The position numbers and the translations under genes were made by a program. Positions 1 to 64,000 of a DNA stretch of 64,000 bases are shown piece by piece. Origin of the DNA: Candidatus Kaiserbacteria bacterium (lineage in GTDB: Bacteria; Patescibacteriota; Minisyncoccia; Phycocordibacterales; UBA2100); the NCBI GenBank assembly GCA_016217925.1, contig JACRFK010000004.1:133869-197868 (forward strand). Reading direction: 5' to 3'. The first letter of the stretch is position 1, and every line of letters starts with the position of its first letter. The notes beneath the pieces are model-generated. The model was not told the DNA's origin, did no database searches, and saw only the letters and a list, made by a program, of their open reading frames with translations.

Positions 1-2
1 CC

Positions 3-185
3 AAGACCCTCGACGAGCTGCCGTACCTCGAACACGGCGCGCACTACGCGATTTTCGGCTTGGCCCTCGCGATGCTTCTCGGTATTTTCGTCCACGTCCC
101 CGAAGCAATCACCGGCCTCATCGGCTTGGTGATAATTATCTTCGCCTACATTTCTTCTCGCAGAGAGATTCGAAAGGATGCTTAA
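3..185 (+). CDS. C-terminal fragment of DUF475/TerC-like membrane protein (runs off window start)
   Basis: Hand translation KTLDELPYLEHGAHYAIFGLALAMLLGIFVHVPEAITGLIGL...KDA*; YLEHGAHYAI and PExITGLIG are typical of DUF475. Confidence 0.75.
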   Translation, partial: KTLDELPYLEHGAHYAIFGLALAMLLGIFVHVPEAITGLIGLVIIIFAYISSRREIRKDA

Positions 186-230
186 AGGTCCATGTGTTCC
201 TTATTCTTGCGACCGCGCGAATAAGGAATA

Positions 231-998
231 TCACTTGCTCGATAGTTTCCACAGGGATTCGAAGAAATCGCGGTAGCCGTCGGCGACCTCTTTGCTTGAT
301 AGGGTGAAACAGAGAATCTCGTCGCCATACACGACGAACGAAACAGATTCGGGGAATATTTCAATGCCTATAATCCCGACACCAAGCCCGGGAAGGATTT
401 TGTATGTCCAGTTGAACCAGTTTTTTTCACGTTCTGATAAATCTACTCTTCGTGATTCGACGCCGAGGTAGCGAATGGTGATATTTTTTTCTCTTCGCAA
501 CGTATCAAGTTCTTCAAGGAAGCCGAGGTTCTCAACGACCTGTCGATACCTGTCGGCAGCACTTGCGATCGCACACCAAACTGTGTTGTTCGGCATGTTT
601 CGGAGGATGTTCATTTGGTGCGACATGAATGCGACGTCACCTTGATATACTTCAAAATCCTGTTCGTGTTTCCCGGCGAAGCGATCTTGCAACTCCCTAA
701 CGATCGACTGCGTTGTGAGCCTTTTTTCTTCTACCAGACTCAAAAGCCGATTTGGAGTGTTCGCACTGAATTTCTTACGGCCGTTTTTTATAACGTGTCT
801 CGCAAGTCCCAACTCCTCAAGCCGCGTGAGCGCATTGTAGACAAACTGCCCATGCAATCCTGTGGCGCGTATCAATTTTGAAGAGCCGATGTCGCGATAT
901 GGAAGGAGAGACAAGTAGACCTTCGATTCTTTTTCGCTCAAACCGAGACCCTCAAGTTTTTTTGTGAGCTGCAGACTATCATCAAACTTTTTTGACAT
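231..998 (-). CDS. TrmB-like HTH transcriptional regulator
   Basis: N-terminal LGLSEKESKVYLSLL winged HTH, YQGDVAF linker, C-terminal effector domain ending FFESLW. Confidence 0.8.
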   Translation of the reverse strand: MSKKFDDSLQLTKKLEGLGLSEKESKVYLSLLPYRDIGSSKLIRATGLHGQFVYNALTRLEELGLARHVIKNGRKKFSANTPNRLLSLVEEKRLTTQSIVRELQDRFAGKHEQDFEVYQGDVAFMSHQMNILRNMPNNTVWCAIASAADRYRQVVENLGFLEELDTLRREKNITIRYLGVESRRVDLSEREKNWFNWTYKILPGLGVGIIGIEIFPESVSFVVYGDEILCFTLSSKEVADGYRDFFESLWKLSSK

Positions 999-1057
999 AT
1001 AGCAACAAAACGCCTTGTTTCATTGCTATTTTATCACAATAATATCATCAACAAAGA

Positions 1058-1085
1058 TTGACAATATAATACGACGTGGTATGAT
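1058..1085 (+). promoter_or_regulatory. sigma70 promoter (TTGACA, 16 bp, extended -10 TGgTATGAT)
   Basis: TTGACA 1058-1063, TATGAT 1080-1085 preceded by TG. Confidence 0.65.
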
Positions 1086-1094
1086 TCGTGGGAA

Positions 1095-1165
1095 GTTCTT
1101 TGAAAATCTTGGGAAGTGGTCATAGCGCAGGTGGGGAGGTACACCCCACCTATGCTGTGACTACT
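1095..1165 (+). promoter_or_regulatory. boxA-like motif plus 22-bp RNA hairpin leader (copy 1)
   Basis: GTTCTTTGAAAA 1095-1106; stem 1115-1165 with three G-U pairs; 3' arm contains GCTGTGACTA. Confidence 0.55.
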
Positions 1166-1204
1166 ATCTAACTCAACCCCGCTACAACGCAGAAGGAGTA
1201 AATC

Positions 1205-1543
1205 ATGTCGATTGCTTGGGATGTGTTACATGAGCATGCCGCTGAGGCATTGAGCAAAGGAGAACGCCCTACCTTTACCGTCGATGAGGGCAGCGTTTTC
1301 CGAGTGTTTGACGAAGTCTTCACGTTCAAGGAATCCCCTGTCGATGCCGATTGGTTCCGACGATTTCAGTCGCGAATCTCGGAACTTAGCGGAGGTCGGG
1401 TCACACTGACCCTTGGCGACGTTCGGCAATTCAAAAGCCGCGTGAGAGGGCCTGCGGAATATCTCCTTCTTACCGTCAATGGAATTGCTCACCGTGTGAT
1501 CTTCGGTCCATACGGTACGCCGTTCTCTTTCGACAGCGATTAG
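1205..1543 (+). CDS. hypothetical protein (112 aa)
   Basis: ORF with strong SD (AAGGAG) downstream of promoter. Confidence 0.65.
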   Translation: MSIAWDVLHEHAAEALSKGERPTFTVDEGSVFRVFDEVFTFKESPVDADWFRRFQSRISELSGGRVTLTLGDVRQFKSRVRGPAEYLLLTVNGIAHRVIFGPYGTPFSFDSD

Positions 1544-1613
1544 GTGACGGACTTCATGAGTACGTCGGGATTCAACGCAGATCAAACCGCGCTTCGGCGC
1601 AAAGGAGGGACTC

Positions 1614-1952
1614 ATGGGCTGGAGAATGTCGTTCGGTACGTTCGCTTCGGGTGACGCGATGCTTCACCACTTCAGAATGCTGGAACGTAACAGGCCAGAG
1701 GCACTCAAGCGGATTGATGAGCTTGTGGTCGAGGCTAAAATCATCAACCATCCTCTCTTCAGGCGGGTGGTCAAGAAGATAAGACAGGCCCGCGATGCAG
1801 GCGAGTTCTATATCTACAGTGGGGACTGGTGGTTCGGTGTTTATGCGGAGTCCGAGGTCCACATACTGCGCTGCTGCCTCAAGCCTCTCAAGGTGATTCA
1901 CTGCGACCAAAACTGGACAACCGGATACGGACACATCGCGGTGGAGTGGTGA
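1614..1952 (+). CDS. hypothetical protein (112 aa)
   Basis: SD AAGGAGG; preceded by gcgcTTCGgcgc tetraloop hairpin. Confidence 0.65.
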   Translation: MGWRMSFGTFASGDAMLHHFRMLERNRPEALKRIDELVVEAKIINHPLFRRVVKKIRQARDAGEFYIYSGDWWFGVYAESEVHILRCCLKPLKVIHCDQNWTTGYGHIAVEW

Positions 1953-2033
1953 CAGGCTAAAAGCTCTGAACCTGGGAGGTTAAAACTCCCCTCTTTTGAG
2001 CCCACGACTCATTCGCGGTCTCATCGAGAAAGT

Positions 2034-2103
2034 GTTCTTTGAAAAATGATAGTTGCAGCGGAGAGATGCGTTGAGAGTACGCGTTTGTCGGCTGTGACTA
2101 TCA
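2034..2103 (+). promoter_or_regulatory. boxA-like motif plus 25-bp RNA hairpin leader (copy 2)
   Basis: GTTCTTTGAAAA then tgatagttgcagc...gctgtgactatca stem with G-U pairs. Confidence 0.55.
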
Positions 2104-2121
2104 ACCAAGAGGAGCCGTCTA

Positions 2122-2508
2122 ATGACCAAGCTGAGCAAAATCCCGACGCTAATCAATCTACCTGAAATCGTGGGAGGCCATTTCTTCAAGGCGGAGTTTC
2201 CAAAATATATTGTCGCGAAAATCTCACTAGGGTCGGAGTCAAAATACGTTCTGTACGTCAATCCAGGCAGTGAAGATGACCACTTGACGCTGGAAGAGGA
2301 GCTGAAGGGCCTGGTCGCGAATCAAGTGAGCGGCGCTGTCATCGAGTGTGTCGGCGGTGGCAGAATCGCATACGCCCCTGGTGCCAGTGATTCGTGCATT
2401 ATCGGCATCACGGGAAAGAGTTCGTTATTCGGAACCGAAAACAAAGACAACACCGTAGCGATGCTCAAGGCTGCGTTCCCACATGCCGAGAAGATCGTTG
2501 CATTCTGA
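2122..2508 (+). CDS. Janus/Ocnus (PHPT1, phosphohistidine phosphatase)-like protein
   Basis: Motifs FPKYIV, ESK, H, ECVGGGRI, GKSSLFG, LKAAFP parallel human PHPT1 (FKYVL, ESK, H53, ECLGGGRI, GYSMAYG, IKAKYP); SD GAGGAG. Confidence 0.7.
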   Translation: MTKLSKIPTLINLPEIVGGHFFKAEFPKYIVAKISLGSESKYVLYVNPGSEDDHLTLEEELKGLVANQVSGAVIECVGGGRIAYAPGASDSCIIGITGKSSLFGTENKDNTVAMLKAAFPHAEKIVAF

Positions 2509-2523
2509 CGTGTCTTTAGATAA

Positions 2524-2556
2524 ACGGCCGACTGAAAAGTCGGCCGTATTCTTTTT
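2524..2556 (+). terminator. intrinsic terminator
   Basis: acggccgact-GAAA-agtcggccgt followed by T-rich tract. Confidence 0.75.
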
Positions 2557-2565
2557 CCGATTTTT

Positions 2566-3222
2566 TTATTCCACCCCCGTTATTTTTCCCGCTTCGGCGG
2601 CGCCTTCGGCTGCCTGTTCGGCTATCGAGTCGTCGGGTGCAGAGACCTGGATGTCGCGACCTGCGGGCCTGGTGGCCGGTCCACGGACGTTACGTCCGCT
2701 GCCGCGTACGGGGCGGTAGTTCAAGAGGTAGCGGCGCGGGTCTTCGTCTAGGTCGAGGAAGTTGTCGGTCGCTTCGCGGAGTTTGCCCGAGGTCGAGCGG
2801 CCGAAGGAGACGACCTCCACCTGGCAGCCGGCGTGCATTTGTAAGTACTGAACGAGCGGGACGAAGTCGCCGTCGCCTGTGATGAGGATGACTGCGTCGA
2901 GGTTTGGTGATGCGGTGATGGCATCTACCGCCATACCGACGTCCCAATCCGCTTTTTTGGCACCGCCGTAGAAGACCTGGAGCTCTTTGGTCTTTGGTTC
3001 GATGCCGACTTTCGTAAGCGCTTCGATGAAGGCCGTCTCTTCACCGCTCTCGGTGGTCACCATGTAGGCGCGTGCGCGGATGAGGCGACGGCCGGCGACT
3101 GAATCCTTGAGGACGTTGCCGAAATTCACGCGCGCATGATAGATATTTTTCGCGCTGTGGTAGAGATTTTGCGTATCGATAAATACACCGACGCGCTGTT
3201 CTGAGTGTTTGATTATGGCCAT
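2566..3222 (-). CDS. NYN domain (LabA/DUF88) protein
   Basis: VFIDTQNL, KKADWDVGMAVD, LITGDGDFVPL, LREATDNF motifs. Confidence 0.9.
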   Translation of the reverse strand: MAIIKHSEQRVGVFIDTQNLYHSAKNIYHARVNFGNVLKDSVAGRRLIRARAYMVTTESGEETAFIEALTKVGIEPKTKELQVFYGGAKKADWDVGMAVDAITASPNLDAVILITGDGDFVPLVQYLQMHAGCQVEVVSFGRSTSGKLREATDNFLDLDEDPRRYLLNYRPVRGSGRNVRGPATRPAGRDIQVSAPDDSIAEQAAEGAAEAGKITGVE

Positions 3223-3280
3223 ATGATTTTGCGAAATCATGTCGCGTCCCGTCAATTGTTACGCGACCCGCTTTCTGTTA

Positions 3281-3306
3281 ATAGCCACTAGGGATTAGCC
3301 ACTAGT
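3281..3306. repeat. TAGCCAC-type heptamer repeat
   Basis: atagccactagggattagccactag; similar copies near 39213 and 58883. Confidence 0.6.
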
Positions 3307-3383
3307 GAAATTTATTAAAATATCCGCTAATCGGAGTATAGCTTACAAAACGAAGGGTTTGTATGAAGAAAACCGATGGAGGT

Positions 3384-3650
3384 TTACTTCTTGAGACCGA
3401 GCTTCTTCACCAAAGTGCCGTACGAACGCTTGTTGGTCGCTTCCAAGTACTTCAAATGCTTGCGACGGTCGGCGACAAGACCCAAAAGCCCGCGGCGACT
3501 GTGCTTATCCTTGCGATTTTTATCCAAATGGACCGAGAGTTCCTCGATTCTACGCGTCAACACAGCCACTTGGACCTCCGGAGAGCCCGTATCAGTGTCG
3601 TGGCGGCGCGCTTTACCGATCTCGTTTTGCTTCTTACGCTTCGTAAGCAT
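3384..3650 (-). CDS. rpsO: 30S ribosomal protein S15
   Basis: DTGSPEVQVAVLT, KDKHSRRGLL. Confidence 0.97.
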   Translation of the reverse strand: MLTKRKKQNEIGKARRHDTDTGSPEVQVAVLTRRIEELSVHLDKNRKDKHSRRGLLGLVADRRKHLKYLEATNKRSYGTLVKKLGLKK

Positions 3651-3743
3651 CGCGGAATCGTATCATATTCCTCGCCATTTAGCAAGAGGGCGGCCCGTAT
3701 TCATCAACAGGGGCCGCCTCTCTTCCGTGGCTTGTTTGCGGGT

Positions 3744-4271
3744 TTATTGGGTCGCCGCCGGGGCCTGTGTGGTAGCGGGCGTCGAGGTGCCGGGCTGTAC
3801 CTTCACGAGCTGAACCTGGAAAATAAGCGTCGAATTGGCTGGAATTATGACTTTTCCGGAAGCTGGGTCTTTCACGTCCTGATCCCCGTAGGCAAGGCTC
3901 GGGGGAATCGCGAGGAGACGCTCTCCACCTTCTTTCATGGTGTTGATACCGATCTGGAAGCCGGGAATAAGGCCCTGAGAACCGAGTACGAAGGTAAGCG
4001 GCTTGTTGTCGTGAGCAGCGGAACTGTCAAAGACGGTACCATCGGTAAATTTACCTACGTAGAGGACGGAGACGGTGTCTCCGGGCTTTGCTTCAAGGCC
4101 CGTGCCCACCTTCACGTCTTGGCCCTGTACCTGATTAGCCTGATCTGGAGTCGTGGTTGCAGTTTGTTGCGCAGGCGCTGCCGGAAATATCTTTGACTTG
4201 TAAACGAAATAACCACCAATAAGGATTACAATAATAACGACGAACGCGATAACCATTGCTTTTGTATTCAT
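3744..4271 (-). CDS. membrane-anchored FKBP-type peptidyl-prolyl isomerase
   Basis: N-terminal TM; YVGKFTDGTVFDSS, IPPSLAYG, IPANSTLIFQVQL. Confidence 0.93.
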   Translation of the reverse strand: MNTKAMVIAFVVIIVILIGGYFVYKSKIFPAAPAQQTATTTPDQANQVQGQDVKVGTGLEAKPGDTVSVLYVGKFTDGTVFDSSAAHDNKPLTFVLGSQGLIPGFQIGINTMKEGGERLLAIPPSLAYGDQDVKDPASGKVIIPANSTLIFQVQLVKVQPGTSTPATTQAPAATQ

Positions 4272-4345
4272 AGCTTGTACAGGATAACTCTTCAGAAGAA
4301 TCGTGCAAGGGTTGCATGAGACGGGTAGAGCGTATACTGGGAATT

Positions 4346-5569
4346 ATGGAACCGCTCGCGTCAAAGATACGACCGAAAACGCTCGACGAGTTCGTCGGTC
4401 AGGAGCACTTGACGGGCGCGGGCAAGCCTCTGCGCGTGGCCATCGGGAAGAAAGAGCTTTTCTCATTTATTTTGTGGGGGCCGCCGGGGAGCGGCAAGAC
4501 GACACTCGCGCGCATCTACGCAAATGCGGTCGGCGCGGATTTCTATGAGCTCTCAGCGGTCGATTCGGGCAAAGAAGATATAAAAAAAGTGGTCCGCCTT
4601 CGCCAAGGCTTCGGCGGACAAGTCGGCTTGCCTCTAAAAGAAAAACCGCGCGTGCTGTTTGTCGACGAGATACATCGCTTCAACAAAGCTCAACAAGATT
4701 TCTTACTTCCCTTCGTCGAGCGCGGCGACATCACGCTCATCGGTGCGACCACGGAGAATCCCAGCTTCGAGATTATTTCGCCGCTGCTTTCCCGTTGCCG
4801 CGTCTTCGTATTGAACGAGCACTCAGAAGGAGAAATGAGGTTGATTATTGACCGTGCATATGCGGCGGTACAGAAAAACGCCCGCCCCGTCAGAGATAAG
4901 AACGCAAAGCGTTCTGGCGACGCAAGTCGCATCTCTAACGGGGCAAGCGAGTGGCTCGTGCGGATGGCAAACGGCGATGCCCGCCAAGCGATAACCACAC
5001 TCGAAACGACGCAGGCGCTCTATGGAAAGATTTCACTTGAGAATCTCAAAGAAGCCATTCAATCAAAACATCTTCGCTACGACAAAAAGGGCGAAGAGCA
5101 CTACAACACCATATCCGCGTTCATTAAGAGCATGCGCGCTTCACAGCCGGATGCTGCGCTCTACTACCTCGCGCGCATGGTGGATGCGGGCGAAGACCCC
5201 AAATTCATTGCGCGGCGCATGGTGATATTCGCAAGCGAAGATATCGGGCTCGCACAACCGACCGCGCTGGTCGTCGCCAATGCGGTGTTTGAGGCAGTCA
5301 ACAAAATAGGATATCCCGAGGCGACGATAAACCTTGCGCACGGCGTCGCATACCTCGCCCAGTGCAAAAAAGACCGCCGCTCATACGATGCGGTCTTTGA
5401 AGCGCTCGATGATGTAAAAAGATTCGGCAATCTCCCCATCCCGCTTCACATCCGCAACGCACCGACGAAGCTCATGAAAGAATTGAAGTATGGAAAAGGC
5501 TACAAGCAATACGACAAAGAATCCTATCTGCCGGAAAAACTAAAAAAGAAAAAGTATTTGAAAGGTTGA
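4346..5569 (+). CDS. rarA: replication-associated recombination protein A (MgsA/RarA)
   Basis: PLASKIRP, GPPGSGKTT, DEIHRFNKAQQD, GATTENP, ASEDIGLA; start chosen just after TATACT. Confidence 0.95.
   Translation: MEPLASKIRPKTLDEFVGQEHLTGAGKPLRVAIGKKELFSFILWGPPGSGKTTLARIYANAVGADFYELSAVDSGKEDIKKVVRLRQGFGGQVGLPLKEKPRVLFVDEIHRFNKAQQDFLLPFVERGDITLIGATTENPSFEIISPLLSRCRVFVLNEHSEGEMRLIIDRAYAAVQKNARPVRDKNAKRSGDASRISNGASEWLVRMANGDARQAITTLETTQALYGKISLENLKEAIQSKHLRYDKKGEEHYNTISAFIKSMRASQPDAALYYLARMVDAGEDPKFIARRMVIFASEDIGLAQPTALVVANAVFEAVNKIGYPEATINLAHGVAYLAQCKKDRRSYDAVFEALDDVKRFGNLPIPLHIRNAPTKLMKELKYGKGYKQYDKESYLPEKLKKKKYLKG
4592..4619. repeat. palindromic mini-element in-frame in rarA
   Basis: gtccgcc...ggcggac inverted ends; encodes VRLRQGFGG. 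Confidence 0.55.
4884..4944. repeat. CCCGTTAGA/TCTAACGGG family element in-frame in rarA
   Basis: gccccgtcagagat...atctctaacggggc enclosing two small hairpins. Confidence 0.7.
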
Positions 5570-5574
5570 AAATA

Positions 5575-5602
5575 AAAAAGGCGGCCGCGCTGGCCGCCTT
5601 TT
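5575..5602. terminator. bidirectional intrinsic terminator
   Basis: A-tract, ggcggcc/ggccgcc stem, T-tract between convergent ORFs. Confidence 0.7.
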
Positions 5603-5624
5603 ACTCTCCGTTCCCCTCTGTGGA

Positions 5625-5798
5625 TTACGGGTTGTGTCGCCGGCGGTCTTCCGGGGGGACTACGATGAGCGTCGTCCCGGTACGTTCGTCGCTCGAACGC
5701 TCCGTAACGCGGGTGCCCACTGGTCGCTCGGTTTCGAACGCTTGACGACGACGATCGGTAGCTGCCATCTGGTCGATATGACCATGGTCGGTAGCCAT
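5625..5798 (-). CDS. small hypothetical protein
   Basis: SD AAGGAGGT before ATG; ends just before terminator. Confidence 0.45.
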   Translation of the reverse strand: MATDHGHIDQMAATDRRRQAFETERPVGTRVTERSSDERTGTTLIVVPPEDRRRHNP

Positions 5799-5880
5799 GC
5801 CCACCTCCTTCATGCAAAGAGTCATCTTTGCGTTCTTATATTATGCCACTGGTTCGGCAATTATCAAGCTCTCCAAGACC

Positions 5881-6807
5881 TCAATCCATCAGGGGCTTTT
5901 TCACGTCCACGTTGGTCGTCTGATACACCCAGTTTATCCAGTTGGAATAGAAGACCTGGCCGTTCGCCCCCCAATTTTTGAGCGGCGTTTTCCGGGGGTC
6001 ATCGCCCGGGAAGTAATTCTTCGGAAAGTCTATCGGCAGGCCTAGCGATTTGTCCCTGAGATATTCGCCTGCTATATCATCGCGATCATATTCAGGATGT
6101 CCTTGTATGTAGATTTCTCGCCCTTTTCGTCCGGAAATCAAGTGCAATCCTGCGTCTTTGCTCTTAATGAGAATCTCGAAGCCGCGGAGGCCCAACAGAT
6201 CTTCTTCCCTGATTCCCCGTTGTCGCGCGTGGGGTACTAATATCTCGTCGTCCATTCCTTCTACGAACGGCGAACCCGAAGCGTGGTTGACCTGATGCCT
6301 GAAGACGCCGAACTTTTTCCTCTTATATGCATGTGGGCGGATGCCGTGACGGTGATACAGCATGGCGTGGGCGGCCCAGCAGCAGTAGACGGTCGATGTC
6401 ACTTGCTCGCGTGCCCAGTCGAAAAGGTCGGTGAGTTCTTTCCAAAAGAAGATTTCCTCGAATACGTGGTGCTCGAGATTTCCTCCGGTGACTATGAGTC
6501 CATCGAGGCCGCTCTTTTTTACGTCACGTAGCGACTTATAGAATGCATCGAAGTGGTCCTGTTTGGACGCCGATTTATGTTCATCGAAACGAATGAACGT
6601 CGGTTTTATCTGAAGAGGTGTATTTGCAAGGGGACGTAAGAACTGCACCTCTGTCCGCTCGAGGGTGGCGCTAGGCATGAGATTCAAGATCCCGATTTCC
6701 AGCGGACGAATGTCTTGCTTCTCTGCGCGCTCGGTAGATATCTCGGCCACCTGCTCGCGCTTGAGGTATGCGAATGCCGGGAGTTTCTTGTTGATGATGA
6801 GTGCCAT
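5881..6807 (-). CDS. metA: homoserine O-acyltransferase (MetA family, probably acetyl-specific)
   Basis: QDIRPLEIGILNLMP, GLIVTG, catalytic CWAA and GHPEYD, NYFPGDDP, NWINWVYQTT. Confidence 0.92.
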   Translation of the reverse strand: MALIINKKLPAFAYLKREQVAEISTERAEKQDIRPLEIGILNLMPSATLERTEVQFLRPLANTPLQIKPTFIRFDEHKSASKQDHFDAFYKSLRDVKKSGLDGLIVTGGNLEHHVFEEIFFWKELTDLFDWAREQVTSTVYCCWAAHAMLYHRHGIRPHAYKRKKFGVFRHQVNHASGSPFVEGMDDEILVPHARQRGIREEDLLGLRGFEILIKSKDAGLHLISGRKGREIYIQGHPEYDRDDIAGEYLRDKSLGLPIDFPKNYFPGDDPRKTPLKNWGANGQVFYSNWINWVYQTTNVDVKKPLMD

Positions 6808-6927
6808 AGCGAATCCTAAAAATACCATCTACGCCGCCAGAAGCAAAAAAAGAAGAAAGTTTAAGGCAAGTTGTGTTTACAAATGAATAGCTATAGAGTT
6901 GGCTCAGTCCTAGGTGCCACATCGTGA

Positions 6928-7281
6928 TTGGAGGCGTCGATGATCCCATTCCCGTTCCAAAAAGGGATGCCGTTCAGAGAAATGATCTGCAAGGAGAAGG
7001 ACCAGATGGACCGGCTCATCATCTTTCTCTGTCGCAACGGGCTTGATCCCTTTAAGGCAGCCAAAAAGATCAATACTGCGGTCGGCCGCACGATCTGCGA
7101 AGTGCATACTGGGAGCCTCGTTGAGTACGAGGATGTCGGTTCCCCGAAGCACGTCAACGTCAACGGCATTCATAAGTTTGCCCTGGTTAAGATTGTAGTC
7201 GTACGGGTCAAGTATGCGGACGGCTACGAAGGCTACACTTGGCGAACTCAAACCGAGGTGCAACCGAACCGAAAACAGTAA
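6928..7281 (+). CDS. hypothetical protein
   Basis: ORF followed by terminator-like hairpin. Confidence 0.5.
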   Translation: MEASMIPFPFQKGMPFREMICKEKDQMDRLIIFLCRNGLDPFKAAKKINTAVGRTICEVHTGSLVEYEDVGSPKHVNVNGIHKFALVKIVVVRVKYADGYEGYTWRTQTEVQPNRKQ

Positions 7282-7292
7282 TTGATCGTTTC

Positions 7293-7319
7293 AAGTGCGC
7301 CCTCACGGGGGCGCATTTT
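7293..7319 (+). terminator. intrinsic terminator
   Basis: aagtgcgccc-tcacgg-gggcgcatttt. Confidence 0.6.
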
Positions 7320-7431
7320 GATTCGGTGCATATGTTGCACAACGCAGATTATCCAACACAAGGTGTCGGATAATCTCAAAATATTGTGCAACGTAAATAC
7401 GTCGCACAATATTTTCTGATACAATTCAGTG

Positions 7432-7512
7432 ATGGCGGCAGATTTGAAGGGGCTTAAGACGCAATTTCTCCCCGCCGGAGGCGGGTCCTCCTCCGGAGGA
7501 GAATACTTATGA
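7432..7512 (+). CDS. 26-aa upstream ORF repeating the Xer N-terminus, coupled by ATGA
   Basis: [26 protein letters not shown]; TACAAT just upstream; stop overlaps ATG 7509. Confidence 0.6.
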
Positions 7513-9686
7513 AAGACTTAAAGGGTTTGAAAACCGAGTTTCTGGAGTATATAGAAATTGAAAAAGGGCGGAGCGTGAAGACGGTCGAGAATTATGACCG
7601 CTATCTCATGCGGTTCCTCAATTTTGCAAAGGTGAAGTCCCCTGCCCAGATAACCGAGCAGATGGTGCGTGAATTCCGTATCACACTCAATCGTTCCGCA
7701 GGGGTTACAGGCACGATGAAGAAGAATACACAAAATTATCACCTCATCGCGCTGCGCGCGTTCCTCAAGTTCCTCCGCAAGCGTGATATCGAATCGCTCA
7801 ATCCCGAGCGTATCGAACTTGCCAAGGTCGGTGGACGCGATTTGGATCTCATTACCGCCGATGAGCTCAACAGGATCATGCGTGCGCCCACGGGTGACGA
7901 GCTAGGGGGTCTGCGCGACCGCGCGATCCTCGAACTTTTGTTTTCTACCGGTTTGCGCGTCTCGGAACTCTGCAATTTGAATCAGGATATTGACCTCTCT
8001 CGCGATGAGTTCTCGGTGCGCGGCAAAGGAGAAAAGGTGCGCGTGGTATTTCTCTCGGCGTCCGCGAAAAAAGCGGTGGCCGAATATTTGAAAAAGCGCG
8101 GTGATATGAGCAAGGCGTTGTTCGTCAGTTACGGCAAAGGCGGCACGAGCAAGGGAAAAGATTTACCGCGCATCACTCCGCGCTCCGTCGAGCGATTGGT
8201 AAAACAGTACGCGATAAAAGCGGGCATCACGCGCAAAGTGACGCCGCATGTCATTCGTCACTGTCTCCACGCGGAAACGCGAATAATGGGAAACCCTTCG
8301 CTCACAACGGCGAAGGAGTTGTTCGCATCCGAAAAGCAAAAGAAGGTCCTTGGATTTGATTGGAAAAACAATCGTCTCATGCGGGCCTCGATTAAGAGAC
8401 GTGAAACACATTCCACACAACGCCTGATTTCTTTATGGGCGGACGGCCGGGAAATTTGCTGCACCCCGTACCACAGCTTTTTCACCCCGAGCGTTAACGG
8501 TATTGTGCCGATACAAGCACAAGACCTGAAAGTTGGGGATTATGTAGCGGGAGTTCGCAGTGTTCAATGGTCCCAGGGAAGTAGACCCGAAAGCGAATCC
8601 ACGGACTTTTGGAGATTGCTTGGATATATTCTTGGTGATGGAACGCTTAGTGAGGCACGGCGAGGTATTATCATAAATGATAAAGAACGTCGCCACATTG
8701 ACCTATACAACGAAATTGTTTTTCGTGTGACGGGCAGGTGCGGAACCGTCACTAAATTGTCAGGCGGCAATGGGTACGCGCTCAATATCTACAATGTTGG
8801 TTTTCTGAAAAAGGTACGAGCTCTTGGAATTACACAGCGTTCAAAAGAACGGCGTGTCCCCGCGGGCCTGTTTCAGGAGTCCGAGACCGCGATCCGAGCC
8901 TTTCTTGCAGGCTATTACGATGCCGAAGGAAATAACGGCAGGATTAAGATGTTCTCCGCAAGTAAGGAACTTCTGAAAGACATACAAATGTTGCTGCTCC
9001 GGTTGTCTATCGAGAGCATACTGCTCCGCCGAGAGCGGCGAGTGAAACTTCCCCAAGGTCGGGTCATTGACCACGTCATATACATACTGCATGTGACGTA
9101 TCCACCAAGCGAGAATCGCTTTGTGGAACTCATACCAACATTCAAACAACGCATACGACCGAAAAAAGAGTGGCAGCGACTCGATATTGCATTACCTACG
9201 CAACCACTGATTCGAGGACTCTACCCCCTTTTGCTTGCCAAGAGGGGTTTCATCCATTGGCTCGGTAACCGTTATGGCATACGGTACCTGAAACGTTATA
9301 CAAGAATATGTACAACACCGCTGCTGCTCTCTGTGTTTCTTAAGGCCTGCAAAGAAAAAAGAATTCGAAATCCATTTATCAAGCAACTCGAGGTTCTCAA
9401 CCGACTCGATTCGATTCGATGGCTCCGAGTGAAGAAGCTGGAGATGGTCGGCGGTGTATCGAAAGTTTACGATTTCACGATAGAACCAACGCACAATTTC
9501 ATCACAGATGGTTTTATCTCGCACAACTCATTCGCGACTGACCTACTCGAAAATGGTGCCGATCTGCGTAGCGTGCAAGCGCTCCTCGGCCACGCCAACA
9601 TCGCAACGACCCAAGTCTACACGCACGTGACCGACAAACACCTCCGCGAAGTCCATCAGGCATTTCACGGCAAACGCCGCAAATAA
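7509..9686 (+). CDS. XerC/XerD-like tyrosine recombinase containing an intein
   Basis: [31 protein letters not shown]|intein|[34 protein letters not shown]; spliced product about 303 aa. Confidence 0.93.
8262..9527 (+). mobile_element. intein (422 aa) with LAGLIDADG homing endonuclease
   Basis: Starts Cys (CLHAET), block [14 protein letters not shown] and [10 protein letters not shown] motifs, VYDF block F, ends HN before Ser+1. Confidence 0.93.
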
Positions 9687-9689
9687 CCT

Positions 9690-10427
9690 ATGAACGAGAA
9701 AATCGAAAATAATGAGACGAACACTATTCGCGGACCCGAACCGCTGCACGAGCAGAATATTTCCGTCATCGGCATGGGGCGTTTGGGCACCAAGCTCGTA
9801 GAGCGCTTGCAGGAAATAACGCCCCAGAACACGCATATCCGGCCGGTCGGAAATCGCGAGGAGAATAAACTCGCCGCATCGGTCTCCGACCTCGTTATTC
9901 TCACGGTGCGGCACGAACAAGTATCGGACACACTATCGGATATCGGACTGAAGCTCAGTATAGACGCGCAAGTACTTTCGTTTGCGACGCATGTTCCCGT
10001 AACGCTCCTCGAGCGCATCGGTGGCAAACCCTCCGCACGTTTTCTGTGCGATCCGTGGTTCCAAATGGGCGCGTACGTGCTCGGCGAGGGCTTTTCCACG
10101 AAGGGAATCGAGTTTATCTTCGATAATTTGACGGCAGTGAAGCCGGTACGCCTGCGCTCTGACGAGGAGCTGGAACAATACACGCACGAAATCTGCCATC
10201 TCTATGCGACGCTCTTTCTCAAAGCGCTCGGCGAGTTTCCGAACGCTGACGCACACCTGCAATTCCTCGCCGGCAAAATGAACGTGCGAGTTGAAGATCT
10301 ATTGAGTATTAATACAGGAGAGACTCCGCAGCAGGCGATAGCGCTTTTTGCCACACCAGGTGGCGTGACCGAGGCGATGATGAAGAAGTTACGCGAGAAT
10401 CCGGACATCGCACCTTCGGAGCTCTAA
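9690..10427 (+). CDS. divergent pyrroline-5-carboxylate reductase-like NAD(P)-binding protein
   Basis: ISVIGMGRLG Rossmann motif, DLVILTV, C-terminal ATPGGVT. Confidence 0.6.
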   Translation: MNEKIENNETNTIRGPEPLHEQNISVIGMGRLGTKLVERLQEITPQNTHIRPVGNREENKLAASVSDLVILTVRHEQVSDTLSDIGLKLSIDAQVLSFATHVPVTLLERIGGKPSARFLCDPWFQMGAYVLGEGFSTKGIEFIFDNLTAVKPVRLRSDEELEQYTHEICHLYATLFLKALGEFPNADAHLQFLAGKMNVRVEDLLSINTGETPQQAIALFATPGGVTEAMMKKLRENPDIAPSEL

Positions 10428-10436
10428 TTACCGAGA

Positions 10437-10465
10437 TTGACAAACGGCGCGGAATGATTTATAAT
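10437..10465 (+). promoter_or_regulatory. consensus sigma70 promoter
   Basis: TTGACA-17 bp-TATAAT exact consensus. Confidence 0.8.
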
Positions 10466-10514
10466 TACGAACTGTTCTCATTGTGCAACCCGTGTTAAGG
10501 CACGAGAAAGGTCG

Positions 10515-11342
10515 TTGAAAATGTTCAAACGTCTAGTCGCGATGCTGCTCGCGGTTTCCCTGTGTATGCCCCATGTGGCGTTCGCAGACCCGCTTGGCGG
10601 TATGAGCGCTTCGTATAAGGCGCTCTTCAGCAAGTACATCACTCCCGACTTCGTCCGCGGTGTCTACATCGACAAGTCACTGTCGGTCGACAGTTGGTGC
10701 ATGCGCGACCAGTGGGTCAACCCACAAACCGGCAAGCGCTGTCGGGACGGGACCGAAAGGCCGCTCTACAAGTTCGTGATTCCGCAAATCGTCTACCAAT
10801 CACAAGGCGGCACGAACTCTACGGCGGCTGCGGTGCGGAATCGCCGCTCTGCGTCGCCTCTCGGCGCCGGTCAAGAAATCGGCGTCGAAGAGCTTGAGCC
10901 GAGCTACTATCCGGCCGAGTTCTACCTGCGCGGTCCGCCTCGTGAGAAGAACGCCTACGGAGTGTTTCCGTGGACGTCATTCATCGAGCGGGTCGTCGTG
11001 GAGGCGGGCTCGTTCGTCCCCAACAAGGCGCCGGCGCTCGTTGCATTCGATGTCGCGGGTCGTGCGTATGATTCCGACATCAAACGAGCGTTGCCAGCAC
11101 ATCACGAGTTCGGTGAGAGCGAAGTATGCTGGGTCATAGCCCAGCTTTCGAGCGCACAGCGCAACGGTGAGACCGGTGCACTCGTCGCTAATGGCCACGC
11201 GAACGTGTTCTACACCGCCTCCCATGCCGTACTTCTGATTTGGTGCGGCGCGAAGATCGGGTGGGGCATCGGAGCGTGGCAAAGCGGGAATAACCGGTGG
11301 GAAACCGGTGACCGGGTCTTCATTCCGAAACCGGCGACCTGA
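10515..11342 (+). CDS. secreted hypothetical protein
   Basis: Signal peptide ending VAFA; Trp-rich C-terminal domain. Confidence 0.7.
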   Translation: MKMFKRLVAMLLAVSLCMPHVAFADPLGGMSASYKALFSKYITPDFVRGVYIDKSLSVDSWCMRDQWVNPQTGKRCRDGTERPLYKFVIPQIVYQSQGGTNSTAAAVRNRRSASPLGAGQEIGVEELEPSYYPAEFYLRGPPREKNAYGVFPWTSFIERVVVEAGSFVPNKAPALVAFDVAGRAYDSDIKRALPAHHEFGESEVCWVIAQLSSAQRNGETGALVANGHANVFYTASHAVLLIWCGAKIGWGIGAWQSGNNRWETGDRVFIPKPAT

Positions 11343-11380
11343 TCGCGTCGTTTTGAGAACGCGACGCGACACCAAACTGA

Positions 11381-11416
11381 GAAACGGCGGGCCTTGTGTC
11401 CGCCGTTTTGTTTTTC
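11381..11416. terminator. bidirectional terminator
   Basis: aaacggcgg...ccgccgtttt between convergent genes. Confidence 0.65.
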
Positions 11417-11421
11417 CTCCG

Positions 11422-12141
11422 CTAGCTTTGTCCGAGAAAGACACGATGCAGCGCCTCGCTGTCTATCGAATCGGGCGAGCCTTCAAGCACCACAGAACCC
11501 CGCGAGAGTACAAACACGCGTGTCGCTATTGCAAGCACCGATTTTATAGAATGTTCGACCACGACGACGGCGATGCAGCGCTCGCGATGAATTTCGGCTA
11601 TTTTTTCGAACACTTCTTTCACGACCTTCGGTGCAAGTCCGAGGGAAGGCTCGTCGAGGAGCAGTATCTTTGGGTCTGCAACAAGGCCGCGTGCGATGGT
11701 CAGCATTTGCTGCTGCCCGCCCGAAAGGAGCCCCGCTTTGTGCGAGAGTTTCTCTCGAAGCGATGGAAAGAGATGAAGCACTGATTCGATATTTGCTTTT
11801 GTAGCGGAACGGTTGTTGAGGGTGTAGCCGCCGAGCTCCAGATTCTCCAGCACGGTGAGGCTCTTGAACACCTGCCTGCCCTGCGGCACGTATGCGATTC
11901 CGCGCGCGACCATTTCATGGGTCTTCGGTTTTATCGCAACACCGTGCCAACGAACCTGCCCGCGTGAAAGTGGTGCAAGGCCAATGAGCGCTTTGAGCAC
12001 GGTCGATTTGCCCGCGCCATTTGGGCCCATGAGCGCGATGAGCTCATGTTCATCGACCTTAAGCGTCACATTGTCAATCGCCCGTACACCACCATAGTGG
12101 ACCGATGCGTTCTCGAGCGAAAGTAGTGTTTCCTTTGCCAT
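11422..12141 (-). CDS. livF: branched-chain amino acid ABC transporter ATPase
   Basis: GPNGAGKST, VPQGRQVF, LSGGQQQM, LLDEPSLGLAP. Confidence 0.92.
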   Translation of the reverse strand: MAKETLLSLENASVHYGGVRAIDNVTLKVDEHELIALMGPNGAGKSTVLKALIGLAPLSRGQVRWHGVAIKPKTHEMVARGIAYVPQGRQVFKSLTVLENLELGGYTLNNRSATKANIESVLHLFPSLREKLSHKAGLLSGGQQQMLTIARGLVADPKILLLDEPSLGLAPKVVKEVFEKIAEIHRERCIAVVVVEHSIKSVLAIATRVFVLSRGSVVLEGSPDSIDSEALHRVFLGQS

Positions 12142-12143
12142 AG

Positions 12144-12875
12144 TTATTTTCCGAGATATGCCTCAATGACGTGTGGCTCTTTGAGCACCTGCTCGGGAGT
12201 CCCCTCGGCGATGACCTTTCCGCTGTCGAGCACATAGCAGAAATCGGCGAGATCGCGGATAAGGTCCATATCATGCTCGACGAGCACGACCGCAGCACCG
12301 CCCGCGCGCAGTTCGCGGAGGATTTCTGCGACCACCTTGCGCATTTCGGGGAAGAGACCCGCGAACGGTTCGTCGAAAAAGTATATGCGCGAACGCATAG
12401 AGAGCGCGCGTGCTATCTCGAGGAGTTTCCGCTGCCCGTACGAAAGTTCTTCGGCGTTCGCGTGCCGTTTCTCGGAGAGCCCGACGCGTCGCAATACCGC
12501 CTCTGCGGCGTCGAGGTGAGATTGCCCTTGCCGCTCAAATAGAGCCCTCCACACCGAACGCTCCGTCAGCGCGAGGAGGATGTTGTCGAGCACGCTCATC
12601 TGACCTATGAGCCGTGTGTTTTGAAATGTGCGCGCGATGCCGAGCCCTGCCGCGTCGGTAGGCCGCACGCGCGTAAGTGTCCGCTCCCCTACGCGGATCT
12701 CGCCGCCGTCCATCGGAAGGATGCCTGTGATGGTGTTGATAAGCGTTGTTTTTCCGGAGCCGTTGGGACCGACGAGTGCGGTAATAGAGCCGTCCTTACA
12801 TGCAATGTCGACGTGATCGACCGCGTGGACTCCGAGAAAACGCTTCTCTAATTTTCGTGTGACAAGAGCGGTCAT
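12144..12875 (-). CDS. livG: branched-chain amino acid ABC transporter ATPase
   Basis: GPNGSGKTT, GIARTFQ, LSYGQRKLLEIARAL, VIEAYLG. Confidence 0.92.
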   Translation of the reverse strand: MTALVTRKLEKRFLGVHAVDHVDIACKDGSITALVGPNGSGKTTLINTITGILPMDGGEIRVGERTLTRVRPTDAAGLGIARTFQNTRLIGQMSVLDNILLALTERSVWRALFERQGQSHLDAAEAVLRRVGLSEKRHANAEELSYGQRKLLEIARALSMRSRIYFFDEPFAGLFPEMRKVVAEILRELRAGGAAVVLVEHDMDLIRDLADFCYVLDSGKVIAEGTPEQVLKEPHVIEAYLGK

Positions 12876-12878
12876 ATA

Positions 12879-13745
12879 TCAAATGCGGAATTTTCCAAAA
12901 AGCCCGCGCGGCAGATAGAGCATGAAAAGAATGAGGATCAATCCATAGAATACCTGGCGCATGTCGCCGGCAATGCTCGCGGGGAATCCGATGAATCGCA
13001 ATGCCTCGAACGCGCCGACGAGCATACAGGTGCCGACAATCGCCCCGTACGCGGAACCCAATCCGCCGAGGATGACGATTGCGAGGATGAAAATCGAGTC
13101 GTTCACCGTGAATGCGGACGGATTGATATAGGAGAGGTAGGTCGCGTAGAGCGATCCGGAGAATGCGACGAGCGCAGCGGAGATTACGAAGATGACGATC
13201 TTATACACCTCGGTTTTGTAGCCGAGGACGGCGATGGCCTCTTCGTCTTCACGCACCGCATGCAGGACGCGTCCGAAGTTCGATTTCATGATGGCATAAT
13301 GCGCGGCGAAAACGGCGAGGAGAACGACGGCGCAGAGAATAAGAAAGGCCGTGTTATCCGCAAACGATATGCCGAGTACCTCGGGTCGGGTAATGCCGGG
13401 GATGCCAAGCGGTCCGCGGGTGAGGCTGTCCCAATTTAGGAGAATCGCCCAGACGATCATATTGAGGCCGACCGTACCGAACACGTAGTACACCTCCCGA
13501 AGAGACAGGAATATCGCGCCGATGATGAGCGCGATCGCGCCCGCAATGAGCGCGGAGAAGAGTGCCGCCGCGAGAAATGGGATGCCCGCGTGGAGCATGA
13601 GGAGTGTCATGCCGTAAGCGCCGATGCCGGCAAAAGCGGCTTGGGCGACGGAGACGAGGCCCGTTTCGCCGATAAGGAGGTTGAGCGAGACGGCCGCGAT
13701 GCCGGTAATCGCAATCATGGTGAGAATGTGTACCGCGTAGTCCAT
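12879..13745 (-). CDS. livM: branched-chain amino acid ABC transporter permease
   Basis: GLVSVAQAAFAGIGAY, FGRVLHAVREDE, ILGGLGS. Confidence 0.9.
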   Translation of the reverse strand: MDYAVHILTMIAITGIAAVSLNLLIGETGLVSVAQAAFAGIGAYGMTLLMLHAGIPFLAAALFSALIAGAIALIIGAIFLSLREVYYVFGTVGLNMIVWAILLNWDSLTRGPLGIPGITRPEVLGISFADNTAFLILCAVVLLAVFAAHYAIMKSNFGRVLHAVREDEEAIAVLGYKTEVYKIVIFVISAALVAFSGSLYATYLSYINPSAFTVNDSIFILAIVILGGLGSAYGAIVGTCMLVGAFEALRFIGFPASIAGDMRQVFYGLILILFMLYLPRGLFGKFRI

Positions 13746-13746
13746 A

Positions 13747-14610
13747 CTACTTGGGCAAGATTCCCTGCGGGCGGTAGAGCAAGAAGAGGATGAGGACAGC
13801 GAACGCAAAGGCGAATTTCCATTCGCCACCGAATTGCCACGCGCCGATATTTTCTACGAGCGCGAGAAGAAATCCGCCGAGCACCGACCCGTACATGTTG
13901 CCGATGCCGCCCACGACGGCGGCGATTACCGCCTCGAGGAGGATTGTCATTCCGAGCGGTTGCAGACCCATATCGAAGCCGACTGCAATGCCTGCAATGC
14001 CTCCTACGGCGGCACCGATGAAATAGACGGCGCCGATTACGCGCTCGCTGTCGATCCCGACGGTCTGCGCCACTTCTTCATCGTCGGCAATCGCGCGCAC
14101 CGCTCTGCCGAACTTCGTATAGCGCCATACGACGACAAGGATCCCCATCACGGCGAAAGCCGCCGTAAGTATGAGAAGCTGCGTCGCTGTGATGACGCCG
14201 CTTTCGATGCTGAACAAGCGCTGTGAAGCGATATCCCGCGAGAGCGACTGGAACTGGCTCGAGAAGAAAATCGCGAGCGCCGCTTGCCCGAGCGTGAAGA
14301 CACCGAGCGATGCGATGAGGAGGACCGTGTTCGATGCGCGCCGCGCGCGCAATGCGCGATACACGATTTTTTCCGTCAGAAAACCGGTGAGGCCCGCAAT
14401 GAGGACGCCGAGCAACAGTGACAGCTCAAGATTGATCCCGACCCATTTGTACAAACAGAGCACTGCATATCCGCCGACGAGCGCGTATGCACCGTAACCG
14501 AGATCGAAAAAGCGCGTGGTACTGTAGAGTACGTTGAATCCGAGCGCCGCAAGACTGTAGATTCCACCCGCGATCACAATGTTGAGGACAATTTGCGGCA
14601 CTGCGTCCAT
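13747..14610 (-). CDS. livH: branched-chain amino acid ABC transporter permease
   Basis: YSLAALGF, TKFGRAVRA, VVGGIG, RPQGI. Confidence 0.9.
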   Translation of the reverse strand: MDAVPQIVLNIVIAGGIYSLAALGFNVLYSTTRFFDLGYGAYALVGGYAVLCLYKWVGINLELSLLLGVLIAGLTGFLTEKIVYRALRARRASNTVLLIASLGVFTLGQAALAIFFSSQFQSLSRDIASQRLFSIESGVITATQLLILTAAFAVMGILVVVWRYTKFGRAVRAIADDEEVAQTVGIDSERVIGAVYFIGAAVGGIAGIAVGFDMGLQPLGMTILLEAVIAAVVGGIGNMYGSVLGGFLLALVENIGAWQFGGEWKFAFAFAVLILFLLYRPQGILPK

Positions 14611-14664
14611 AGGGTCTTCGGCAAAAGCCACGAGAGGTATTCGGGGCTTTTGCCGCAATTCTCG

Positions 14665-15786
14665 CTACTGCACGACCGTAGCCGTGCCGTTTGCCATGCG
14701 CTTCACAACGTAGTCCGCCACGGTGAGGTCGCCGTTTTGGTCGAACTCGATGTGCCCTGAAACGCCATCATATTTCGTAGCGCGGATCGTGTCGGCGAGT
14801 TTGTCCGGATCGGTTCCGGCACTCTTCATTGCGTTCGCGAGGATGTACACCGCGTCATACGCCTGCGGAGCGCCAACCGGCACATCCGGGCTCTTCGTCT
14901 TCTGCTGGAGCTTTTGCTTGAATGCGTCGGTCGTCCCCGTTTTCCCCGTAGTGTAGAGGATGTCGAGGCCGAGATTTTTCGCATCTTTCGCGAGCTGCGG
15001 GTCGTCCCACCCGTCGGCCCCGAGGATTTTCGCCTTGATGCCTAGCTCGCTCGCTTGCTTCATGAGCGCGGTGTCGCCCTGCGGATACATGGGCGTGTAG
15101 ATGTAATCGGGGTTCGCAGCCTTCGCTTTCGTGAGGTCCGTGCGGTAATCGGTCGCGGTCTGCGGTTCTCCGCTCTCCGAGACTATCTCTCCGCCGAGCT
15201 CCTTGAAGCGCGTCTCGAAGACGTTCTTAATGCCGGTGCCCCAGTCGCTTATATGGTAGATGACAGCGACCTTGCGCGCGCCGAGGGTGTTGTACGCGTA
15301 TTCCGCAGCGAATTTGCCTTGGAACGCATCAGACGGGTAATCGCGGAAGAAGTATTTGCCGGTCTGGCTAAGATTCGGCGCAGATGATGCAGGTGAGATG
15401 ACAACGACTTTCTTCTGCATTGCCGCCGGCGCGAATGTCGCCGTTTCGGTCGAACACAATCCGCCGATAATCGCGATTACGTTGTCGGCATTCATAAGCT
15501 TGTTCGCCGCGTTCGATGCCGCCGTCGATGCGCACTGCCCGTCTTCATATATCATTTCGAGTTGGCGACCGTTCACGCCGCCTGCCGCGTTGATCTCCGC
15601 GACGGCAATCTCTACTGCCGCTCGGTCGATCGTACCAATCGACGCGGCGTCTCCGGTAAGCGGAAGCACCGAGCCGATCTTGATGGGCCCTGTCCCGCTC
15701 TGGGCGGAATTGCCTGAGAAGCCAATCGCCCACCAGCCGAGACCCACGATGATAATGACTATCAGTGCCCAGATCCACTTGTTCAT
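14665..15786 (-). CDS. branched-chain amino acid ABC transporter substrate-binding protein (LivJ/K family)
   Basis: IKIGSVLPLTG, EINAAGGVNGR, YFFR, FDQNGD. Confidence 0.9.
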   Translation of the reverse strand: MNKWIWALIVIIIVGLGWWAIGFSGNSAQSGTGPIKIGSVLPLTGDAASIGTIDRAAVEIAVAEINAAGGVNGRQLEMIYEDGQCASTAASNAANKLMNADNVIAIIGGLCSTETATFAPAAMQKKVVVISPASSAPNLSQTGKYFFRDYPSDAFQGKFAAEYAYNTLGARKVAVIYHISDWGTGIKNVFETRFKELGGEIVSESGEPQTATDYRTDLTKAKAANPDYIYTPMYPQGDTALMKQASELGIKAKILGADGWDDPQLAKDAKNLGLDILYTTGKTGTTDAFKQKLQQKTKSPDVPVGAPQAYDAVYILANAMKSAGTDPDKLADTIRATKYDGVSGHIEFDQNGDLTVADYVVKRMANGTATVVQ

Positions 15787-15852
15787 AGTTAGATTGCTAC
15801 GTTAGGTATAACGCGCGCATCATGGCTTCTTTTTTAGAAAGTTGTCAATCGG

Positions 15853-16647
15853 TCATTTCTTTTCGTGTCCGATTTCGCCGACAGTGGAACTATGATCGCG
15901 CATGAAATCGAACATCATGCGCAGCGTATGTGCTATCGTCGCGTCTTCGATAAGTACTGCGATCGGTCTCTCTTGTGCAAAAGAAAATATTGCTACCGTT
16001 TCTCCGTATATCGCGAATTCAGTGTCCATCGCGTAGCGCGCAGGAATGAACGAGGCTGTACGGCGGAATTTCTTGTCGTGTTTCGCCGCTTCGCGCGCCA
16101 CAGCCGAGTCAGGCGTTACATAGGCAACGTCTATACCGAGCCTTGTGCGTTTGCGCATGTAGTGTTCGATAAATCCCGGACGCAATTTCGTAAACACAGA
16201 TTCGAAGCCAGTGATCTCATATATCCGCTTCTGCGGATTGTTCTCCAGGGTGTCCTCAAAGGCCTTCTCTACGCCCTCAGGTCCTTCAAAGTAGCGTATC
16301 TTGGGAAGTGCGCGTCCCCTCTCCCGCAAGAGTCGCAGCTGTGGCAGCGTATCCGCCACCTCGTCTTTTGCGTCGAGGAGCTCTTTGCCGCGCCGCTCGA
16401 TATAAGAAGGAAGCAGGCCCGGATCGATTGACCGGAACATCGCTACTCCCTGGCGCCGTTCTTCAAAAGCGAGCCCCTTCCGCTTCAGCTCTTCAAGAAT
16501 CCCGTACGTCGTGGTGCGGTTCAGTCGCGCCTCCCGGGCGATCGCCGAAGCGTAGAGCGGGCCACTCGGAAGAAGCGCAAGCATCACACGCGATTCTTTC
16601 TCGGAGAGACCGATGCTCGTGAGGGCTTTTCTGATGGCAGGGGGCAC
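15853..16647 (-). CDS. TrmB-like HTH transcriptional regulator
   Basis: IGLSEKESRV, RTTTYGIL, PKIRYFEG, IEDATIA. Confidence 0.8.
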   Translation of the reverse strand: MPPAIRKALTSIGLSEKESRVMLALLPSGPLYASAIAREARLNRTTTYGILEELKRKGLAFEERRQGVAMFRSIDPGLLPSYIERRGKELLDAKDEVADTLPQLRLLRERGRALPKIRYFEGPEGVEKAFEDTLENNPQKRIYEITGFESVFTKLRPGFIEHYMRKRTRLGIDVAYVTPDSAVAREAAKHDKKFRRTASFIPARYAMDTEFAIYGETVAIFSFAQERPIAVLIEDATIAHTLRMMFDFMRDHSSTVGEIGHEKK

Positions 16648-16844
16648 GACACCAGTGTAACAATTTGTCGGGAATTCTCAACAGTATTTTTGTATACGCC
16701 AATTTCATCCAATTTAGGGGGATATTTCCCGTCAATTCATTCAGACACCGTTGGCATCACACACGAGCCGCCGGCGGGGCCGGCGGCTCGTGCTCTCAGA
16801 GGGCCTGATATTCCCGTGAAGCGGCTTGTGGTATCGTTCTTCGT

Positions 16845-17642
16845 ATGAAACTGATCTCATGGAATGTAAACGGTATCCGGAGCGTCCATCGCAAAGGTGT
16901 GCTCGCGCCATTTCTCGACAAGGTGAAACCGGATATTGTGTGCCTGCAAGAGACCAAAGCAGAGGAGCATCAGTCCGAGGTGGACTTGCCAGAATATGAA
17001 GAATATTGGAATTCTTCAAAAGGGCGCAAAGGCTATGCCGGCACGGCCATCTTCTCAAAAACCAAGCCGTTGAGCCTTATTTTCGGATTTCCGGAGGATA
17101 TTCTCAAGAGATACAAGCTGAAGGACGGCTACGGCGACCCGAATGAGGAGGGGCGGGTGGTCACGGCTGAATACGAGGATTTTTATGTTGTGAATGTGTA
17201 CACCCCTAATTCGAAGCCCGATTTGAGCAGGCTTGCGCTGCGCCATAAACACTGGGACCCGGCATTTCTCGCCTTCTGCAAGCAATTGGAGAAGAAAAAG
17301 CCTGTTATCTTCTGCGGCGACTTGAATGTAGCGCATACGCCGGACGATTTGGCCAATCCCAAAGCAAACGAGGGCGAACATGGTTTTACAAAGGAGGAGC
17401 GGGAGGGGATCGATACGATCATCAAGGTCGGATTCGTCGATACGTTTAGGATGTTCACGAAAGGCAACGGGAACTACAGCTGGTGGGCCCACTTCGCCAA
17501 TGCACGAGAGCGCAACGTGGGCTGGAGGATAGATTATTTCTTTGTGAGCAAGGCCTTAGCGCCCAAAGTGCGCTCGGCGAAGATTCACGCCGACGTTATG
17601 GGTTCAGACCACTGCCCCATCTCGATAGAGCTAGATATATAG
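16845..17642 (+). CDS. xth: exodeoxyribonuclease III / AP endonuclease
   Basis: SWNVNGIR, CLQETK, GDLNVAH, GWRIDYF, GSDHCP. Confidence 0.95.
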   Translation: MKLISWNVNGIRSVHRKGVLAPFLDKVKPDIVCLQETKAEEHQSEVDLPEYEEYWNSSKGRKGYAGTAIFSKTKPLSLIFGFPEDILKRYKLKDGYGDPNEEGRVVTAEYEDFYVVNVYTPNSKPDLSRLALRHKHWDPAFLAFCKQLEKKKPVIFCGDLNVAHTPDDLANPKANEGEHGFTKEEREGIDTIIKVGFVDTFRMFTKGNGNYSWWAHFANARERNVGWRIDYFFVSKALAPKVRSAKIHADVMGSDHCPISIELDI

Positions 17643-17643
17643 C

Positions 17644-17682
17644 GCCGACGTAAAGTCGGCGTCCCGACCGAAGCGTCGGGAC
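17644..17682. repeat. CCCGAC/GTCGGG double-hairpin element
   Basis: gccgac..gtcggc and tcccgac..gtcggga; related copy at 37807-37857. Confidence 0.5.
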
Positions 17683-18138
17683 CATATTTTAAGCCATATC
17701 TTGGCTTGTCCGATAGAGGACAGGGTTTATCCCCATGTATGTCCTTTACTCTGTCCTATAGGGGGCTACTATTCACCTTGGCCGCTCTTTCTGTCTCTCG
17801 TAACTCTAATCAGTTAACGAGTACATACATTACAAAGTACTCTCGCTACTAAATTAAACGGCACCTCTGTGTCGATTGGATGCAAAGGTACTTCGTGTAT
17901 AAACTCAAGTTCTTTTGGAGGAACGGAGATAACGCTAAAAGCCGCTTCACGGCGGCGACAGGTTAAAAGAGAAAGAAACCCGTCGCCAGGTGAGGCGGCT
18001 TTTTCTATTCCGGTTCGCTAGCTGCCTGTATCCCCTCAGAGCACGGACTTTTCTACTGAAAAGTCCTCAATCCTCGCCTCATCGGCTGCGGGGGCTCTTC
18101 GAGGACACAAGCAGCTCTCGAACGGCCCTCTTTTGTTG

Positions 18139-19608
18139 TTATGAAACGTGATGCTTCTCCCTCAATTTCTGTATGGCCGCTTCGTCCTCCTCTTCGCGGC
18201 GGTCTTTGCCTGCTTCGCCAAGCTTGCGCAGTTCGGCATCCTCAATTTTCATAAGTTCAGAGGCTTTCTTTTCCAGGTATTCCTCGGTGTTTTTGGCGGG
18301 CTCGTCGAGCACTTCTTCGAGGAGCGCGTGCAATATCCAACCGATGCGGGGGCCGGGCTTCTCGCCGAGTTCGATGAGTTTTGTGCCGTCGATCTTGAGC
18401 ATGCCGACGGAAACTGGATCGCGCATTGCTTCGTCCACCATCGACATGTATTTACGCAAACGGAACGGGTGCGCCTTGGGACGGCCGGTACCGATGCGAT
18501 CGCAGACACGCAGATTGAGAAGGTCGTTAATATTTTCCTTGCCCACACGCGCTATCACCCGGCGCACTGCCGAGAGTGTGACGACTTCCGGGTCCGAGAA
18601 AAACATATGCGTGCGTACGAGTGTCGCCACATTATGTGTCGTCTCTTTTGGAAACCTGAGCTCATTAAGTATCTTCTTGGTCATACGTGCCGAGACGACG
18701 TCGTGACCGTGAAATGTCCAATCTTTCTTCTCGTCCGACCATACACGGGTCGCCGGCTTGCCCACGTCGTGCAAGAGTGCGGCAAGGCGCACGTCGAGCG
18801 GCCAGTCCTTGTCTGCGGCGTGTTGGAGGCTTCGCATCAGGTGTTCGAATACATCGAATGAATGCGCCTGGTTTTGCGCACAACCGATACCCTCTTCTAA
18901 TTCCGGAATAACGTATTTGAGAATGCCGAGCTTTTGAGCCACATACAGAGCTTGCAGCGGGCGGGGACTTAATACGATGCGCACGAGCTCGTCGCGCACG
19001 CGCTCACGCGAGATTTTCGCAAGCTGTGCCGCTTGTGCATTGATACCTTCGGCCGTCTGCGCATCAATAACGAAATCGAGCTCGGCGGCGATGCGCACTG
19101 CGCGCAGCATACGCAACGCGTCTTCTTCAAATCGCTCGTGCGGATTTCCGACGGTCTTGATGCGTTTCGCCGAGAGATCTTCACGGCCGCCGTGCTCGTC
19201 GACGAACTCCCCCGTTGAGGCGTCATAAGCGATAGCGTTGATTGTGAAGTCGCGCCGCTTCAAATCTTCCGACAACGTATCGCTGAAGGTGACTTCGTCC
19301 GGATGGCGGGCGTTTGAGTACTTCCCTTCCGTGCGATACGGCGTCACCTCGATGACCTTGAGCCGCGGGTCTTCGGATTTTGTGACGACGCCGACGGTGC
19401 CGTACTCATTCTCATAAAAAGTGTCTTCGAAAAGTCCCTGGATTTTCTCCGGCGTCGCATCTGTCGTGATGTCCCAATCCTTCGGCTCGCGGCCGATGAC
19501 AAGATCGCGCACGCATCCGCCGACGAGGTACGCTTGGAATCCGGCAGTCTGCAGGGCGTCGGAAACGGACTGTACTTCTTTGGGGATGGCCAGCTTTACG
19601 GACTTCAT
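18139..19608 (-). CDS. cca: CCA-adding tRNA nucleotidyltransferase with HD domain
   Basis: VGGCVRD, DWDITT, DLKRRDFTINA, EDALRMLRA, LLHDVGKP; ORF-track start overlaps tRNA-Arg, so MKSVK is used. Confidence 0.9.
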   Translation of the reverse strand: MKSVKLAIPKEVQSVSDALQTAGFQAYLVGGCVRDLVIGREPKDWDITTDATPEKIQGLFEDTFYENEYGTVGVVTKSEDPRLKVIEVTPYRTEGKYSNARHPDEVTFSDTLSEDLKRRDFTINAIAYDASTGEFVDEHGGREDLSAKRIKTVGNPHERFEEDALRMLRAVRIAAELDFVIDAQTAEGINAQAAQLAKISRERVRDELVRIVLSPRPLQALYVAQKLGILKYVIPELEEGIGCAQNQAHSFDVFEHLMRSLQHAADKDWPLDVRLAALLHDVGKPATRVWSDEKKDWTFHGHDVVSARMTKKILNELRFPKETTHNVATLVRTHMFFSDPEVVTLSAVRRVIARVGKENINDLLNLRVCDRIGTGRPKAHPFRLRKYMSMVDEAMRDPVSVGMLKIDGTKLIELGEKPGPRIGWILHALLEEVLDEPAKNTEEYLEKKASELMKIEDAELRKLGEAGKDRREEEDEAAIQKLREKHHVS

Positions 19609-19634
19609 TTTGGTATTGTAACTCACAAGTGTGT

Positions 19635-19709
19635 TGGTGCTCCCGCCAGGATTCGAACCTGGAACGTCAGTTCCGAAGACTGATGTGATATCCATTTCAC
19701 CACGGGAGC
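19635..19709 (-). tRNA. tRNA-Arg(TCG), CCA encoded
   Basis: GCTCCCG/CGGGAGC acceptor, anticodon loop CTTCGGA, GGTTCGAATCC. Confidence 0.93.
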
Positions 19710-19825
19710 TAGCGAGGGGCAAAATGAAAGCTTGCTTTCACTTTTCCCGAGCGACGATTCCGTATGCTCCAGACCTACGGGAGCGTTCACGCATAATACG
19801 CGGGCATGCCCCTGAATACAATCTG

Positions 19826-19896
19826 TGCGGATACGGGGAATCGAACCCCGATCTGTACCTTGGCAAGGTACCGTTCTACCACTAAACCATATCCGC
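19826..19896 (-). tRNA. tRNA-Gly(GCC)
   Basis: GCGGATA/TATCCGC acceptor, loop TTGCCAA, GGTTCGATTCC. Confidence 0.93.
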
Positions 19897-19903
19897 GAGC
19901 GTC

Positions 19904-20584
19904 TCACATACTCGCATAATACTTCCGGTCCATCAACTCTTTTGGCAAGAGACTCATCCATTCGAGTATTTTCGTCTTAAAGTAACTGCTCGAAACCACA
20001 ATTATGCAAACGCCGTTCGGAAGTCGCTTCGTCTTGTGTCGTCCGGAAATCCTAATGCATTTCGTAAAGCTGTTCTTGTCGAGCGCGGAGTTTCTGGACC
20101 AATAAGTAAGGCACTCAGCGGCATTCAAGTCAGGATAAACGAGAACAGATGCCTTTATCTGTTTGCGCGGTATACGACATGCACGTGTCAGGAAAAATAC
20201 GAAGAGCCGTATCATCTCAGGATCAGTGTTCGTAAGGCGTGTATTATGCCGCGTAACCTTATCCCCCTCGCCCCAGTACAACATGAGTCCTGCTATAAAA
20301 AGAGGGTTGTATTTCAATTCTATGAACTCCTCCCGTGCTTCCCTCCGCGCCTCGTCGTAGGCGTTTTTTAGGTTGTTGCCGCGTATTTGATTAAGCTCGC
20401 GTAGCCTCTCTGTGCTCAACGTTGTGGCGGTCTTTGCGAGCCTCTTCCGGACACCTTGGGACCAATTCGCTTTACCAAACCAGCCCGAAAGGGTGGCTTT
20501 CGGAATCTTGAGAGCCTTGAGTATCTCGGAATAACTTTTCCCTTCACGGCGCATCGTGGTCGCAGCTTTCTTGTCGGCCCGCAT
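19904..20584 (-). CDS. HTH plus LAGLIDADG-like domain protein next to tRNA
   Basis: N-terminal GKSYSEI..IPKATLSGW HTH; AGLMLYWGEG, TNTDPEMI. Confidence 0.65.
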   Translation of the reverse strand: MRADKKAATTMRREGKSYSEILKALKIPKATLSGWFGKANWSQGVRKRLAKTATTLSTERLRELNQIRGNNLKNAYDEARREAREEFIELKYNPLFIAGLMLYWGEGDKVTRHNTRLTNTDPEMIRLFVFFLTRACRIPRKQIKASVLVYPDLNAAECLTYWSRNSALDKNSFTKCIRISGRHKTKRLPNGVCIIVVSSSYFKTKILEWMSLLPKELMDRKYYASM

Positions 20585-20598
20585 ATATACAGGATAAC

Positions 20599-20628
20599 AC
20601 GGGAGTTCGATTCTCCTCGCTCGCTCTA
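20599..20628 (+). pseudogene. tRNA 3'-half fragment (T arm plus acceptor strand)
   Basis: gggagTTCGAttctcc-tcgctcgct with no D or anticodon arm upstream; hairpin follows. Confidence 0.55.
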
Positions 20629-20690
20629 AGAACCAACGAAGAAAAACGCCGGGCATCCAGCGTTTTTCTTTGTGCAGAAGCTAATAAATC

Positions 20691-21683
20691 TTACTTCTTT
20701 GGCGGCGGAGTGATGATCGTTGCGGAAGTCGTTTTTGTCTCTTGGATGAGGAGCAGTTGGGTTACGCGCGGATGATTCCAGAACGCTGCAAGTAAGCCCA
20801 ATACGGCGATAAGGAATGCGGCGAGAGGCATCCAGAGAGCTGCTCTGCACGAGATAGAGAAGTACCAGAACGCGAGAAGAAGGAGCAGAAGACCAAGGAT
20901 TATGGTCGCAATTCGCTCAGGAGTGCGGGCCCATGTCGCAGCCATCGGGAATTCAGCCCAGAGGGCAGCGCCAACGATAAGCGTGTACAGCACGAGTAAG
21001 ACGAGCCACAGACGGTATGCACCCACGTCCGTCGAGCATATGTTGCGCAAAGGATTGGACACGGTCTTCACGACAGGGGCCGGAGCGACGTTTGTAATGG
21101 CGGGAGCTTGGGTCGCGGCTGTCGTAGAAGGAGCCACGGTTGGTTTGACAGCCGGGTTCACGACAGTGGTTATAGGTGCGACCGATGGCGCAGCAGTTAC
21201 GGTGCTTACTGGCTGGCTCGGAATCACCACGGGCCCTGAGCCCACGCTCATGGATACGACGGTCATACATACCGGGCTGCCAGTGCGCGCCGAGAGCAAG
21301 GTGACCGAGAGCGGAAGTGTGCCTACTATGGGCGTCGTCCCGATGTCAACGTGAACGCGGAGCATTCCCGAAGCGTCTACGCGGCGGGTCATAAGGTTGA
21401 AGGATATTGACGTGTTCCCTACTGAACCGAGAAGAGCAACATAAGAAGGATCAGAGACGGTGAATTCAAATGAATGAAGAGCCCCATCGTACATGTACGG
21501 AGTAAAGTTTGACACTGATATCGGCGCACAGGAATTACCGCCGACGGGCAATACCTGCGCCGTTTGCGCGGCGACCTCAAGTGCCGAGGCGTTCGTCGGG
21601 AAGGCCGTGAGAAAGAAGGTAAGAGCAGTCGAAGCAAGAGCAAGAACGAACAATTGATAAGTTGTAACTCCGACCTGTTTCAT
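20691..21683 (-). CDS. exported/membrane hypothetical protein
   Basis: Signal peptide, P/T/A-rich linker, three C-terminal TM helices. Confidence 0.75.
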   Translation of the reverse strand: MKQVGVTTYQLFVLALASTALTFFLTAFPTNASALEVAAQTAQVLPVGGNSCAPISVSNFTPYMYDGALHSFEFTVSDPSYVALLGSVGNTSISFNLMTRRVDASGMLRVHVDIGTTPIVGTLPLSVTLLSARTGSPVCMTVVSMSVGSGPVVIPSQPVSTVTAAPSVAPITTVVNPAVKPTVAPSTTAATQAPAITNVAPAPVVKTVSNPLRNICSTDVGAYRLWLVLLVLYTLIVGAALWAEFPMAATWARTPERIATIILGLLLLLLAFWYFSISCRAALWMPLAAFLIAVLGLLAAFWNHPRVTQLLLIQETKTTSATIITPPPKK

Positions 21684-21789
21684 ATGAGCGAAACGTAGTA
21701 TACGAGTGGCATTGGCGTCAAGGAGAAATCGTGTTGTAAATGGACGTTTTTACCGCTCTTCTGAGCCAAGAATTCTAAAGGACAAACGT

Positions 21790-22071
21790 TAATTATGCAC
21801 TTCAATCACGTGGTGTTTCTTGTTGGGCAAGAAAAGCGAGCAACGACAGAGATATTTTGTGCATGAAACTGTGGACAACTCTGTGGACATGTGGATAACG
21901 GACAGAGCTCTTTGCGTTGATGTCCGTTCTATGTGCAATATATCCATATAAGAAGCCATATATCTGGAAGAGCAGCTATCGGGCATAAAAGACAAATAAT
22001 GTTACTTAAGAAACACAATAGAGATGTTTCGCGTGAAATCCTCTTCATAATATGGCGTATACTGTGGATAT
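21790..22071. other. DnaA-box cluster, candidate oriC
   Basis: Perfect TGTGGATAA 21890-21898 plus near-consensus boxes at 21793, 21858, 21870, 21882, 21932, 22063; AT-rich stretch; parS-like site 22025-22040. Confidence 0.55.
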
Positions 22072-22464
22072 ATGGTTGGTGACGCAGCGAGAAAAGAAGT
22101 TGGTCGCCTCGGGGAAGACATCGCCGCTCAGTTTCTTCTAAGGAAGGGTTTCAGTATCCTTGCCAGGAATTATCGGAAGCCGTGGGGCGAGATCGACATC
22201 ATTGCGGAAAAGGACGGGATTGTGCGGTTCGTGGAGGTAAAGGCAGTTTCACGTGAACCTCTGTCGAGTATTTCGGATGAGATATCCAACTACAGGCCTG
22301 AAGAGCAGGTGCATCCCACGAAGCTCAAGAAGATCTGCCGGACAGCTGAGCTCTACATGGCTAATAACAAAGACGAAAGGGAATTTCAGGTTGATGTAGT
22401 AGGCGTATTTCTGGACATGAGGGGCCGCAAGGCCCGCTGCCGGCTCCTGGAGCAAGTCCTGTAG
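22072..22464 (+). CDS. yraN: YraN family (UPF0102) endonuclease-like protein
   Basis: GRLGEDIA, NYRKPWGEIDII, FVEVK. Confidence 0.88.
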   Translation: MVGDAARKEVGRLGEDIAAQFLLRKGFSILARNYRKPWGEIDIIAEKDGIVRFVEVKAVSREPLSSISDEISNYRPEEQVHPTKLKKICRTAELYMANNKDEREFQVDVVGVFLDMRGRKARCRLLEQVL

Positions 22465-22512
22465 CCCCACAGCGATAAAGGACACACTGTCCGATAGGAT
22501 GTCCCTTAGAAG

Positions 22513-23247
22513 CTAGACGGCCTTCCACATGAGTGAATGCATATTCCTGAATAAATCAGCAATATCTTTGTTCTCGATAACGACCGCAGAGAGATCCCGC
22601 AAGCTAATGAGGGCAACCTTTTCACTATAAATAAGCACGTCCACATTACTGTCGAACCAATCCGGGAGTTTTTTAGAGACCTTGTTTGAGGGCCCGTTCT
22701 TTTTACGTATCTCCTGTAGCGTTTTGTAGTGTTTGTCTGCGACGAACAGGTCGCGGCTCGCTATCGCGTATTGGGTTATAGATTTGTCAAAATCGTCGTA
22801 GTCTTGTTCGGTGAAATTCTCGAAGAATGTCGTAGGTGGGAAAATCGAATACACTACCCCGACTGTCTTGAAGAGATCCTCGTAGATGAGTTTCAGTTGC
22901 CGTTTCCCCTCGAAATACGTCACTCGCGGCCTATTTACGGCATACTCGTGAATAGTACCCATTTCAAGGATTGCGCCCTCTATATTGGCCATATTTCTAC
23001 GAAAGGTGGTGAAAACTCTCTGGGGGGCCACGGCGGAGTAATAGGTGCGTTTACCGGAGGGTTCACGTGTAACGTAGTCTTTTGCGAGCAGTTGGTCTAT
23101 GTACTCATAGCAAGATGCCCGTTTTATGCTGGTTTCTCGGGAGATCTGAGAAACGGTCATCCGTGGTCGTTTCAGTAGGGCGAGATATATATTTGCCTCT
23201 TTTTCATCCAGACCCATTGTCCGGAGTGCCTCCAGTGAGCGCTGCAT
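22513..23247 (-). CDS. TrmB-like HTH transcriptional regulator
   Basis: MGLDEKEANIYLALL, RASCYE, PRVTYFEG, IENKDIA. Confidence 0.8.
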   Translation of the reverse strand: MQRSLEALRTMGLDEKEANIYLALLKRPRMTVSQISRETSIKRASCYEYIDQLLAKDYVTREPSGKRTYYSAVAPQRVFTTFRRNMANIEGAILEMGTIHEYAVNRPRVTYFEGKRQLKLIYEDLFKTVGVVYSIFPPTTFFENFTEQDYDDFDKSITQYAIASRDLFVADKHYKTLQEIRKKNGPSNKVSKKLPDWFDSNVDVLIYSEKVALISLRDLSAVVIENKDIADLFRNMHSLMWKAV

Positions 23248-23441
23248 GAGGGCAGTATCTCAGATACACAGAATATGTCAATAAATCCGACACATTTGTG
23301 CTAATAAGTATTCAGGAAGGGCTTAGAGTATAGATTTGATAGTCTATGATGTCGCATATTACAGCATATTATCTGAACTTCGTCCATAATGCTGCCAACT
23401 GGAGAAGGGCTCCAGAGTTCATTGAAAGGGAGACAAAGGCT

Positions 23442-23657
23442 ATGCGCAAGATTATTGGATGGTTGCTCATCGTCATTCTGCTCATTGGAGCAGGATATCT
23501 GGTTGTGAATCCCCCGAAAGCTGCCTGCTTTATAGGGTCGGGCCACTACACGAATCGTTGGAGAGGGCCACTTGAGGGCCGCGAACAGTGGATAGCTGAT
23601 CGTATGTCCAACGCGGCAGTTCGTGACGGTTGCTACGGCTGGGGGAGGGATCCATGA
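23442..23657 (+). CDS. small membrane-anchored hypothetical protein
   Basis: N-terminal hydrophobic helix; stop overlaps next ATG. Confidence 0.55.
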   Translation: MRKIIGWLLIVILLIGAGYLVVNPPKAACFIGSGHYTNRWRGPLEGREQWIADRMSNAAVRDGCYGWGRDP

Positions 23658-24136
23658 TCACTAATGCTTGCCACTTCAAAACCAAGTTCGGAATGTTCGA
23701 TCTAACGCTCCATAAGCGGTTCTGGTGGAGTAAAGGTTATCTAGCGCTCACCTACGGCGATACTGCAAGCGGCATACCTATAATCCGCCTGCAGTCAACT
23801 TGTCTCTTCGGAACGGCACTTCACTCGATTGAGTGTGATTGCAAACGCCAACTCAATGATGCGTTCAGGCAAATCAAGAAACATGGTCGAGGAGTCGTTG
23901 TGTATGCGCTCGAAGAAGAGGGAAAGGGGAACGGACTTGAAGACAAAATTGACTCGATGCTAGACAAATGCGGTCATCCTTACCTCGATAGTCTGTACGT
24001 TCTGGTGGATAAACGTAGGTATTCGGGTGCCGCGCGTGTTCTTACAGAACTTTCTGTTAGTAAACGCATCCACGTGCTTACCCAGAACGAAGAAAAGTGT
24101 GAAGCCCTTCGGAAAGCGGGTTTCGTTATTCTCTGA
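23654..24136 (+). CDS. divergent GTP cyclohydrolase II (RibA)-like protein
   Basis: RLQSTC..ECDC zinc ligands, EEGKGNG, DKRRY, LTQN. Confidence 0.8.
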   Translation: MITNACHFKTKFGMFDLTLHKRFWWSKGYLALTYGDTASGIPIIRLQSTCLFGTALHSIECDCKRQLNDAFRQIKKHGRGVVVYALEEEGKGNGLEDKIDSMLDKCGHPYLDSLYVLVDKRRYSGAARVLTELSVSKRIHVLTQNEEKCEALRKAGFVIL

Positions 24137-24152
24137 AAGATGAGTTGTTCTC

Positions 24153-24185
24153 AGCCTCCGGTTTGACCCGGAGGCTTTTCTTTTG
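24153..24185 (+). terminator. intrinsic terminator
   Basis: agcctccgg..ccggaggct followed by T tract. Confidence 0.7.
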
Positions 24186-24212
24186 TCTTGTGGTAGCATG
24201 CGCAACGAAGGA

Positions 24213-24283
24213 CGGGGCGTAGTATACCGGTAGTACGTCTGCTTTGGGAGCAGATAGACCGAGTTCGATTCTCGGCGCCCCGA
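24213..24283 (+). tRNA. tRNA-Pro(TGG)
   Basis: CGGGGCG/CGCCCCG acceptor, loop TTTGGGA, GTTCGATTC. Confidence 0.92.
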
Positions 24284-24286
24284 ATG

Positions 24287-24431
24287 CAATGAGGAAGAAC
24301 AGGCAAACTGCTTTGCCTGTGTCCGGAATCGAAAGGCGGAGCGCTGCCGCTTTGCGGCCGCGAGCCCGGGCCGGCGGTACTTATGAACAAAGCGAATTAG
24401 TAACCGTGGCCGATTCTCGGCGCCCCGAATG
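24287..24431 (+). mobile_element. tRNA-anchored mini-element with 21-bp duplication of tRNA 3' end
   Basis: cgattctcggcgccccgaatg at 24266-24286 and 24411-24431. Confidence 0.65.
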
Positions 24432-24449
24432 TTGTGCGCAGCCGCAGTC

Positions 24450-25652
24450 CTACTTTCCGAGCTGCGCTACGTAGAGGTCTATCAATCTTGGCGCGGTGTG
24501 TGTATTAAAATCGAGTGCTTCAGCGACGATATCACCGCCGAGCGTGGTCGCGATGTCGAATTGTGTTTGGGTTGCGAGATCGCGATTGATGTAACTTAGA
24601 GTAACGGCGCGGAGGTCGCGCGTGGCGGTGGTTTCGCCCTCGCTCGTCGTTGATATGAGGGCGATGAGCCTGCCCCAGGCATTCACGACGGCGCCGCCCG
24701 AAGAGCCACCTTGCGCCTCGATGATGCCGCCGAGGGAGATGAGGTCGACCGTTTTTGTGGCGAATGTCATGAGCGCTCCTATCGTGGTCACCGAGGATGC
24801 TGGATACATATTGAATTGTGCCGCCGCCGCAAGGAATTCTGCGGGATAGGTGGCCACCAAGACCTGGTCGTCCTTGAAGCCGATGGCCTCTCGCGTGTCC
24901 ACGGGGAGATGGGGGAAGTAGCTCGGGAGCGGCGTACTGTCGACCGTGCCAGTTATGCGCAGTAGGGCGTAGTCGTGTTCACCGGTGCCGACCGGATTCT
25001 TCATCTCAATCTCGGGGGCGTGGACCTCGACCCATACGGGCGGGATGTAGAGGATCTCGGCGTGCCACCGTGGGGTCGCCGGTGCCCCCGTGCGAATAAC
25101 ACAAGATAGGTTAATGCGCGAGCTCTGAGAGAGGAGCACGTATTGCGCGACGTGTGCATTGGTGAGTATGACTCCTCGCGGGTCAATGATTACTCCGGAA
25201 CCGGAAATAGGGGATAGAGACGCCGCGCCGCGCGGCGTGCAAAGGATATTTACAAGTGCGGGTCGCGTAATCGCATTTATGGATTCAAATGAAACTGGCG
25301 CGAAGGAATAGGGGTTCTTGATACGCAAGGCCTGGTTGTCGGGCGGCCTCTGTTGTGCGACCGGCTGTTTTACCGTCACTTTTTTTACAACGGTTTTCGC
25401 TGAGGTAGTTGCCTTGGTCTGCTCGGTAGTTGAGGTCGCCAGGGGGAGGGGTGCGTCGGTCCCGATATTCACCGCTGCTGCCTGTGCCTCGCCCGTCGGT
25501 CTCGCCCCGCCGCCCGCGGGGCTCGTCTCGGGCTCTGCGACTATCGGAGTTATCGTAGGTGTCGGCCATTGGTAGAGAACGAGAAAGAAACCGCTCGCGA
25601 TCAGGGCGAGTGCCGCTATGTTGACTAAAAGTGAGGAGAGGCCGGATTTCAT
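24450..25652 (-). CDS. membrane-anchored trypsin-like (S1) serine protease
   Basis: GSGVII, LTNAHV, DYALL, GSSGG. Confidence 0.85.
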   Translation of the reverse strand: MKSGLSSLLVNIAALALIASGFFLVLYQWPTPTITPIVAEPETSPAGGGARPTGEAQAAAVNIGTDAPLPLATSTTEQTKATTSAKTVVKKVTVKQPVAQQRPPDNQALRIKNPYSFAPVSFESINAITRPALVNILCTPRGAASLSPISGSGVIIDPRGVILTNAHVAQYVLLSQSSRINLSCVIRTGAPATPRWHAEILYIPPVWVEVHAPEIEMKNPVGTGEHDYALLRITGTVDSTPLPSYFPHLPVDTREAIGFKDDQVLVATYPAEFLAAAAQFNMYPASSVTTIGALMTFATKTVDLISLGGIIEAQGGSSGGAVVNAWGRLIALISTTSEGETTATRDLRAVTLSYINRDLATQTQFDIATTLGGDIVAEALDFNTHTAPRLIDLYVAQLGK

Positions 25653-25719
25653 TTGCTTGAATATACGCTGTCTGGGTAGTTTTCGCAAAATCACGAATTC
25701 AGTGTATTCTTCTCTAAAA

Positions 25720-25790
25720 GCGGGATTAGTTTAGTGGTAAAACGTCAGTTTTCCAAACTGAAGTTGGGAGTTCGATTCCCCCATCCCGCA
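25720..25790 (+). tRNA. tRNA-Gly(TCC)
   Basis: GCGGGAT/ATCCCGC acceptor, loop TTTCCAA, GTTCGATTC. Confidence 0.92.
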
Positions 25791-25961
25791 TTAAAACTGC
25801 CGACGCCACAGCGACGCTGTGGCGTCGTGCTGGTTTTTGCGGGTGGGTGATGAGAAAGACGGAGGCGGGGCCCCCGCGAGCTCGCGGGGAGCCGAGTCGG
25901 GGTCGCGGAAATTCGCGAGCGGCGGCGAACGAATTACCGTGACCGATTCCCCCATCCCGCA
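25791..25961 (+). mobile_element. tRNA-anchored mini-element with 18-bp duplication of tRNA 3' end
   Basis: cgattcccccatcccgca at 25773-25790 and 25944-25961. Confidence 0.65.
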
Positions 25962-25964
25962 CAT

Positions 25965-26008
25965 TTCGACAGGTTCGACGAGCTCACCGCAAGCAAGTTC
26001 AGTGCAAG
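25965..26008. repeat. nested pair of TTCGAC..GCAAG elements
   Basis: ttcgaCA[ggttcgacgagctcaccgcaag]CAagttcagtgcaag. Confidence 0.5.
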
Positions 26009-26012
26009 CGAA

Positions 26013-26043
26013 ACAAAATCCCGCCACTACGGCGGGATTTTGT
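26013..26043. terminator. bidirectional terminator
   Basis: acaaaatcccgcc-actac-ggcgggattttgt. Confidence 0.75.
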
Positions 26044-26060
26044 GTAGAAATGCTAAAAAG

Positions 26061-26336
26061 CTATTTCACCGCATCCTTCAAAGTCTTGGAAGCGCGGAAC
26101 TTCGGCACCCGCATCGCCTTAATCTGAATGGTAGCGCCCGTGCGTGGGTTTCTACCCGTGCGGCCCGCTCGTACCTTCGCCTGGAAGATACCCAAACCTG
26201 CTATCGAGACCTCCTGACCGGCCTTGAGCGTATTGGTAATCATGTCAATGATCGCCTCTACTGCGCGCTCACCGTCGGCCTTCGTGCAGCCGATTGTTGC
26301 TGCCACTTTCTCAACCAAATCCATTTTATTTGCCAT
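26061..26336 (-). CDS. hup: HU family DNA-binding protein
   Basis: NKMDLV, GLGIF, RTGRNPRTG, PKFRASKTLKDAVK. Confidence 0.95.
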   Translation of the reverse strand: MANKMDLVEKVAATIGCTKADGERAVEAIIDMITNTLKAGQEVSIAGLGIFQAKVRAGRTGRNPRTGATIQIKAMRVPKFRASKTLKDAVK

Positions 26337-26497
26337 ATATTTTTGTTATACGTCTATTAAATAATAACCGTCATGCGCACTCGACCTCCCTCCAGACCAT
26401 TTTGAGCCGTATTTTCGGCGTGTCAATTGACAAAAGCCCATTTTCCACAGCTTTTGAGCCGCGGAATAACTACCGAAAATATGGCTCAACAGAAGCC

Positions 26498-27238
26498 TCA
26501 GACTCCCTTCTCCCACACGATATTGAATATCTGCCGCATCGCCTCAGCCGTCTGCTTATCGTCGATTATGGTCGTTTGAAGCTCGCGTTCATTGGTAATA
26601 CGGATGAAATTCTCGGCTATTTCAATCGATTGCGTCGGCGGGTAGGTGTAGTCCTTCAGGTATTTGACTTTTATATCATCGTTATTCTTTGCCAATTTGA
26701 CCATGTCATTCTCAGTGTTACCTTTCTCCACGATAACCTTGAAAGATATTCCGTCGGCAACAGCTTTCCTGTCCCATCTTTCGTACAGATGAAGGACCTT
26801 CTCGTCAACCCCCTTAAGATTGCTATAGAAGCAGCACAGCGTTTTACCGAGAAGTTCCCGATACTTGTAATCGCATGCCTGCGCGACACCGCTCATGCCG
26901 CTAAAGTACAGCACATCGGGTCTCCGGCCACCGAGCGAGTGCAACTGTGGCACTATAGCTCGCACCGATTTGAGCCGCGATTCCTGTTCGGTGAGGAATT
27001 CATTGATATCTCGTGCCGAAAAAAGGGCTTTTTTCGCATGTGGGACCTTGAGCACCAACCCTTTCTTGCGTAAATCTTCCAAAGTCACATACACAGTAGG
27101 TTTTTTAACGTCGCATGTTTCCGCGATACGGTATGCAGTACCCGTACCAAGCGATAAGAGAGCAAGGTATACGACGGACTCTTTTTCGGTAAGCCCGATT
27201 TCCTCCAACTCCCGAACAAAACCCGATTCTTTAACCAT
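26498..27238 (-). CDS. TrmB-like HTH transcriptional regulator
   Basis: IGLTEKESVVYLALL, KPTVYV, YFSG, IFNIVW. Confidence 0.8.
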   Translation of the reverse strand: MVKESGFVRELEEIGLTEKESVVYLALLSLGTGTAYRIAETCDVKKPTVYVTLEDLRKKGLVLKVPHAKKALFSARDINEFLTEQESRLKSVRAIVPQLHSLGGRRPDVLYFSGMSGVAQACDYKYRELLGKTLCCFYSNLKGVDEKVLHLYERWDRKAVADGISFKVIVEKGNTENDMVKLAKNNDDIKVKYLKDYTYPPTQSIEIAENFIRITNERELQTTIIDDKQTAEAMRQIFNIVWEKGV

Positions 27239-27389
27239 GAACGCATCCTAGTCCAATTCTTAGAAAAGTCAATTTTTCTGACTAATATTTAGTGATACAT
27301 AAATACTCCAATCTTTAGAACATATTATCAAGTTTTATATAGTAGAACAGGTCAGGATTTTTATCTTTCTTTGATTGAGTGCTCAAATC

Positions 27390-28808
27390 ATGGCACTTAT
27401 GAGAATAGAGATTCTTCTGGCCGCTTCGGTTGCCTTGCCGATTCTTCTCTCGATCGGACTAACTTTATTACGGAAGTACCAAAGTCATAGCGCCAACCAA
27501 TTTTTTTATGCTGGCGGCACTTTGAACGCTAGATGGGGAGCCGAACTCTTTATCTCAACATCACTTGCGCTCGGAAACGCAGTCGTTTATTTCGCGTACC
27601 TCGGCTACATTGCAGGCGCAAGCGGGATTTGGTTTCAAATTGCCTGGTGCGCTGGGTTTGTTTTCATCGCCTTTTTTGCAGAACGCATTGCCGCGCGCGT
27701 AAGAAACAGGACCATCCACAGTGTGCTAGGAGAAGCATTCGGTACCCGAGCGGCACAAGTTGCCGCGCTTGCAACTGTGACGGGCTTTACCCTCAACCTC
27801 GGCTGGGAGTTGGTTGCGGGTTTTTCAATTTTCTCGGTACTCAACCTCTCTCCTTGGGTAAGCGTTGTCTGCATTCTACTTCTCGCGGGCGGTGCTGCGT
27901 TTTATACGGCGCATGGCGGGATGCGGGGTAATTTGCTCCCCAATCGGGCGTTCAATATCATGTCCTATGTTTCACTCGTTTTACTCGTTATTTTTCTTGC
28001 GCTCCAAAACAGCGCACAAACGGGTCAACTTGTTTCGTTCTTTTACCCGTCACTCAACAGCCTTGTCGTTGCTGTGGGGCTCGGCGGGGTTTTGACGAAC
28101 ATCCTCTTCAGTATTCTTTGGCAGTTCGTTGATATGTCTGGATGGCAAAACCTCGCCGCGACGACCACCGAACACAAAGCACCTGTTAGATCACTCCTGT
28201 GGTCGTCGCTTGTACTTCTATTTATTCCTGGAGTCGCCGGCATTTCGATTGGTATGCTTTTGAGGAATATCTCCGGCGTGACGGCAGATAACCTATTGCC
28301 GTCGGTTGTTACATTATTGTCTGCCCACCCGATTTTATTTGTCGTCATTATCTCTGGTCTAATCGCGGCAATGCTCTCAACAATAGACGGGTTTCTTCTT
28401 GCGTCGGCAAACACTATCGTTCAAGATATTTTTGGCCTGTCTGAACAGGAATCTGAGAAAGGTCTCAAAATTGCGCGCACCTCAATCGTTCTTTTGGCGC
28501 TTTTAGGTGCCACAATAGTTTTTTTCCTCAATACCTATGCAAAAATCAACCTCTACAATCTTGTATACGTCACATACTCCGCGCAGCTCGCACTTTTTCC
28601 AGCCGTTATGGCGATTCTTCTCGGAAAAAAGATTCATGCCGGTGTTGGAGCAACCGCGCTCATCGCCGGCATTTTCGGGGGTCTTGGTGTCGCGCTTTAT
28701 GCCTCATTCACCGGTCTTTCTGATTTACTAACATGGGCGCCACTGATCGGCCTCGCGATTTCCGGGCTGTTGGTTGTAGCGGGTTGGTTCAAAGCAAGAA
28801 CCACGTAA
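27390..28808 (+). CDS. sodium:solute symporter family transporter
   Basis: About 13 TM helices, FFYAG, YTAHGGMRG, AAMLSTIDG. Confidence 0.8.
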   Translation: MALMRIEILLAASVALPILLSIGLTLLRKYQSHSANQFFYAGGTLNARWGAELFISTSLALGNAVVYFAYLGYIAGASGIWFQIAWCAGFVFIAFFAERIAARVRNRTIHSVLGEAFGTRAAQVAALATVTGFTLNLGWELVAGFSIFSVLNLSPWVSVVCILLLAGGAAFYTAHGGMRGNLLPNRAFNIMSYVSLVLLVIFLALQNSAQTGQLVSFFYPSLNSLVVAVGLGGVLTNILFSILWQFVDMSGWQNLAATTTEHKAPVRSLLWSSLVLLFIPGVAGISIGMLLRNISGVTADNLLPSVVTLLSAHPILFVVIISGLIAAMLSTIDGFLLASANTIVQDIFGLSEQESEKGLKIARTSIVLLALLGATIVFFLNTYAKINLYNLVYVTYSAQLALFPAVMAILLGKKIHAGVGATALIAGIFGGLGVALYASFTGLSDLLTWAPLIGLAISGLLVVAGWFKARTT

Positions 28809-28811
28809 ATT

Positions 28812-30341
28812 CTATCTCGCGTACTCGATGACCCTCGTTTCTCTTATCACGCTGATCTTTATCTCTCCGGGATACTGCATGTCTTTCTCTATCTTGTCCG
28901 CGATGTCGCGCGCGAGTTTGCGGGCTTCGAGGTCCGAAATTGCATCAGGCTTCACGATAACGCGCACTTCGCGGCCGGCGGCGATGGCGTAGCTCTTCTC
29001 GACGCCCGGTTGGCCGTTGGCGATGGCTTCCAATTCGGTGAGGCGTTTGATGTAGTTCTCTACAGAGTCGCGGCGAGCACCCGGGCGGGCACCGGAAATG
29101 GCGTCGGCGACCTGGACTATCATCGATTCGGGGGTTTCGTACGGGTATTCCTCGTGGTGCGCCTGCATCGCCTTGACCACCTCCTCGCTCACACCGAATT
29201 TCTGCAAGATACGGCGGCCGATCTCAACGTGCGTACCAGGGACCTCGTGGTCCACCGCCTTGCCGATGTCGTGGAAAAGGGCTCCCGCGCGAGCGACTCC
29301 TTCGTCGGCGCCGAGTTCGGCGGCCAACATCCCTGCCAAATGCGCGACTTCGACAGAGTGGTCGAGCACGTTCTGGCCGTAGCTCGAGCGGAAGTAAAGC
29401 CGCCCGAGGATCATGATGAGTTTGGGGTCGAGATTCGGGACTTTCGCCTCAAATGCGGCTTCTGCGCCCTTCTTTTTGATGATGGTATTTATTTCCTGCT
29501 CGGCTTTTTGCACGGACTCCTCAATCTTTGCAGGTTGGATGCGACCGTCGAGAATGAGATTCTCAAGTGCGATGCGCGCGATCTGGCGCCGTATCGGATC
29601 GTAGGAAGAGAGGGTAATCGTGCCGGGGGTGTCGTCCACAATGACGTCGACGCCGGTCGCGCGCTCGAAGGCGCGGATGTTGCGGCCTTCCTTGCCGATT
29701 ATTTTGCCTTTTATTTCGTCGTTGGGAAGTGAAATGGTCGTCGCCAAGACGTCGGAGACGACGGAATTGCCGAGGCGGTGCACCGCGGTCACGAGTATTT
29801 CGTTGGCGCGGTGCTCGAGCTTCTCATTGCCGGTTATTTCGAGCTTACGCATACGGCTCTCGATGTCGCTCTCGTTCTGTTGCTCGACGGATTTCAGGAG
29901 GTCAACCTTCGCTTCTTCCGCGGTAAGGCCGGCGATTTTCTCCAGTTTTACTTGCTCCGCTCGGCTGAGCTCATCGAGCTTCGCCTTGGCGACGATGATC
30001 TCCTCGCCTTTCTTCGCAAGATTTTCCTGTTCGAGATCGAGGTTGGTCTGACGCTTGTCCAGGAGCTCTTCCTTGCGCACCAAACGCTCCTCGACCTGTT
30101 TCAAATCGAGTGCGCGCACTTTCAGCTCGTCGGTGACGCGGCCTTCGGTCGCTTTTGCGCGGGCCTCGGCTTCTTCGGTGATTCTCTTCGCGCGCTCTTC
30201 GGCGTCGAGCTTCATTTTGCGAATCTCGAGTTCCATCGAGCCGCGCTTACCCAACGAAATAATAAGTCGGAGGAAATATCCGATGGCAATACCTGCTGCA
30301 CCCGAAAGGCCGAGCAGGAGGAGGATGATTTTTAATGACAT
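28812..30341 (-). CDS. rny: ribonuclease Y
   Basis: N-terminal TM, coiled coil, KH (KGKIIGKEGRNIR), HD (FHDIGKA), YPGEIK. Confidence 0.96.
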   Translation of the reverse strand: MSLKIILLLLGLSGAAGIAIGYFLRLIISLGKRGSMELEIRKMKLDAEERAKRITEEAEARAKATEGRVTDELKVRALDLKQVEERLVRKEELLDKRQTNLDLEQENLAKKGEEIIVAKAKLDELSRAEQVKLEKIAGLTAEEAKVDLLKSVEQQNESDIESRMRKLEITGNEKLEHRANEILVTAVHRLGNSVVSDVLATTISLPNDEIKGKIIGKEGRNIRAFERATGVDVIVDDTPGTITLSSYDPIRRQIARIALENLILDGRIQPAKIEESVQKAEQEINTIIKKKGAEAAFEAKVPNLDPKLIMILGRLYFRSSYGQNVLDHSVEVAHLAGMLAAELGADEGVARAGALFHDIGKAVDHEVPGTHVEIGRRILQKFGVSEEVVKAMQAHHEEYPYETPESMIVQVADAISGARPGARRDSVENYIKRLTELEAIANGQPGVEKSYAIAAGREVRVIVKPDAISDLEARKLARDIADKIEKDMQYPGEIKISVIRETRVIEYAR

Positions 30342-30552
30342 ACGCGGTGGCTTCAGCCGCGTGAGTGTTATGTGCGCGTCAAACTGACTTCGATTGAGAA
30401 ATCACGAATAAGTGCTTGGAGCGCATCCATTGGCTCACTGGTCGAAACAAAATTGAATTTCTTGAACATACTAATAGGTACAGGGGCACTATACCACGGG
30501 CACAGAAAAAGGAAATATGAAGGGCTGGACCTGCCTTGTTGATCATCTATAG

Positions 30553-30786
30553 ATGTGTTGTAATGCCTTCTCGCAGAGAGAGGGTGTGACCGTGGTCTTT
30601 TGGACGATTTTGCTCACATGTCTTATGGGGGCCGTCTCACTGGGGGCTCTCATACTAGGGATGCGTCTTGTTTGGCGGTTGTGGCGTCTCAGCCGTATAC
30701 CAAATCTTGCCGACTTGCCGGTTGTGTGTAGGCTTGTAGCGCGATACGAAGTTGAGCGGCTTATGCGCCAAACTCACATAAAATAA
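30553..30786 (+). CDS. small membrane hypothetical protein
   Basis: Hydrophobic segment; terminator-like hairpin follows. Confidence 0.4.
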   Translation: MCCNAFSQREGVTVVFWTILLTCLMGAVSLGALILGMRLVWRLWRLSRIPNLADLPVVCRLVARYEVERLMRQTHIK

Positions 30787-30941
30787 CCACCGGACGACGC
30801 GAATCGTTGCCCGGTGGCCCGCTTTTTCAGACGGGTACCTTGCCGATAACGTCGCTCAAGGGGATTTAATCGCTGAACCTTGCCGAAGCATAAAGGCCAT
30901 GCTACGACTACGGCTGGCAAATCTTATAGGGGAAGACACAC

Positions 30942-31316
30942 ATGGCAAACGCCAAACAGCCTATCGCTCGCTTGCGCGGACTGTTCGCCGAATCTGCGTA
31001 CTACGCCCTTCCCATTGCGAAGCGGTTTCGCATCAGGACGGGAGACTTCGTACTCGTGCCCAAGAGCCGAGCTCTGCTCCCGACCCCGTTCCTCGTGGTC
31101 CGGGCAAGGTCTCACGGCGCGATCGAAGTCAGGCCGTTCGGCATTCCGGGCGTGCACCAGGTCGCTCAGGAGATTATCGAGCGTGCCCGGACACATCACC
31201 ATATCTCGGTTGTGTGGAATCCGAAGTCGTTCTGGCCGCAGCGCAGGAACCTTCGCCTTGAGCACGTCCTCGCACCTGAAGGGCAAAAAGAGCTCCGAGG
31301 ACTCGGCGAACCATGA
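30942..31316 (+). CDS. hypothetical protein
   Basis: ATG with GGGGAAG upstream; hairpin downstream. Confidence 0.45.
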   Translation: MANAKQPIARLRGLFAESAYYALPIAKRFRIRTGDFVLVPKSRALLPTPFLVVRARSHGAIEVRPFGIPGVHQVAQEIIERARTHHHISVVWNPKSFWPQRRNLRLEHVLAPEGQKELRGLGEP

Positions 31317-31424
31317 AGCAGCCCCGACCGAAAGGCCGGGGTTGCACTCTACGCAGACTAGTCATCTGCTGGCGTATTTTCAAGATTAGATTTGACTCGG
31401 CCTCCTCGAGGCCATCACCCTATG

Positions 31425-32039
31425 TTACACCAACACCTTGTCGACGATGCCGTATTTGACGGCCTCTTCGGCTGTCATGAAGAAGTCGCGGTCCACGTCG
31501 GCGGCGATTTTCTCGATCTTCTGACCTGTATTTTTTGCGAGTATCTTATTGAGGCGCTCGCGGAGTTTTAATATTTGTTTTGCGGTTATCTCGATGTCCG
31601 CCGCCATACCTTCGGCGCCGCCGCTCGGCTGGTGGATCATCACCTCCGCATTCGGAAGCGCGAAACGTTTTCCCTTCTGTCCGGCAGAGAGCAGTACGGC
31701 ACCCATCGAGGCCGCCATACCGACACAGACAGTGGAGACATTCGGCTGGATGTGATTCATCGTGTCGAGGACAGCAAGGCCGGCCGAGACGTGTCCGCCC
31801 GGGGAGTTGATGTAGAAAGAGATATCCTTTTTCGGATCTTCGGATGCGAGGAAGAGGAGTTGGGCAACGACGAGATTTGCCACGTCGCTATCAATAGGCC
31901 CACCGAGAAAGACGATACGCTCTTTGAGAAGGCGCGAATAAATATCGTATGCTCGCTCGCCCATCGAGGTCTTCTCGATGACCATAGGCACGAGCATTTG
32001 CGAACGTGATGCGCCAGATTGCGATTTTGGAGTGTTCAT
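31425..32039 (-). CDS. clpP: ATP-dependent Clp protease proteolytic subunit
   Basis: [30 protein letters not shown]. Confidence 0.97.
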
Positions 32040-32092
32040 AAGGGAGAGTGTACCCCAGTAGCAATTTTTCTCAAAATGTACGGTCTCTGTTG

Positions 32093-33127
32093 TTAGAATT
32101 TGCGGCCGGACTTGTCCTCATCTGAGTCGTTCGAATCGGAAATAAGGTCCTCTATCTCTGTCGCGGACTCGAGGGCTGAATCGAAATGCGAGGACGCCTC
32201 CTCTTTTTTGCCGTGTGCGACATCGTCATCTCCGGAAGAAAATGACTCTGTAGCTTCCTTGAGGCGTTCCTGTGCCTTCTCACGCGCCTCAATTTTCAGA
32301 TCTCGGGAACGTTCGAGGAATTTCTTCGTTGCCTCGATCCGCACTTTTGCGGCCGTTCGATGACCTCGCGCCACGGTCTCCGGCTCATCAGAGACTTGCG
32401 GGCTTTCCTGCGTCAATTGGACGAGAGCCTCCGTCGTCGAGCTCGTTGCGGTGGTGTCGGCGGCGGCTTTTGCCTGTAGCGCCGCCACAACGACACGTGC
32501 CCCTCTGCGCGTGCCGTCAAGAATGTTCCTGCGTGCAACGCGTACCGCGCCGATATTCTTCTCGATCTCAGATGCGTCCGATGAGTCGCTGTCGTTCTCA
32601 AGCTGTGTACGGTTTTCATCCGCGCGCTGCATGTGCTCGTCGAAGTTGGCATCGAGTGCCGTGCGCGTAGCATCGTCGAGTCTCCCTGCAAGTGCGAGCA
32701 TGGCGGCTTCCTCAAGGCGGCGTTCTGCACGCGCGACAGCCCAATCGGCTCGCGCTTTTGGAGTGGTCGCGATCGAGGCCCGTATTTCTTCGGTGATATG
32801 CACTTTCACGGGATAGAGTGTGTCGCCGGGAAGCGAGGTTTCCGCAGCGGCAACCGTGCCGCCGCTCACTGCGACAATGAGCACCGCCGTGAGGACAGGT
32901 ATTGGGCGTATGTGCGCAGTGAGGTTTGCTAAGAATCCATAATAGTGGGACGCCGACGTTCGAGAAACGCGCCCCGCGTGCATCGGCCGGAGTTGGGTGT
33001 ATTCAAAAAGGTGCGCGCGCATGCGCTCGCGCGAATCCTTGTCCATAGAGATGTTCGTAGCGGCTTTGATCTGCGCCGCGACATCATCCTGGTCGTTATT
33101 TCGTTTAAATATGTCGGTGAATTTCAT
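32093..33127 (-). CDS. DUF5667-type protein, putative anti-sigma factor
   Basis: TM then [19 protein letters not shown]; directly downstream of ECF sigma. Confidence 0.7.
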
Positions 33128-33132
33128 ATATT

Positions 33133-33660
33133 TTATGTTGCGCTTGGCCCGAGCAGTGTCCGGAGTTTTTCAACGCCGCGATGAATGCGCACCGACACGA
33201 CATTTTCCGAGAGTCCTGTTATACGCGCGATCTCTTTGGGCGGCAAGTCCTCGGTGAACCTAAGGAGGATAATATCTCGGTAGGTCAGGTCAAGCTTGTC
33301 TATCGCCTTGCGCACTCGCGACACCTCGGCCTGTTCGACCGTGCTCCTTTCCCCCACGCTATTATCCGTCATCGCAAACCCGTCATCCTCCAGAAGCGCG
33401 TCGAGAGAGACGGATTTCTTTTTTCGATAGACATCAACGACCAAATTGTAGGCTGTGCGATAGAGGAACGGCCGCCACTCGCGAATTTCTCCGCCCTCAA
33501 CGCAAAAATCCCACGCGCGAGTGAACGTCTCTTGCGTAAGGTCTCTCGCTGTCTCCCGGTCGGCTATCTTCATAGAGAGAAAACGGAAAATTGCATCGCC
33601 GAATTCGTCATATGCGGCAAGGAACTCTTTTTCCCTCTCTTGCTCTGACGTTTTATCCAT
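33133..33660 (-). CDS. ECF RNA polymerase sigma factor
   Basis: ARDLTQETF, FLYRTAYNLVVD, EIARITG, VSVRIHRG. Confidence 0.9.
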   Translation of the reverse strand: MDKTSEQEREKEFLAAYDEFGDAIFRFLSMKIADRETARDLTQETFTRAWDFCVEGGEIREWRPFLYRTAYNLVVDVYRKKKSVSLDALLEDDGFAMTDNSVGERSTVEQAEVSRVRKAIDKLDLTYRDIILLRFTEDLPPKEIARITGLSENVVSVRIHRGVEKLRTLLGPSAT

Positions 33661-33879
33661 AGGTTTCTTACTGGCGACGTAGGACGAGTGAAATGCGTCT
33701 GCTCCCAGATGCATCTCCGAGTCGAGGAGCCAGAAACTGGCCGGACGCCAGTTTACCCACCATACCATAATTGAGGCAGTACATAACTGGGGGCCAATGT
33801 AAGACATTCCGCCCCGGTTCGTCATACGAACACGGGGAGAGCAATCCGCCCCATTATCATCTAATACAGAATAATCATC

Positions 33880-34668
33880 ATGAAACTAGCAACGCAATTC
33901 GGCATAGGCGCCGCATCAGTCGCGGTAGCTTCTGCCCTCGCATTCCTACCGATCATCGCGGCTGCGGATGAAGGTCGCGGCACGAGGGACATCCGTGATA
34001 CCCGCCCGCTTGCACAGCGCGTGGAGATTGCCATCACCGACTCGGGCAATGTCTTAGTGCGCGGCGCGAAAGTGACCGGCATCACCGGCAGTACGCTCAC
34101 TGTGACGACGACCGCAGGGTCCTCGACACTCTCGTGGGCGGTCACGACAAACAGCTCGACCGTGTTCGTCACATCGACCGGCTCGGGATCTTCCCTCGGT
34201 GCGATCTCGGTGGGCGACACCGTGAGCTTTGTCGGCGTGCTCTCGGGCAATGGGCTGAGCGTGAACGCAACGGCAGTCAAAGATTGGACGCTCGGTGTGA
34301 GGGAGCGCTCTATCACCGGGCCGGTGCAAAACATAAACAGCACCAGTACGTCGCTCATACTCGGCAACGGGACTGGAAAGGACAATGACAACGACAAGGA
34401 CAACAAAACCCGCGCGACCGTCCAATTCACCGGCAGCACAGTCATCATGCTAAACGGCGCGACGACGACCTTCGCCTCCATCCAGATAGGCGACAAGATA
34501 AAGGCGACGGGCACCATGAATGAGAGCGGCACAGTATTGACGGCGACTTCGGTCTCGGTCACTCGTCCCACCGTGCGGCTCGATACCGACGAGTTCAGAA
34601 AGAAAGTGAGAGAGTGGTTCTCGGGCCACGGCTTCAGCGTCTTCGGTAAAAGCGGAAAGGGGAACTAA
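33880..34668 (+). CDS. secreted DUF5666-like protein (two repeats)
   Basis: Signal peptide; repeated SLGAISVGDTV / FASIQIGDKIKATG units. Confidence 0.65.
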   Translation: MKLATQFGIGAASVAVASALAFLPIIAAADEGRGTRDIRDTRPLAQRVEIAITDSGNVLVRGAKVTGITGSTLTVTTTAGSSTLSWAVTTNSSTVFVTSTGSGSSLGAISVGDTVSFVGVLSGNGLSVNATAVKDWTLGVRERSITGPVQNINSTSTSLILGNGTGKDNDNDKDNKTRATVQFTGSTVIMLNGATTTFASIQIGDKIKATGTMNESGTVLTATSVSVTRPTVRLDTDEFRKKVREWFSGHGFSVFGKSGKGN

Positions 34669-34682
34669 CGTAAGTCCTAGAG

Positions 34683-34719
34683 GAACAAAAACGGCACGTT
34701 TGACGTGCCGTTTTTGTTC
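34683..34719. terminator. intrinsic terminator
   Basis: gaacaaaaacggcacg..cgtgccgtttttgttc. Confidence 0.75.
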
Positions 34720-34875
34720 GGGACGGTGTACTTCAAAGTTAAATGCGTCTCGTTTCCCATGGACTTTTTACGCGTATTATGGTACTGTATCGGGCAGTAA
34801 AGTTGCGTTTTGTTGCGTCGTGTTGCGTATGCGTGCGTTGTCGAAAACACCTATAACCAAGAGGCTTCGCACATC

Positions 34876-35166
34876 ATGCAAATCGATGAAAATAACTTAA
34901 CCGCGAGGTTAAGTCTTGCTGCAGAGCACGTCGTCAGCCGCCATCCAAAGCTCGACGCCGTCCCGCTCGCAGTTTGGCGGGAAGCAGCTAGCGTTGGCGA
35001 ACTTCCTGAAGTGAAAGATGAGCACAGTCCGTTGGCGCTGGCGATCCACAGCTTCGCGGTCGAGCTCATCATCCGTCGTCTCGGTAAGAGGCCGAGTCGG
35101 CGTCTGGTGCAAGCCCAGCAGCGTCTTTTCTCTGCTGCGCACCAGCATGTCTGCGCGGCTGCGTAA
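34876..35166 (+). CDS. hypothetical protein
   Basis: ORF with GAGG upstream, hairpin downstream. Confidence 0.45.
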   Translation: MQIDENNLTARLSLAAEHVVSRHPKLDAVPLAVWREAASVGELPEVKDEHSPLALAIHSFAVELIIRRLGKRPSRRLVQAQQRLFSAAHQHVCAAA

Positions 35167-35224
35167 CGCGTTTGTTCGCTACACGTTAATTTCGAGGGCG
35201 CCCCGGTCGGGCGTCCTCTTCGTT

Positions 35225-36331
35225 TTAATGCTCGTGGTCGTGTCCCGTATGGGCGACGGGCGCGGCATTTCCTTCCAAGAAACGCAGCGTCGCGTCGTTG
35301 CGCATCGCATGCGAGATGTGTGCGCGCAGCGCGATGGGGTCAGCTTGCGGGTAATGCTTCTTTGCATGTTCAAGCTCGTGCTCGAGCGACTTTTCATCCG
35401 GTTCAATATGTTCCTTACGCGCTATTTCGGTCAGTATCAGGCGTACCTTTGCGCGCTTGTCGGCGGTGTCTTTCCAATCGGCACGGACCTGCTCACGCGT
35501 TTTCTTGGTCTGTGTGAAATACGATTCGAGCGTCTGGCCGATGCGCGAGAGGTCGTCCTTGAGGCGCGCCTCCATGTCGTCGAGCTCGTATTCGCGCAGT
35601 GCCGAGGGGTACGAAATCTTCGATTCTTTGACGAGCTCGTCGAGGATAAGGGCGCGGCGCTTCTCGGCAGCCTGCATTTCTTTTTCGGTCTTGATGTTTA
35701 CGCGAAGTGCTTCGGTGAATTTCTCCGCACTTTCGTACCCGAGTGATTGCACAAATGCGTCGTCGAGCTCAGGCAGGTCCTTCAATTCGGCGGCGCGCGA
35801 TTCCTCCGCCGCCTTTTGTGCATCGGTGCCGCCTTCAATTTTATCAATACGTGCCCGCTCACGGCGCAGATGTGTAAGCGCCTGTGTATGCTCCTCGTCG
35901 GACACGGAGATTTCTTCTTTTTTGTCGGTATGCTTCTTGGCGATTTTCTTGTAATCCGGCAGTTCCACGGAAGGAGCAAGCGCGGCGCGTGCGGTAAATT
36001 TGACGGGCTTGCCCAATTCCGGCGTATCGGTCGTCACGCGCGGGGACTCGATAATAAGAAGCTTTTCTGCCGCAAAAAGCTCGGGAAGCTCATGCTGTAT
36101 CGCCATTTGCACGGCCTCACGCAAAATCGCGCCTTCTCCGTATACGCGTACAATTTCTTCTTCCGGCGCTTTGCCCGGACGGAAACCGTCGAGCTTTGCG
36201 GTCTTCGTTATTTCTTTCAACGCTTCAGCCCGGTAGTGGGCAAGCGCTTCTGCGGTAATCTGCGCTTGTACTTCGGCTTCCCACGCCGTCTCGTCGCGCG
36301 AGGTTTTTACGTCCGTAAGATAATTTGACAT
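35225..36331 (-). CDS. tig: trigger factor lacking the PPIase domain
   Basis: GFRPGKAP ribosome-binding motif, LPELDDAF, C-terminal SurA-like domain. Confidence 0.9.
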   Translation of the reverse strand: MSNYLTDVKTSRDETAWEAEVQAQITAEALAHYRAEALKEITKTAKLDGFRPGKAPEEEIVRVYGEGAILREAVQMAIQHELPELFAAEKLLIIESPRVTTDTPELGKPVKFTARAALAPSVELPDYKKIAKKHTDKKEEISVSDEEHTQALTHLRRERARIDKIEGGTDAQKAAEESRAAELKDLPELDDAFVQSLGYESAEKFTEALRVNIKTEKEMQAAEKRRALILDELVKESKISYPSALREYELDDMEARLKDDLSRIGQTLESYFTQTKKTREQVRADWKDTADKRAKVRLILTEIARKEHIEPDEKSLEHELEHAKKHYPQADPIALRAHISHAMRNDATLRFLEGNAAPVAHTGHDHEH

Positions 36332-36376
36332 TGGGCGAGTGTAACAGAAAAAGATCCAGGACCCAAGATTGGACTT

Positions 36377-36592
36377 TTACTGCGACACCGCCGACCCGTC
36401 TCCTGGAATAAGTGGCAGCTGGTCTTCCGGGTCTTGCGCATTCAGATGTGCGCCCCAGAAATATAATGCACCGATGACGAGCAGTATCACGATGATGATG
36501 ATGCCGACGACCGGCCCCATTGAAGACTTCGGTGCCGGCGGAAGCAGATGGTCGGCCGGATTGAATGGTACGGGGTTGGAAGGGGGAGGCAT
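36377..36592 (-). CDS. small single-TM protein
   Basis: GPVVGIIIIVILLVIGALYFWG; TATACT upstream. Confidence 0.6.
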   Translation of the reverse strand: MPPPSNPVPFNPADHLLPPAPKSSMGPVVGIIIIVILLVIGALYFWGAHLNAQDPEDQLPLIPGDGSAVSQ

Positions 36593-36661
36593 GACATTAG
36601 TATAGCTGGAAGCAGCCAGCCCGCGGCCACCCTAAAAGGGGACAACTGATGAGGCACGCGC

Positions 36662-37198
36662 CTAGCCCTCCTGACTCTTCTTGTACATCGCTACCGATTT
36701 CTTGACGGCCTCGATGGCCTCTTTGCGACCCTTGATGCCGCCGATGGAGACGGGCGACGGCTTGCCTTTGAGCGCTTTGTACGTTTCGAAGAAGTGCGTG
36801 TACTCCTTGAGCGCGTGTTTGTTGAGGTCATGCAGATCCTTCACATCGTCCCAACGCTTGTCGTCAACGGGTACTGCGAGGATTTTGTAATCGCTCTCGC
36901 CGCTGTCTATCATTTCCATAACCGCGATCGGCCGCACAGCGACGAGAATGCCGGGGTGCAGCGGATAGCTCGTTAGTACGACGACATCAAGCGGGTCGTT
37001 GTCGTCCCAGAGCGTCTGCGGTGCAAAGCCGTAATCAAAGGGGTACGGTGCTGCGGAATAATTCACGCGGTCGAGTTTGATGAGTCCGGTCGCCTTGTCT
37101 ATCTCATATTTATTCGGCGAGCCTTTCGGTATCTCGATGATGACGTTTATCTCGTCGGGCGCATTTTCGCCGAGCGGTATGTCGTGCCAAAGGTTCAT
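36662..37198 (-). CDS. ppa: family I inorganic pyrophosphatase
   Basis: IEIPKGS, KYE, DNDPLDV, DYKILAV, FFETYK. Confidence 0.95.
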   Translation of the reverse strand: MNLWHDIPLGENAPDEINVIIEIPKGSPNKYEIDKATGLIKLDRVNYSAAPYPFDYGFAPQTLWDDNDPLDVVVLTSYPLHPGILVAVRPIAVMEMIDSGESDYKILAVPVDDKRWDDVKDLHDLNKHALKEYTHFFETYKALKGKPSPVSIGGIKGRKEAIEAVKKSVAMYKKSQEG

Positions 37199-37281
37199 GG
37201 GAAAGAGTGTAGCAAATTGACAGGAGCAGCGGAAGGGTGTTAGCTGTCGCGCAGTGGGCATCCCGCCCCGGAGTACATGCC

Positions 37282-37713
37282 ATGAACCTTAAGCAGGCGT
37301 ATCGAGTGGACGGCTGCGGTCGCCCATTCGTGATCACAATCCCTGCACACGCGAATACGTCGTCGGAGGATCTTCTGCGCAATGCAGAAGATGCGGTTCG
37401 ACCGCTACGCAGGCCGACACAGATTGCGCTCCGTCCCGCCGTCGGATATGCCGGTGAGCCGGGCGCCTCTGCCCCCAGTATTATTTTCACTGGCCAGATT
37501 CAAGCGGGGCAGAATCACGAACTCTACAATAATCCAGGTGCTGCGATGCAGGCACTGGTCAAGATTGCAGAGGAGGTCGCGCAATACTTGCCGGCGCATC
37601 TGTCGGTCGACGGGAAAAAGCGACCGTCGATTCGAATCCAGTATGACGATCAAGACGTCTATCTCGATCGCGATGGTGCGGTCACGAAGGCGCACCAGGC
37701 GGTGGAAGCCTAA
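37282..37713 (+). CDS. hypothetical protein
   Basis: GGAG SD; hairpin downstream. Confidence 0.5.
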   Translation: MNLKQAYRVDGCGRPFVITIPAHANTSSEDLLRNAEDAVRPLRRPTQIALRPAVGYAGEPGASAPSIIFTGQIQAGQNHELYNNPGAAMQALVKIAEEVAQYLPAHLSVDGKKRPSIRIQYDDQDVYLDRDGAVTKAHQAVEA

Positions 37714-37806
37714 GGCAGTTGTTCGGACTTGCGCATTAACAAGCGGGGCGGCCAATCGGCCGCCCCGCGAAGAATTTATGACAGGCGCTTACTCAGCGTC
37801 TTTTTC

Positions 37807-37857
37807 TCCCGACGCTCTGAAGGAGGTCGGGACCCCGACCACTCCGTGCGTCGGGGT
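37807..37857. repeat. CCCGAC/GTCGGG double-hairpin element
   Basis: tcccgac..gtcggga ccccgac..gtcgggg. Confidence 0.5.
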
Positions 37858-37861
37858 TTAT

Positions 37862-39202
37862 CTATTCAGCGTCCTTCTCCTTGTCTGTTGCAACTTCCTC
37901 CTGCTGCTCTTCGACCTTTTCTGATGCGATGTCACGGTCCTGGGCGACGGGGTCGATATTCTTCTCGCCGATGTCGGCCGGCTCTTCACCCGCAGTCATC
38001 TCCTTCTCGGTTTCTTCGAATGCACTTTCTTTTTGCGTGATGTCTTCCACTTGTGTGTCCTGGATTTTGGGAGCCTCAGTGCCGTCAGTCGCGGCGATTT
38101 GTTCACCGCCTGTCGAGCGGATATCTATCTTCCAGCCTGTGAGGCGTGCGGCGAGGCGGACGTTCTGCCCACCGCGGCCGATGGCGAGCGATTGCTGATC
38201 TTCGGCGACTTGGACAGTCGCGCGATTCTCTTCTTCGTTGAGTTCAATCGACAGTACTTGCGCGGGCTTCAGCGATTCCTTGACGAAGTCTTCCGGTTTC
38301 TCGGACCATTCCACGACGTCGATTTTCTCACCACCCAATTCGGAAGTAACGACTGCGACGCGCACACCGCGCTGGCCGACGAGTGCGCCGACCGGATCGA
38401 TGTGATCATCTTTGGAAAATACCGCAATCTTGGCACGGCTACCCGGTTCGCGGACGATGCCTTTGACCTCGACGATGCCACTGGCCATTTCCGGTACTTC
38501 GGCCTCAAACAATTTCGTGAGGAATCTAGGGTGCGAGCGCGAAAGGCGGATGAAGGTACCGCGCACGCCCTCGTCGACGCGCAAGAGAAGCGCACGCACG
38601 CGCTCGCCTTGTCGGTAGCGCTCGCCAGGGATCTGTTCGTCGTAGGGAAGTATGGCGGTCGCGCGGCCAAGGTCGACAAAAAGGTTGCCGCGCTCAAAAC
38701 GCTGCACGTGGCCCGTAACGATGTCGCCTTCTCGCTCCCCGTATTCTTGGATGATGCTCGCGCGCTCCGCTTCGCGCACTTTCTGCATGATTACCTGTTT
38801 AGCGGCTTGCGCGGCGATACGCCCGAAATCCTCGCGCGTCTCGAGCGGGAAGGAAATTTCCTCGTCGAGCTGTGAATCTTTCTTGATGCGGCGCGCGTCG
38901 GCGATCATGATGTGCTGCTCCGGATTGAAGCGCGAGCGGTGGTCGTCGTCACCCGTCGATTCTTCGCCCTCTTCGCGTACGAGCGTCTTGTCCACGACTA
39001 TTTTCGCCTGACGGAATTCCATGTCGCCTGTCGCGGGATTAAAGGTGGCGCGGATTATTTGTCCGCGCTTGCCGTATTCGCGGCGGTATGCGGCAGCAAG
39101 CGCTGTTGCAAGGGCATCGACAACAGATTCGCGTGAAATACCGCGCTCCTGCTGGAGCTCGTCGAGGGCTGAGTTGAGGGATTTGAGGTCAAATAGAGCC
39201 AT
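37862..39202 (-). CDS. nusA: transcription factor NusA
   Basis: FGRIAAQAAKQ, S1 and KH domains, LAIGRGGQNVRLAARLTGWKIDI. Confidence 0.97.
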   Translation of the reverse strand: MALFDLKSLNSALDELQQERGISRESVVDALATALAAAYRREYGKRGQIIRATFNPATGDMEFRQAKIVVDKTLVREEGEESTGDDDHRSRFNPEQHIMIADARRIKKDSQLDEEISFPLETREDFGRIAAQAAKQVIMQKVREAERASIIQEYGEREGDIVTGHVQRFERGNLFVDLGRATAILPYDEQIPGERYRQGERVRALLLRVDEGVRGTFIRLSRSHPRFLTKLFEAEVPEMASGIVEVKGIVREPGSRAKIAVFSKDDHIDPVGALVGQRGVRVAVVTSELGGEKIDVVEWSEKPEDFVKESLKPAQVLSIELNEEENRATVQVAEDQQSLAIGRGGQNVRLAARLTGWKIDIRSTGGEQIAATDGTEAPKIQDTQVEDITQKESAFEETEKEMTAGEEPADIGEKNIDPVAQDRDIASEKVEEQQEEVATDKEKDAE

Positions 39203-39304
39203 AGGAATAGTAGTTAGCCACTAGGATTTAGCCATTAGTAAGGTCTTTTAAAAAAAGCGTCCGCCAGAGGCGGAACGAATGAGAAGAGTTTAGCAGATGT
39301 TACG

Positions 39305-39673
39305 ATGATGTCAATGATAGATAATTCAGATGAAGTGTTCGAAAAATACGATAAACCCTTGCTTGCCTATGAAGAATTCGTACAGCGTTGCAGCAATTTT
39401 GCGAGTTTTTTTGCTCCCATAGGCAGCATGGTTGGTGACATGAATAGAAGCAAGCCTGTTTACCAAAGCTGCCTTGCGGACCATCCAGAACTCGCGGCGT
39501 TGGCAGCAGAACTTCAGGCGTATGATTTTTACAAATTTGATATAGATGAAAAAACGGGAAGGCCGATTATTAAGCCGCCCGACCCTCAAAGGCCCGTGAT
39601 GCTACGCAAGTTATATGATGCATACCTTTTAATAAGACCTTACGCAAAGAAAAAACAGGATTTGCCTATCTGA
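39305..39673 (+). CDS. hypothetical protein (AT-richer)
   Basis: Clean ORF filling the gap between nusA and pilB. Confidence 0.55.
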   Translation: MMSMIDNSDEVFEKYDKPLLAYEEFVQRCSNFASFFAPIGSMVGDMNRSKPVYQSCLADHPELAALAAELQAYDFYKFDIDEKTGRPIIKPPDPQRPVMLRKLYDAYLLIRPYAKKKQDLPI

Positions 39674-39701
39674 ACTTTCGTGGGCGCGCTATAATTGACG
39701 C

Positions 39702-41444
39702 ATGTACATCTCCGACACACATTTGAAATCATTTCTCGCCGATGCGGGGCTTGTCTCGGCAAAAGATTTTGATACCGCAGAAGTGGAGGCCAAGCAGACC
39801 GGGCAATCGGTCGGCGACATCCTAAAAGCGAAGAGCGCCATCGGGGAGGACGAACTGCGCCGCACCTATGCGTACATCCTCGGCATTCCATTTGTATCGC
39901 TTGTGGGGACCACCATCCAGTACGACGTGCTCTCTCTTCTTCCCGAACCCGTTGCGCGCCGCAACAACATCATCGCCTACAACCATCGCGGCGAAGAGTT
40001 GGAGGTCGCGATGCTCGATACTGATGACCTGGCGGCGATAGATTTCATCAAGAAGAAGACGCATCTCAAGGTCTTGCCGCGGCTCACCGATGTCGCATCT
40101 ATCAAAGCAGCACTCAAACAGTACCAACAGGGGCTCAAAGATAATCTCGGTGACGTCATCGGCCGTGAGACCGCCGCGCTCGAAAAGACCGCTCTCGGAG
40201 AGGGAAAAGAAACAGACCTCAAAGAGATCGCGGAAGGGACACCCACAGTACGCATCGTCGATACGCTTATAAGGCACGCCAATGCCCAGAACGCATCCGA
40301 CATCCACATCGAACCGCTCGAGCAGGCTCTCCTCATCCGCTACCGCATAGACGGTATTTTGCACGACGCGATGGAATTGCCGAAGCATGCCGCGGCCGCC
40401 ATTACCGCGCGCATTAAGGTGCTCGCCAACATGCGCCTCGACGAGCATCGTTTGCCGCAAGATGGACGGTTTGGCGCGGAGAGCGGAGGCGAGAAGATAT
40501 CGTTCCGTGTTTCTATTTTGCCGACCTACTACGGCGAGAAGATCGTTATGCGTCTTTTGCGTGACTCGATATCGGGATTCACTCTCGAGAGTATCGGATT
40601 CCATGGCGTAGGACTCGAGCGCATGCACGAAGCAATGCGCAAGACGACCGGCATGATCCTCTCCTGCGGCCCGACGGGTGCCGGAAAATCAACGACGCTC
40701 TATACATTGCTCGATATCGTGAATACTCCGGATGTGAATATCTCGACCATCGAAGACCCGATAGAGTATCAGATGCCGCGCATCAATCAGACCCAAGTGC
40801 GGCCCGATATCGGATTTACTTTTGCCAACGGCCTCCGCAGCCTCGTGCGTCAGGATCCGGATATCGTGATGGTGGGTGAAATACGCGACAAAGAGACAGC
40901 CTCGCTCGCGGTGAACGCCGCCCTCACGGGCCACCTAGTACTCTCGACACTGCACACGAATTCGGCGGCGGGTGCCGTCGCGCGATTACTCGACATGGGC
41001 ATCGAGCCGTTCCTTCTCGTTTCCACGCTGCGCGTCATCATCGGTCAGCGCTTGGTGCGCAAACTCGCTCCCGATAAAGAAAAGTACGAACTTTCACGCG
41101 ATGAGCAGGCACAGCTTGAGCATGTGGTAGACCAAGGCGTCGTCCTGAAAGCACTCAAAGACGAAAAAGCCCTTCCTCCCGAAGCGACGTGGAAGAATAT
41201 GTCTTTCTTCAAACCAAAAGAAAACGGAAAGACTCCCTCTGGCTATTCCGGACGCGTCGGTATTTACGAGGTCTTACCGGTAACTTCAACCATCAAAGAG
41301 CTCGTGATGAAAAATGATACCGGCGATGCGATAGAGCATCAGGCGCGGAGCGAAGGAATGCTCACGATGAGCGAGGACGGCATTTTTAAATCGGTGCAAG
41401 GCGTCACGACAATAGAAGAAGTACTCCGAGTCATTACGGAGTAG
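39702..41444 (+). CDS. pilB: type IV pilus assembly ATPase (PilB/GspE family)
   Basis: ASDIHIEP, RLPQDGR, GPTGAGKSTT, RQDPDIVMVGEIRD, TGHLVLSTLHTN. Confidence 0.93.
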   Translation: MYISDTHLKSFLADAGLVSAKDFDTAEVEAKQTGQSVGDILKAKSAIGEDELRRTYAYILGIPFVSLVGTTIQYDVLSLLPEPVARRNNIIAYNHRGEELEVAMLDTDDLAAIDFIKKKTHLKVLPRLTDVASIKAALKQYQQGLKDNLGDVIGRETAALEKTALGEGKETDLKEIAEGTPTVRIVDTLIRHANAQNASDIHIEPLEQALLIRYRIDGILHDAMELPKHAAAAITARIKVLANMRLDEHRLPQDGRFGAESGGEKISFRVSILPTYYGEKIVMRLLRDSISGFTLESIGFHGVGLERMHEAMRKTTGMILSCGPTGAGKSTTLYTLLDIVNTPDVNISTIEDPIEYQMPRINQTQVRPDIGFTFANGLRSLVRQDPDIVMVGEIRDKETASLAVNAALTGHLVLSTLHTNSAAGAVARLLDMGIEPFLLVSTLRVIIGQRLVRKLAPDKEKYELSRDEQAQLEHVVDQGVVLKALKDEKALPPEATWKNMSFFKPKENGKTPSGYSGRVGIYEVLPVTSTIKELVMKNDTGDAIEHQARSEGMLTMSEDGIFKSVQGVTTIEEVLRVITE

Positions 41445-41489
41445 GGGAAAAGAGAAAAAGTATTCGTTCCGCACGCTATACTTACGTGA

Positions 41490-42707
41490 ATGGTGAAGTT
41501 TACCTACACCGCTGAAAAGAGCGATGGCGAAGTATACAAGGGTGTCGCCGAGACGGCCGACCGTTTCGAACTCTACGGCATCGTGCGGCAAGAGGGCGGC
41601 AGGATTATTTCGATGGAAGAAACGGGCGGAAGCGGCTGGCTCTCGATGAGTTACTGGAACGCGAAAATGTCGCGCATTACCGAATACGAAAGGATACTCC
41701 TTGCGCGCAACTTGGGCGCCATGTTGGGCGCAGGATTGGCACTTGCGCGCGCTTTGGCCGTAATAGAACGGCAGACCAAAAATCCGAAAATGTCGTCGGT
41801 AATATCGCAAATATCTTCGGATGTGCGCCGCGGAGATACCCTGCATGATTCACTTGCAAAATATCCAAGCGTGTTCTCCAAGTTGTTCGTCGCGATGGTA
41901 CGCGCCGGCGAAGAGGGTGGAGATCTCGCGGCATCCTTGCAGGTCATATCGGATCAGATGGAGCGAATGTACTCCTTGAAAAAAAAGATACGCGGCGCAC
42001 TCATCTATCCGTGCATCATCCTCATCGCAATATTCGGTATCGGCATACTCATGATGATAGAGGTGGTGCCGACGCTCGCGCAAACATTCGAAGAAATGAA
42101 TGCAGAGCTCCCAGCATCAACGCAATTCGTCATCAGCGTCAGCAACTTCCTCGTGGAGTACACATTCTTGGCGCTCGGGGGTCTCGTCGGCTTCGGCGTC
42201 CTTATCTATGTTGCCGCGCATACAAAAGTGGGAAAGCGCGGATTGGATTTTTTCTTCCTGCACTTGCCGCTCATCGGACCGATGGTGCGCGAAGTAAATG
42301 CTGCGCGTACGGCTCGTACGCTTGCGTCGCTCCTATCATCGGGTGTTGATGTCATCACCTCGCTCGATATCGTGGGCGAAGTCGTCCAGAATTCCTATTT
42401 CCGTGCTGTCGTCAAGGATGCCGCACTCGGTGTGAGCGGAGGGCAATCGCTCGCGGCCGCATTCGTGCGGCGAGAGGACTTGTATCCCGCCTTCGTTGGC
42501 GAAATGATGGCGGTCGGCGAAGAGACCGGTCAAGTTTCCGAAATGCTGAAACGTCTCGCGGTGTTCTATGAGGACGAAGTGGACCGCAAGACCAAGGACA
42601 TGTCCACCATCATCGAGCCGTTCCTCATGCTTCTCATCGGGGGCGCCGTCGGATTCTTTGCAGTCTCGATGATAAGCCCGATCTATTCGCTTTCTCAAAA
42701 TATCTGA
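41490..42707 (+). CDS. pilC: type IV pilus inner membrane platform protein (PilC/GspF)
   Basis: MVRAGEEGG, ALIYP, VGEETG, IIEP. Confidence 0.92.
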   Translation: MVKFTYTAEKSDGEVYKGVAETADRFELYGIVRQEGGRIISMEETGGSGWLSMSYWNAKMSRITEYERILLARNLGAMLGAGLALARALAVIERQTKNPKMSSVISQISSDVRRGDTLHDSLAKYPSVFSKLFVAMVRAGEEGGDLAASLQVISDQMERMYSLKKKIRGALIYPCIILIAIFGIGILMMIEVVPTLAQTFEEMNAELPASTQFVISVSNFLVEYTFLALGGLVGFGVLIYVAAHTKVGKRGLDFFFLHLPLIGPMVREVNAARTARTLASLLSSGVDVITSLDIVGEVVQNSYFRAVVKDAALGVSGGQSLAAAFVRREDLYPAFVGEMMAVGEETGQVSEMLKRLAVFYEDEVDRKTKDMSTIIEPFLMLLIGGAVGFFAVSMISPIYSLSQNI

Positions 42708-42714
42708 TACGGAA

Positions 42715-42796
42715 GTATGGAGTATGAAGTATGGAGTATGGCGGAAAAGAAAATCTTAGATTCCCCTCTCCACACACGATACGCTATAGGCTATAC
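42715..42796. repeat. heptamer (AGTATGG-type) array A in pilin leader
   Basis: Left arm 42715-42741, right arm 42770-42796. Confidence 0.7.
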
Positions 42797-44534
42797 ACGC
42801 CGCGCTTCGCGCGGCGTCACGCTCATGGACACAGTCGTTGGTACTGCCCTCATGCTCGTGATATTCCTAGGTATATGGGCAGCATTCCAACTTTCCATCG
42901 ATGTCGTAACAAATAACAAAGCGCGCGGAAGCGCTATTGCGCTTGGGAATGAACGCATGGAATATATCCGGAGCATCACCTATGCCTCGATCGGGACCTC
43001 GGGCGGGATTCCCTCCGGGTCGATAGCGCAGTCAGAGTCCACCACGCTCAATGGTGTCACATTTACACGCCGCACCGTGATCGAATATGCCGATGATCCC
43101 AAAGATGGGACCGGCGGAGCTGATACAAATGGCATCACGTCCGATTACAAGGTCGCAAAAGTTGACGTCTCATGGACTTCACGCACGGGGGTGCGGCACA
43201 TCATACTTGTCTCTCGATTCGAGCCGCCTGCCGGCATGGAGATCGCATGTACCCCGCCGTGCGGCACGCTTACCGTGGATGTCGTCAACGCGAATTCACA
43301 GCTGCTCTCCGGCGCGTCTGTCTCCATCGTGAATTCTTCGACCGTGCCGACGATTTCCATCAACACGTTTACCAACGCGAGCGGCACGGCCTCGTTCATC
43401 GGAGCGCCAGCCGCTTCCGGCTACCAGATAGTGACAACGAAAAGCGGCTATTCGACCGCACAGACATACAGCGTCACGGCGCAAAACACGAATCCGGACC
43501 CCGGGCATCTGACCGTTTCGAATAATCAGACGACCACGGGGACCTTCGCGATAGATGTCCTTTCTTCTCTCGCCGTCAGTACGTACTCACGTTCGACGAA
43601 CACCTGGTCGGACTCTTTCTCGGATGAGAGTAAAATAGGCGCTTCGACGGACAACATTGAAGTGAGCGGCAACCGTGCGCGCTTTGAGGGTATCCAGCCG
43701 TGGACCGCACCCGCCAATCTCTATTCGCAGACGATTACCCCCATCGCACTTTCGCGCTGGGGGACTTTTTCTTGGAATGATACACAGCCTTCCGAGACGA
43801 CCATCACCTACCACGTCTACTATCCGTCGGGCGGTGGACTCACGCTCGTCCCCGATTCGGTCCTTTCGGGCAACAGTACGGGTTTTTCGTCCAGCACGTC
43901 TCTCGACGTAAGCGGCATACCCGCAGATACCTACCCGAGCCTCGTTCTTCACGCGTATCTCGTCGCTCAAAATCCCAACGCCCCTTCGCCCTCTATCGAG
44001 GAATGGAGCCTGACGTATGAAAGCGGACAGGGGATAGCGATCCCGTTCACCATGCGAGGGGCAAAGGTGATCGGCTCGGGACCGAGCGGAACCGTCTACA
44101 AATACGACCAGTTACTCACGACGAATTCTTCGGGGGCGTTGACGATCTCGAATCTCGAGTGGGACGCATATACGCTCTCCGTCGCAGCTTCCACCGGATA
44201 TGACATTGCGTCGTCATGCGCACCGCAGCCGATAGTGATCGCGCCGAACACGTCCCGCTCCGTCCAGCTCTTTCTTGCCGCACAAACGGCCAATTCTCTT
44301 CTCGTGGACGTGAAGAATAACTCCGGCACGACGATCTCGGGAGGATCGGTACGCCTCACGAAAGGCGGGTCATACGACGCGACGGTAACAACCGACGCAT
44401 GCGGGCAAGCGTTCTTCGGCGGCCTCACGAACGGCAACTATTCTGTCTCCGCTTCGTCGACCGGATATCAAACGTACTCTGCGGATGGGATTGATGTCAC
44501 CGGCACCACCCGATTCTCTATAGTACTCAACTAA
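42717..44534 (+). CDS. prepilin-type minor pilin with carboxypeptidase-regulatory-like beta domains
   Basis: RG|VTLMDTVV type III signal; repeated TNxxG beta-sandwich motifs. Confidence 0.75.
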   Translation: MEYEVWSMAEKKILDSPLHTRYAIGYTRRASRGVTLMDTVVGTALMLVIFLGIWAAFQLSIDVVTNNKARGSAIALGNERMEYIRSITYASIGTSGGIPSGSIAQSESTTLNGVTFTRRTVIEYADDPKDGTGGADTNGITSDYKVAKVDVSWTSRTGVRHIILVSRFEPPAGMEIACTPPCGTLTVDVVNANSQLLSGASVSIVNSSTVPTISINTFTNASGTASFIGAPAASGYQIVTTKSGYSTAQTYSVTAQNTNPDPGHLTVSNNQTTTGTFAIDVLSSLAVSTYSRSTNTWSDSFSDESKIGASTDNIEVSGNRARFEGIQPWTAPANLYSQTITPIALSRWGTFSWNDTQPSETTITYHVYYPSGGGLTLVPDSVLSGNSTGFSSSTSLDVSGIPADTYPSLVLHAYLVAQNPNAPSPSIEEWSLTYESGQGIAIPFTMRGAKVIGSGPSGTVYKYDQLLTTNSSGALTISNLEWDAYTLSVAASTGYDIASSCAPQPIVIAPNTSRSVQLFLAAQTANSLLVDVKNNSGTTISGGSVRLTKGGSYDATVTTDACGQAFFGGLTNGNYSVSASSTGYQTYSADGIDVTGTTRFSIVLN

Positions 44535-44535
44535 T

Positions 44536-45135
44536 ATGGAACGCTCATCACCTTCTAGCGGCATGGGTCTCCTCGAGGCAGTGGTATGGGTCGCGGTCTT
44601 CACTTCAGCGATGCTCGCTCTCACGTCTTCCGTCCTCTATTTCTATCGCACAAGCAATTATGCGATACAGCAAGGGTCAGCGACCGCTTCAGCGCAACGC
44701 GGCATTGACCTTATGATCCGCACTATCCGCGAGGCCTCGTATGCAAGCAACGGCGCGTATCCGATCGTCTCTATGGGAAACAACGACCTGAAATTTTATT
44801 CAGAAATTGACGGCGATCCTGCAATCGAGCGGGTGCACTACTATTTCTCCGGTACGGCGCTTGTGAAGGGAGTCATCGATCCGACGGGGGATCCGGCCGT
44901 CTACAGTGGAGTCGAAACGATCTCGACCACATCTGAGGACGTGAGGAACGTTGCTCAGGGCACATCACTTTTTTCCTACTATGATAAGAATGGCGCGCTC
45001 CTGAGCGATCTAACGAAGATCGGTGACGTGAGATACATCTCGGCGACCTTGCTCGTCGATGTCGACCCCGTCCGCTCTCCGACGCCGCTTTCGCTCCGCT
45101 CTTCCGCCGCGATGCGCAACTTAATAGGGAAATAG
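44536..45135 (+). CDS. prepilin-type minor pilin (PilW-like)
   Basis: SG|MGLLEAVV with E+5. Confidence 0.75.
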   Translation: MERSSPSSGMGLLEAVVWVAVFTSAMLALTSSVLYFYRTSNYAIQQGSATASAQRGIDLMIRTIREASYASNGAYPIVSMGNNDLKFYSEIDGDPAIERVHYYFSGTALVKGVIDPTGDPAVYSGVETISTTSEDVRNVAQGTSLFSYYDKNGALLSDLTKIGDVRYISATLLVDVDPVRSPTPLSLRSSAAMRNLIGK

Positions 45136-45222
45136 TATGGCGTATAGCGTATCGCGTATGGCGGGAGAAAGAAAAAGAGCAGATGCACGCTCTCTCCATA
45201 CTCCATACTCCATACTCCATAC
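45135..45222. repeat. heptamer array B in pilin leader
   Basis: Left arm 45135-45161, right arm (CCATACT)n 45196-45222. Confidence 0.7.
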
Positions 45223-46642
45223 GCGCGCGCAGCGCGGCGTGACGACGATGCTCGTCATCGCGTTTATGGGGATTTTCCTCCTCATCATGGGCACTATCAC
45301 AAGCTACATATTCGAACAGGCGAAGTATGGGCGTGCTCTCTACAGTCGTGAACAGGCCCTGAGCATCGCCGAGGCGGGGCTCGAATATTATCGATGGTTC
45401 CTCGCGCACAATCCCAACAATCTGACCAATGGCACTGGTCTACCTGGTCCGTATACCTATACGGTGAGCGACCCCGAAGGTGGCACGCTGGGCTCGGCAT
45501 CAATATCGGTGGCGGGCAACTCGCAGTGCGGCGTCATCCAATCAATAGATATAACCTCGCAAGGCGCCTCGGACAGCAATACAACCTTCAAACGAACGCT
45601 TCTCGGGCGATACATGCGCAGATCTGTCGCTGCGTATTCGTATTTGTTGAATAGCAACGTATGGGCGGGAGCGGACCGCGCGATTACAGGCCAGTATTTT
45701 TCCAATGGCGGTATCCGTATGGACGGCAGTAACAACTCAGATGTCTCAAGTGCTCTTACCACCTGGAACTGCACGTCGAGTTACGGTTGTTCTCCTGCCG
45801 TGAATCCCGCAGCGGGGGTACTCGGGAGCGGGTCGGGGTCGGCGCTCTGGCACAATTCGGCCGCATCGATAGATTTTGCCGGTATCGCGACCAGCCTTAC
45901 GAACCTGAAGACCTACGCGCAAACAGGCGGCGGATTGTATTTCGCACCCTCTACCGGATCGGTCAATAGTCGCGGGTACCACATGATCTTCAAGTCGAAC
46001 GGGACGGTCGACGTGTACCGCGTGACGGGAACGACGGGCATAACAGGCTATCCGGATGGCAGCACAGCCACGACCGAATACAATATCATCGCAACGCAGA
46101 ATTTGCTCGGCAACTACACGGTACCTTCGGGCTGCCGCTTGATATTCGTCGAGGATCGCGTGTGGGTCGAAGGTGTCGTAAGCGGCAAGGTTACCATCGT
46201 CGCTGCGACACCGAGTGACACAGGCACGACTCCGTATGTGATCCTCCCCAACAACCTTACGTATGCGACCAATGATGGAACCGCTGGCTTTACCGCCATT
46301 TCGGAATCGGATGTGCTCATACCGCTCAACTCACCGAACGTGATGGAGATCCACGGTATCTTCGTCGCGCATAATGGCCGATACGGTCGCAATCATTACA
46401 CGACCTCGAGCCTGATTTCGCAATGGGACCCGTACGTCCTACGCTCGCAGCTGACAACCGTCGGCACAATTGTTTCCAGTGGCCGCACCGGTACGAAGTG
46501 GATTAATACTTCCACAGGAGTTACCACGTCGGGCTACCAAACACGCATTGATGCATACGACCAATTGCAGGCGACCGATCCGCCGCCGTTTACCCCTTCT
46601 GCCTCTACCGACTACAGTTATGTGCTGTGGAGAGAACAATGA
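45137..46642 (+). CDS. PilX-like minor pilin
   Basis: RG|VTTMLVI, QALSIAEAGLE, C-terminal PPPFTP..WREQ. Confidence 0.75.
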   Translation: MAYSVSRMAGERKRADARSLHTPYSILHTRAQRGVTTMLVIAFMGIFLLIMGTITSYIFEQAKYGRALYSREQALSIAEAGLEYYRWFLAHNPNNLTNGTGLPGPYTYTVSDPEGGTLGSASISVAGNSQCGVIQSIDITSQGASDSNTTFKRTLLGRYMRRSVAAYSYLLNSNVWAGADRAITGQYFSNGGIRMDGSNNSDVSSALTTWNCTSSYGCSPAVNPAAGVLGSGSGSALWHNSAASIDFAGIATSLTNLKTYAQTGGGLYFAPSTGSVNSRGYHMIFKSNGTVDVYRVTGTTGITGYPDGSTATTEYNIIATQNLLGNYTVPSGCRLIFVEDRVWVEGVVSGKVTIVAATPSDTGTTPYVILPNNLTYATNDGTAGFTAISESDVLIPLNSPNVMEIHGIFVAHNGRYGRNHYTTSSLISQWDPYVLRSQLTTVGTIVSSGRTGTKWINTSTGVTTSGYQTRIDAYDQLQATDPPPFTPSASTDYSYVLWREQ

Positions 46643-46654
46643 TACAATCCGTCA

Positions 46655-46723
46655 ATGAATCCCGCCCTTTCTCGTTTCTCACGTTGCGCGCAACCGATTA
46701 TTCAGATAGAAAGAGCGGGATGA
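46655..46723 (+). CDS. 22-aa hairpin upstream ORF coupled to tpiA
   Basis: MNPALSRFSRCAQPIIQIERAG*; TACAAT 6 nt upstream; TGA overlaps tpiA ATG. Confidence 0.55.
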   Translation: MNPALSRFSRCAQPIIQIERAG

Positions 46724-47475
46724 AATCGATTGTCGTTGCCAATTGGAAGATGAATCCGGGGACGATGCGCGAAGCAAAGAAGCTTTTTGATGCAACGAGA
46801 GAGGCGGCCGAGTCCGCGAAGCATGTATCGGTCATTGTGGCACCTCCCGCGATCTTTTTGCGCGAGTTGCGAGCGCGGTACAAAGGAAAGCGCCTTGGGT
46901 TTGCGATACAACAAGCAAGTGCGGAGGGAAGCGGTGCGTACACCGGAGATATTTCTTTGCCGCAAGCAAAGGACGCGGGTGCGCAGTACGTGATAGTGGG
47001 CCACTCCGAGCGGCGCGCCAAAGGCGAGTCGAATGAAGATGCCGGGAAGGTCGTCGCTGCCGCGCTCGAAAGCGACATGACCCCCATCCTGTGTGTCGGA
47101 GAAAAGGCGCGCTCACACGAAGGTGAACATTTCAATGTAGTAAAGGAACAGTTGCGTACGGGATTTTCCGGTGTGGAGCCGGGGAAGATCTCGAAAGTAC
47201 TCGTCGCATACGAGCCTGTGTGGGCAATCGGCGGTGAGAAAGCCATGAGCCCGCGCGATATGCACGAAATGGCGATATTTATTCGCAAGACGATAATCGA
47301 ACTTCACGGCGAAAAAGGAATGGGCGTCCGAATCATTTATGGCGGCGCAGCGACCGAGTCGAATGCGGCAGAGATGTTGCGCGATGGTGATGTCATCGGG
47401 CTTCTCGTGGGACACGTGAGTATCAACGAGGCGCGTTTTGCTGCACTCTTACAAGCATTAGAGAACGCACGATGA
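46720..47475 (+). CDS. tpiA: triosephosphate isomerase
   Basis: VANWKMN, VGHSERR, AYEPVWAIG, YGG. Confidence 0.95.
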   Translation: MKSIVVANWKMNPGTMREAKKLFDATREAAESAKHVSVIVAPPAIFLRELRARYKGKRLGFAIQQASAEGSGAYTGDISLPQAKDAGAQYVIVGHSERRAKGESNEDAGKVVAAALESDMTPILCVGEKARSHEGEHFNVVKEQLRTGFSGVEPGKISKVLVAYEPVWAIGGEKAMSPRDMHEMAIFIRKTIIELHGEKGMGVRIIYGGAATESNAAEMLRDGDVIGLLVGHVSINEARFAALLQALENAR

Positions 47476-47537
47476 ATCCCGCCCTTTCGCACCCAAGATA
47501 CTCATTCAGGTTTATTAGCATAGAAAGAGCGGGATGA
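47472..47537 (+). CDS. 21-aa hairpin linker ORF bridging tpiA and pgk
   Basis: MNPALSHPRYSFRFISIERAG*; ATGA overlaps at both ends. Confidence 0.55.
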   Translation: MNPALSHPRYSFRFISIERAG

Positions 47538-48658
47538 AATGCATCGATGAGGTACCGGCAAGCGAATTAAAAGGGAAGCGCGTACTTCTGCGTCTCGATA
47601 TCAACTTGCCCATTGGAGATGATGGCGAGGCTTCCGACGTTTTTCGTATCGAACAAGCGTGGAAGACCATACGCTATCTTGCCGAACGCGGTGCCCGTGT
47701 GATCATCGTTTCCCACTTTGGACGCGAAGGCGATTCCATCGAGCCGGTTGCGCGCGCTATGAAAAAATTCGGTGCCGCCGTATTTATTCCCGACCTTGTT
47801 GGCCCCATTGCCCGTGGTGCCGCGAAGTCCATGAAAGACGGCGAAATTGCACTCCTTGAGAATGTCCGCCGTGATGTGCGCGAGACCGAAAACGACGAAG
47901 GGTTTGCAAAAGAACTTGCCGCGCTTGCAGATATATACGTTGACGACGCGTTTGCCGCCGCGCACCGTGCTCACGCATCTATCGTCGGGGTGCCGAAATT
48001 CCTTCCTTCATACGCGGGATTGTTGATGCGGAACGAGGTAAGAGAGATTGATGCCGCCCGCGCGCCCGGGCACCCGTCACTCGCCATTCTTGGTGGTGCG
48101 AAATTCGAGACGAAAGCACCGCTCATTAAATTATTGCTCGAAAAATATGACCACGTGTTTATCACGGGCGCGCTTGCCAACGATGTCTTCAAGGCACGCG
48201 GACTTCCGGTCGGCCGCTCGCTCATTTCAAAGGAGCAGCCTGGTGAGGATATACTTTCGAATCCGCATTTCCTTGCTCCCGTCGATGTGACGACAGAAGC
48301 ATCCGACGGGCAGGCACGTGTAAAGAAACCGCAGGACGTGCAGCCTGACGATAAGATAGTAGACATCGGCCCCAGTACCGTCGCCATGCTCGCTCCGCAC
48401 ATTGCGGGTGCAAAATTCATTCTCTGGGCCGGCCCGACGGGCATGTACGAGAACGGTTACATCCACTATACACAAGCAATTGCGGAGCTCATTTCAAAAA
48501 ACGAAGGGAAAAAAGTCATCGGGGGCGGTGACACCATCGCCGCCATCGAAGCGACCGGCGTATCGCAAAAAGACCTCGGCTTCCTTTCGACCGGCGGCGG
48601 CGCCATGCTCGAATACTTGCTAAAGGGAACATTACCGGGAGTCGAGGCTCTTGGCTAG
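47534..48658 (+). CDS. pgk: phosphoglycerate kinase
   Basis: RLDINLP, SHFGR, LLENVR, AHRAHAS, GGGDT, STGGGA. Confidence 0.96.
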   Translation: MKCIDEVPASELKGKRVLLRLDINLPIGDDGEASDVFRIEQAWKTIRYLAERGARVIIVSHFGREGDSIEPVARAMKKFGAAVFIPDLVGPIARGAAKSMKDGEIALLENVRRDVRETENDEGFAKELAALADIYVDDAFAAAHRAHASIVGVPKFLPSYAGLLMRNEVREIDAARAPGHPSLAILGGAKFETKAPLIKLLLEKYDHVFITGALANDVFKARGLPVGRSLISKEQPGEDILSNPHFLAPVDVTTEASDGQARVKKPQDVQPDDKIVDIGPSTVAMLAPHIAGAKFILWAGPTGMYENGYIHYTQAIAELISKNEGKKVIGGGDTIAAIEATGVSQKDLGFLSTGGGAMLEYLLKGTLPGVEALG

Positions 48659-49071
48659 TGCAAAACTGCGCGGATTTTTTCTCCCGTTGCTTCGAATTCT
48701 CCCTCGGCATACGGCTTGCCGGGCCAGAGTGAGTGCGGGTCGCCCTTGAATCGCGGCATCACATGCACATGCGCGTGGAATATCACTTGCCCCGCGCCGG
48801 CGCGGTTGTTCATACCGAGATTAATGCCGTCAGTTTTCAGCGCTTTCTCCAGAGCATGCGCGACGATGCGCGATGTGCGCATGACGGCTACCCAATCAAG
48901 GTCGTCGATCTCAAAGACGTCGGTCGAGTGTTTTTTTGGAATGACAAGCGTATGACCGGGATTCACCGGGTTGATATCGAGAAATGCGAGCGTCTCATCG
49001 TCTTCATAGACGATCTGCGCGGGAAGTTCCCGTGCAACGATTTTGCAAAAAAGGCAATCTGCAGCACTCAT
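48655..49071 (-). CDS. HIT family hydrolase
   Basis: CLFCKI, AFLDINP, GHTLVIPK, HAHVHVMPR. Confidence 0.93.
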   Translation of the reverse strand: MSAADCLFCKIVARELPAQIVYEDDETLAFLDINPVNPGHTLVIPKKHSTDVFEIDDLDWVAVMRTSRIVAHALEKALKTDGINLGMNNRAGAGQVIFHAHVHVMPRFKGDPHSLWPGKPYAEGEFEATGEKIRAVLH

Positions 49072-49157
49072 GTATCCAGTATACCCTGTGAGGTATGGAC
49101 TTTCACATGTCGCACAGGCCCGAACATCTTATCGCATGGGGTATACAATAGGACATC

Positions 49158-50861
49158 ATGCATGACCTTGTTGTAAGACTTCTTGCAAAACGGGGGATTA
49201 CCGAAGCCGCTGCGGTCGCGGCGTTTTTGAATCCGGATTATGAGCTGCACACGCACTCGCCTTTTTTGTTACGGGGAATGGATGTTGCCGTCGCCCGCGT
49301 GTTTGACGCGATGGAGAAAAACGAACGGGTTGCGGTGTATGCAGACTTTGATTGCGACGGGATTCCCGGTGCGGCCCTCCTTTCAGACCTTTTCAACAAA
49401 ATAGAGTACAAGAACTTCGAAGTGTATCTGCCACATCGCGACAGGGAAGGATACGGGTTTCATACGGAAGCAATTGAAACGCTTGCGGGGCAGGGAGTAA
49501 AACTCATCATCACCGTCGACGTCGGCACGACCGCATTTGACGCGGTCGCGTTCGCCAAGGAAAAAGGAGTTGATGTCATTGTGACCGACCACCACGAGCC
49601 CATTAGAGAGCCTTCGGCCTCTAACGGGCCAGGAATACCCGGGGCACTACCGGGTGCAGTTGCGATGCTTAATCCAAAACTGGCACCGTACCCCTTTCCG
49701 CATTTGTGTGGCGCGGCGGTCGCCTTCAAGCTCGCACAAGCAATTCTTGCGGAGGGCCACAAGAGGGAATTGAAACAATTCGAAGCAATTCCCCAGGGCT
49801 GGGAAAAATGGCTCCTCGATATGGTCGCGATCGCGACTGTTGCAGATATGGTCCCGCTCGTCGGAGAAAATCGTGCACTCACACACTGGGGCTTGCAAGT
49901 CTTGCGCAAATCACCGCGGCCGGGGATACAAGCGCTTTGTGCAAAATTGCGATTACGTCAGTCAGAACTTTCCGAAAGTGATATCGGCTTCTCTATCGCT
50001 CCGCGCGTGAACGCCGCATCCCGGATGGATGAGCCCGACTTGGCACTACAGCTTCTCATCACGCGCGACGTTGCCGAAGCCGAGCATCTGGCGGCGCAAC
50101 TTGAAAAATTGAATACACGCAGGAAAAGCGTGGTCGCAAGTTTGGTAAAACAGGCGCGCACACATGTGAAAGAGCGGTACAAAGATGATGAACGTGTCGT
50201 CGTCGTGGGCAATCCCGAATGGAAACCGGCGCTCCTCGGCCTTGCCGCCAACTCCGTCATGTCGGACAGAGGCGGCGTCGTGTGCATGTGGGGACGCGAT
50301 GTGAACGGAAAATTGAAAGGCTCGTGCCGCTCGGACGGCGACGTTTCGGTTCTCGAACTTTTTGAGAATGCCGGAGATGTGTTCGAGGAATACGGAGGAC
50401 ATGCTGCATCCTGTGGCTTCACCGTTTCACACGAGCGCGTGCATCAATTGGGGGAGGCGCTTGCGCGTGCCGCAGAAAAATTGCCGCCTCGCGTAGATGG
50501 AGTCGCACTCGAACACGACGTGTCCGTCACCCTTTCCGATATTTCGTCGGCGTTCTTTAAAGAGGTTTCGAAGCTTGCCCCATTCGGCATCGGCAATCCG
50601 AAACCCATCTTTCTTTTGAACAACACGACCATCGTCGGGGTGAAACGTTTCGGCAAGGAAAATAATCACGTAGAGGTTATGCTCGAATGCCGCGCGAGCG
50701 GGAACTCCGCTCGCGCGTTCGAATTTTTCAAATCACCCGGCGATTTTTCTCTTGAGCCAGCTCCGGGACAATTTGCGAGCCTCCTTGCGACCATCGAGCG
50801 CGACTCCTACCGCGGTGGGCTTGCGCTCAGGATTGTTGATATCGTTCCCGTGTCGGTATAA
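49158..50861 (+). CDS. recJ: single-stranded DNA exonuclease RecJ
   Basis: DFDCDG, TVDVG, TDHH, PRVNAASR, GGHAASCG, PFGIGNPKP. Confidence 0.93.
   Translation: MHDLVVRLLAKRGITEAAAVAAFLNPDYELHTHSPFLLRGMDVAVARVFDAMEKNERVAVYADFDCDGIPGAALLSDLFNKIEYKNFEVYLPHRDREGYGFHTEAIETLAGQGVKLIITVDVGTTAFDAVAFAKEKGVDVIVTDHHEPIREPSASNGPGIPGALPGAVAMLNPKLAPYPFPHLCGAAVAFKLAQAILAEGHKRELKQFEAIPQGWEKWLLDMVAIATVADMVPLVGENRALTHWGLQVLRKSPRPGIQALCAKLRLRQSELSESDIGFSIAPRVNAASRMDEPDLALQLLITRDVAEAEHLAAQLEKLNTRRKSVVASLVKQARTHVKERYKDDERVVVVGNPEWKPALLGLAANSVMSDRGGVVCMWGRDVNGKLKGSCRSDGDVSVLELFENAGDVFEEYGGHAASCGFTVSHERVHQLGEALARAAEKLPPRVDGVALEHDVSVTLSDISSAFFKEVSKLAPFGIGNPKPIFLLNNTTIVGVKRFGKENNHVEVMLECRASGNSARAFEFFKSPGDFSLEPAPGQFASLLATIERDSYRGGLALRIVDIVPVSV
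49598..49629. repeat. TCTAACGGG family element in-frame in recJ
   Basis: gcccattagag-agccttcggc-ctctaacgggc directly after the DHH motif. Confidence 0.6.
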
Positions 50862-50870
50862 TGCGGACTC

Positions 50871-51281
50871 ATGGCTAAACAAGTCGTTATCTACACTGAT
50901 GGAGGTGCCCGAAATAATCCGGGGCCCGCGGGTGCCGGCGTCGTCATCATTGATGAAAAGAAGAAAGTCACACTGAAAAAATATCTCGGAAGTCAGACCA
51001 ATAATTGGGCAGAGTACGAGGCCGTAGTACTCGCGCTTTCAGAGGCGAAGAGGCTCGGGCTCGGCGGGCGCCCTCTAGAAGTGCGTATGGATAGCAAGCT
51101 CGTCGTTGAGCAAATTCTCGGCAATTGGAAAATAAAAGAACCGACGCTCAAGCCACAGGCTGCGAAAGTTCGCGCGCTGCTCGCGGCAGATTTTCCAAAA
51201 TATCATTTCGTACACATTCCGCGCGAGGAAAACGCCGAGGCGGATGCGCTCGTCAATGAGGTGCTAGATTCATCCCGTTAG
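50871..51281 (+). CDS. rnhA: ribonuclease HI family protein
   Basis: YTDGGARNNPGPAG, TNNWAEY, DSKLVV, IPREENAEADAL. Confidence 0.92.
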   Translation: MAKQVVIYTDGGARNNPGPAGAGVVIIDEKKKVTLKKYLGSQTNNWAEYEAVVLALSEAKRLGLGGRPLEVRMDSKLVVEQILGNWKIKEPTLKPQAAKVRALLAADFPKYHFVHIPREENAEADALVNEVLDSSR

Positions 51282-51340
51282 AAATAGCGCGCCCCAAAGG
51301 CCCGTCGGGCGTGCAAGCACGGGCGCGATTTCTAACGGGA
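51273..51340. repeat. CCCGTTAGA/TCTAACGGG family element supplying the rnhA stop codon
   Basis: tcccgttagaaat...atttctaacggga perfect 13-bp inverted ends. Confidence 0.7.
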
Positions 51341-51369
51341 CGGGGTGGTGTATTTTTCTTGATAATCTC

Positions 51370-52866
51370 ATGAACATGTCTGTCAATGTCTTATGGGCAC
51401 TCGTCGGAGGATTCTTGGTGGGAGTCTTTGCGCGCTCATTCTTTTTGGTGCCGTGGCCATTTGCGGCTTTTTTATTCTTACTTTCCCTCGGCGCGCTCGC
51501 CCTCGCATACTTCGAAAGGTCAAAATGGCAGCAGTTGGTAGTCGTTTCGGTCGCGCTCACCGCATGTGCCGCAGGGATTTTTCGCATGGATCTGGCCTCG
51601 TTGCGCGGTGCTCCGGAACTCACCTCGCATCTCGGGGAGACGGTGACCGTCGAAGGTTTGGTCGTTGACGAGCCGGATGTTCGCGAAAGCAACATGCGGC
51701 TGCACATACGCGTTGGGGAAACCGGCGTACTCGCCACGGTGCCGCCGCATACGGAAGTGCACTACGGCGACATCGTCCGCGCTAAAGGCAAGCTCGGATT
51801 GCCGGAGAATTTCGACACAACTCTCGGTAGGCAATTTAATTATCCGATGTATCTCGCCAAAGACGGGATCGTATACACGCTCTCGTTTGCGCAAGCCGAT
51901 ACGGTAGCGAAAGGGCACAGCAACTTCCTGAGAACGGCGGCGATTTGGACAAAGCAGCAGTATCTGAAAGGGTTGCAAGTAGTTTTGCCGGAGCCGGAAT
52001 CGGGACTTGCCGGTGGCATTACGGTGGGAGACAAGCGCGGAGTGGGAAAGGAGTACTCGGACATTTTTATTGTCGTCGGGCTTGTGCACATCATCGTGCT
52101 TTCCGGATACAACATAACCGTCGTGATGAACTTGGTCGGGAAGTTGCTCGCGGGCGCATCGCGCGTGGTACAACTCTCGACGAGCGTACTCATCGTTGTG
52201 TTCATTGTGCTCATGACGGGCATGGCGCCAAGTGCGACACGTGCCGGCGCGATGGCGCTCCTCCCGCTCGTCGCGCGCATGACGGGGCGCATGTATCTGG
52301 CGCTCCGCGCGCTTGGGGTCGTCGCACTCGTGATGGTGCTTTGGAATCCGTATATCCTCGCGTTTGACCCGGGATTCCAATTATCCGTACTCGCAACACT
52401 CGGACTCGTGCTTTTCTCGCCCGTATTTGCGCAGTGGCTGTATTGGATACCGGAAAAATTCGCACTGCGCGAGATCGCCGCCTCGACACTCGGTACGCAA
52501 ATGACGGTATTGCCACTCTTGTTGTATCAAAATGGGCTTCTCTCGCTCGTCGCATTGCCCGCGAACCTCCTTGCGCTCATCGTGGTGCCGCTCGCGATGG
52601 CACTCTCTGTCATCTCCGCGATGGCGGGGATATTGTTCGGCTTGCCCGCCCTGAGCGCAGTCGAAGGGTTTGGGACGTTCATCGCATTTCCTGCATATGT
52701 ATTGCTCGCGTATATCATCAAAGTTGCTGAACTTTTCGCCGCGTTGCCATTTTCCGCGGTATCGGTCGCCGCGTTCAGCGCGTGGTGGATGTTTGGAGCG
52801 TACGCGCTCATGTTCGGCGGGTTGTGGTCCATGAAAAAAGGCACGACCGATGGTCGCGCCTTTTAA
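51370..52866 (+). CDS. comEC: ComEC/Rec2 competence channel (membrane part)
   Basis: GLVHIIVLSGYNI, PSATRA, DPGFQLSVLAT, LPANLL. Confidence 0.9.
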   Translation: MNMSVNVLWALVGGFLVGVFARSFFLVPWPFAAFLFLLSLGALALAYFERSKWQQLVVVSVALTACAAGIFRMDLASLRGAPELTSHLGETVTVEGLVVDEPDVRESNMRLHIRVGETGVLATVPPHTEVHYGDIVRAKGKLGLPENFDTTLGRQFNYPMYLAKDGIVYTLSFAQADTVAKGHSNFLRTAAIWTKQQYLKGLQVVLPEPESGLAGGITVGDKRGVGKEYSDIFIVVGLVHIIVLSGYNITVVMNLVGKLLAGASRVVQLSTSVLIVVFIVLMTGMAPSATRAGAMALLPLVARMTGRMYLALRALGVVALVMVLWNPYILAFDPGFQLSVLATLGLVLFSPVFAQWLYWIPEKFALREIAASTLGTQMTVLPLLLYQNGLLSLVALPANLLALIVVPLAMALSVISAMAGILFGLPALSAVEGFGTFIAFPAYVLLAYIIKVAELFAALPFSAVSVAAFSAWWMFGAYALMFGGLWSMKKGTTDGRAF

Positions 52867-52939
52867 CGTTAGCTTTTAGAGACGATTACCCAGTAGGCGA
52901 ATCAGCTGATTCGTGGCTAGGCCATAACCTTGTACTCAA

Positions 52940-53365
52940 TCACATCGAGGACCCCTTCGGTTGCATGTACCAACCCAAGGCTGCTGCGGGAATTATCCAG
53001 TAGCCGGCCAAGACGAGGGTGGACCAATTAGCGAGGAATGGCCAGAAGTTGGGGAGTACCCCCGCGACCGCCGAGAGCGAGCCCGTTTGTGCCAAAACTC
53101 CTGCGACGCCGGTAATGAAGGCGGCTGCAATCGTGACGACAAACCCTGTAGCACCGAAAATGGCACCACTCTTTAGATCGCGTGCGCCGTACCACCAGGT
53201 AAGGAGCCCCACGAGGACAGCCGAGAGGACGACGAACGTTATGTATTGAGGAGTGAGCATTCCTCCGCTTGCCGATGCCGGAACGAGCGCGACCAAGGCC
53301 GCAATGACCGTATTTATCAAATAATTGCCCAAAAACGCCACTAAAATCGCTCTATCAACGTTCAT
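52940..53365 (-). CDS. multi-TM hypothetical membrane protein
   Basis: Four hydrophobic helices. Confidence 0.7.
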   Translation of the reverse strand: MNVDRAILVAFLGNYLINTVIAALVALVPASASGGMLTPQYITFVVLSAVLVGLLTWWYGARDLKSGAIFGATGFVVTIAAAFITGVAGVLAQTGSLSAVAGVLPNFWPFLANWSTLVLAGYWIIPAAALGWYMQPKGSSM

Positions 53366-53553
53366 AATGTATATATGATTATCCTAATGTCCTAAGGATA
53401 CCATGTATCCAGGGGCGCAAGCCCCTTCTCCACACAGGCAAAAAACGGGCCGGCGTCGCCGCCGGCCCGATGGATTCGCGACTGATGACATCGCCGCGTC
53501 GTATTTTGTGGGCTCCGCCTGCCCATTGCTGTCTGACTCATCGGCCGCTCAGG

Positions 53554-53958
53554 TCAAGCAATCGGCAGTACTTCGGCCTTGGAATTGCCGATGCCGGAGT
53601 CGTCCATCGGTGGGCTGCCGCCGACCTCGTCCGGTTTCTTCGGCGGCCAAACGTCCTCAACCGTGTAGGACTTCTTCGGTTCAGCGTTGCGCTTTTGCTC
53701 CGACGCGACCCACGTGAGCGCGGCTTGAACATCTGCCTCGTTGCCGAGTCCAATCAGATCGGCACTGACGACGATGCTCTTGGCGAAGGCCTCGTGCTCC
53801 TTCGGAACAGCCGTCCCTTTTAGCAGCTTGCAGGCGCCGCGAAACTCATCCTGCACGGTCTGCAAATTATTGCCGCCGTTGTACTGGGCGGCGATATCCT
53901 CGAACACGTCGCTGCGTTCGTGCAACGGCGGAGGCTTCGTCTGATTGGTTTCGGCCAT
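53554..53958 (-). CDS. hypothetical protein
   Basis: GAGAGG SD; hairpin terminator downstream. Confidence 0.5.
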   Translation of the reverse strand: MAETNQTKPPPLHERSDVFEDIAAQYNGGNNLQTVQDEFRGACKLLKGTAVPKEHEAFAKSIVVSADLIGLGNEADVQAALTWVASEQKRNAEPKKSYTVEDVWPPKKPDEVGGSPPMDDSGIGNSKAEVLPIA

Positions 53959-54055
53959 GGCCGTATCCTCTCTAGCTAGCGAGAACAACCCATGTCGACA
54001 TGGGGCTTCACAGGATGCGAAGCCCAAAGACTATATGCCCGCGGCAACCGACTGT

Positions 54056-54646
54056 CTATTTCTGCGCTTCATCGAACCGTTTTTCTATCACGCTCCAATT
54101 GAGGTTTTTGAAGAACGCGTCTATATATTTGCCCTTGCCCGTCGCACCGTAATCGAGGAGAAATGCGTGTTCCCATACGTCGAGCGCAAGGAGTATGGGA
54201 AGCGTCACGAAATGTCCCTGGTGCTGCTCGCCGGAAAATCCCGAGAGGAGCTCGTCTCCTTTTTTGTCGTAGTACAAAATCGCCCAGCCGGGCCCGCGCA
54301 TGTTGCCAATCTTCGTCATGACCTCGACGACGTCTTTCGGTTTGTATGTCTTTTGGAGCGCCTTCCCGAGCGCGCCACCCGCCGCAAGCTCTTTGGCGCC
54401 ACCCTCAAACTGCTCGAAGTAGTGCTCATGCAGCCGCATGCCGTCGAATTCAAATGAACGGCGGCGGATGAGCTCGGCGACGGGATGCATATTTTTCTCC
54501 CAATCTTCCATAGCGAGTTCCGCAATCTGTTTGGATATCGCATTAAAATTCTTTACATAGCCTTCGTAGAGCCCGATGTGCTGCTTCACGGATTCATCCG
54601 AAATGCCTTCGAGCGAGGGGAGAGTAAACTTTTTTGCTTCGTACAT
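54056..54646 (-). CDS. sod: Fe/Mn superoxide dismutase
   Basis: QHIGLYEGYV, LHEHYF, GWAIL, DVWEHAF metal ligands. Confidence 0.9.
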   Translation of the reverse strand: MYEAKKFTLPSLEGISDESVKQHIGLYEGYVKNFNAISKQIAELAMEDWEKNMHPVAELIRRRSFEFDGMRLHEHYFEQFEGGAKELAAGGALGKALQKTYKPKDVVEVMTKIGNMRGPGWAILYYDKKGDELLSGFSGEQHQGHFVTLPILLALDVWEHAFLLDYGATGKGKYIDAFFKNLNWSVIEKRFDEAQK

Positions 54647-54719
54647 ATACGGCTAGTATATCATCGCGGTCCGTGAAGGCACGCTGAAAAAGAAGAAACC
54701 CGGGGCGGCCGGCCGGGTT

Positions 54720-55451
54720 TCAAGCAGAAAGGATCATTTTTTGAAGTTTTCCATTCTCCGCACCGAGGTCGAACGGCTTTTCGACCCGATACGGCTCATG
54801 TCCGAAGTAGACGGTCATCCGGCGCCCGCGTTTTGCGAAGAGGTGGAAAATACTTCCCCAGAAATGGAGTTTCCGTTCCACTCCCGGCACGTCGATCCAC
54901 ACAGGAAGCACAAGCGCCCCGCCCAGCGAAGCAAGCAACGGTAGGCCGGTTTCCCTCACCGGCCGCATACGACGCCCGTTCATTTCGACGAACACAACTT
55001 CTGAATTGTCGTCGTCGAACGTTCGCGTGCCTTCCGCAAATATGAGAATGTTGCCACCCGCTTTCAACACGCGGGCAGCCGCAGCGGCAGCGTGCACCTT
55101 CTTCACCGTGCTATCGCGGTCGACTTGGATACATCGCAGTCTCCTACGAAGCAGTGCCGTCGGGACAAGTCTTTCCCGGGGCATGTTCCAGACGAAGAAG
55201 CGCGGGTTCACGAAATAGTGACGATGAAATATCGCTGACATCAGGAAGGGACTGAGCCCCTCCGGATGGTTGGCTGCGATAATGACGCCACCTTCACGCA
55301 GCGCCCGCACAGCAGGTCCGTATCCTTCGACGCGCACCTTGCCGCAGGCGCGCAACAGGATGTATCCAATGGCCAGAAACAAGCCGAACGTCCACGCAAT
55401 CGCGTAGCCGTTCAGCCAATCGGGGCCGAGTAGCTTTTTCATGCGAAGCAT
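54720..55451 (-). CDS. PlsC-like lysophospholipid acyltransferase family protein
   Basis: IIAANHP, IFAEGTRT, VLPVWI. Confidence 0.75.
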   Translation of the reverse strand: MLRMKKLLGPDWLNGYAIAWTFGLFLAIGYILLRACGKVRVEGYGPAVRALREGGVIIAANHPEGLSPFLMSAIFHRHYFVNPRFFVWNMPRERLVPTALLRRRLRCIQVDRDSTVKKVHAAAAAARVLKAGGNILIFAEGTRTFDDDNSEVVFVEMNGRRMRPVRETGLPLLASLGGALVLPVWIDVPGVERKLHFWGSIFHLFAKRGRRMTVYFGHEPYRVEKPFDLGAENGKLQKMILSA

Positions 55452-55538
55452 GACGTTCTCCTAAGACCTCTATGGTCCGACGGGCATAGTAGCAACCAGA
55501 TGTCGACGGTCAACGATAGTGCGGGCTATACTTTGGCC

Positions 55539-56393
55539 ATGCGAAAAAGCGTGCGGATAAAAGGGGCGGCGATAGTTGTACTTCTCCTTGCCACGCTCTG
55601 CATCTGGTACGCGGCAATACAGGAAGACCACCGCGGCTTTCTCGCTGTTTCTTTCCTTGATATCGGCCAGGGCGATTCCATTTTCATCCAAGTGCCTTCA
55701 GGCAGGCAGGTCCTTGTCGACGGCGGCGCGAACACAAGCGTGTTGCGCCAGCTTTCGCGTGTGATGCCTTGGTACGACCGTTCAATTGATGTCGTTATTT
55801 CTACTCACCCGGATGCCGACCACATCGGCGGACTCATAGATGTGCTCGCGCGGTATAAAGTGGATACCGTCGTTCACTCAAGCGTCGAAGGGGATACGAA
55901 AACATTCGCCGCCTTCAACCGCGCGATGGTGGACGAGCACGCACAAGAGGTTGTCGCTATCCGCGGACAAATTGTTGACCTCGGTAGAGGGGCGTACCTC
56001 CAAATACTTTCTCCCGACCGGCCCGTGCCACATGAAGATACCAACGATGGTTGCGTCGTGGCGCGGCTCGTCTACGGAACGACCGCATTCATGCTTTCGT
56101 GCGACGCGCCGCAATCTATTGAAAATTATCTCGTAGCCCTCGGCACGTCTACCCTCAAATCAAATGTCTTGAAAGCCGGACACCACGGCTCTAAGACTTC
56201 TTCGTCACCGCTTTTCCTCGGATATGTCGCGCCTGAGTACGGCGTATTCTCCCGCGGCTGCGACAACAGCTACGGGCACCCCGCGCCGGAAATCGTCGCG
56301 CGCTTCGCGCAATTCGGCATCCCGACATTCGATACCTGCAAAGACGGCACGGTTACATTCGTGTCCGATGGAAAGACCGTGAGGAGGAATTAG
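55539..56393 (+). CDS. ComEC-associated metallo-beta-lactamase-fold nuclease
   Basis: FLDIGQGDS, THPDADHIGG, LKAGHHGS, YGHP. Confidence 0.9.
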   Translation: MRKSVRIKGAAIVVLLLATLCIWYAAIQEDHRGFLAVSFLDIGQGDSIFIQVPSGRQVLVDGGANTSVLRQLSRVMPWYDRSIDVVISTHPDADHIGGLIDVLARYKVDTVVHSSVEGDTKTFAAFNRAMVDEHAQEVVAIRGQIVDLGRGAYLQILSPDRPVPHEDTNDGCVVARLVYGTTAFMLSCDAPQSIENYLVALGTSTLKSNVLKAGHHGSKTSSSPLFLGYVAPEYGVFSRGCDNSYGHPAPEIVARFAQFGIPTFDTCKDGTVTFVSDGKTVRRN

Positions 56394-56632
56394 ACGAGGC
56401 CGGCTTTCTTTAAGGTCTGGAAGGCGCCGCGCTTCTGCATCGTCTTCAGGCCTTTGGCCGAGACGCGCACGGTGATTTTCTTTCCGAGTTCGGGGATAAA
56501 AAGCGTTTTTGTCTGAAAATTGACCTGGCGGCGGCGTTTGCCCGTCGGGTTGAATTTGGTCGCGCGGACGCGGTTGGAATACCCGCCTCCCACTTGAGAC
56601 TTTTTGCCTGTTATGTCGCAGACGCGTGCCAT
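56390..56632 (-). CDS. rpmB: 50S ribosomal protein L28
   Basis: MARVCDITGK, VNFQTK, VRVSAKGLKT. Confidence 0.9.
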   Translation of the reverse strand: MARVCDITGKKSQVGGGYSNRVRATKFNPTGKRRRQVNFQTKTLFIPELGKKITVRVSAKGLKTMQKRGAFQTLKKAGLV

Positions 56633-56672
56633 AAGAAGACGCATGCTAGCATGGGGAAGCTAAAACGCAAAA

Positions 56673-57130
56673 TAATTTACAATTTTGCAATTTACAATTT
56701 TCAATCAATTTCCAATGGAACAAGCTTCAAACAAGAAGCAATACGACCTCGAGGAGCGGACGGCCGTTTTTGGTGAATCTGTCATCGGTCTGTGCAAACA
56801 GGTGCGACATGATGCGGTTACGAAGCCGATCGTTAATCAGTTGATCAGGTCCGGTACCAGTATCGGGGCAAACTACATGGAAGCCAACGGTGCCAGCTCA
56901 AAGCGGGACTTCATCAACAAAATCTTTATCTGCAAAAAAGAAGCTCAAGAAACGAAACACTGGCTCCGCATGCTTGCGAGTTGTTTGCCGGAAAAGGGCG
57001 TGGCGATACGTACTCTGTGGAAAGAGTGTCAGGAGCTCACCCTCATTTTTCAGAAAATTGCCGCTTCCTCGCGTTTGAAAATTGAGCCTTGAGCCTTCAA
57101 TGAAAATTGTGAATTGTAAATTGAAAATTA
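56673..57130. repeat. inverted heptamer (CAATTTA/TTGAAAA) arrays enclosing the four-helix-bundle gene
   Basis: 56673-56715 versus 57075-57130 form an imperfect inverted repeat of about 30 bp. Confidence 0.7.
56715..57092 (+). CDS. four helix bundle protein (23S rRNA IVS-protein family)
   Basis: QLIRSGTSIGANYMEA, SKRDF, KEAQETKHWL. Confidence 0.9.
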   Translation: MEQASNKKQYDLEERTAVFGESVIGLCKQVRHDAVTKPIVNQLIRSGTSIGANYMEANGASSKRDFINKIFICKKEAQETKHWLRMLASCLPEKGVAIRTLWKECQELTLIFQKIAASSRLKIEP

Positions 57131-57152
57131 ATATTCTGGTATAGTGTCTGTC

Positions 57153-57773
57153 ATGGGCTTGGATACTATTTTTCTCGTCGCCGTTATCATGTTCTCCGCG
57201 ATCATCCATGAGGTGATGCACGGTGTCGCGGCCGACAAGCTCGGAGATCCGACGGCGCGCTATGCGGGGAGGCTCACGCTCAACCCCATTCCGCACCTTG
57301 ATATGTTCGGCTCTATCATCTTGCCGCTCGTGCTCGCGCTTTCGCAGTCACCGTTCTTCTTCGGCTGGGCAAAGCCGGTGCCGTACAACCCGTACAACCT
57401 TCGTCCCGGCCGTTTCTCAGAAGCCATCGTCGCCGGTGCCGGGCCTGCATCCAATCTCGTCATCGCTCTCATCGGGGGCCTCATCATTCGCTCGGGGCTT
57501 CTCTCTGCGGGGAACGACATCGTATTTCTCATCGTTGTCGTCAACGTCATGCTCTGCTTCTTCAACCTCATTCCCGTGCCGCCGCTCGACGGCTCGAAGG
57601 TACTCGCGGCGCTTTTGCCCAGGCCCTTGTCGCATGGCTACGAGGGGTGGCGGACGCGCATGGAGATGAACCCGTTCATTGGCATAGGCGTCGTTCTACT
57701 AATCGTATTCCTGCTCGGAGGGGCATTCAGCACCTTTATCTATTCAATTGCGCAGGCCATTGCGGGGGTATAA
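57153..57773 (+). CDS. site-2 protease (M50) family
   Basis: HEVMH, GRLTLNP, AGPASN, FNLIPVPPLDG. Confidence 0.92.
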   Translation: MGLDTIFLVAVIMFSAIIHEVMHGVAADKLGDPTARYAGRLTLNPIPHLDMFGSIILPLVLALSQSPFFFGWAKPVPYNPYNLRPGRFSEAIVAGAGPASNLVIALIGGLIIRSGLLSAGNDIVFLIVVVNVMLCFFNLIPVPPLDGSKVLAALLPRPLSHGYEGWRTRMEMNPFIGIGVVLLIVFLLGGAFSTFIYSIAQAIAGV

Positions 57774-57780
57774 TACCGCT

Positions 57781-58287
57781 ATGAGTGAAATAGATAACGA
57801 GAAGAACTTCACCAGGCGAGGGCTGTTTGCAGCGGGTGCCGCGGGCGTTGCTGCGGGCGTTCTCGGTACAAGAGCAGTTGACGCCGTGCAAAACGCAACG
57901 TCGGGGTCAACCATCCAAGAGATTCCGCAAGCGATAGGCTCGCGCGAGGAGATCGAAGGTGAGTGGATAAACGAGAAGGTCTTCATGCAGAAAGGTGTGC
58001 GGGAATTGATCGCAGCGCAACCCGAACGGATACGTTTTAATGAAGCGACAGGAGAGATACACCTCAAGGGTGATGATGGATACGAATTCGAACTGCTCCC
58101 CAAGAGTGAACTTAAGCAAGTGCGTGTCACCATGCCCGATTCCTCGACAGTTGAGTTTGCGCATGTAGACAGGAAAGGGGATGCTGAAACGGTGAGTATT
58201 CGCAGGATTTTTGATGGTACGTTCACATCGGAATCGGGCGGTTGGATGAATCGTTTTGAAGACGAAACTCTCCAAGAGAAGACTTAA
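57781..58287 (+). CDS. hypothetical protein with twin-arginine-like N-terminus
   Basis: FTRRGLF followed by hydrophobic stretch; TATAAT upstream. Confidence 0.6.
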   Translation: MSEIDNEKNFTRRGLFAAGAAGVAAGVLGTRAVDAVQNATSGSTIQEIPQAIGSREEIEGEWINEKVFMQKGVRELIAAQPERIRFNEATGEIHLKGDDGYEFELLPKSELKQVRVTMPDSSTVEFAHVDRKGDAETVSIRRIFDGTFTSESGGWMNRFEDETLQEKT

Positions 58288-58469
58288 GACAAAGAGCCGC
58301 CGCCCAGTTTTCTTTCTCGAGCCATCCCTAGTACACCCCGTGAGATAAGCTAACGCGTGTTATGACGTACGTTTGAAAATACAGAATCTTTTTGAGTGCC
58401 CACAAAAACTGGACTTTTTTATCTCATGGGGTACACTCCTCGGACTCCCTTCGGGGATTTTTAATTGTC

Positions 58470-58886
58470 ATGTCGACCATAAATCAACTTACGCGTAAGG
58501 GCCGGGCAAAAAAGACCTGGCGCACGAAGACCATCGCGCTTTCGCGCGGTTTCAACACGCTCGAAAATCGCCCTTCTTTCTACTCCGCACCCTTCAAACG
58601 CGGTGTTTGCACCCGTGTGACGACTAAGACTCCCCGCAAACCGAACTCCGCTATCCGCAAAATCGCGCGCGTACGCCTCACCAACGGTATGGAAGTCACG
58701 GCCTACATTCCGGGCGAGGGCCACACTCTGCAAGAACACTCGGTCGTTCTTATCCGCGGTGGACGCGTGAAAGACATCGGTGTGCGCTACACGATAGTGC
58801 GCGGCAAATTAGATGCGACAGGCGTCGAGAAGCGTCGTCGCGGCCGCTCTAACTATGGTGCCAAGAAGCCCAAGGCTAGTAAATAG
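58470..58886 (+). CDS. rpsL: 30S ribosomal protein S12
   Basis: [33 protein letters not shown]. Confidence 0.97.
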
Positions 58887-58968
58887 CCACTAGGGACTAG
58901 CCACTAGAAAATACATTCAAATTCAGAATTCACTAATCACTAACCACTATTGGCTAACTACTATTCCC

Positions 58969-59430
58969 ATGCGACGCCCCACAAAAAACAGAAAACAGCC
59001 GCAGCCGGACGAAGTGTACGGTTCGTTCAAAGTCGCGAAGCTCATCAACTACGTAATGGAACGCGGCAAGAAAGACACCGCCCGCAAAATCGTATACAAG
59101 GTGATGGAAGAATTGAAGAAAGAAGGCGATCCCGTAACTGTTCTTGAAGATGCGCTTGAGAAGGCCTCGCCATCGGTAGAGGTGCGCTCTCGCCGCGTCG
59201 GCGGTGCCAACTATCAGGTACCTCGCGAGGTGAATCCCGCCCGCAGAATGGCGCTCGGTATGCGCTGGATAGTGGAGGCCGCCGAAGGCACTAAGGGCAA
59301 GCCGATGAACGAATCTCTTCTCGCCGAAATCCTCGCCGCACACAAAGGAGAAGGCGCCGCCGTCACCAAAAAAGAGACGACGCACCGCATGGCCGAGGCC
59401 AACAAAGCCTTCGCCCACTTCGCTTGGTAA
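58969..59430 (+). CDS. rpsG: 30S ribosomal protein S7
   Basis: EVRSRRVGGANYQVP, HRMAEANKAFAHF. Confidence 0.97.
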   Translation: MRRPTKNRKQPQPDEVYGSFKVAKLINYVMERGKKDTARKIVYKVMEELKKEGDPVTVLEDALEKASPSVEVRSRRVGGANYQVPREVNPARRMALGMRWIVEAAEGTKGKPMNESLLAEILAAHKGEGAAVTKKETTHRMAEANKAFAHFAW

Positions 59431-59436
59431 TTTTCC

Positions 59437-59946
59437 ATGCATGTTACGCGTGAGGATGCGCAGATTCTCGCCGGCAAACTGAAAGAGGCAAGTCCTCATA
59501 TTCACCATATTGAATTGTTTGGAAGCGTGCTGCGGAATGGTTTGGGGAATGATGCCGACCTTGTTCTCATCGTCGACGAAGGCATTGCACGACGGTGGTG
59601 GAATGAGATGGGGGACGAGCTGCGTGTCCGTATGGGTACGCGCTGGCTTCCTCTCAGGCGATTCATAAAAACGTACCTCACGTGGCTCGACACGATGAGC
59701 ATTCGGGGGAGGAAACATCGCCGCATCGCACGCGCGTCGGAATTACTCGGCGTCAACATCGAGAAATTGGTCACTGAGTACAAGCCCGGCGCGATGGTCG
59801 ATATCTTCCTTTTCCCTGAAACGTGGCGTACCGAAAAAACACCAAATATGTCGGTTCTATGCTCGCTTGCCGGCGTCATCCGGGACCACAAGGAAACTCG
59901 GCTTTTTTTGGAACGTACCGCGCACAGTGCTATTCGGCTCAATTAA
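59437..59946 (+). CDS. Pol-beta-like nucleotidyltransferase domain protein
   Basis: ELFGSV...DADLVL and later VDIF. Confidence 0.65.
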   Translation: MHVTREDAQILAGKLKEASPHIHHIELFGSVLRNGLGNDADLVLIVDEGIARRWWNEMGDELRVRMGTRWLPLRRFIKTYLTWLDTMSIRGRKHRRIARASELLGVNIEKLVTEYKPGAMVDIFLFPETWRTEKTPNMSVLCSLAGVIRDHKETRLFLERTAHSAIRLN

Positions 59947-60013
59947 TCTTGCATTTCTTCGAATTTCCGTTACATTACTGAGACGCGCACAGCGCGTTTT
60001 TGTTTAAATCACT

Positions 60014-60118
60014 ATGGCACGGGATTACCCACTCGAAAAAGTCCGCAACCCCGCAGGAAAGCGCTATGCACTTCCGACGGGGCATGCTTCGGTAGCTAAC
60101 TTCGCATTAAATATATGA
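60014..60118 (+). CDS. 34-aa upstream ORF repeating the EF-G N-terminus, coupled by ATGA
   Basis: [23 protein letters not shown]...NI*; TGA overlaps fusA ATG. Confidence 0.6.
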
Positions 60119-62256
60119 GTAGAGATTACCCGTTAGAGAAGGTGAGAAATTTTGGGATAGTAGCGCACGTGGATGCTGGCAAGACGACCACATCCGAGCG
60201 TATTTTGTATTACACGGGCGAGAGCCACAAAATCGGCGAAGTACACGAGGGCAACACGGTGACCGACTGGATGGAACAGGAGCGCGAGCGCGGCATCACC
60301 ATCACCGCCGCCGCCATTACTTGTTTCTGGAATCCTTCGTACATGGGCACCGACCTCTCGGCGAAAGTGCGCTTCAACATTATTGATACCCCCGGACACA
60401 TCGACTTCACTTCCGAAGTGAAGCGTTCCATGCGTGTGCTCGATGGCGCGGTCGTCGTCTTCGACGGCGTCGCCGGTGTCGAGCCGCAATCGGAGACCAA
60501 TTGGCGCTATGCCGAAGAAGCCAACGTGCCGCGCATCTGCTACATCAACAAACTCGACCGCACGGGCGCGTCATTCGAAAAGTCATACGCCTCTATTCTC
60601 GACCGCCTTTCCACGAAAGCCGTGCGATTCCAAATCCCCATCGGACTCGAAGAAAAATTCGAGGGCATCATTGATTTGCTTTCCATGAAGGCGTATCACT
60701 TCGAAGGCGAAATGGGAAAGAACGTCGTCGCCGGAGACATCCCCGCAAACATGATGGACGAGGCCAAGAAATATCGTCACGAACTCGTCGAACGCATCGT
60801 TGAAAATGACGATGCGGTCATGGCGGACTTCTTGGACGGCAAAGAAATTCCGCTCGACGTCCTGAAGTCGACGCTCCGCAAGGGCGTTATCGCGAATAAG
60901 ATTTTTCCCGTACTCACGGGCAGCTCTCTCAAGAACAAAGGCGTGCAGCTCGTCCTCGACGCGGTTGTCGATTATCTCCCGTCACCGAAAGACATGCCGG
61001 AATCAAAAGGAGTCAACACAGATACAGGCGCGGAGGAAACGCGTCCCGCATCCGATGAAGCACCATTTGCTGCGCTCGTTTTCAAAATTCAGACAGACCC
61101 GTTCGTCGGACAGCTCTCGTTCTTCCGCGTCTATTCGGGTACCTTTACCGCGGGCGACACAGTCTACAATTCCGCCAACAATAAGAAAGAGCGCGTCGGA
61201 CGCATCGTGCGCTTGCAGGCGGATAAGCGCGAGGACGTGAAAGAGGTCTACGCAGGCGAAATCGCCGCCGCGGTCGGCATGAAAGAAGTGAAAATCGGAC
61301 ACACACTCTGTGATGTAGCGCACCCCATCGCGCTCGAATCCATCGTCTTCCCGGAGCCCGTCGTCTCGATGCGCATTGAGCCCAACACAAAAGCCGACCA
61401 GGAAAAAATGGGTATGGCGCTTTCAAAGCTTTCTGACGAAGACCCGACCTTCCGCATCAAGTCGGACCCCGAGACGATGGAAACTATCGTATCGGGAATG
61501 GGTGAGCTCCACTTGGAAATTATCGTCGACCGCATGAAGCGCGAATTCGGCGTGCAGGCGACGACCGGCAAGCCGCAAGTCGCATACCGCGAGACCATTC
61601 AGGGTACAGCGGATGTTGAATACAAACACATCAAGCAGACGGGCGGTCGCGGTCAGTATGGCCATGTGAAAATCCGCGTGAAGCCGCTTGAGCCGGTAGA
61701 AGAAGGCAAGAAGGTCAAGAACAATGTAGAGCGCGACGACCATTTCGAGTTCATCAACAACATCAAAGGAGGCGTCATCCCGCAGGAATACATCCAGCCG
61801 GTGAAGAAGGGTCTCATCGAGGCGATGGAGCGCGGCATTCAAGCAGGATTCCCCGTTGTCGATATTTCCGTCGAGCTCTACGACGGCTCGTACCACGATG
61901 TGGACTCATCCGAAATTGCGTTCAAGCTCGCCGCCATCAACGCAATGCAGGAGGCGATGCAGAAGGCGAAGCCCGTCATCCTCGAACCGATAATGAAATT
62001 GGAGGTCGTCGTCCCGGAGAAATTCATGGGCGACGTGACGGGTATGATAAACAGCAAACGTGGCGCCATCGAGGCGATGGGCGAGCGCGGTCAGGCGCGC
62101 GTCATCACCGCGAAAGTTCCGCTTTCAGAGCTTTTCGGCTTTACCACTCAGCTCCGAAGTTTGACGGAGGGAAGAGGAGTACCGAACTTGGAGTTCTCGC
62201 ACTACGCAGTCGTACCGAAGACCGCAGCAGACGCTGTCATCGCAAGCAGGAAGTAA
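60115..62256 (+). CDS. fusA: elongation factor G
   Basis: [42 protein letters not shown]. Confidence 0.98.
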
Positions 62257-62356
62257 CCGCCCATTTTCTTAACAAAACCCGACATGTGCACACGCCGCGT
62301 TTTGTGCATCGGTAGGGGTGTAAGATATAGGTATTACCACTAGGGGCTAATTCTCT

Positions 62357-64000
62357 ATGCTTAAAAAAATCGCGTTCACTGCAGCCGGCATCGCGTTACT
62401 CGCTTCTCCCCTCATCACGTCGGCCGACACGCTCTCCGACGTGCAAGAAAAGATCGCAGCGCTTCTTCGACAAGTCGCGCAACTCCAAGATCAACTAAGG
62501 TCGCTCAAAAGGGCGGATCCGATACCATTTGCCCGCCCCTGCCCGCAAATCCTCCGTACGCTCGACCAGGGAATCTCTGGTTCTGATGTAAAAGAATTGC
62601 AAGCGTACCTCGGCGTCTCGGAGACGGGCTACTTTGGGCCCATGACCGCCCGTGCGGTTGCCGCATTCCAAGCCGAAGAAGGACTCACGCAGGCCGGCAT
62701 CGTTGGCCCCATGACACGCGCTGCCTTCGCGCGCCGCTGCGGATGGGGCAACCGGACGTTCACCGCCTCGCCGACTTCCGGCGCGGCACCGCTTACGGTT
62801 ACATTCTCGGCGCGTGGCGGAAAGGATGCTCCTATCGACTTCGGTGACGGCTCAACGGGAACGATGACTGTGACGGGTCCGATGATGGGGTGCCCGAACG
62901 ATCAGACAGATCAGAATAATTCCGCGTGCGGCACATACGGACTTTCGGCGACGCACATCTACGCGACGGCCGGCACGTATACGGCAAAACTTAGAAAGAT
63001 TGTTGGGGTCAAGGAACTGTTCGGAGGGGGAGATCCAAATATCTACGAAGTCGTCAGCACCGTGACGATCCGGGTCGGCGGAACGGATACGTGGCCGGAG
63101 TTCTCGGTCTCGCCGACATCCGGCGTCGTCCCCCTTACTGTTACGGCAACGTTTTCACTCGGCTCGTCGTGCTCGCCGTTTACCCTCACATGGGGGGACG
63201 GTTCGAATAGCAACTATGCCGGCCCGCCGGCCGGCATGACGTGTGCGGCCGTAGTCGTATCCGGGGTTCAAAAATCGCACACCTATACAGCAGCCGGCAC
63301 ATACACCGTTACGTATCAGACGGGAGGTTCTACAGCAAAAACCGCGACGGTTACCGTCGGTCCTCGAACGGCATGTCCGGGTGCCGGATGTCCAGACCTT
63401 CCCCCAAACACACCGGGAGCTCCGGTCGTAAACGGTATTGACGGTCCGGCATCGCTCGGGGCAGGTGCGACGGGCCTATGGACCGTACGCGCGTCCGTAC
63501 CGAACAACACGAATACACAGCTTCGATACTCAGTCATCTGGGGCGACGAAGGTGTCCTCGACCAGATACGAGCATTCGGTAACGCCGCCGCGGGCGTGCT
63601 CCAGACGACAGGCACGTTCACACATGCATACGCGCGGGCGGGTACGTTCCGTCCGACATTTACAGTCTCCAACACCTTCGGCAGCGTGCAGACGGGCATG
63701 AGCGTCGTTGTTGGAGGCGATGGCGATGGCATCTGCGAACATGCAGCACCTCCCGCAGGATGCTACTGGAAGAGTGGGAATACGTGCAGTCTGGATACGC
63801 TGGTATGCGACGGCGACAACTCAACATTCTCTGCCTCGCCGACTTCAGGCGCGGCACCCCTCACCGTTATTTTCCGGTCAAGCATTGTCAACGGACTGGA
63901 AGCGTACTCGATTAATTTCGGTGACGGGGCAAGCGGCACATTCCAGAATAACTGTGCGTTCGGACTCGGCGGCTGCGGCATGCCAACCGCCATGCACACC
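62357..64000 (+). CDS. secreted peptidoglycan-binding plus PKD-repeat surface protein (runs off window end; absent from ORF track)
   Basis: Hand translation MLKKIAFTAAGIALLASP.., GSDVKELQ..TGYFGPMT..VAAFQ, repeated FTASPTSGAAPLTVTF / DFGDG / HTY units. Confidence 0.85.
   Translation, partial: MLKKIAFTAAGIALLASPLITSADTLSDVQEKIAALLRQVAQLQDQLRSLKRADPIPFARPCPQILRTLDQGISGSDVKELQAYLGVSETGYFGPMTARAVAAFQAEEGLTQAGIVGPMTRAAFARRCGWGNRTFTASPTSGAAPLTVTFSARGGKDAPIDFGDGSTGTMTVTGPMMGCPNDQTDQNNSACGTYGLSATHIYATAGTYTAKLRKIVGVKELFGGGDPNIYEVVSTVTIRVGGTDTWPEFSVSPTSGVVPLTVTATFSLGSSCSPFTLTWGDGSNSNYAGPPAGMTCAAVVVSGVQKSHTYTAAGTYTVTYQTGGSTAKTATVTVGPRTACPGAGCPDLPPNTPGAPVVNGIDGPASLGAGATGLWTVRASVPNNTNTQLRYSVIWGDEGVLDQIRAFGNAAAGVLQTTGTFTHAYARAGTFRPTFTVSNTFGSVQTGMSVVVGGDGDGICEHAAPPAGCYWKSGNTCSLDTLVCDGDNSTFSASPTSGAAPLTVIFRSSIVNGLEAYSINFGDGASGTFQNNCAFGLGGCGMPTAMHT

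Follow-up and report, generated by a model that had tools for sequence, protein, structure and literature searches.

The two boxA-like repeats in the window, the whole 64,000-nucleotide stretch analysed here, are members of a conserved family of mRNA leaders that is found across one bacterial order and is absent from Rfam. Each leader is composed of a boxA-like 12-mer followed by a hairpin of 21–32 bp. With about even confidence, we propose that it recruits NusB-S10 to each translation unit and carries a stem cut by RNase III, within a TrmB cassette whose content turns over. The window corresponds to C2:133869-197868 of a 980,822-base genome (G000) that was scored 100% complete, and the cassette occupies a slot between a DUF475 gene and an NYN-domain gene. 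Its features, in window coordinates, are:

1..185, + strand: 3' end of the DUF475 gene, left flank of the slot (PF04332, E 4e-15)
231..998, - strand: TrmB-family regulator gene, divergent from the cargo operon (PF01978, E 1e-8)
1043..1063, + strand: conserved operator-like box overlapping the -35 hexamer, a putative TrmB site (motif upstream in 25/30 TrmB homologues)
1058..1085, + strand: sigma-70-type promoter TTGACA-16-TG-TATGAT (consensus match 11/12)
1095..1106, + strand: boxA-like 12-mer, copy 1, starting 9 nt past the -10 hexamer (exact sequence)
1109..1171, + strand: long leader hairpin, copy 1, 26 bp including a basal extension, of a subtype common to G111, G132 and others (fold)
1205..1543, + strand: orphan ORF A, 112 aa, SD 1191-1198
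1614..1952, + strand: orphan ORF B, 112 aa, SD 1602-1609, without a boxA leader
1971..2032, + strand: two-hairpin intercistronic linker (folds, covariation, covariance-model matches, terminator-like flag)
1974-1990 and 1992-2029, + strand: parts of the linker, a hairpin with a pyrimidine tract and an abutting bulged hairpin
2034..2045, + strand: boxA-like 12-mer, copy 2, immediately 3' of the linker (exact sequence)
2047..2103, + strand: long leader hairpin, copy 2, 23 bp, of a subtype common to G123 (fold)
2122..2508, + strand: ORF C, 128 aa, Janus/Ocnus (phosphohistidine-phosphatase-like) family, SD 2107-2114 (PF05005, 33.3 bits, cut-off 23)
2524..2557, + strand: intrinsic terminator-like hairpin at the operon end
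2566..3222, - strand: NYN-domain gene, conserved right flank of the slot (PF01936)

Both motifs that mark the repeats, the 12-mer GTTCTTTGAAAA (1095-1106 and 2034-2045) and the 10-mer GCTGTGACTA (1154-1163 and 2091-2100), are present in exactly two copies in the genome. The succession of 12-mer, long stem-loop and SD-led gene, reported twice over in a preliminary description of this DNA, was borne out; the stems measure 26 and 23 bp and the SD-led ORFs start after the hairpins, at 1205 and 2122. Comparison of the hairpin folds with shuffles gave z = -3.9 for copy 1 and -6.5 for copy 2. The differing 5' arms, TGGTCATAGC and TAGTTGCAGC, each pair with the common 3' arm via G-U wobbles, and such wobbles in leader stems point to RNA. 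The repeated 12-mer by itself is not rare in Markov simulations of positions 999-2560 (197/3000); the 12-mer together with a shared 10-mer 30-70 nt downstream was obtained in none of 3000. Searches of window 900-2700 with Rfam 15 returned two chance-level matches and none at the gathering score, and tRNAs only were found in 21 relative loci. A contig from a possible source sequencing run, not independent of the assembly, reproduces window 1-2881 with 0 differences.

A covariance model seeded from six copies (E<=0.05, the E-values being rough; counts include G000) revealed further leaders, with matches in 34/150 genomes of the taxonomic family and 37/150 of the order, and 58 leader loci were read besides the window's. 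After removal of 13 of the 66 aligned matches (duplicates, antisense matches and two sense matches without a boxA), 53 copies were kept, 47 of them held out from the seed. In the lower stem of these 47, 98.1% of the cells are paired across ten pairs, nine of which display two-sided change; neither figure was reached in any of 1000 column shuffles, a test that disregards the kinship of the sequences and uses an alignment fitted to the covariance model. The stem arm forms in 46 of the 47 when folded singly, and the helices are 21-32 pairs long, with a median of 24. This covariation and pairing support the selection on RNA structure that had been suggested from two copies. The accompanying notion of a fixed 3' strand did not hold: differing 5' arms that pair through G-U with an identical 3' arm are a property of the window's two copies only. 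The exact 10-mer occurs in 6/53 copies, and the arm has 20 variants, most changes being compensatory, around a consensus that is mostly GCT[AG]TG[AG]C[CTA]A. An invariant 3' arm is therefore rejected as a trait of the family. Base-pair identity is conserved at a U-A pair (51/53), a G-C pair (51) and a 5' G (53/53), with wobble elsewhere. The near-invariant U-A stands between freely varying pairs, a recurrent U-G (15/53) is found six pairs higher, and the pairs below the U-A are often open, being paired in 29/50 and 41/53.

The exact combination of the two motifs is confined to G000 among 61 relatives; in the genome_contigs set it has 50 matches, two of them true copies (L078 and L062) and the others chance-like. 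IMG/VR yielded three chance matches to the exact pattern, none to the family pattern and no true copy. In 38/60 leader copies, boxA starts 3-21 nt downstream of the -10 hexamer of a sigma-70 promoter, the distance being 7-12 nt in 25 of those. A different boxA-plus-long-hairpin leader is present from 1501 onward in L003, L005 and L021 (G061, G063, G019), where the stem terminates in GGGGGTGACT, with TTCGACAG or ATCGACAG coming next. No description of leader or linker was found in the open-access literature; supplements of comparative-RNA papers may list them.

The resemblance to boxA, likewise part of the preliminary description, holds within the genus itself, where the 12-mer fits the leaders of both the 16S and the 23S genes. 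The genus 16S leaders read G[AT][AC]C[TA]TTGA[AC]AA followed by YTGAATA, with a match in 20/30. G000's own 16S boxA is GAACTTTGACAA, to which the window 12-mer is identical at 9/12 positions, and the 16S leader of one relative carries the exact window 12-mer. The mRNA leader copies are without the YTGAATA extension of the rRNA boxA. The core also matches the B. subtilis boxA consensus AUGAUCUUUGAAA, which binds NusB (PMC13753749, in part). The 16S (L184-L201) and 23S (L354-L358) genes are separate, each with its own boxA-like motif; a 23S boxA variant lies within the 23S processing stalk in 3/5 loci (L354-L358), and in 16/18 loci a near-invariant 16S processing stalk forms the best helix between leader and trailer. 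A likeness of the mRNA leader to the 16S stalk, which looks good by eye, is not significant (p = 0.088), nor is one to the 23S stalk (p = 0.31). A recurrent palindromic insert (CGCTCGCTCGGAA... core) is found in the rRNA leaders at G000:C16:14630-14700, L200, L203, L205 and L207, and in the L356 23S leader.

The closest relative among known elements is the rrn antitermination leader (boxB-boxA-boxC, acting with NusB-S10, NusA, NusG, SuhB and S4), with which the window's leaders share the boxA core, NusB, NusA and NusG being encoded. However, their boxA stands on mRNAs, 3-21 nt past the -10 hexamer, whereas the distance in rRNA operons is 61-134 nt (21 genus operons) or 194 nt (G000), and their hairpin is local instead of a leader-trailer stalk. 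Copy 1 leaves no room for a boxB, being 9 nt from the -10 hexamer, and at copy 2 its place is taken by the second hairpin of the linker. In contrast to the E. coli rrn complex, Rho and SuhB were not found here and NusB carries a Nudix domain; on Rho and SuhB, the leader fails membership of the E. coli-type Nus complex.

Regarding the protein factors, G000 encodes NusB, RNase III, NusG and NusA, and NusB is present in 145/150 order genomes. No Rho scored over the cut-off in G000 or in any of 150 order genomes (8/14 controls positive), and the SuhB family (PF00459) was not found in the complete-scored G000 (14/14 controls positive). Because Rho is found in 0/150 order genomes, classical anti-Rho antitermination is ruled out, and with it the classical form of the antitermination once suggested for these repeats; a Nus effect would instead act at linkers, by changing intrinsic termination there, or concern RNA folding or translation. 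In 30/30 order loci checked, NusB carries a fused Nudix domain and rnc comes next; rnc was also present in 5/5 other leader carriers tested. In the G000 locus (G000:C1:301253-302898, L181:1486-3131), the NusB-Nudix gene (C1:301945-302898) has an intact Nudix box and is directly followed by rnc. The Nudix pocket residues H, D, W, K and E20 are invariant, while the catalytic E16 is kept in 13/31, so that binding is favoured over catalysis. The domain was accordingly rejected as an order-wide active 5'-trimming enzyme, G000's own box being intact. No description of the NusB-Nudix arrangement or of the TrmB cassettes was found in the open-access literature.

Copy 2 and nine other internal leader copies are directly preceded by a linker of two abutting hairpins, which, like the operator-like box and the link with DGR-target genes described below, goes beyond the earlier reading of the locus. 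This linker is a second conserved, uncatalogued structured RNA motif. Its pairing is 92%, with two-sided change at 10/20 pairs (0/500 shuffles; slid controls 40-58%), and its model matched 41/150 taxonomic-family and 18/150 order genomes at E<=0.01. All 45 linker matches that were read fold as two hairpins, none with a promoter <=80 nt away. Downstream of 35 non-seed linkers, a full boxA was found in 5, G[TC]TCTTT in 8 (0.6% at random) and GTTCT in 12 (2%), and linker and boxA are thus genuinely, though loosely, coupled. A stop codon was counted upstream of 36/45 linkers, a figure without a control to which no weight is given. With its pyrimidine tract, the first hairpin resembles a weak intrinsic terminator, the U-tract having 4-5 T of 8 in 31/45. 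Considered as a ribozyme, the linker displayed no conserved unpaired core and had no Rfam match. In G256, putative hammerhead-like ribozymes replace the linker before boxA-like motifs: three type III hammerhead-like motifs (L296:5551-6508; E 2e-7 to 1.5e-3, below the gathering score) stand between small genes, each leading directly into a boxA-like motif, which in two cases is followed by a long hairpin. Both placements of the leader, at the promoter and internally after a linker, are present within the one TrmB cassette of the window.

In the reading that we prefer, TrmB would bind the box over the -35 hexamer and thereby gate the operon, and NusB(-Nudix)-S10 would, with high probability, bind boxA. 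The loaded complex might then carry the polymerase past weak intrinsic terminators such as hairpin 1 of the linker, the second boxA serving to reload it, a step whose probability we place just under one half. RNase III might cut near the base of the hairpin, by analogy with the lambda N leader, and reset how stable the next gene's message is and how readily ribosomes reach it; this step is slightly less probable again. Cassettes and leader-gene units would be swapped by recombination, with no dedicated integrase. Several observations weigh against this reading: SuhB was not found in G000, the mRNA copies are without YTGAATA, linker and boxA are loosely coupled, the U-tract of the linker is weak, and in five other slot loci no boxA-like match precedes the cargo.

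Cleavage of the hairpin by RNase III is plausible from the features of the stem. RNase III substrates have a helix of >=11 bp, and about 22 bp for full contact (PMC1540722 and PMC3867540; other substrate sources are PMC3074117 and 10.1101/2023.03.12.532304; all in part), a length range that comprises the 26- and 23-bp helices of the window and the 21-32 pairs of the 47 held-out copies. The conserved U-A and the recurrent U-G, which are spaced at a fitting distance, resemble the proximal and distal boxes of such substrates (PMC1540722, in part). Counting against cleavage, the A-U preferences at positions 3 and 4 of the proximal box are only partly reproduced in the leader, the basal pairs are loose, and the likeness to the rRNA stalks of the genus is not significant.

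A broader and rather unlikely version of this reading sees the Nus system as a reader of mRNA 5' ends in Rho-less Patescibacteria, built of NusB-Nudix, RNase III, an end-forming linker and a plug-in unit. NusB would bind a boxA placed no more than about ten bases from where the transcript begins, the fused Nudix pocket would grip or trim the adjacent 5' triphosphate, and the co-encoded RNase III would cut the adjoining hairpin. The linker would be an end-forming element interchangeable with hammerhead ribozymes, and because it forms RNA ends, internal genes would be treated alike. Promoter or linker, boxA, hairpin and gene would together constitute a plug-in unit through which newly acquired orphans and hypervariable DGR genes could be expressed and tuned.

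The boxA-loaded Nus factors could alternatively repress translation of the next gene, with relief by hairpin cleavage and no role in read-through, which we hold to be a little less probable than the 5'-end reader. There are precedents, a boxA 5' of the SD repressing suhB and nutL repressing N (PMC5725501, in part); the copies next to a promoter often stand before one gene only and have no terminator to overcome, and the lack of any detected Rho in the 150 order genomes fits as well. Nevertheless, at suhB it is Rho that enforces the repression, with SuhB taking part, and neither protein was found here; moreover, internal copies are located right behind terminator-like linkers. Equally improbable is that the hairpin stays uncut and serves either to stabilise the 5' end or to bind a dedicated dsRNA-binding protein, for which the conserved pairs would be determinants. 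Base-pair identity is indeed conserved at several positions beyond structural need, the leader differs from the rRNA stalks of the genus, and it lies at or near RNA 5' ends. However, no co-travelling protein was seen, since the cargo differs and TrmB is near few matches, and the median helix, at 24 pairs, is as long as RNase III substrates are.

The hairpin might also juxtapose boxA and SD, in which case boxA would double as an anti-SD and NusB binding would free the ribosome site. For copy 2, the predicted boxA-SD pairing is 0.81 and the accessibility of the SD rises from 0.18 to 0.64 with boxA open, but copy 1 has 0.05, pairing exceeds 0.3 in 13/49 copies only and any UUCUUU pairs with an SD. 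We consider this reading improbable, and a general anti-SD role of boxA was rejected on the count of 13/49.

The conservation of the slot was examined from its NYN flank, a gene present in 108/116 genus genomes. Of the 107 other NYN loci in the genus, 60 were fetched for comparison; the DUF475 gene ends <=400 nt from NYN in 21 of these, and five have TrmB in the slot; a TrmB search, positive in 12/151 taxonomic-family genomes, added three more slot loci. Ten loci were compared, from nine genomes including G000 and one metagenome contig. They have no cargo ORF in common at E<=1e-3, so the variation of the downstream genes among relatives envisaged in the preliminary description is found throughout this set. 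The modular leader for accessory genes that it proposed is supported as well. In five of the nine other slot loci the cargo is not preceded by a boxA-like match, and the leader is therefore optional for slot cargo. The identities of TrmB and NYN are uncorrelated (Spearman rho -0.03; 36 pairs, 9 loci): G000 and G132 are 93% identical in NYN and 56% in TrmB, and G111 and G132 are 81% and 87% identical, respectively. The N-terminal 90 aa of TrmB are 63-76% identical to nine homologues and the remainder 38-51%; the predicted DNA-binding end is conserved, the rest is not. G123 and G139 have one cargo family in common, preceded in each by a different leader subtype (L218, L222). We infer that whole cassettes, and units within them, have been exchanged horizontally.

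The cargo of the window is largely orphan. A search of 5.8 billion proteins with ORF A returned only ORF A itself, which had no Pfam, PADLOC or PHROG match and no usable Atlas match, and ORF B had no homologues or families in protein, Pfam, PADLOC, PHROG and Atlas searches; two of the homologue searches with these ORFs spanned proteins of 61-196 residues only. ORF C is a bacterial protein of the Janus/Ocnus family, absent from every other locus fetched, and in the PDB it matched a 14-kDa phosphohistidine phosphatase at E 0.33 only. Elsewhere in the window there are a tyrosine-recombinase-like ORF of 725 aa (7509-9686), by eye apparently split by an intein that contains a homing-endonuclease-like insert, two more weak TrmB-like matches (G000:C2:150258-150503 and 160807-161085), and a further small SD-led ORF after rarA (5625-5825, - strand) with AT-rich DNA upstream. 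G139 and G124 have leader-bearing islands on the same side of NYN as the latter ORF. In the slot of G132 (L087), between cargo and NYN, an opposite-strand pair was recognized by eye as AbrB-like antitoxin and Fic/Doc-like.

The cores of attC sites are RYYYAAC...GTTRRRY. That the repeats are DNA recombination sites of this kind, bounding gene cassettes, is very unlikely, even though cargo turnover is complete among the slot loci and leaders of different subtypes can precede one and the same cargo family (L218, L222). The succession of promoter, boxA, hairpin and SD is strictly polar; the GTTCTTT core, which is not GTTRRRY, stands 5' of genes; no repeat stands before ORF B or before many of the cargo genes in the slots; and most copies in the order are single and precede DGR targets. 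The earlier suggestion of a cassette boundary is thus unsupported in the sense of a DNA site. A recent functionless local duplication, to which the spacing of only 939 nt might point, is hardly credible, as the two copies are of different subtypes, each nearer to copies of other genomes than to one another, and order-wide covariation refutes it.

The genes downstream of the leader in relatives are dominated by one BLASTP cluster, which accounts for 31/58 ORFs, mostly of 140-235 aa. In the three loci tested (G248, G214 and G241), an RT gene adjoins the target, and the template repeat differs from the 3' end of the gene by mismatches at A only (22, 16 and 20, respectively), which identifies the cluster genes as DGR targets. 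A model of one of these proteins gave weak C-type-lectin matches (Z 4.9-6.1; TvpA 5.5, Mtd 4.9), and Foldseek with this model returned nothing significant. The family profile had no match in G000 at E<=1, and the leaders of the window therefore serve unrelated cargo. The sole RT of G000 is on another contig (G000:C1:280867-281322, L353, in a 555-codon open frame); at the window locus no DGR target gene was found, nor an RT or TR/VR pair beside the leaders. Other leader cargo in relatives includes a methyltransferase, a PLP enzyme and alpha-CTD-like proteins. The cargo of L221 and L223 has an RNA polymerase alpha-CTD-like domain, in one case with a sigma-70 region 4 as well, and may consist of transcription modulators.

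In phage lambda, the N leader has an RNase III hairpin between nutL and the RBS of N, and boxA also occurs before CRISPR arrays. The order of boxA, long hairpin and ribosome-binding site is the same as in the lambda N leader (nutL: PMC5725501, in part), but the leaders described here are chromosomal, neither an N-like protein nor a boxB following boxA was seen, and searches of IMG/VR with two patterns yielded no true copy. The boxA in the 5' UTR of E. coli suhB (Baniulyte et al. 2017, PMC5725501, in part) is likewise non-rRNA and upstream of a protein gene; the suhB and CRISPR boxA elements act through or against Rho, whereas here Rho was not found and a conserved long hairpin follows. Compared with the DGR target genes of CPR bacteria, the link is to a single protein family, preceded by more than half of the order-wide leader copies (31/58), and the window's cargo is outside that family. 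TrmB/TrmBL regulators and phage-moron-like cassettes have in common with this one a regulator, a divergent promoter, an own terminator and a position between conserved genes, but the cargo here carries modular structured RNA leaders and linkers. The locus is neither a DGR, nor an integron, nor a known Rfam family.

Why NusB and boxA persist without Rho is a question that has been raised for Gram-positives (PMC13753749, in part). The leader family provides dozens of natural mRNA boxA substrates in an order with Rho in 0/150 genomes that has kept NusB-Nudix and rnc, and a Rho-independent role of NusB is therefore testable with purified proteins. Two uncatalogued structured RNA motifs, the leader and the linker, are added to those known. 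Reduced genomes may use such a common expression module to wire both their fast-turnover accessory genes and their DGR targets.

Follow-up and report, generated by a model that had tools for sequence, protein, structure and literature searches.

In a stretch of 64,000 nucleotides from a Candidatus Kaiserbacteria bacterium (hereafter, the window), the genes for triosephosphate isomerase (tpiA) and phosphoglycerate kinase (pgk) each begin at a short hairpin element of the same family. Based on sequence comparisons, we consider it probable that these are gene-less insertions into start codons, which are likely derived from and moved by a GIY-YIG nuclease and likely tolerated by way of ribosome restart at an ATGA overlap. 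The elements have defined ends and a target duplication, their sites occur as empty alleles in relatives, insertion has been recurrent, longer copies with the same ends bear a nuclease, and open reading frames coupled to the host gene are in excess of expectation. The first-pass annotation, which had reported one hairpin at the starts of both genes, placed the two copies correctly.

We refer to elements with arms of the tpiA/pgk type, TCCCGCYCTTTC–loop–GAAAGRGCGGGA, as family 1, and to a second, larger family with the arms YCCCGTTAGA..TCTAACGGGR as family 2. The coordinates of the features at tpiA and pgk are given in Table 1.

Table 1. Features of the window at tpiA and pgk, and an element with arms of a third type
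Feature	Position	Strand	Remarks
Extended -10-like box, TG-A-TACAAT	46640..46648	+	Predicted leaderless start; original tpiA ATG lies 6 nt downstream
tpiA uORF	46655..46723	+	22 codons; from the original tpiA ATG to a TGA overlapping the rebuilt ATG
Left 4-bp target duplication TGAA (tpiA)	46656..46659	+	Empty site of G505 holds one copy
Family-1 element (tpiA)	46660..46720	+	61 nt; arms 46660-46671 and 46709-46720
Right duplication TGAA (tpiA)	46721..46724	+	
tpiA, triosephosphate isomerase	46720..47475	+	251 aa; Pfam TIM, E 5e-68
pgk uORF	47472..47537	+	21 codons; from the original pgk ATG to a TGA over the rebuilt ATG
Left duplication TGAA (pgk)	47473..47476	+	Contains the tpiA stop
Family-1 element (pgk)	47477..47534	+	58 nt; arms 47477-47488 and 47523-47534
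Right duplication TGAA (pgk)	47535..47538	+	
pgk, phosphoglycerate kinase	47534..48658	+	374 aa; Pfam PGK, E 2e-101
Third-arm-type element	58336..58431	+	96 nt; upstream of rpsL, at a -10-like box whose TACA is duplicated

As had been noticed, the loops of the two elements differ in length by 3 nt (61 versus 58 nt in all), and the stops of both upstream ORFs (uORFs) overlap the next ATG to give ATGA. The uORF peptides read MNPALSRFSRCAQPIIQIERAG at tpiA and MNPALSHPRYSFRFISIERAG at pgk, each up to the stop codon. The tpiA element has a conserved inner TTA at 46698-46700, and the A with which it ends also serves as the first base of the tpiA ATG. The -10-like box ahead of it overlaps the stop of the upstream ORF, and the same box is seen by eye at the same spacing at most empty tpiA orthologs. 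The pgk uORF does begin inside the tpiA stop (47472 versus the tpiA end at 47475), and the original pgk ATG overlaps that stop already in the empty allele. Because tpiA and pgk are ATGA-joined in the empty allele of the nearest relative (G505), the ‘unbroken chain’ of the first-pass annotation amounts to the landing of an element in an existing stop-start junction. Exact arm matches within the window number four, and these are the arms of the two copies; 19 matches are found with one mismatch, against 9.45 expected. The stems are more stable than those of shuffled sequences (z of -2.0 to -3.3 on the + strand, and -3.6 and -3.8 on the - strand), and an Rfam scan of the window gave no match over either element at E values up to 5. 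A 16.8-kb contig of DNA run X1, from which the window may derive, spans both elements and a 260-nt contig of DNA run X2 spans that of tpiA; since the contigs of two runs cross them without differences, the elements are not an assembly artefact. Among the joints listed for the contigs of the DNA runs none skips an element, which leaves room for rare empty alleles.

The first-pass annotation had extended the design to xer and fusA. ATGA-coupled frames are present at these genes, but family-1 arms are absent, and we rejected xer (7509) and fusA (60115) as members. Their leaders, at approximately 7432-7512 and 60013-60118, consist of the recoded first ~12 codons of xer or fusA followed by a different palindrome, and because they are long recoded copies of the gene’s own N-terminus without family-1 arms, they represent a different thing. 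The xer gene (7509-9686) encodes a tyrosine recombinase of the Xer type that is split by an intein, which has a LAGLIDADG domain. The window also harbors type IV pilus/T2SS ATPase and platform genes and a ComEC-type competence gene (39702-42707 and 51370-52866), which are a possible entry route for single-stranded DNA.

The family-1 arm pair occurs in 24 copies in the genome carrying the window (G000; 981 kb in 17 contigs, with 918 genes from our own gene caller and 847 predicted ATG genes). Fifteen copies have an ATG on both sides and all of these are at starts of ORFs of at least 110 aa, two are at TACA/TGTA sites, and seven are short, imperfect hairpins of 28-35 nt without duplication. The terminal inverted repeats are 12-bp arms with one C-A mismatch in most copies. 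In all 15 ATG copies the element ends T...A between 4-bp TGNN duplications, and the duplicated word co-varies with the host gene (TGAA in 12, TGAG in three); the unit is therefore TCCCGCYCTTTC..GAAAGRGCGGGA between two 4-bp words. The last A of the element turns the second copy of the duplication back into ATG. Pfam identifies enolase, topoisomerase I, a class II tRNA synthetase, DnaJ, FtsW, RuvX and an EPSP/MurA-type enzyme among the targets, and finds no match for three of the 15 target proteins scanned. In family 2, 28 of the 32 copies with an exact duplication are likewise on starts. Other family-2 copies duplicate TTGA at TTGAC words (G000:C1:36589, 113512 and 145232; C2:1488 and 7285), which are possibly -35 boxes. 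Two short or degenerate family-2 hairpins are seen in the window at 49598-49629 and 51273-51340 (C2:183466 and C2:185141), one of them in frame inside recJ and the other upstream of the competence gene. The element at 58336..58431 belongs to the same wider group but not to family 1, and arms of its type enclose GIY-YIG genes at two other loci (L213 and L490).

The empty-site comparison suggested earlier was made with the best 30 of the 110 loci from those genus genomes that have a pgk match (110 of 116), namely G000 and 29 relatives. The pgk site is empty in 27 relatives; in G483 it is occupied by family 1, and in G436 by family 2. The tpiA site is clearly empty in 27 and holds family 2 in G016; the one weak call, of 284 nt (L149), was set aside as a chance repeat around an upstream gene. 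Exact pre-insertion sequence is found at both genes in G505, whose genome is 81% complete and whose tpiA and pgk are 90% and 92% identical to those of G000; it is empty at all eight sites checked and has no match to the family-1 or family-2 pattern. In the pgk tree the gene of G000, with the element, pairs with that of G505, without it (support 100), and the gene of G483, also with the element, branches within genes that have empty sites. Moreover, five starts (tpiA, pgk, lysS, C2:24532 and C6:20882) are occupied by both families, each in a different genome. Since the sites are empty in most relatives and a second family is found on several of the starts, these are insertions and not conserved regulators. 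All 15 ATG copies of G000 would be younger than its split from G505, barring their loss in the latter. A number of family-2 copies are common to G000 and the more distant G427, with 73-97% identity in the loops as compared with 45% at four-fold sites, and at two such sites G505 has the exact empty sequence (L230, L234, L290, L301). These observations point to allele exchange between species, precise loss, selection on the loop, or rewriting of interiors on insertion.

The distribution of family 1 is patchy. Its pattern is present in 15 of 115 other genus genomes, in which a control pattern has no match, and in a few records labelled Kaiserbacteria, Uhrbacteria and Omnitrophica. Together with the genome size, these records suggest a host within the Patescibacteria. 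The long form of the pattern was not found in any of 401 genomes of the order, and the short form gave only one, chance-like match in viral contigs. A metagenome scan for copies of 260-290 nt, a size range that excludes the copies of 297-300 nt described below, yielded two loci, both of them chance matches inside one transporter-like gene.

The reading frames of the elements were analyzed in a pool of 43 ATG-class family-1 copies (15 from G000 and 28 from the loci of relatives), 40 of which are at least 50 nt long. Of the latter, 33 have lengths that place a TGA over the ATG (58, 61, 64, 94, 97 or 100), and all 33 are stop-free against 22.6 expected upon shuffling of the variable part (P about 4e-7, a value that, like the one given below, overstates the case because the copies share ancestry and the relay rule was chosen after inspection of the data). 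The other sense frames of these copies are open in 18 of 33 each. Thus, the genome-wide arm search and frame test proposed in the first-pass annotation show that the frames are not random. The remaining seven copies all bring the frame to within 10 nt of the host ATG: in three, the uORF terminates at an inner ATGA from which a new frame runs to the host ATG; in another three, translation would end 10 nt short of the host ATG, in one of them after a restart; and the last is a fusion. A relay is hence available in 40 of 40 copies against 29.1 expected, although the seven off-length copies on their own give 7 versus 4.9 (P 0.07). At one orthologous site, represented by L178 and L185, an inner ATG that had been in frame becomes a stop-start overlap through the loss of 1 nt, which suggests how a two-step restart may arise. 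Family 2 uses all three frames; 22 of its 29 copies are relayed, against 11.6 expected, and seven are without relay. The preservation of the frame is real. The arms are almost fixed even at third codon positions, the conserved inner TTA and TA ignore codon positions and the rest is dissimilar; the peptide is therefore not the conserved unit. It would be a by-product, what is apparently preserved being no more than that translation runs on without a break. The earlier idea that the elements target starts and stay harmless by relaying ribosomes is thus favored by the empty sites, the recurrent insertion and the excess of open coupled frames, while the relay itself is what we infer from them.

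In G000, the 3' end of the 16S rRNA (G000:C8:477) is without the CCTCC anti-Shine-Dalgarno core, and Shine-Dalgarno words are weak. A -10 box lies 6-9 nt upstream in 152 of the 847 predicted ATG genes, with a genome-wide peak at 6 nt. Folding of the elements with their flanks predicts that the A of the rebuilt AUG is paired in all 15 G000 copies and that the 12 bases before it are mostly paired. Because of this pairing, the absence of CCTCC and the many leaderless-type genes, little else than the uORF would deliver ribosomes to the host gene. Both kinds of setting are represented in the window, tpiA having a leaderless-type start and pgk being junction-coupled. A -10 box is present at 16 of the 43 targets, compared with a baseline of 78 of 318 element-free ATGA starts in G000; 20 of the 43 (5 of 15 in G000 alone) lie at an ATGA in which a long upstream ORF terminates, compared with 47 of 318; and eight have neither. 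A promoter-bubble model of targeting fails to cover pgk.

Starts make up 267 of the 1191 ATGA[AGT] sites in G000 that are non-coding or starts, and yet all 15 ATG copies are on starts, for which the chance is about 2e-10 by a hand calculation using our own gene calls. From this we infer that start codons are actively preferred. The alternative is that insertion is untargeted beyond a short TG motif and that the copies seen are survivors, which rebuild the start or promoter box and keep a coupled frame. The duplicated word is indeed short (TGNN), two family-1 copies in G000 and several in relatives are at the TACA of -10-like boxes, four family-2 copies are at non-start TTGA sites, and the conservation of the frame is itself best read as survivorship. 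However, the non-start non-coding ATGA[AGT] sites, 924 in number, would be no less harmless to occupy and are left empty by the ATG copies, and the same starts are repeatedly occupied by two families, so that we consider a lack of targeting unlikely. We give distinctly less credence to domestication of the elements by the host, be it as hairpin switches controlled by translation or as leader-peptide regulators of core genes. Such a role would suit the list of targets (tpiA, pgk, enolase, topoisomerase I, class II tRNA synthetase, DnaJ, FtsW and RuvX), the predicted folding of the hairpin over the start, and the family-2 loops that exceed four-fold sites in identity between orthologous sites. 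The translation-unwound switch named as one option in the first-pass annotation is nevertheless not supported, the sites being empty in most relatives, the nearest included; also, a given site may hold unlike elements in different genomes, neither loops nor peptides are conserved from gene to gene, and Rfam offers no match.

Two further readings concern the peptide and the RNA. RAGP and RAPP are ribosome-arrest motifs, and the C-terminal RAG-stop of the uORF, present as ERAG before the stop in most copies, resembles them. An arrest peptide is nonetheless the least credible of the readings considered, as variants ending in EGAG, EIAG, EMAG, EKAG, ERVG and ERAR are present, the peptide is divided into two parts in three copies, third positions of the arm codons hardly vary while the inner conserved bases fall off codon positions, and amino-acid conservation at the same gene across relatives, which would mark an arrest or leader peptide, was not found. 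Removal or skipping of the hairpin at the RNA level, by splicing or by ribosome hopping between the two ATGAR copies, could draw on the stem, which juxtaposes these matching words; it would have no need of stop-free coupled frames, yet these are found in 33 of 33 and 40 of 40 copies, and it appears very improbable.

Three copies with family-1 arms are much longer, at 297-300 bp (L199-L201; two pattern matches of 297-300 nt and one protein match), and enclose a single 85-aa GIY-YIG ORF (PF01541) that uses its own ATG. Their nucleases form one clade (100/98). Other small GIY-YIG matches in the genus, at most 54% identical, have other arms or none and are mostly in elements of ~290 nt. Each GIY-YIG clade of the genus (L199-L228) has its own inverted ends, and the ~290-nt elements are at TATG starts, beside tRNA-like sequences or at promoter boxes; one locus (L228) is a tandem pair. 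Family 2 also has a full-length element in G000 (G000:C8:58824-59100; L013; 277 nt), the GIY-YIG ORF of which borrows the host ATG and ends over the rebuilt ATG, and a second full-length case with GIY-YIG in G483. Among 19 database homologues, one has SERAG as its last residues and another three continue with GKGGIQ or KSGIQ, ends that are consistent with read-through into an arm. Two further small GIY-YIG ORFs of G000 (C1:264986-265198 and C6:39164-39364) have stops that overlap, by eye, the 5' part of tRNA-like sequences.

There is also evidence that counts against the nuclease-bearing copies as parents. No family-1 nuclease is present in G000, and none of the three full-length copies combines a start codon with a clean duplication, as L199 duplicates a -10 box instead of a start and L200 and L201 are without exact duplication. 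In wider searches, the nuclease clade gave one weak match, with other ends, among 401 genomes of the order, and none among 301 genomes of the phylum or in viral contigs. The loops of the mini-elements are no more similar to the full-length interiors or to the host genome than shuffled sequences are, and in a comparison of orientation between minis and full-length copies only L199 could be scored. In L199-L201 the nuclease stop lies inside the right arm in a frame other than that of the uORF, and the uORF is therefore not simply the parents’ ORF. We know of no strand-joining activity of a GIY-YIG domain alone. Other candidate partners were rejected, there being no arms within 1.5 kb of 15 Y1 transposase loci (from 20 matches in five genomes) or of two reverse transcriptase loci. 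A 526-aa protein with a reverse-transcriptase domain is encoded at G000:C1:280867-281322 (L480), with no element arms nearby.

The elements share features with several known systems. Bacterial MITEs such as Correia, ERIC and RUP are short, gene-less and patchily distributed, with inverted repeats, target duplication and a longer coding relative with the same ends. Family 1 is likewise gene-less and patchy, with inverted repeats, a 4-bp duplication, empty alleles and a longer relative with the same ends, but this relative encodes a GIY-YIG nuclease and not a DDE, Y1 or serine transposase, and insertion rebuilds a start codon. Nor are the interiors near-identical in any two copies, unlike in a typical recent burst: the best pair is 76% identical over the whole interior, and the variable parts are 30-37% identical versus 25-27% when shuffled, short of the likeness of interiors that a MITE would have. 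The seven 28-35-nt imperfect hairpins with family-1 arms recall the REP/REPIN repeats of RAYT systems, for which CGTC-tagged REPs are known from the available text of PMC3733652. Family 1, however, has no GTAG or CGTC tag, its long copies have target duplications, and its arms are not near the 15 Y1 (HUH) loci noted above.

In behavior the closest parallel is with MIRUs, a mycobacterial sequence family without dyad symmetry that often occurs in tandem and for which we know of no enzyme. The available text of PMC12548453 describes them as apparently mobile short repeats that insert at start codons, bear an ORF with -4 nt coupling to the host gene and are thought to keep expression intact, and start-codon insertion with -4 coupling is therefore a known strategy. 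Family 1 follows it in 33 of 40 copies directly and in three more in two steps, and also resembles MIRUs in its 20 of 43 copies at an ATGA ending a long upstream ORF. It differs in its inverted repeats, strong dyad symmetry, hairpin fold and unrelated loops, in being single at each site instead of tandem, in its small, CPR-like genome, in its occurrence at leaderless-type starts and -10 boxes, and in its candidate nuclease parent. The proposal of an undescribed system accordingly holds for one part only, as the insertion strategy is on record for MIRUs, whereas neither the family-1 element nor a hairpin-ended GIY-YIG parent was found described in the literature searched, which took in few subscription papers and other sources in part.

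For the nuclease, the nearest precedent is Ssn, a single-domain GIY-YIG gene tied to NTS/SRM hairpin repeats and hypothesised to be a mobile element in the available text of Chenal 2025 (PMC11893778). The 85-aa PF01541 ORF between family-1 arms is similar to it, the NTS core as given there shares TCCCGC..GCGGGA with the arms, and the motif tyrosines, arginine and glutamate align. Yet the family-1 nucleases are only 25-39% identical to four NTS-adjacent nucleases, lack their C-terminal extension and fall outside their long-branch group, which, with these four as the only proxy, places them outside the Ssn (cd10448) clade. The SRM pattern has two matches in G000, neither of which is a family-1 copy, and family 1 has one arm at each end as opposed to the one whole hairpin of NTS in the text available. 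Target duplication and start-codon insertion are not mentioned for Ssn/NTS in the available text of PMC11893778. Overall, family 1 probably acts like a MIRU and has the structure of a MITE, with a probable GIY-YIG parent.

We propose that the hairpins likely derive from a ~300-bp element whose sole gene is the 85-residue GIY-YIG nuclease. The nuclease would catalyze movement, probably by cutting single-stranded hairpin DNA, and host repair would join the ends. The element would land on a start codon and rebuild the ATG with its last base; ribosomes arriving at the old ATG would translate through the stem and so unwind it, and after termination at ATGA they would reinitiate on the host gene. 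In a bolder form of this proposal, which we put forward only tentatively and regard as somewhat doubtful, the lone 85-residue nuclease would be the transposase of a new, minimal class of insertion sequence that picks sites where expression starts (start codons and -10 boxes), rebuilds them and rewrites the interiors of its minis as they are moved; through selection, core genes across the genome would be left with unique leaders that relay ribosomes and that may also vanish tracelessly.

Should the GIY-YIG protein prove to be the mobiliser, we would have here a self-moving element of ~300 bp based on a fold not known as a bacterial transposase, and the nuclease-plus-hairpin hypothesis (Chenal 2025) would become testable with a matched nuclease, mini-element and empty target. 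About 45 starts are altered in G000, and gene callers are misled there on N-termini and small ORFs. For a genome that lacks the canonical anti-Shine-Dalgarno sequence, the copies also provide a natural experiment on translational coupling, in which dozens of independent insertions and frameshifts show the spacing that is tolerated.
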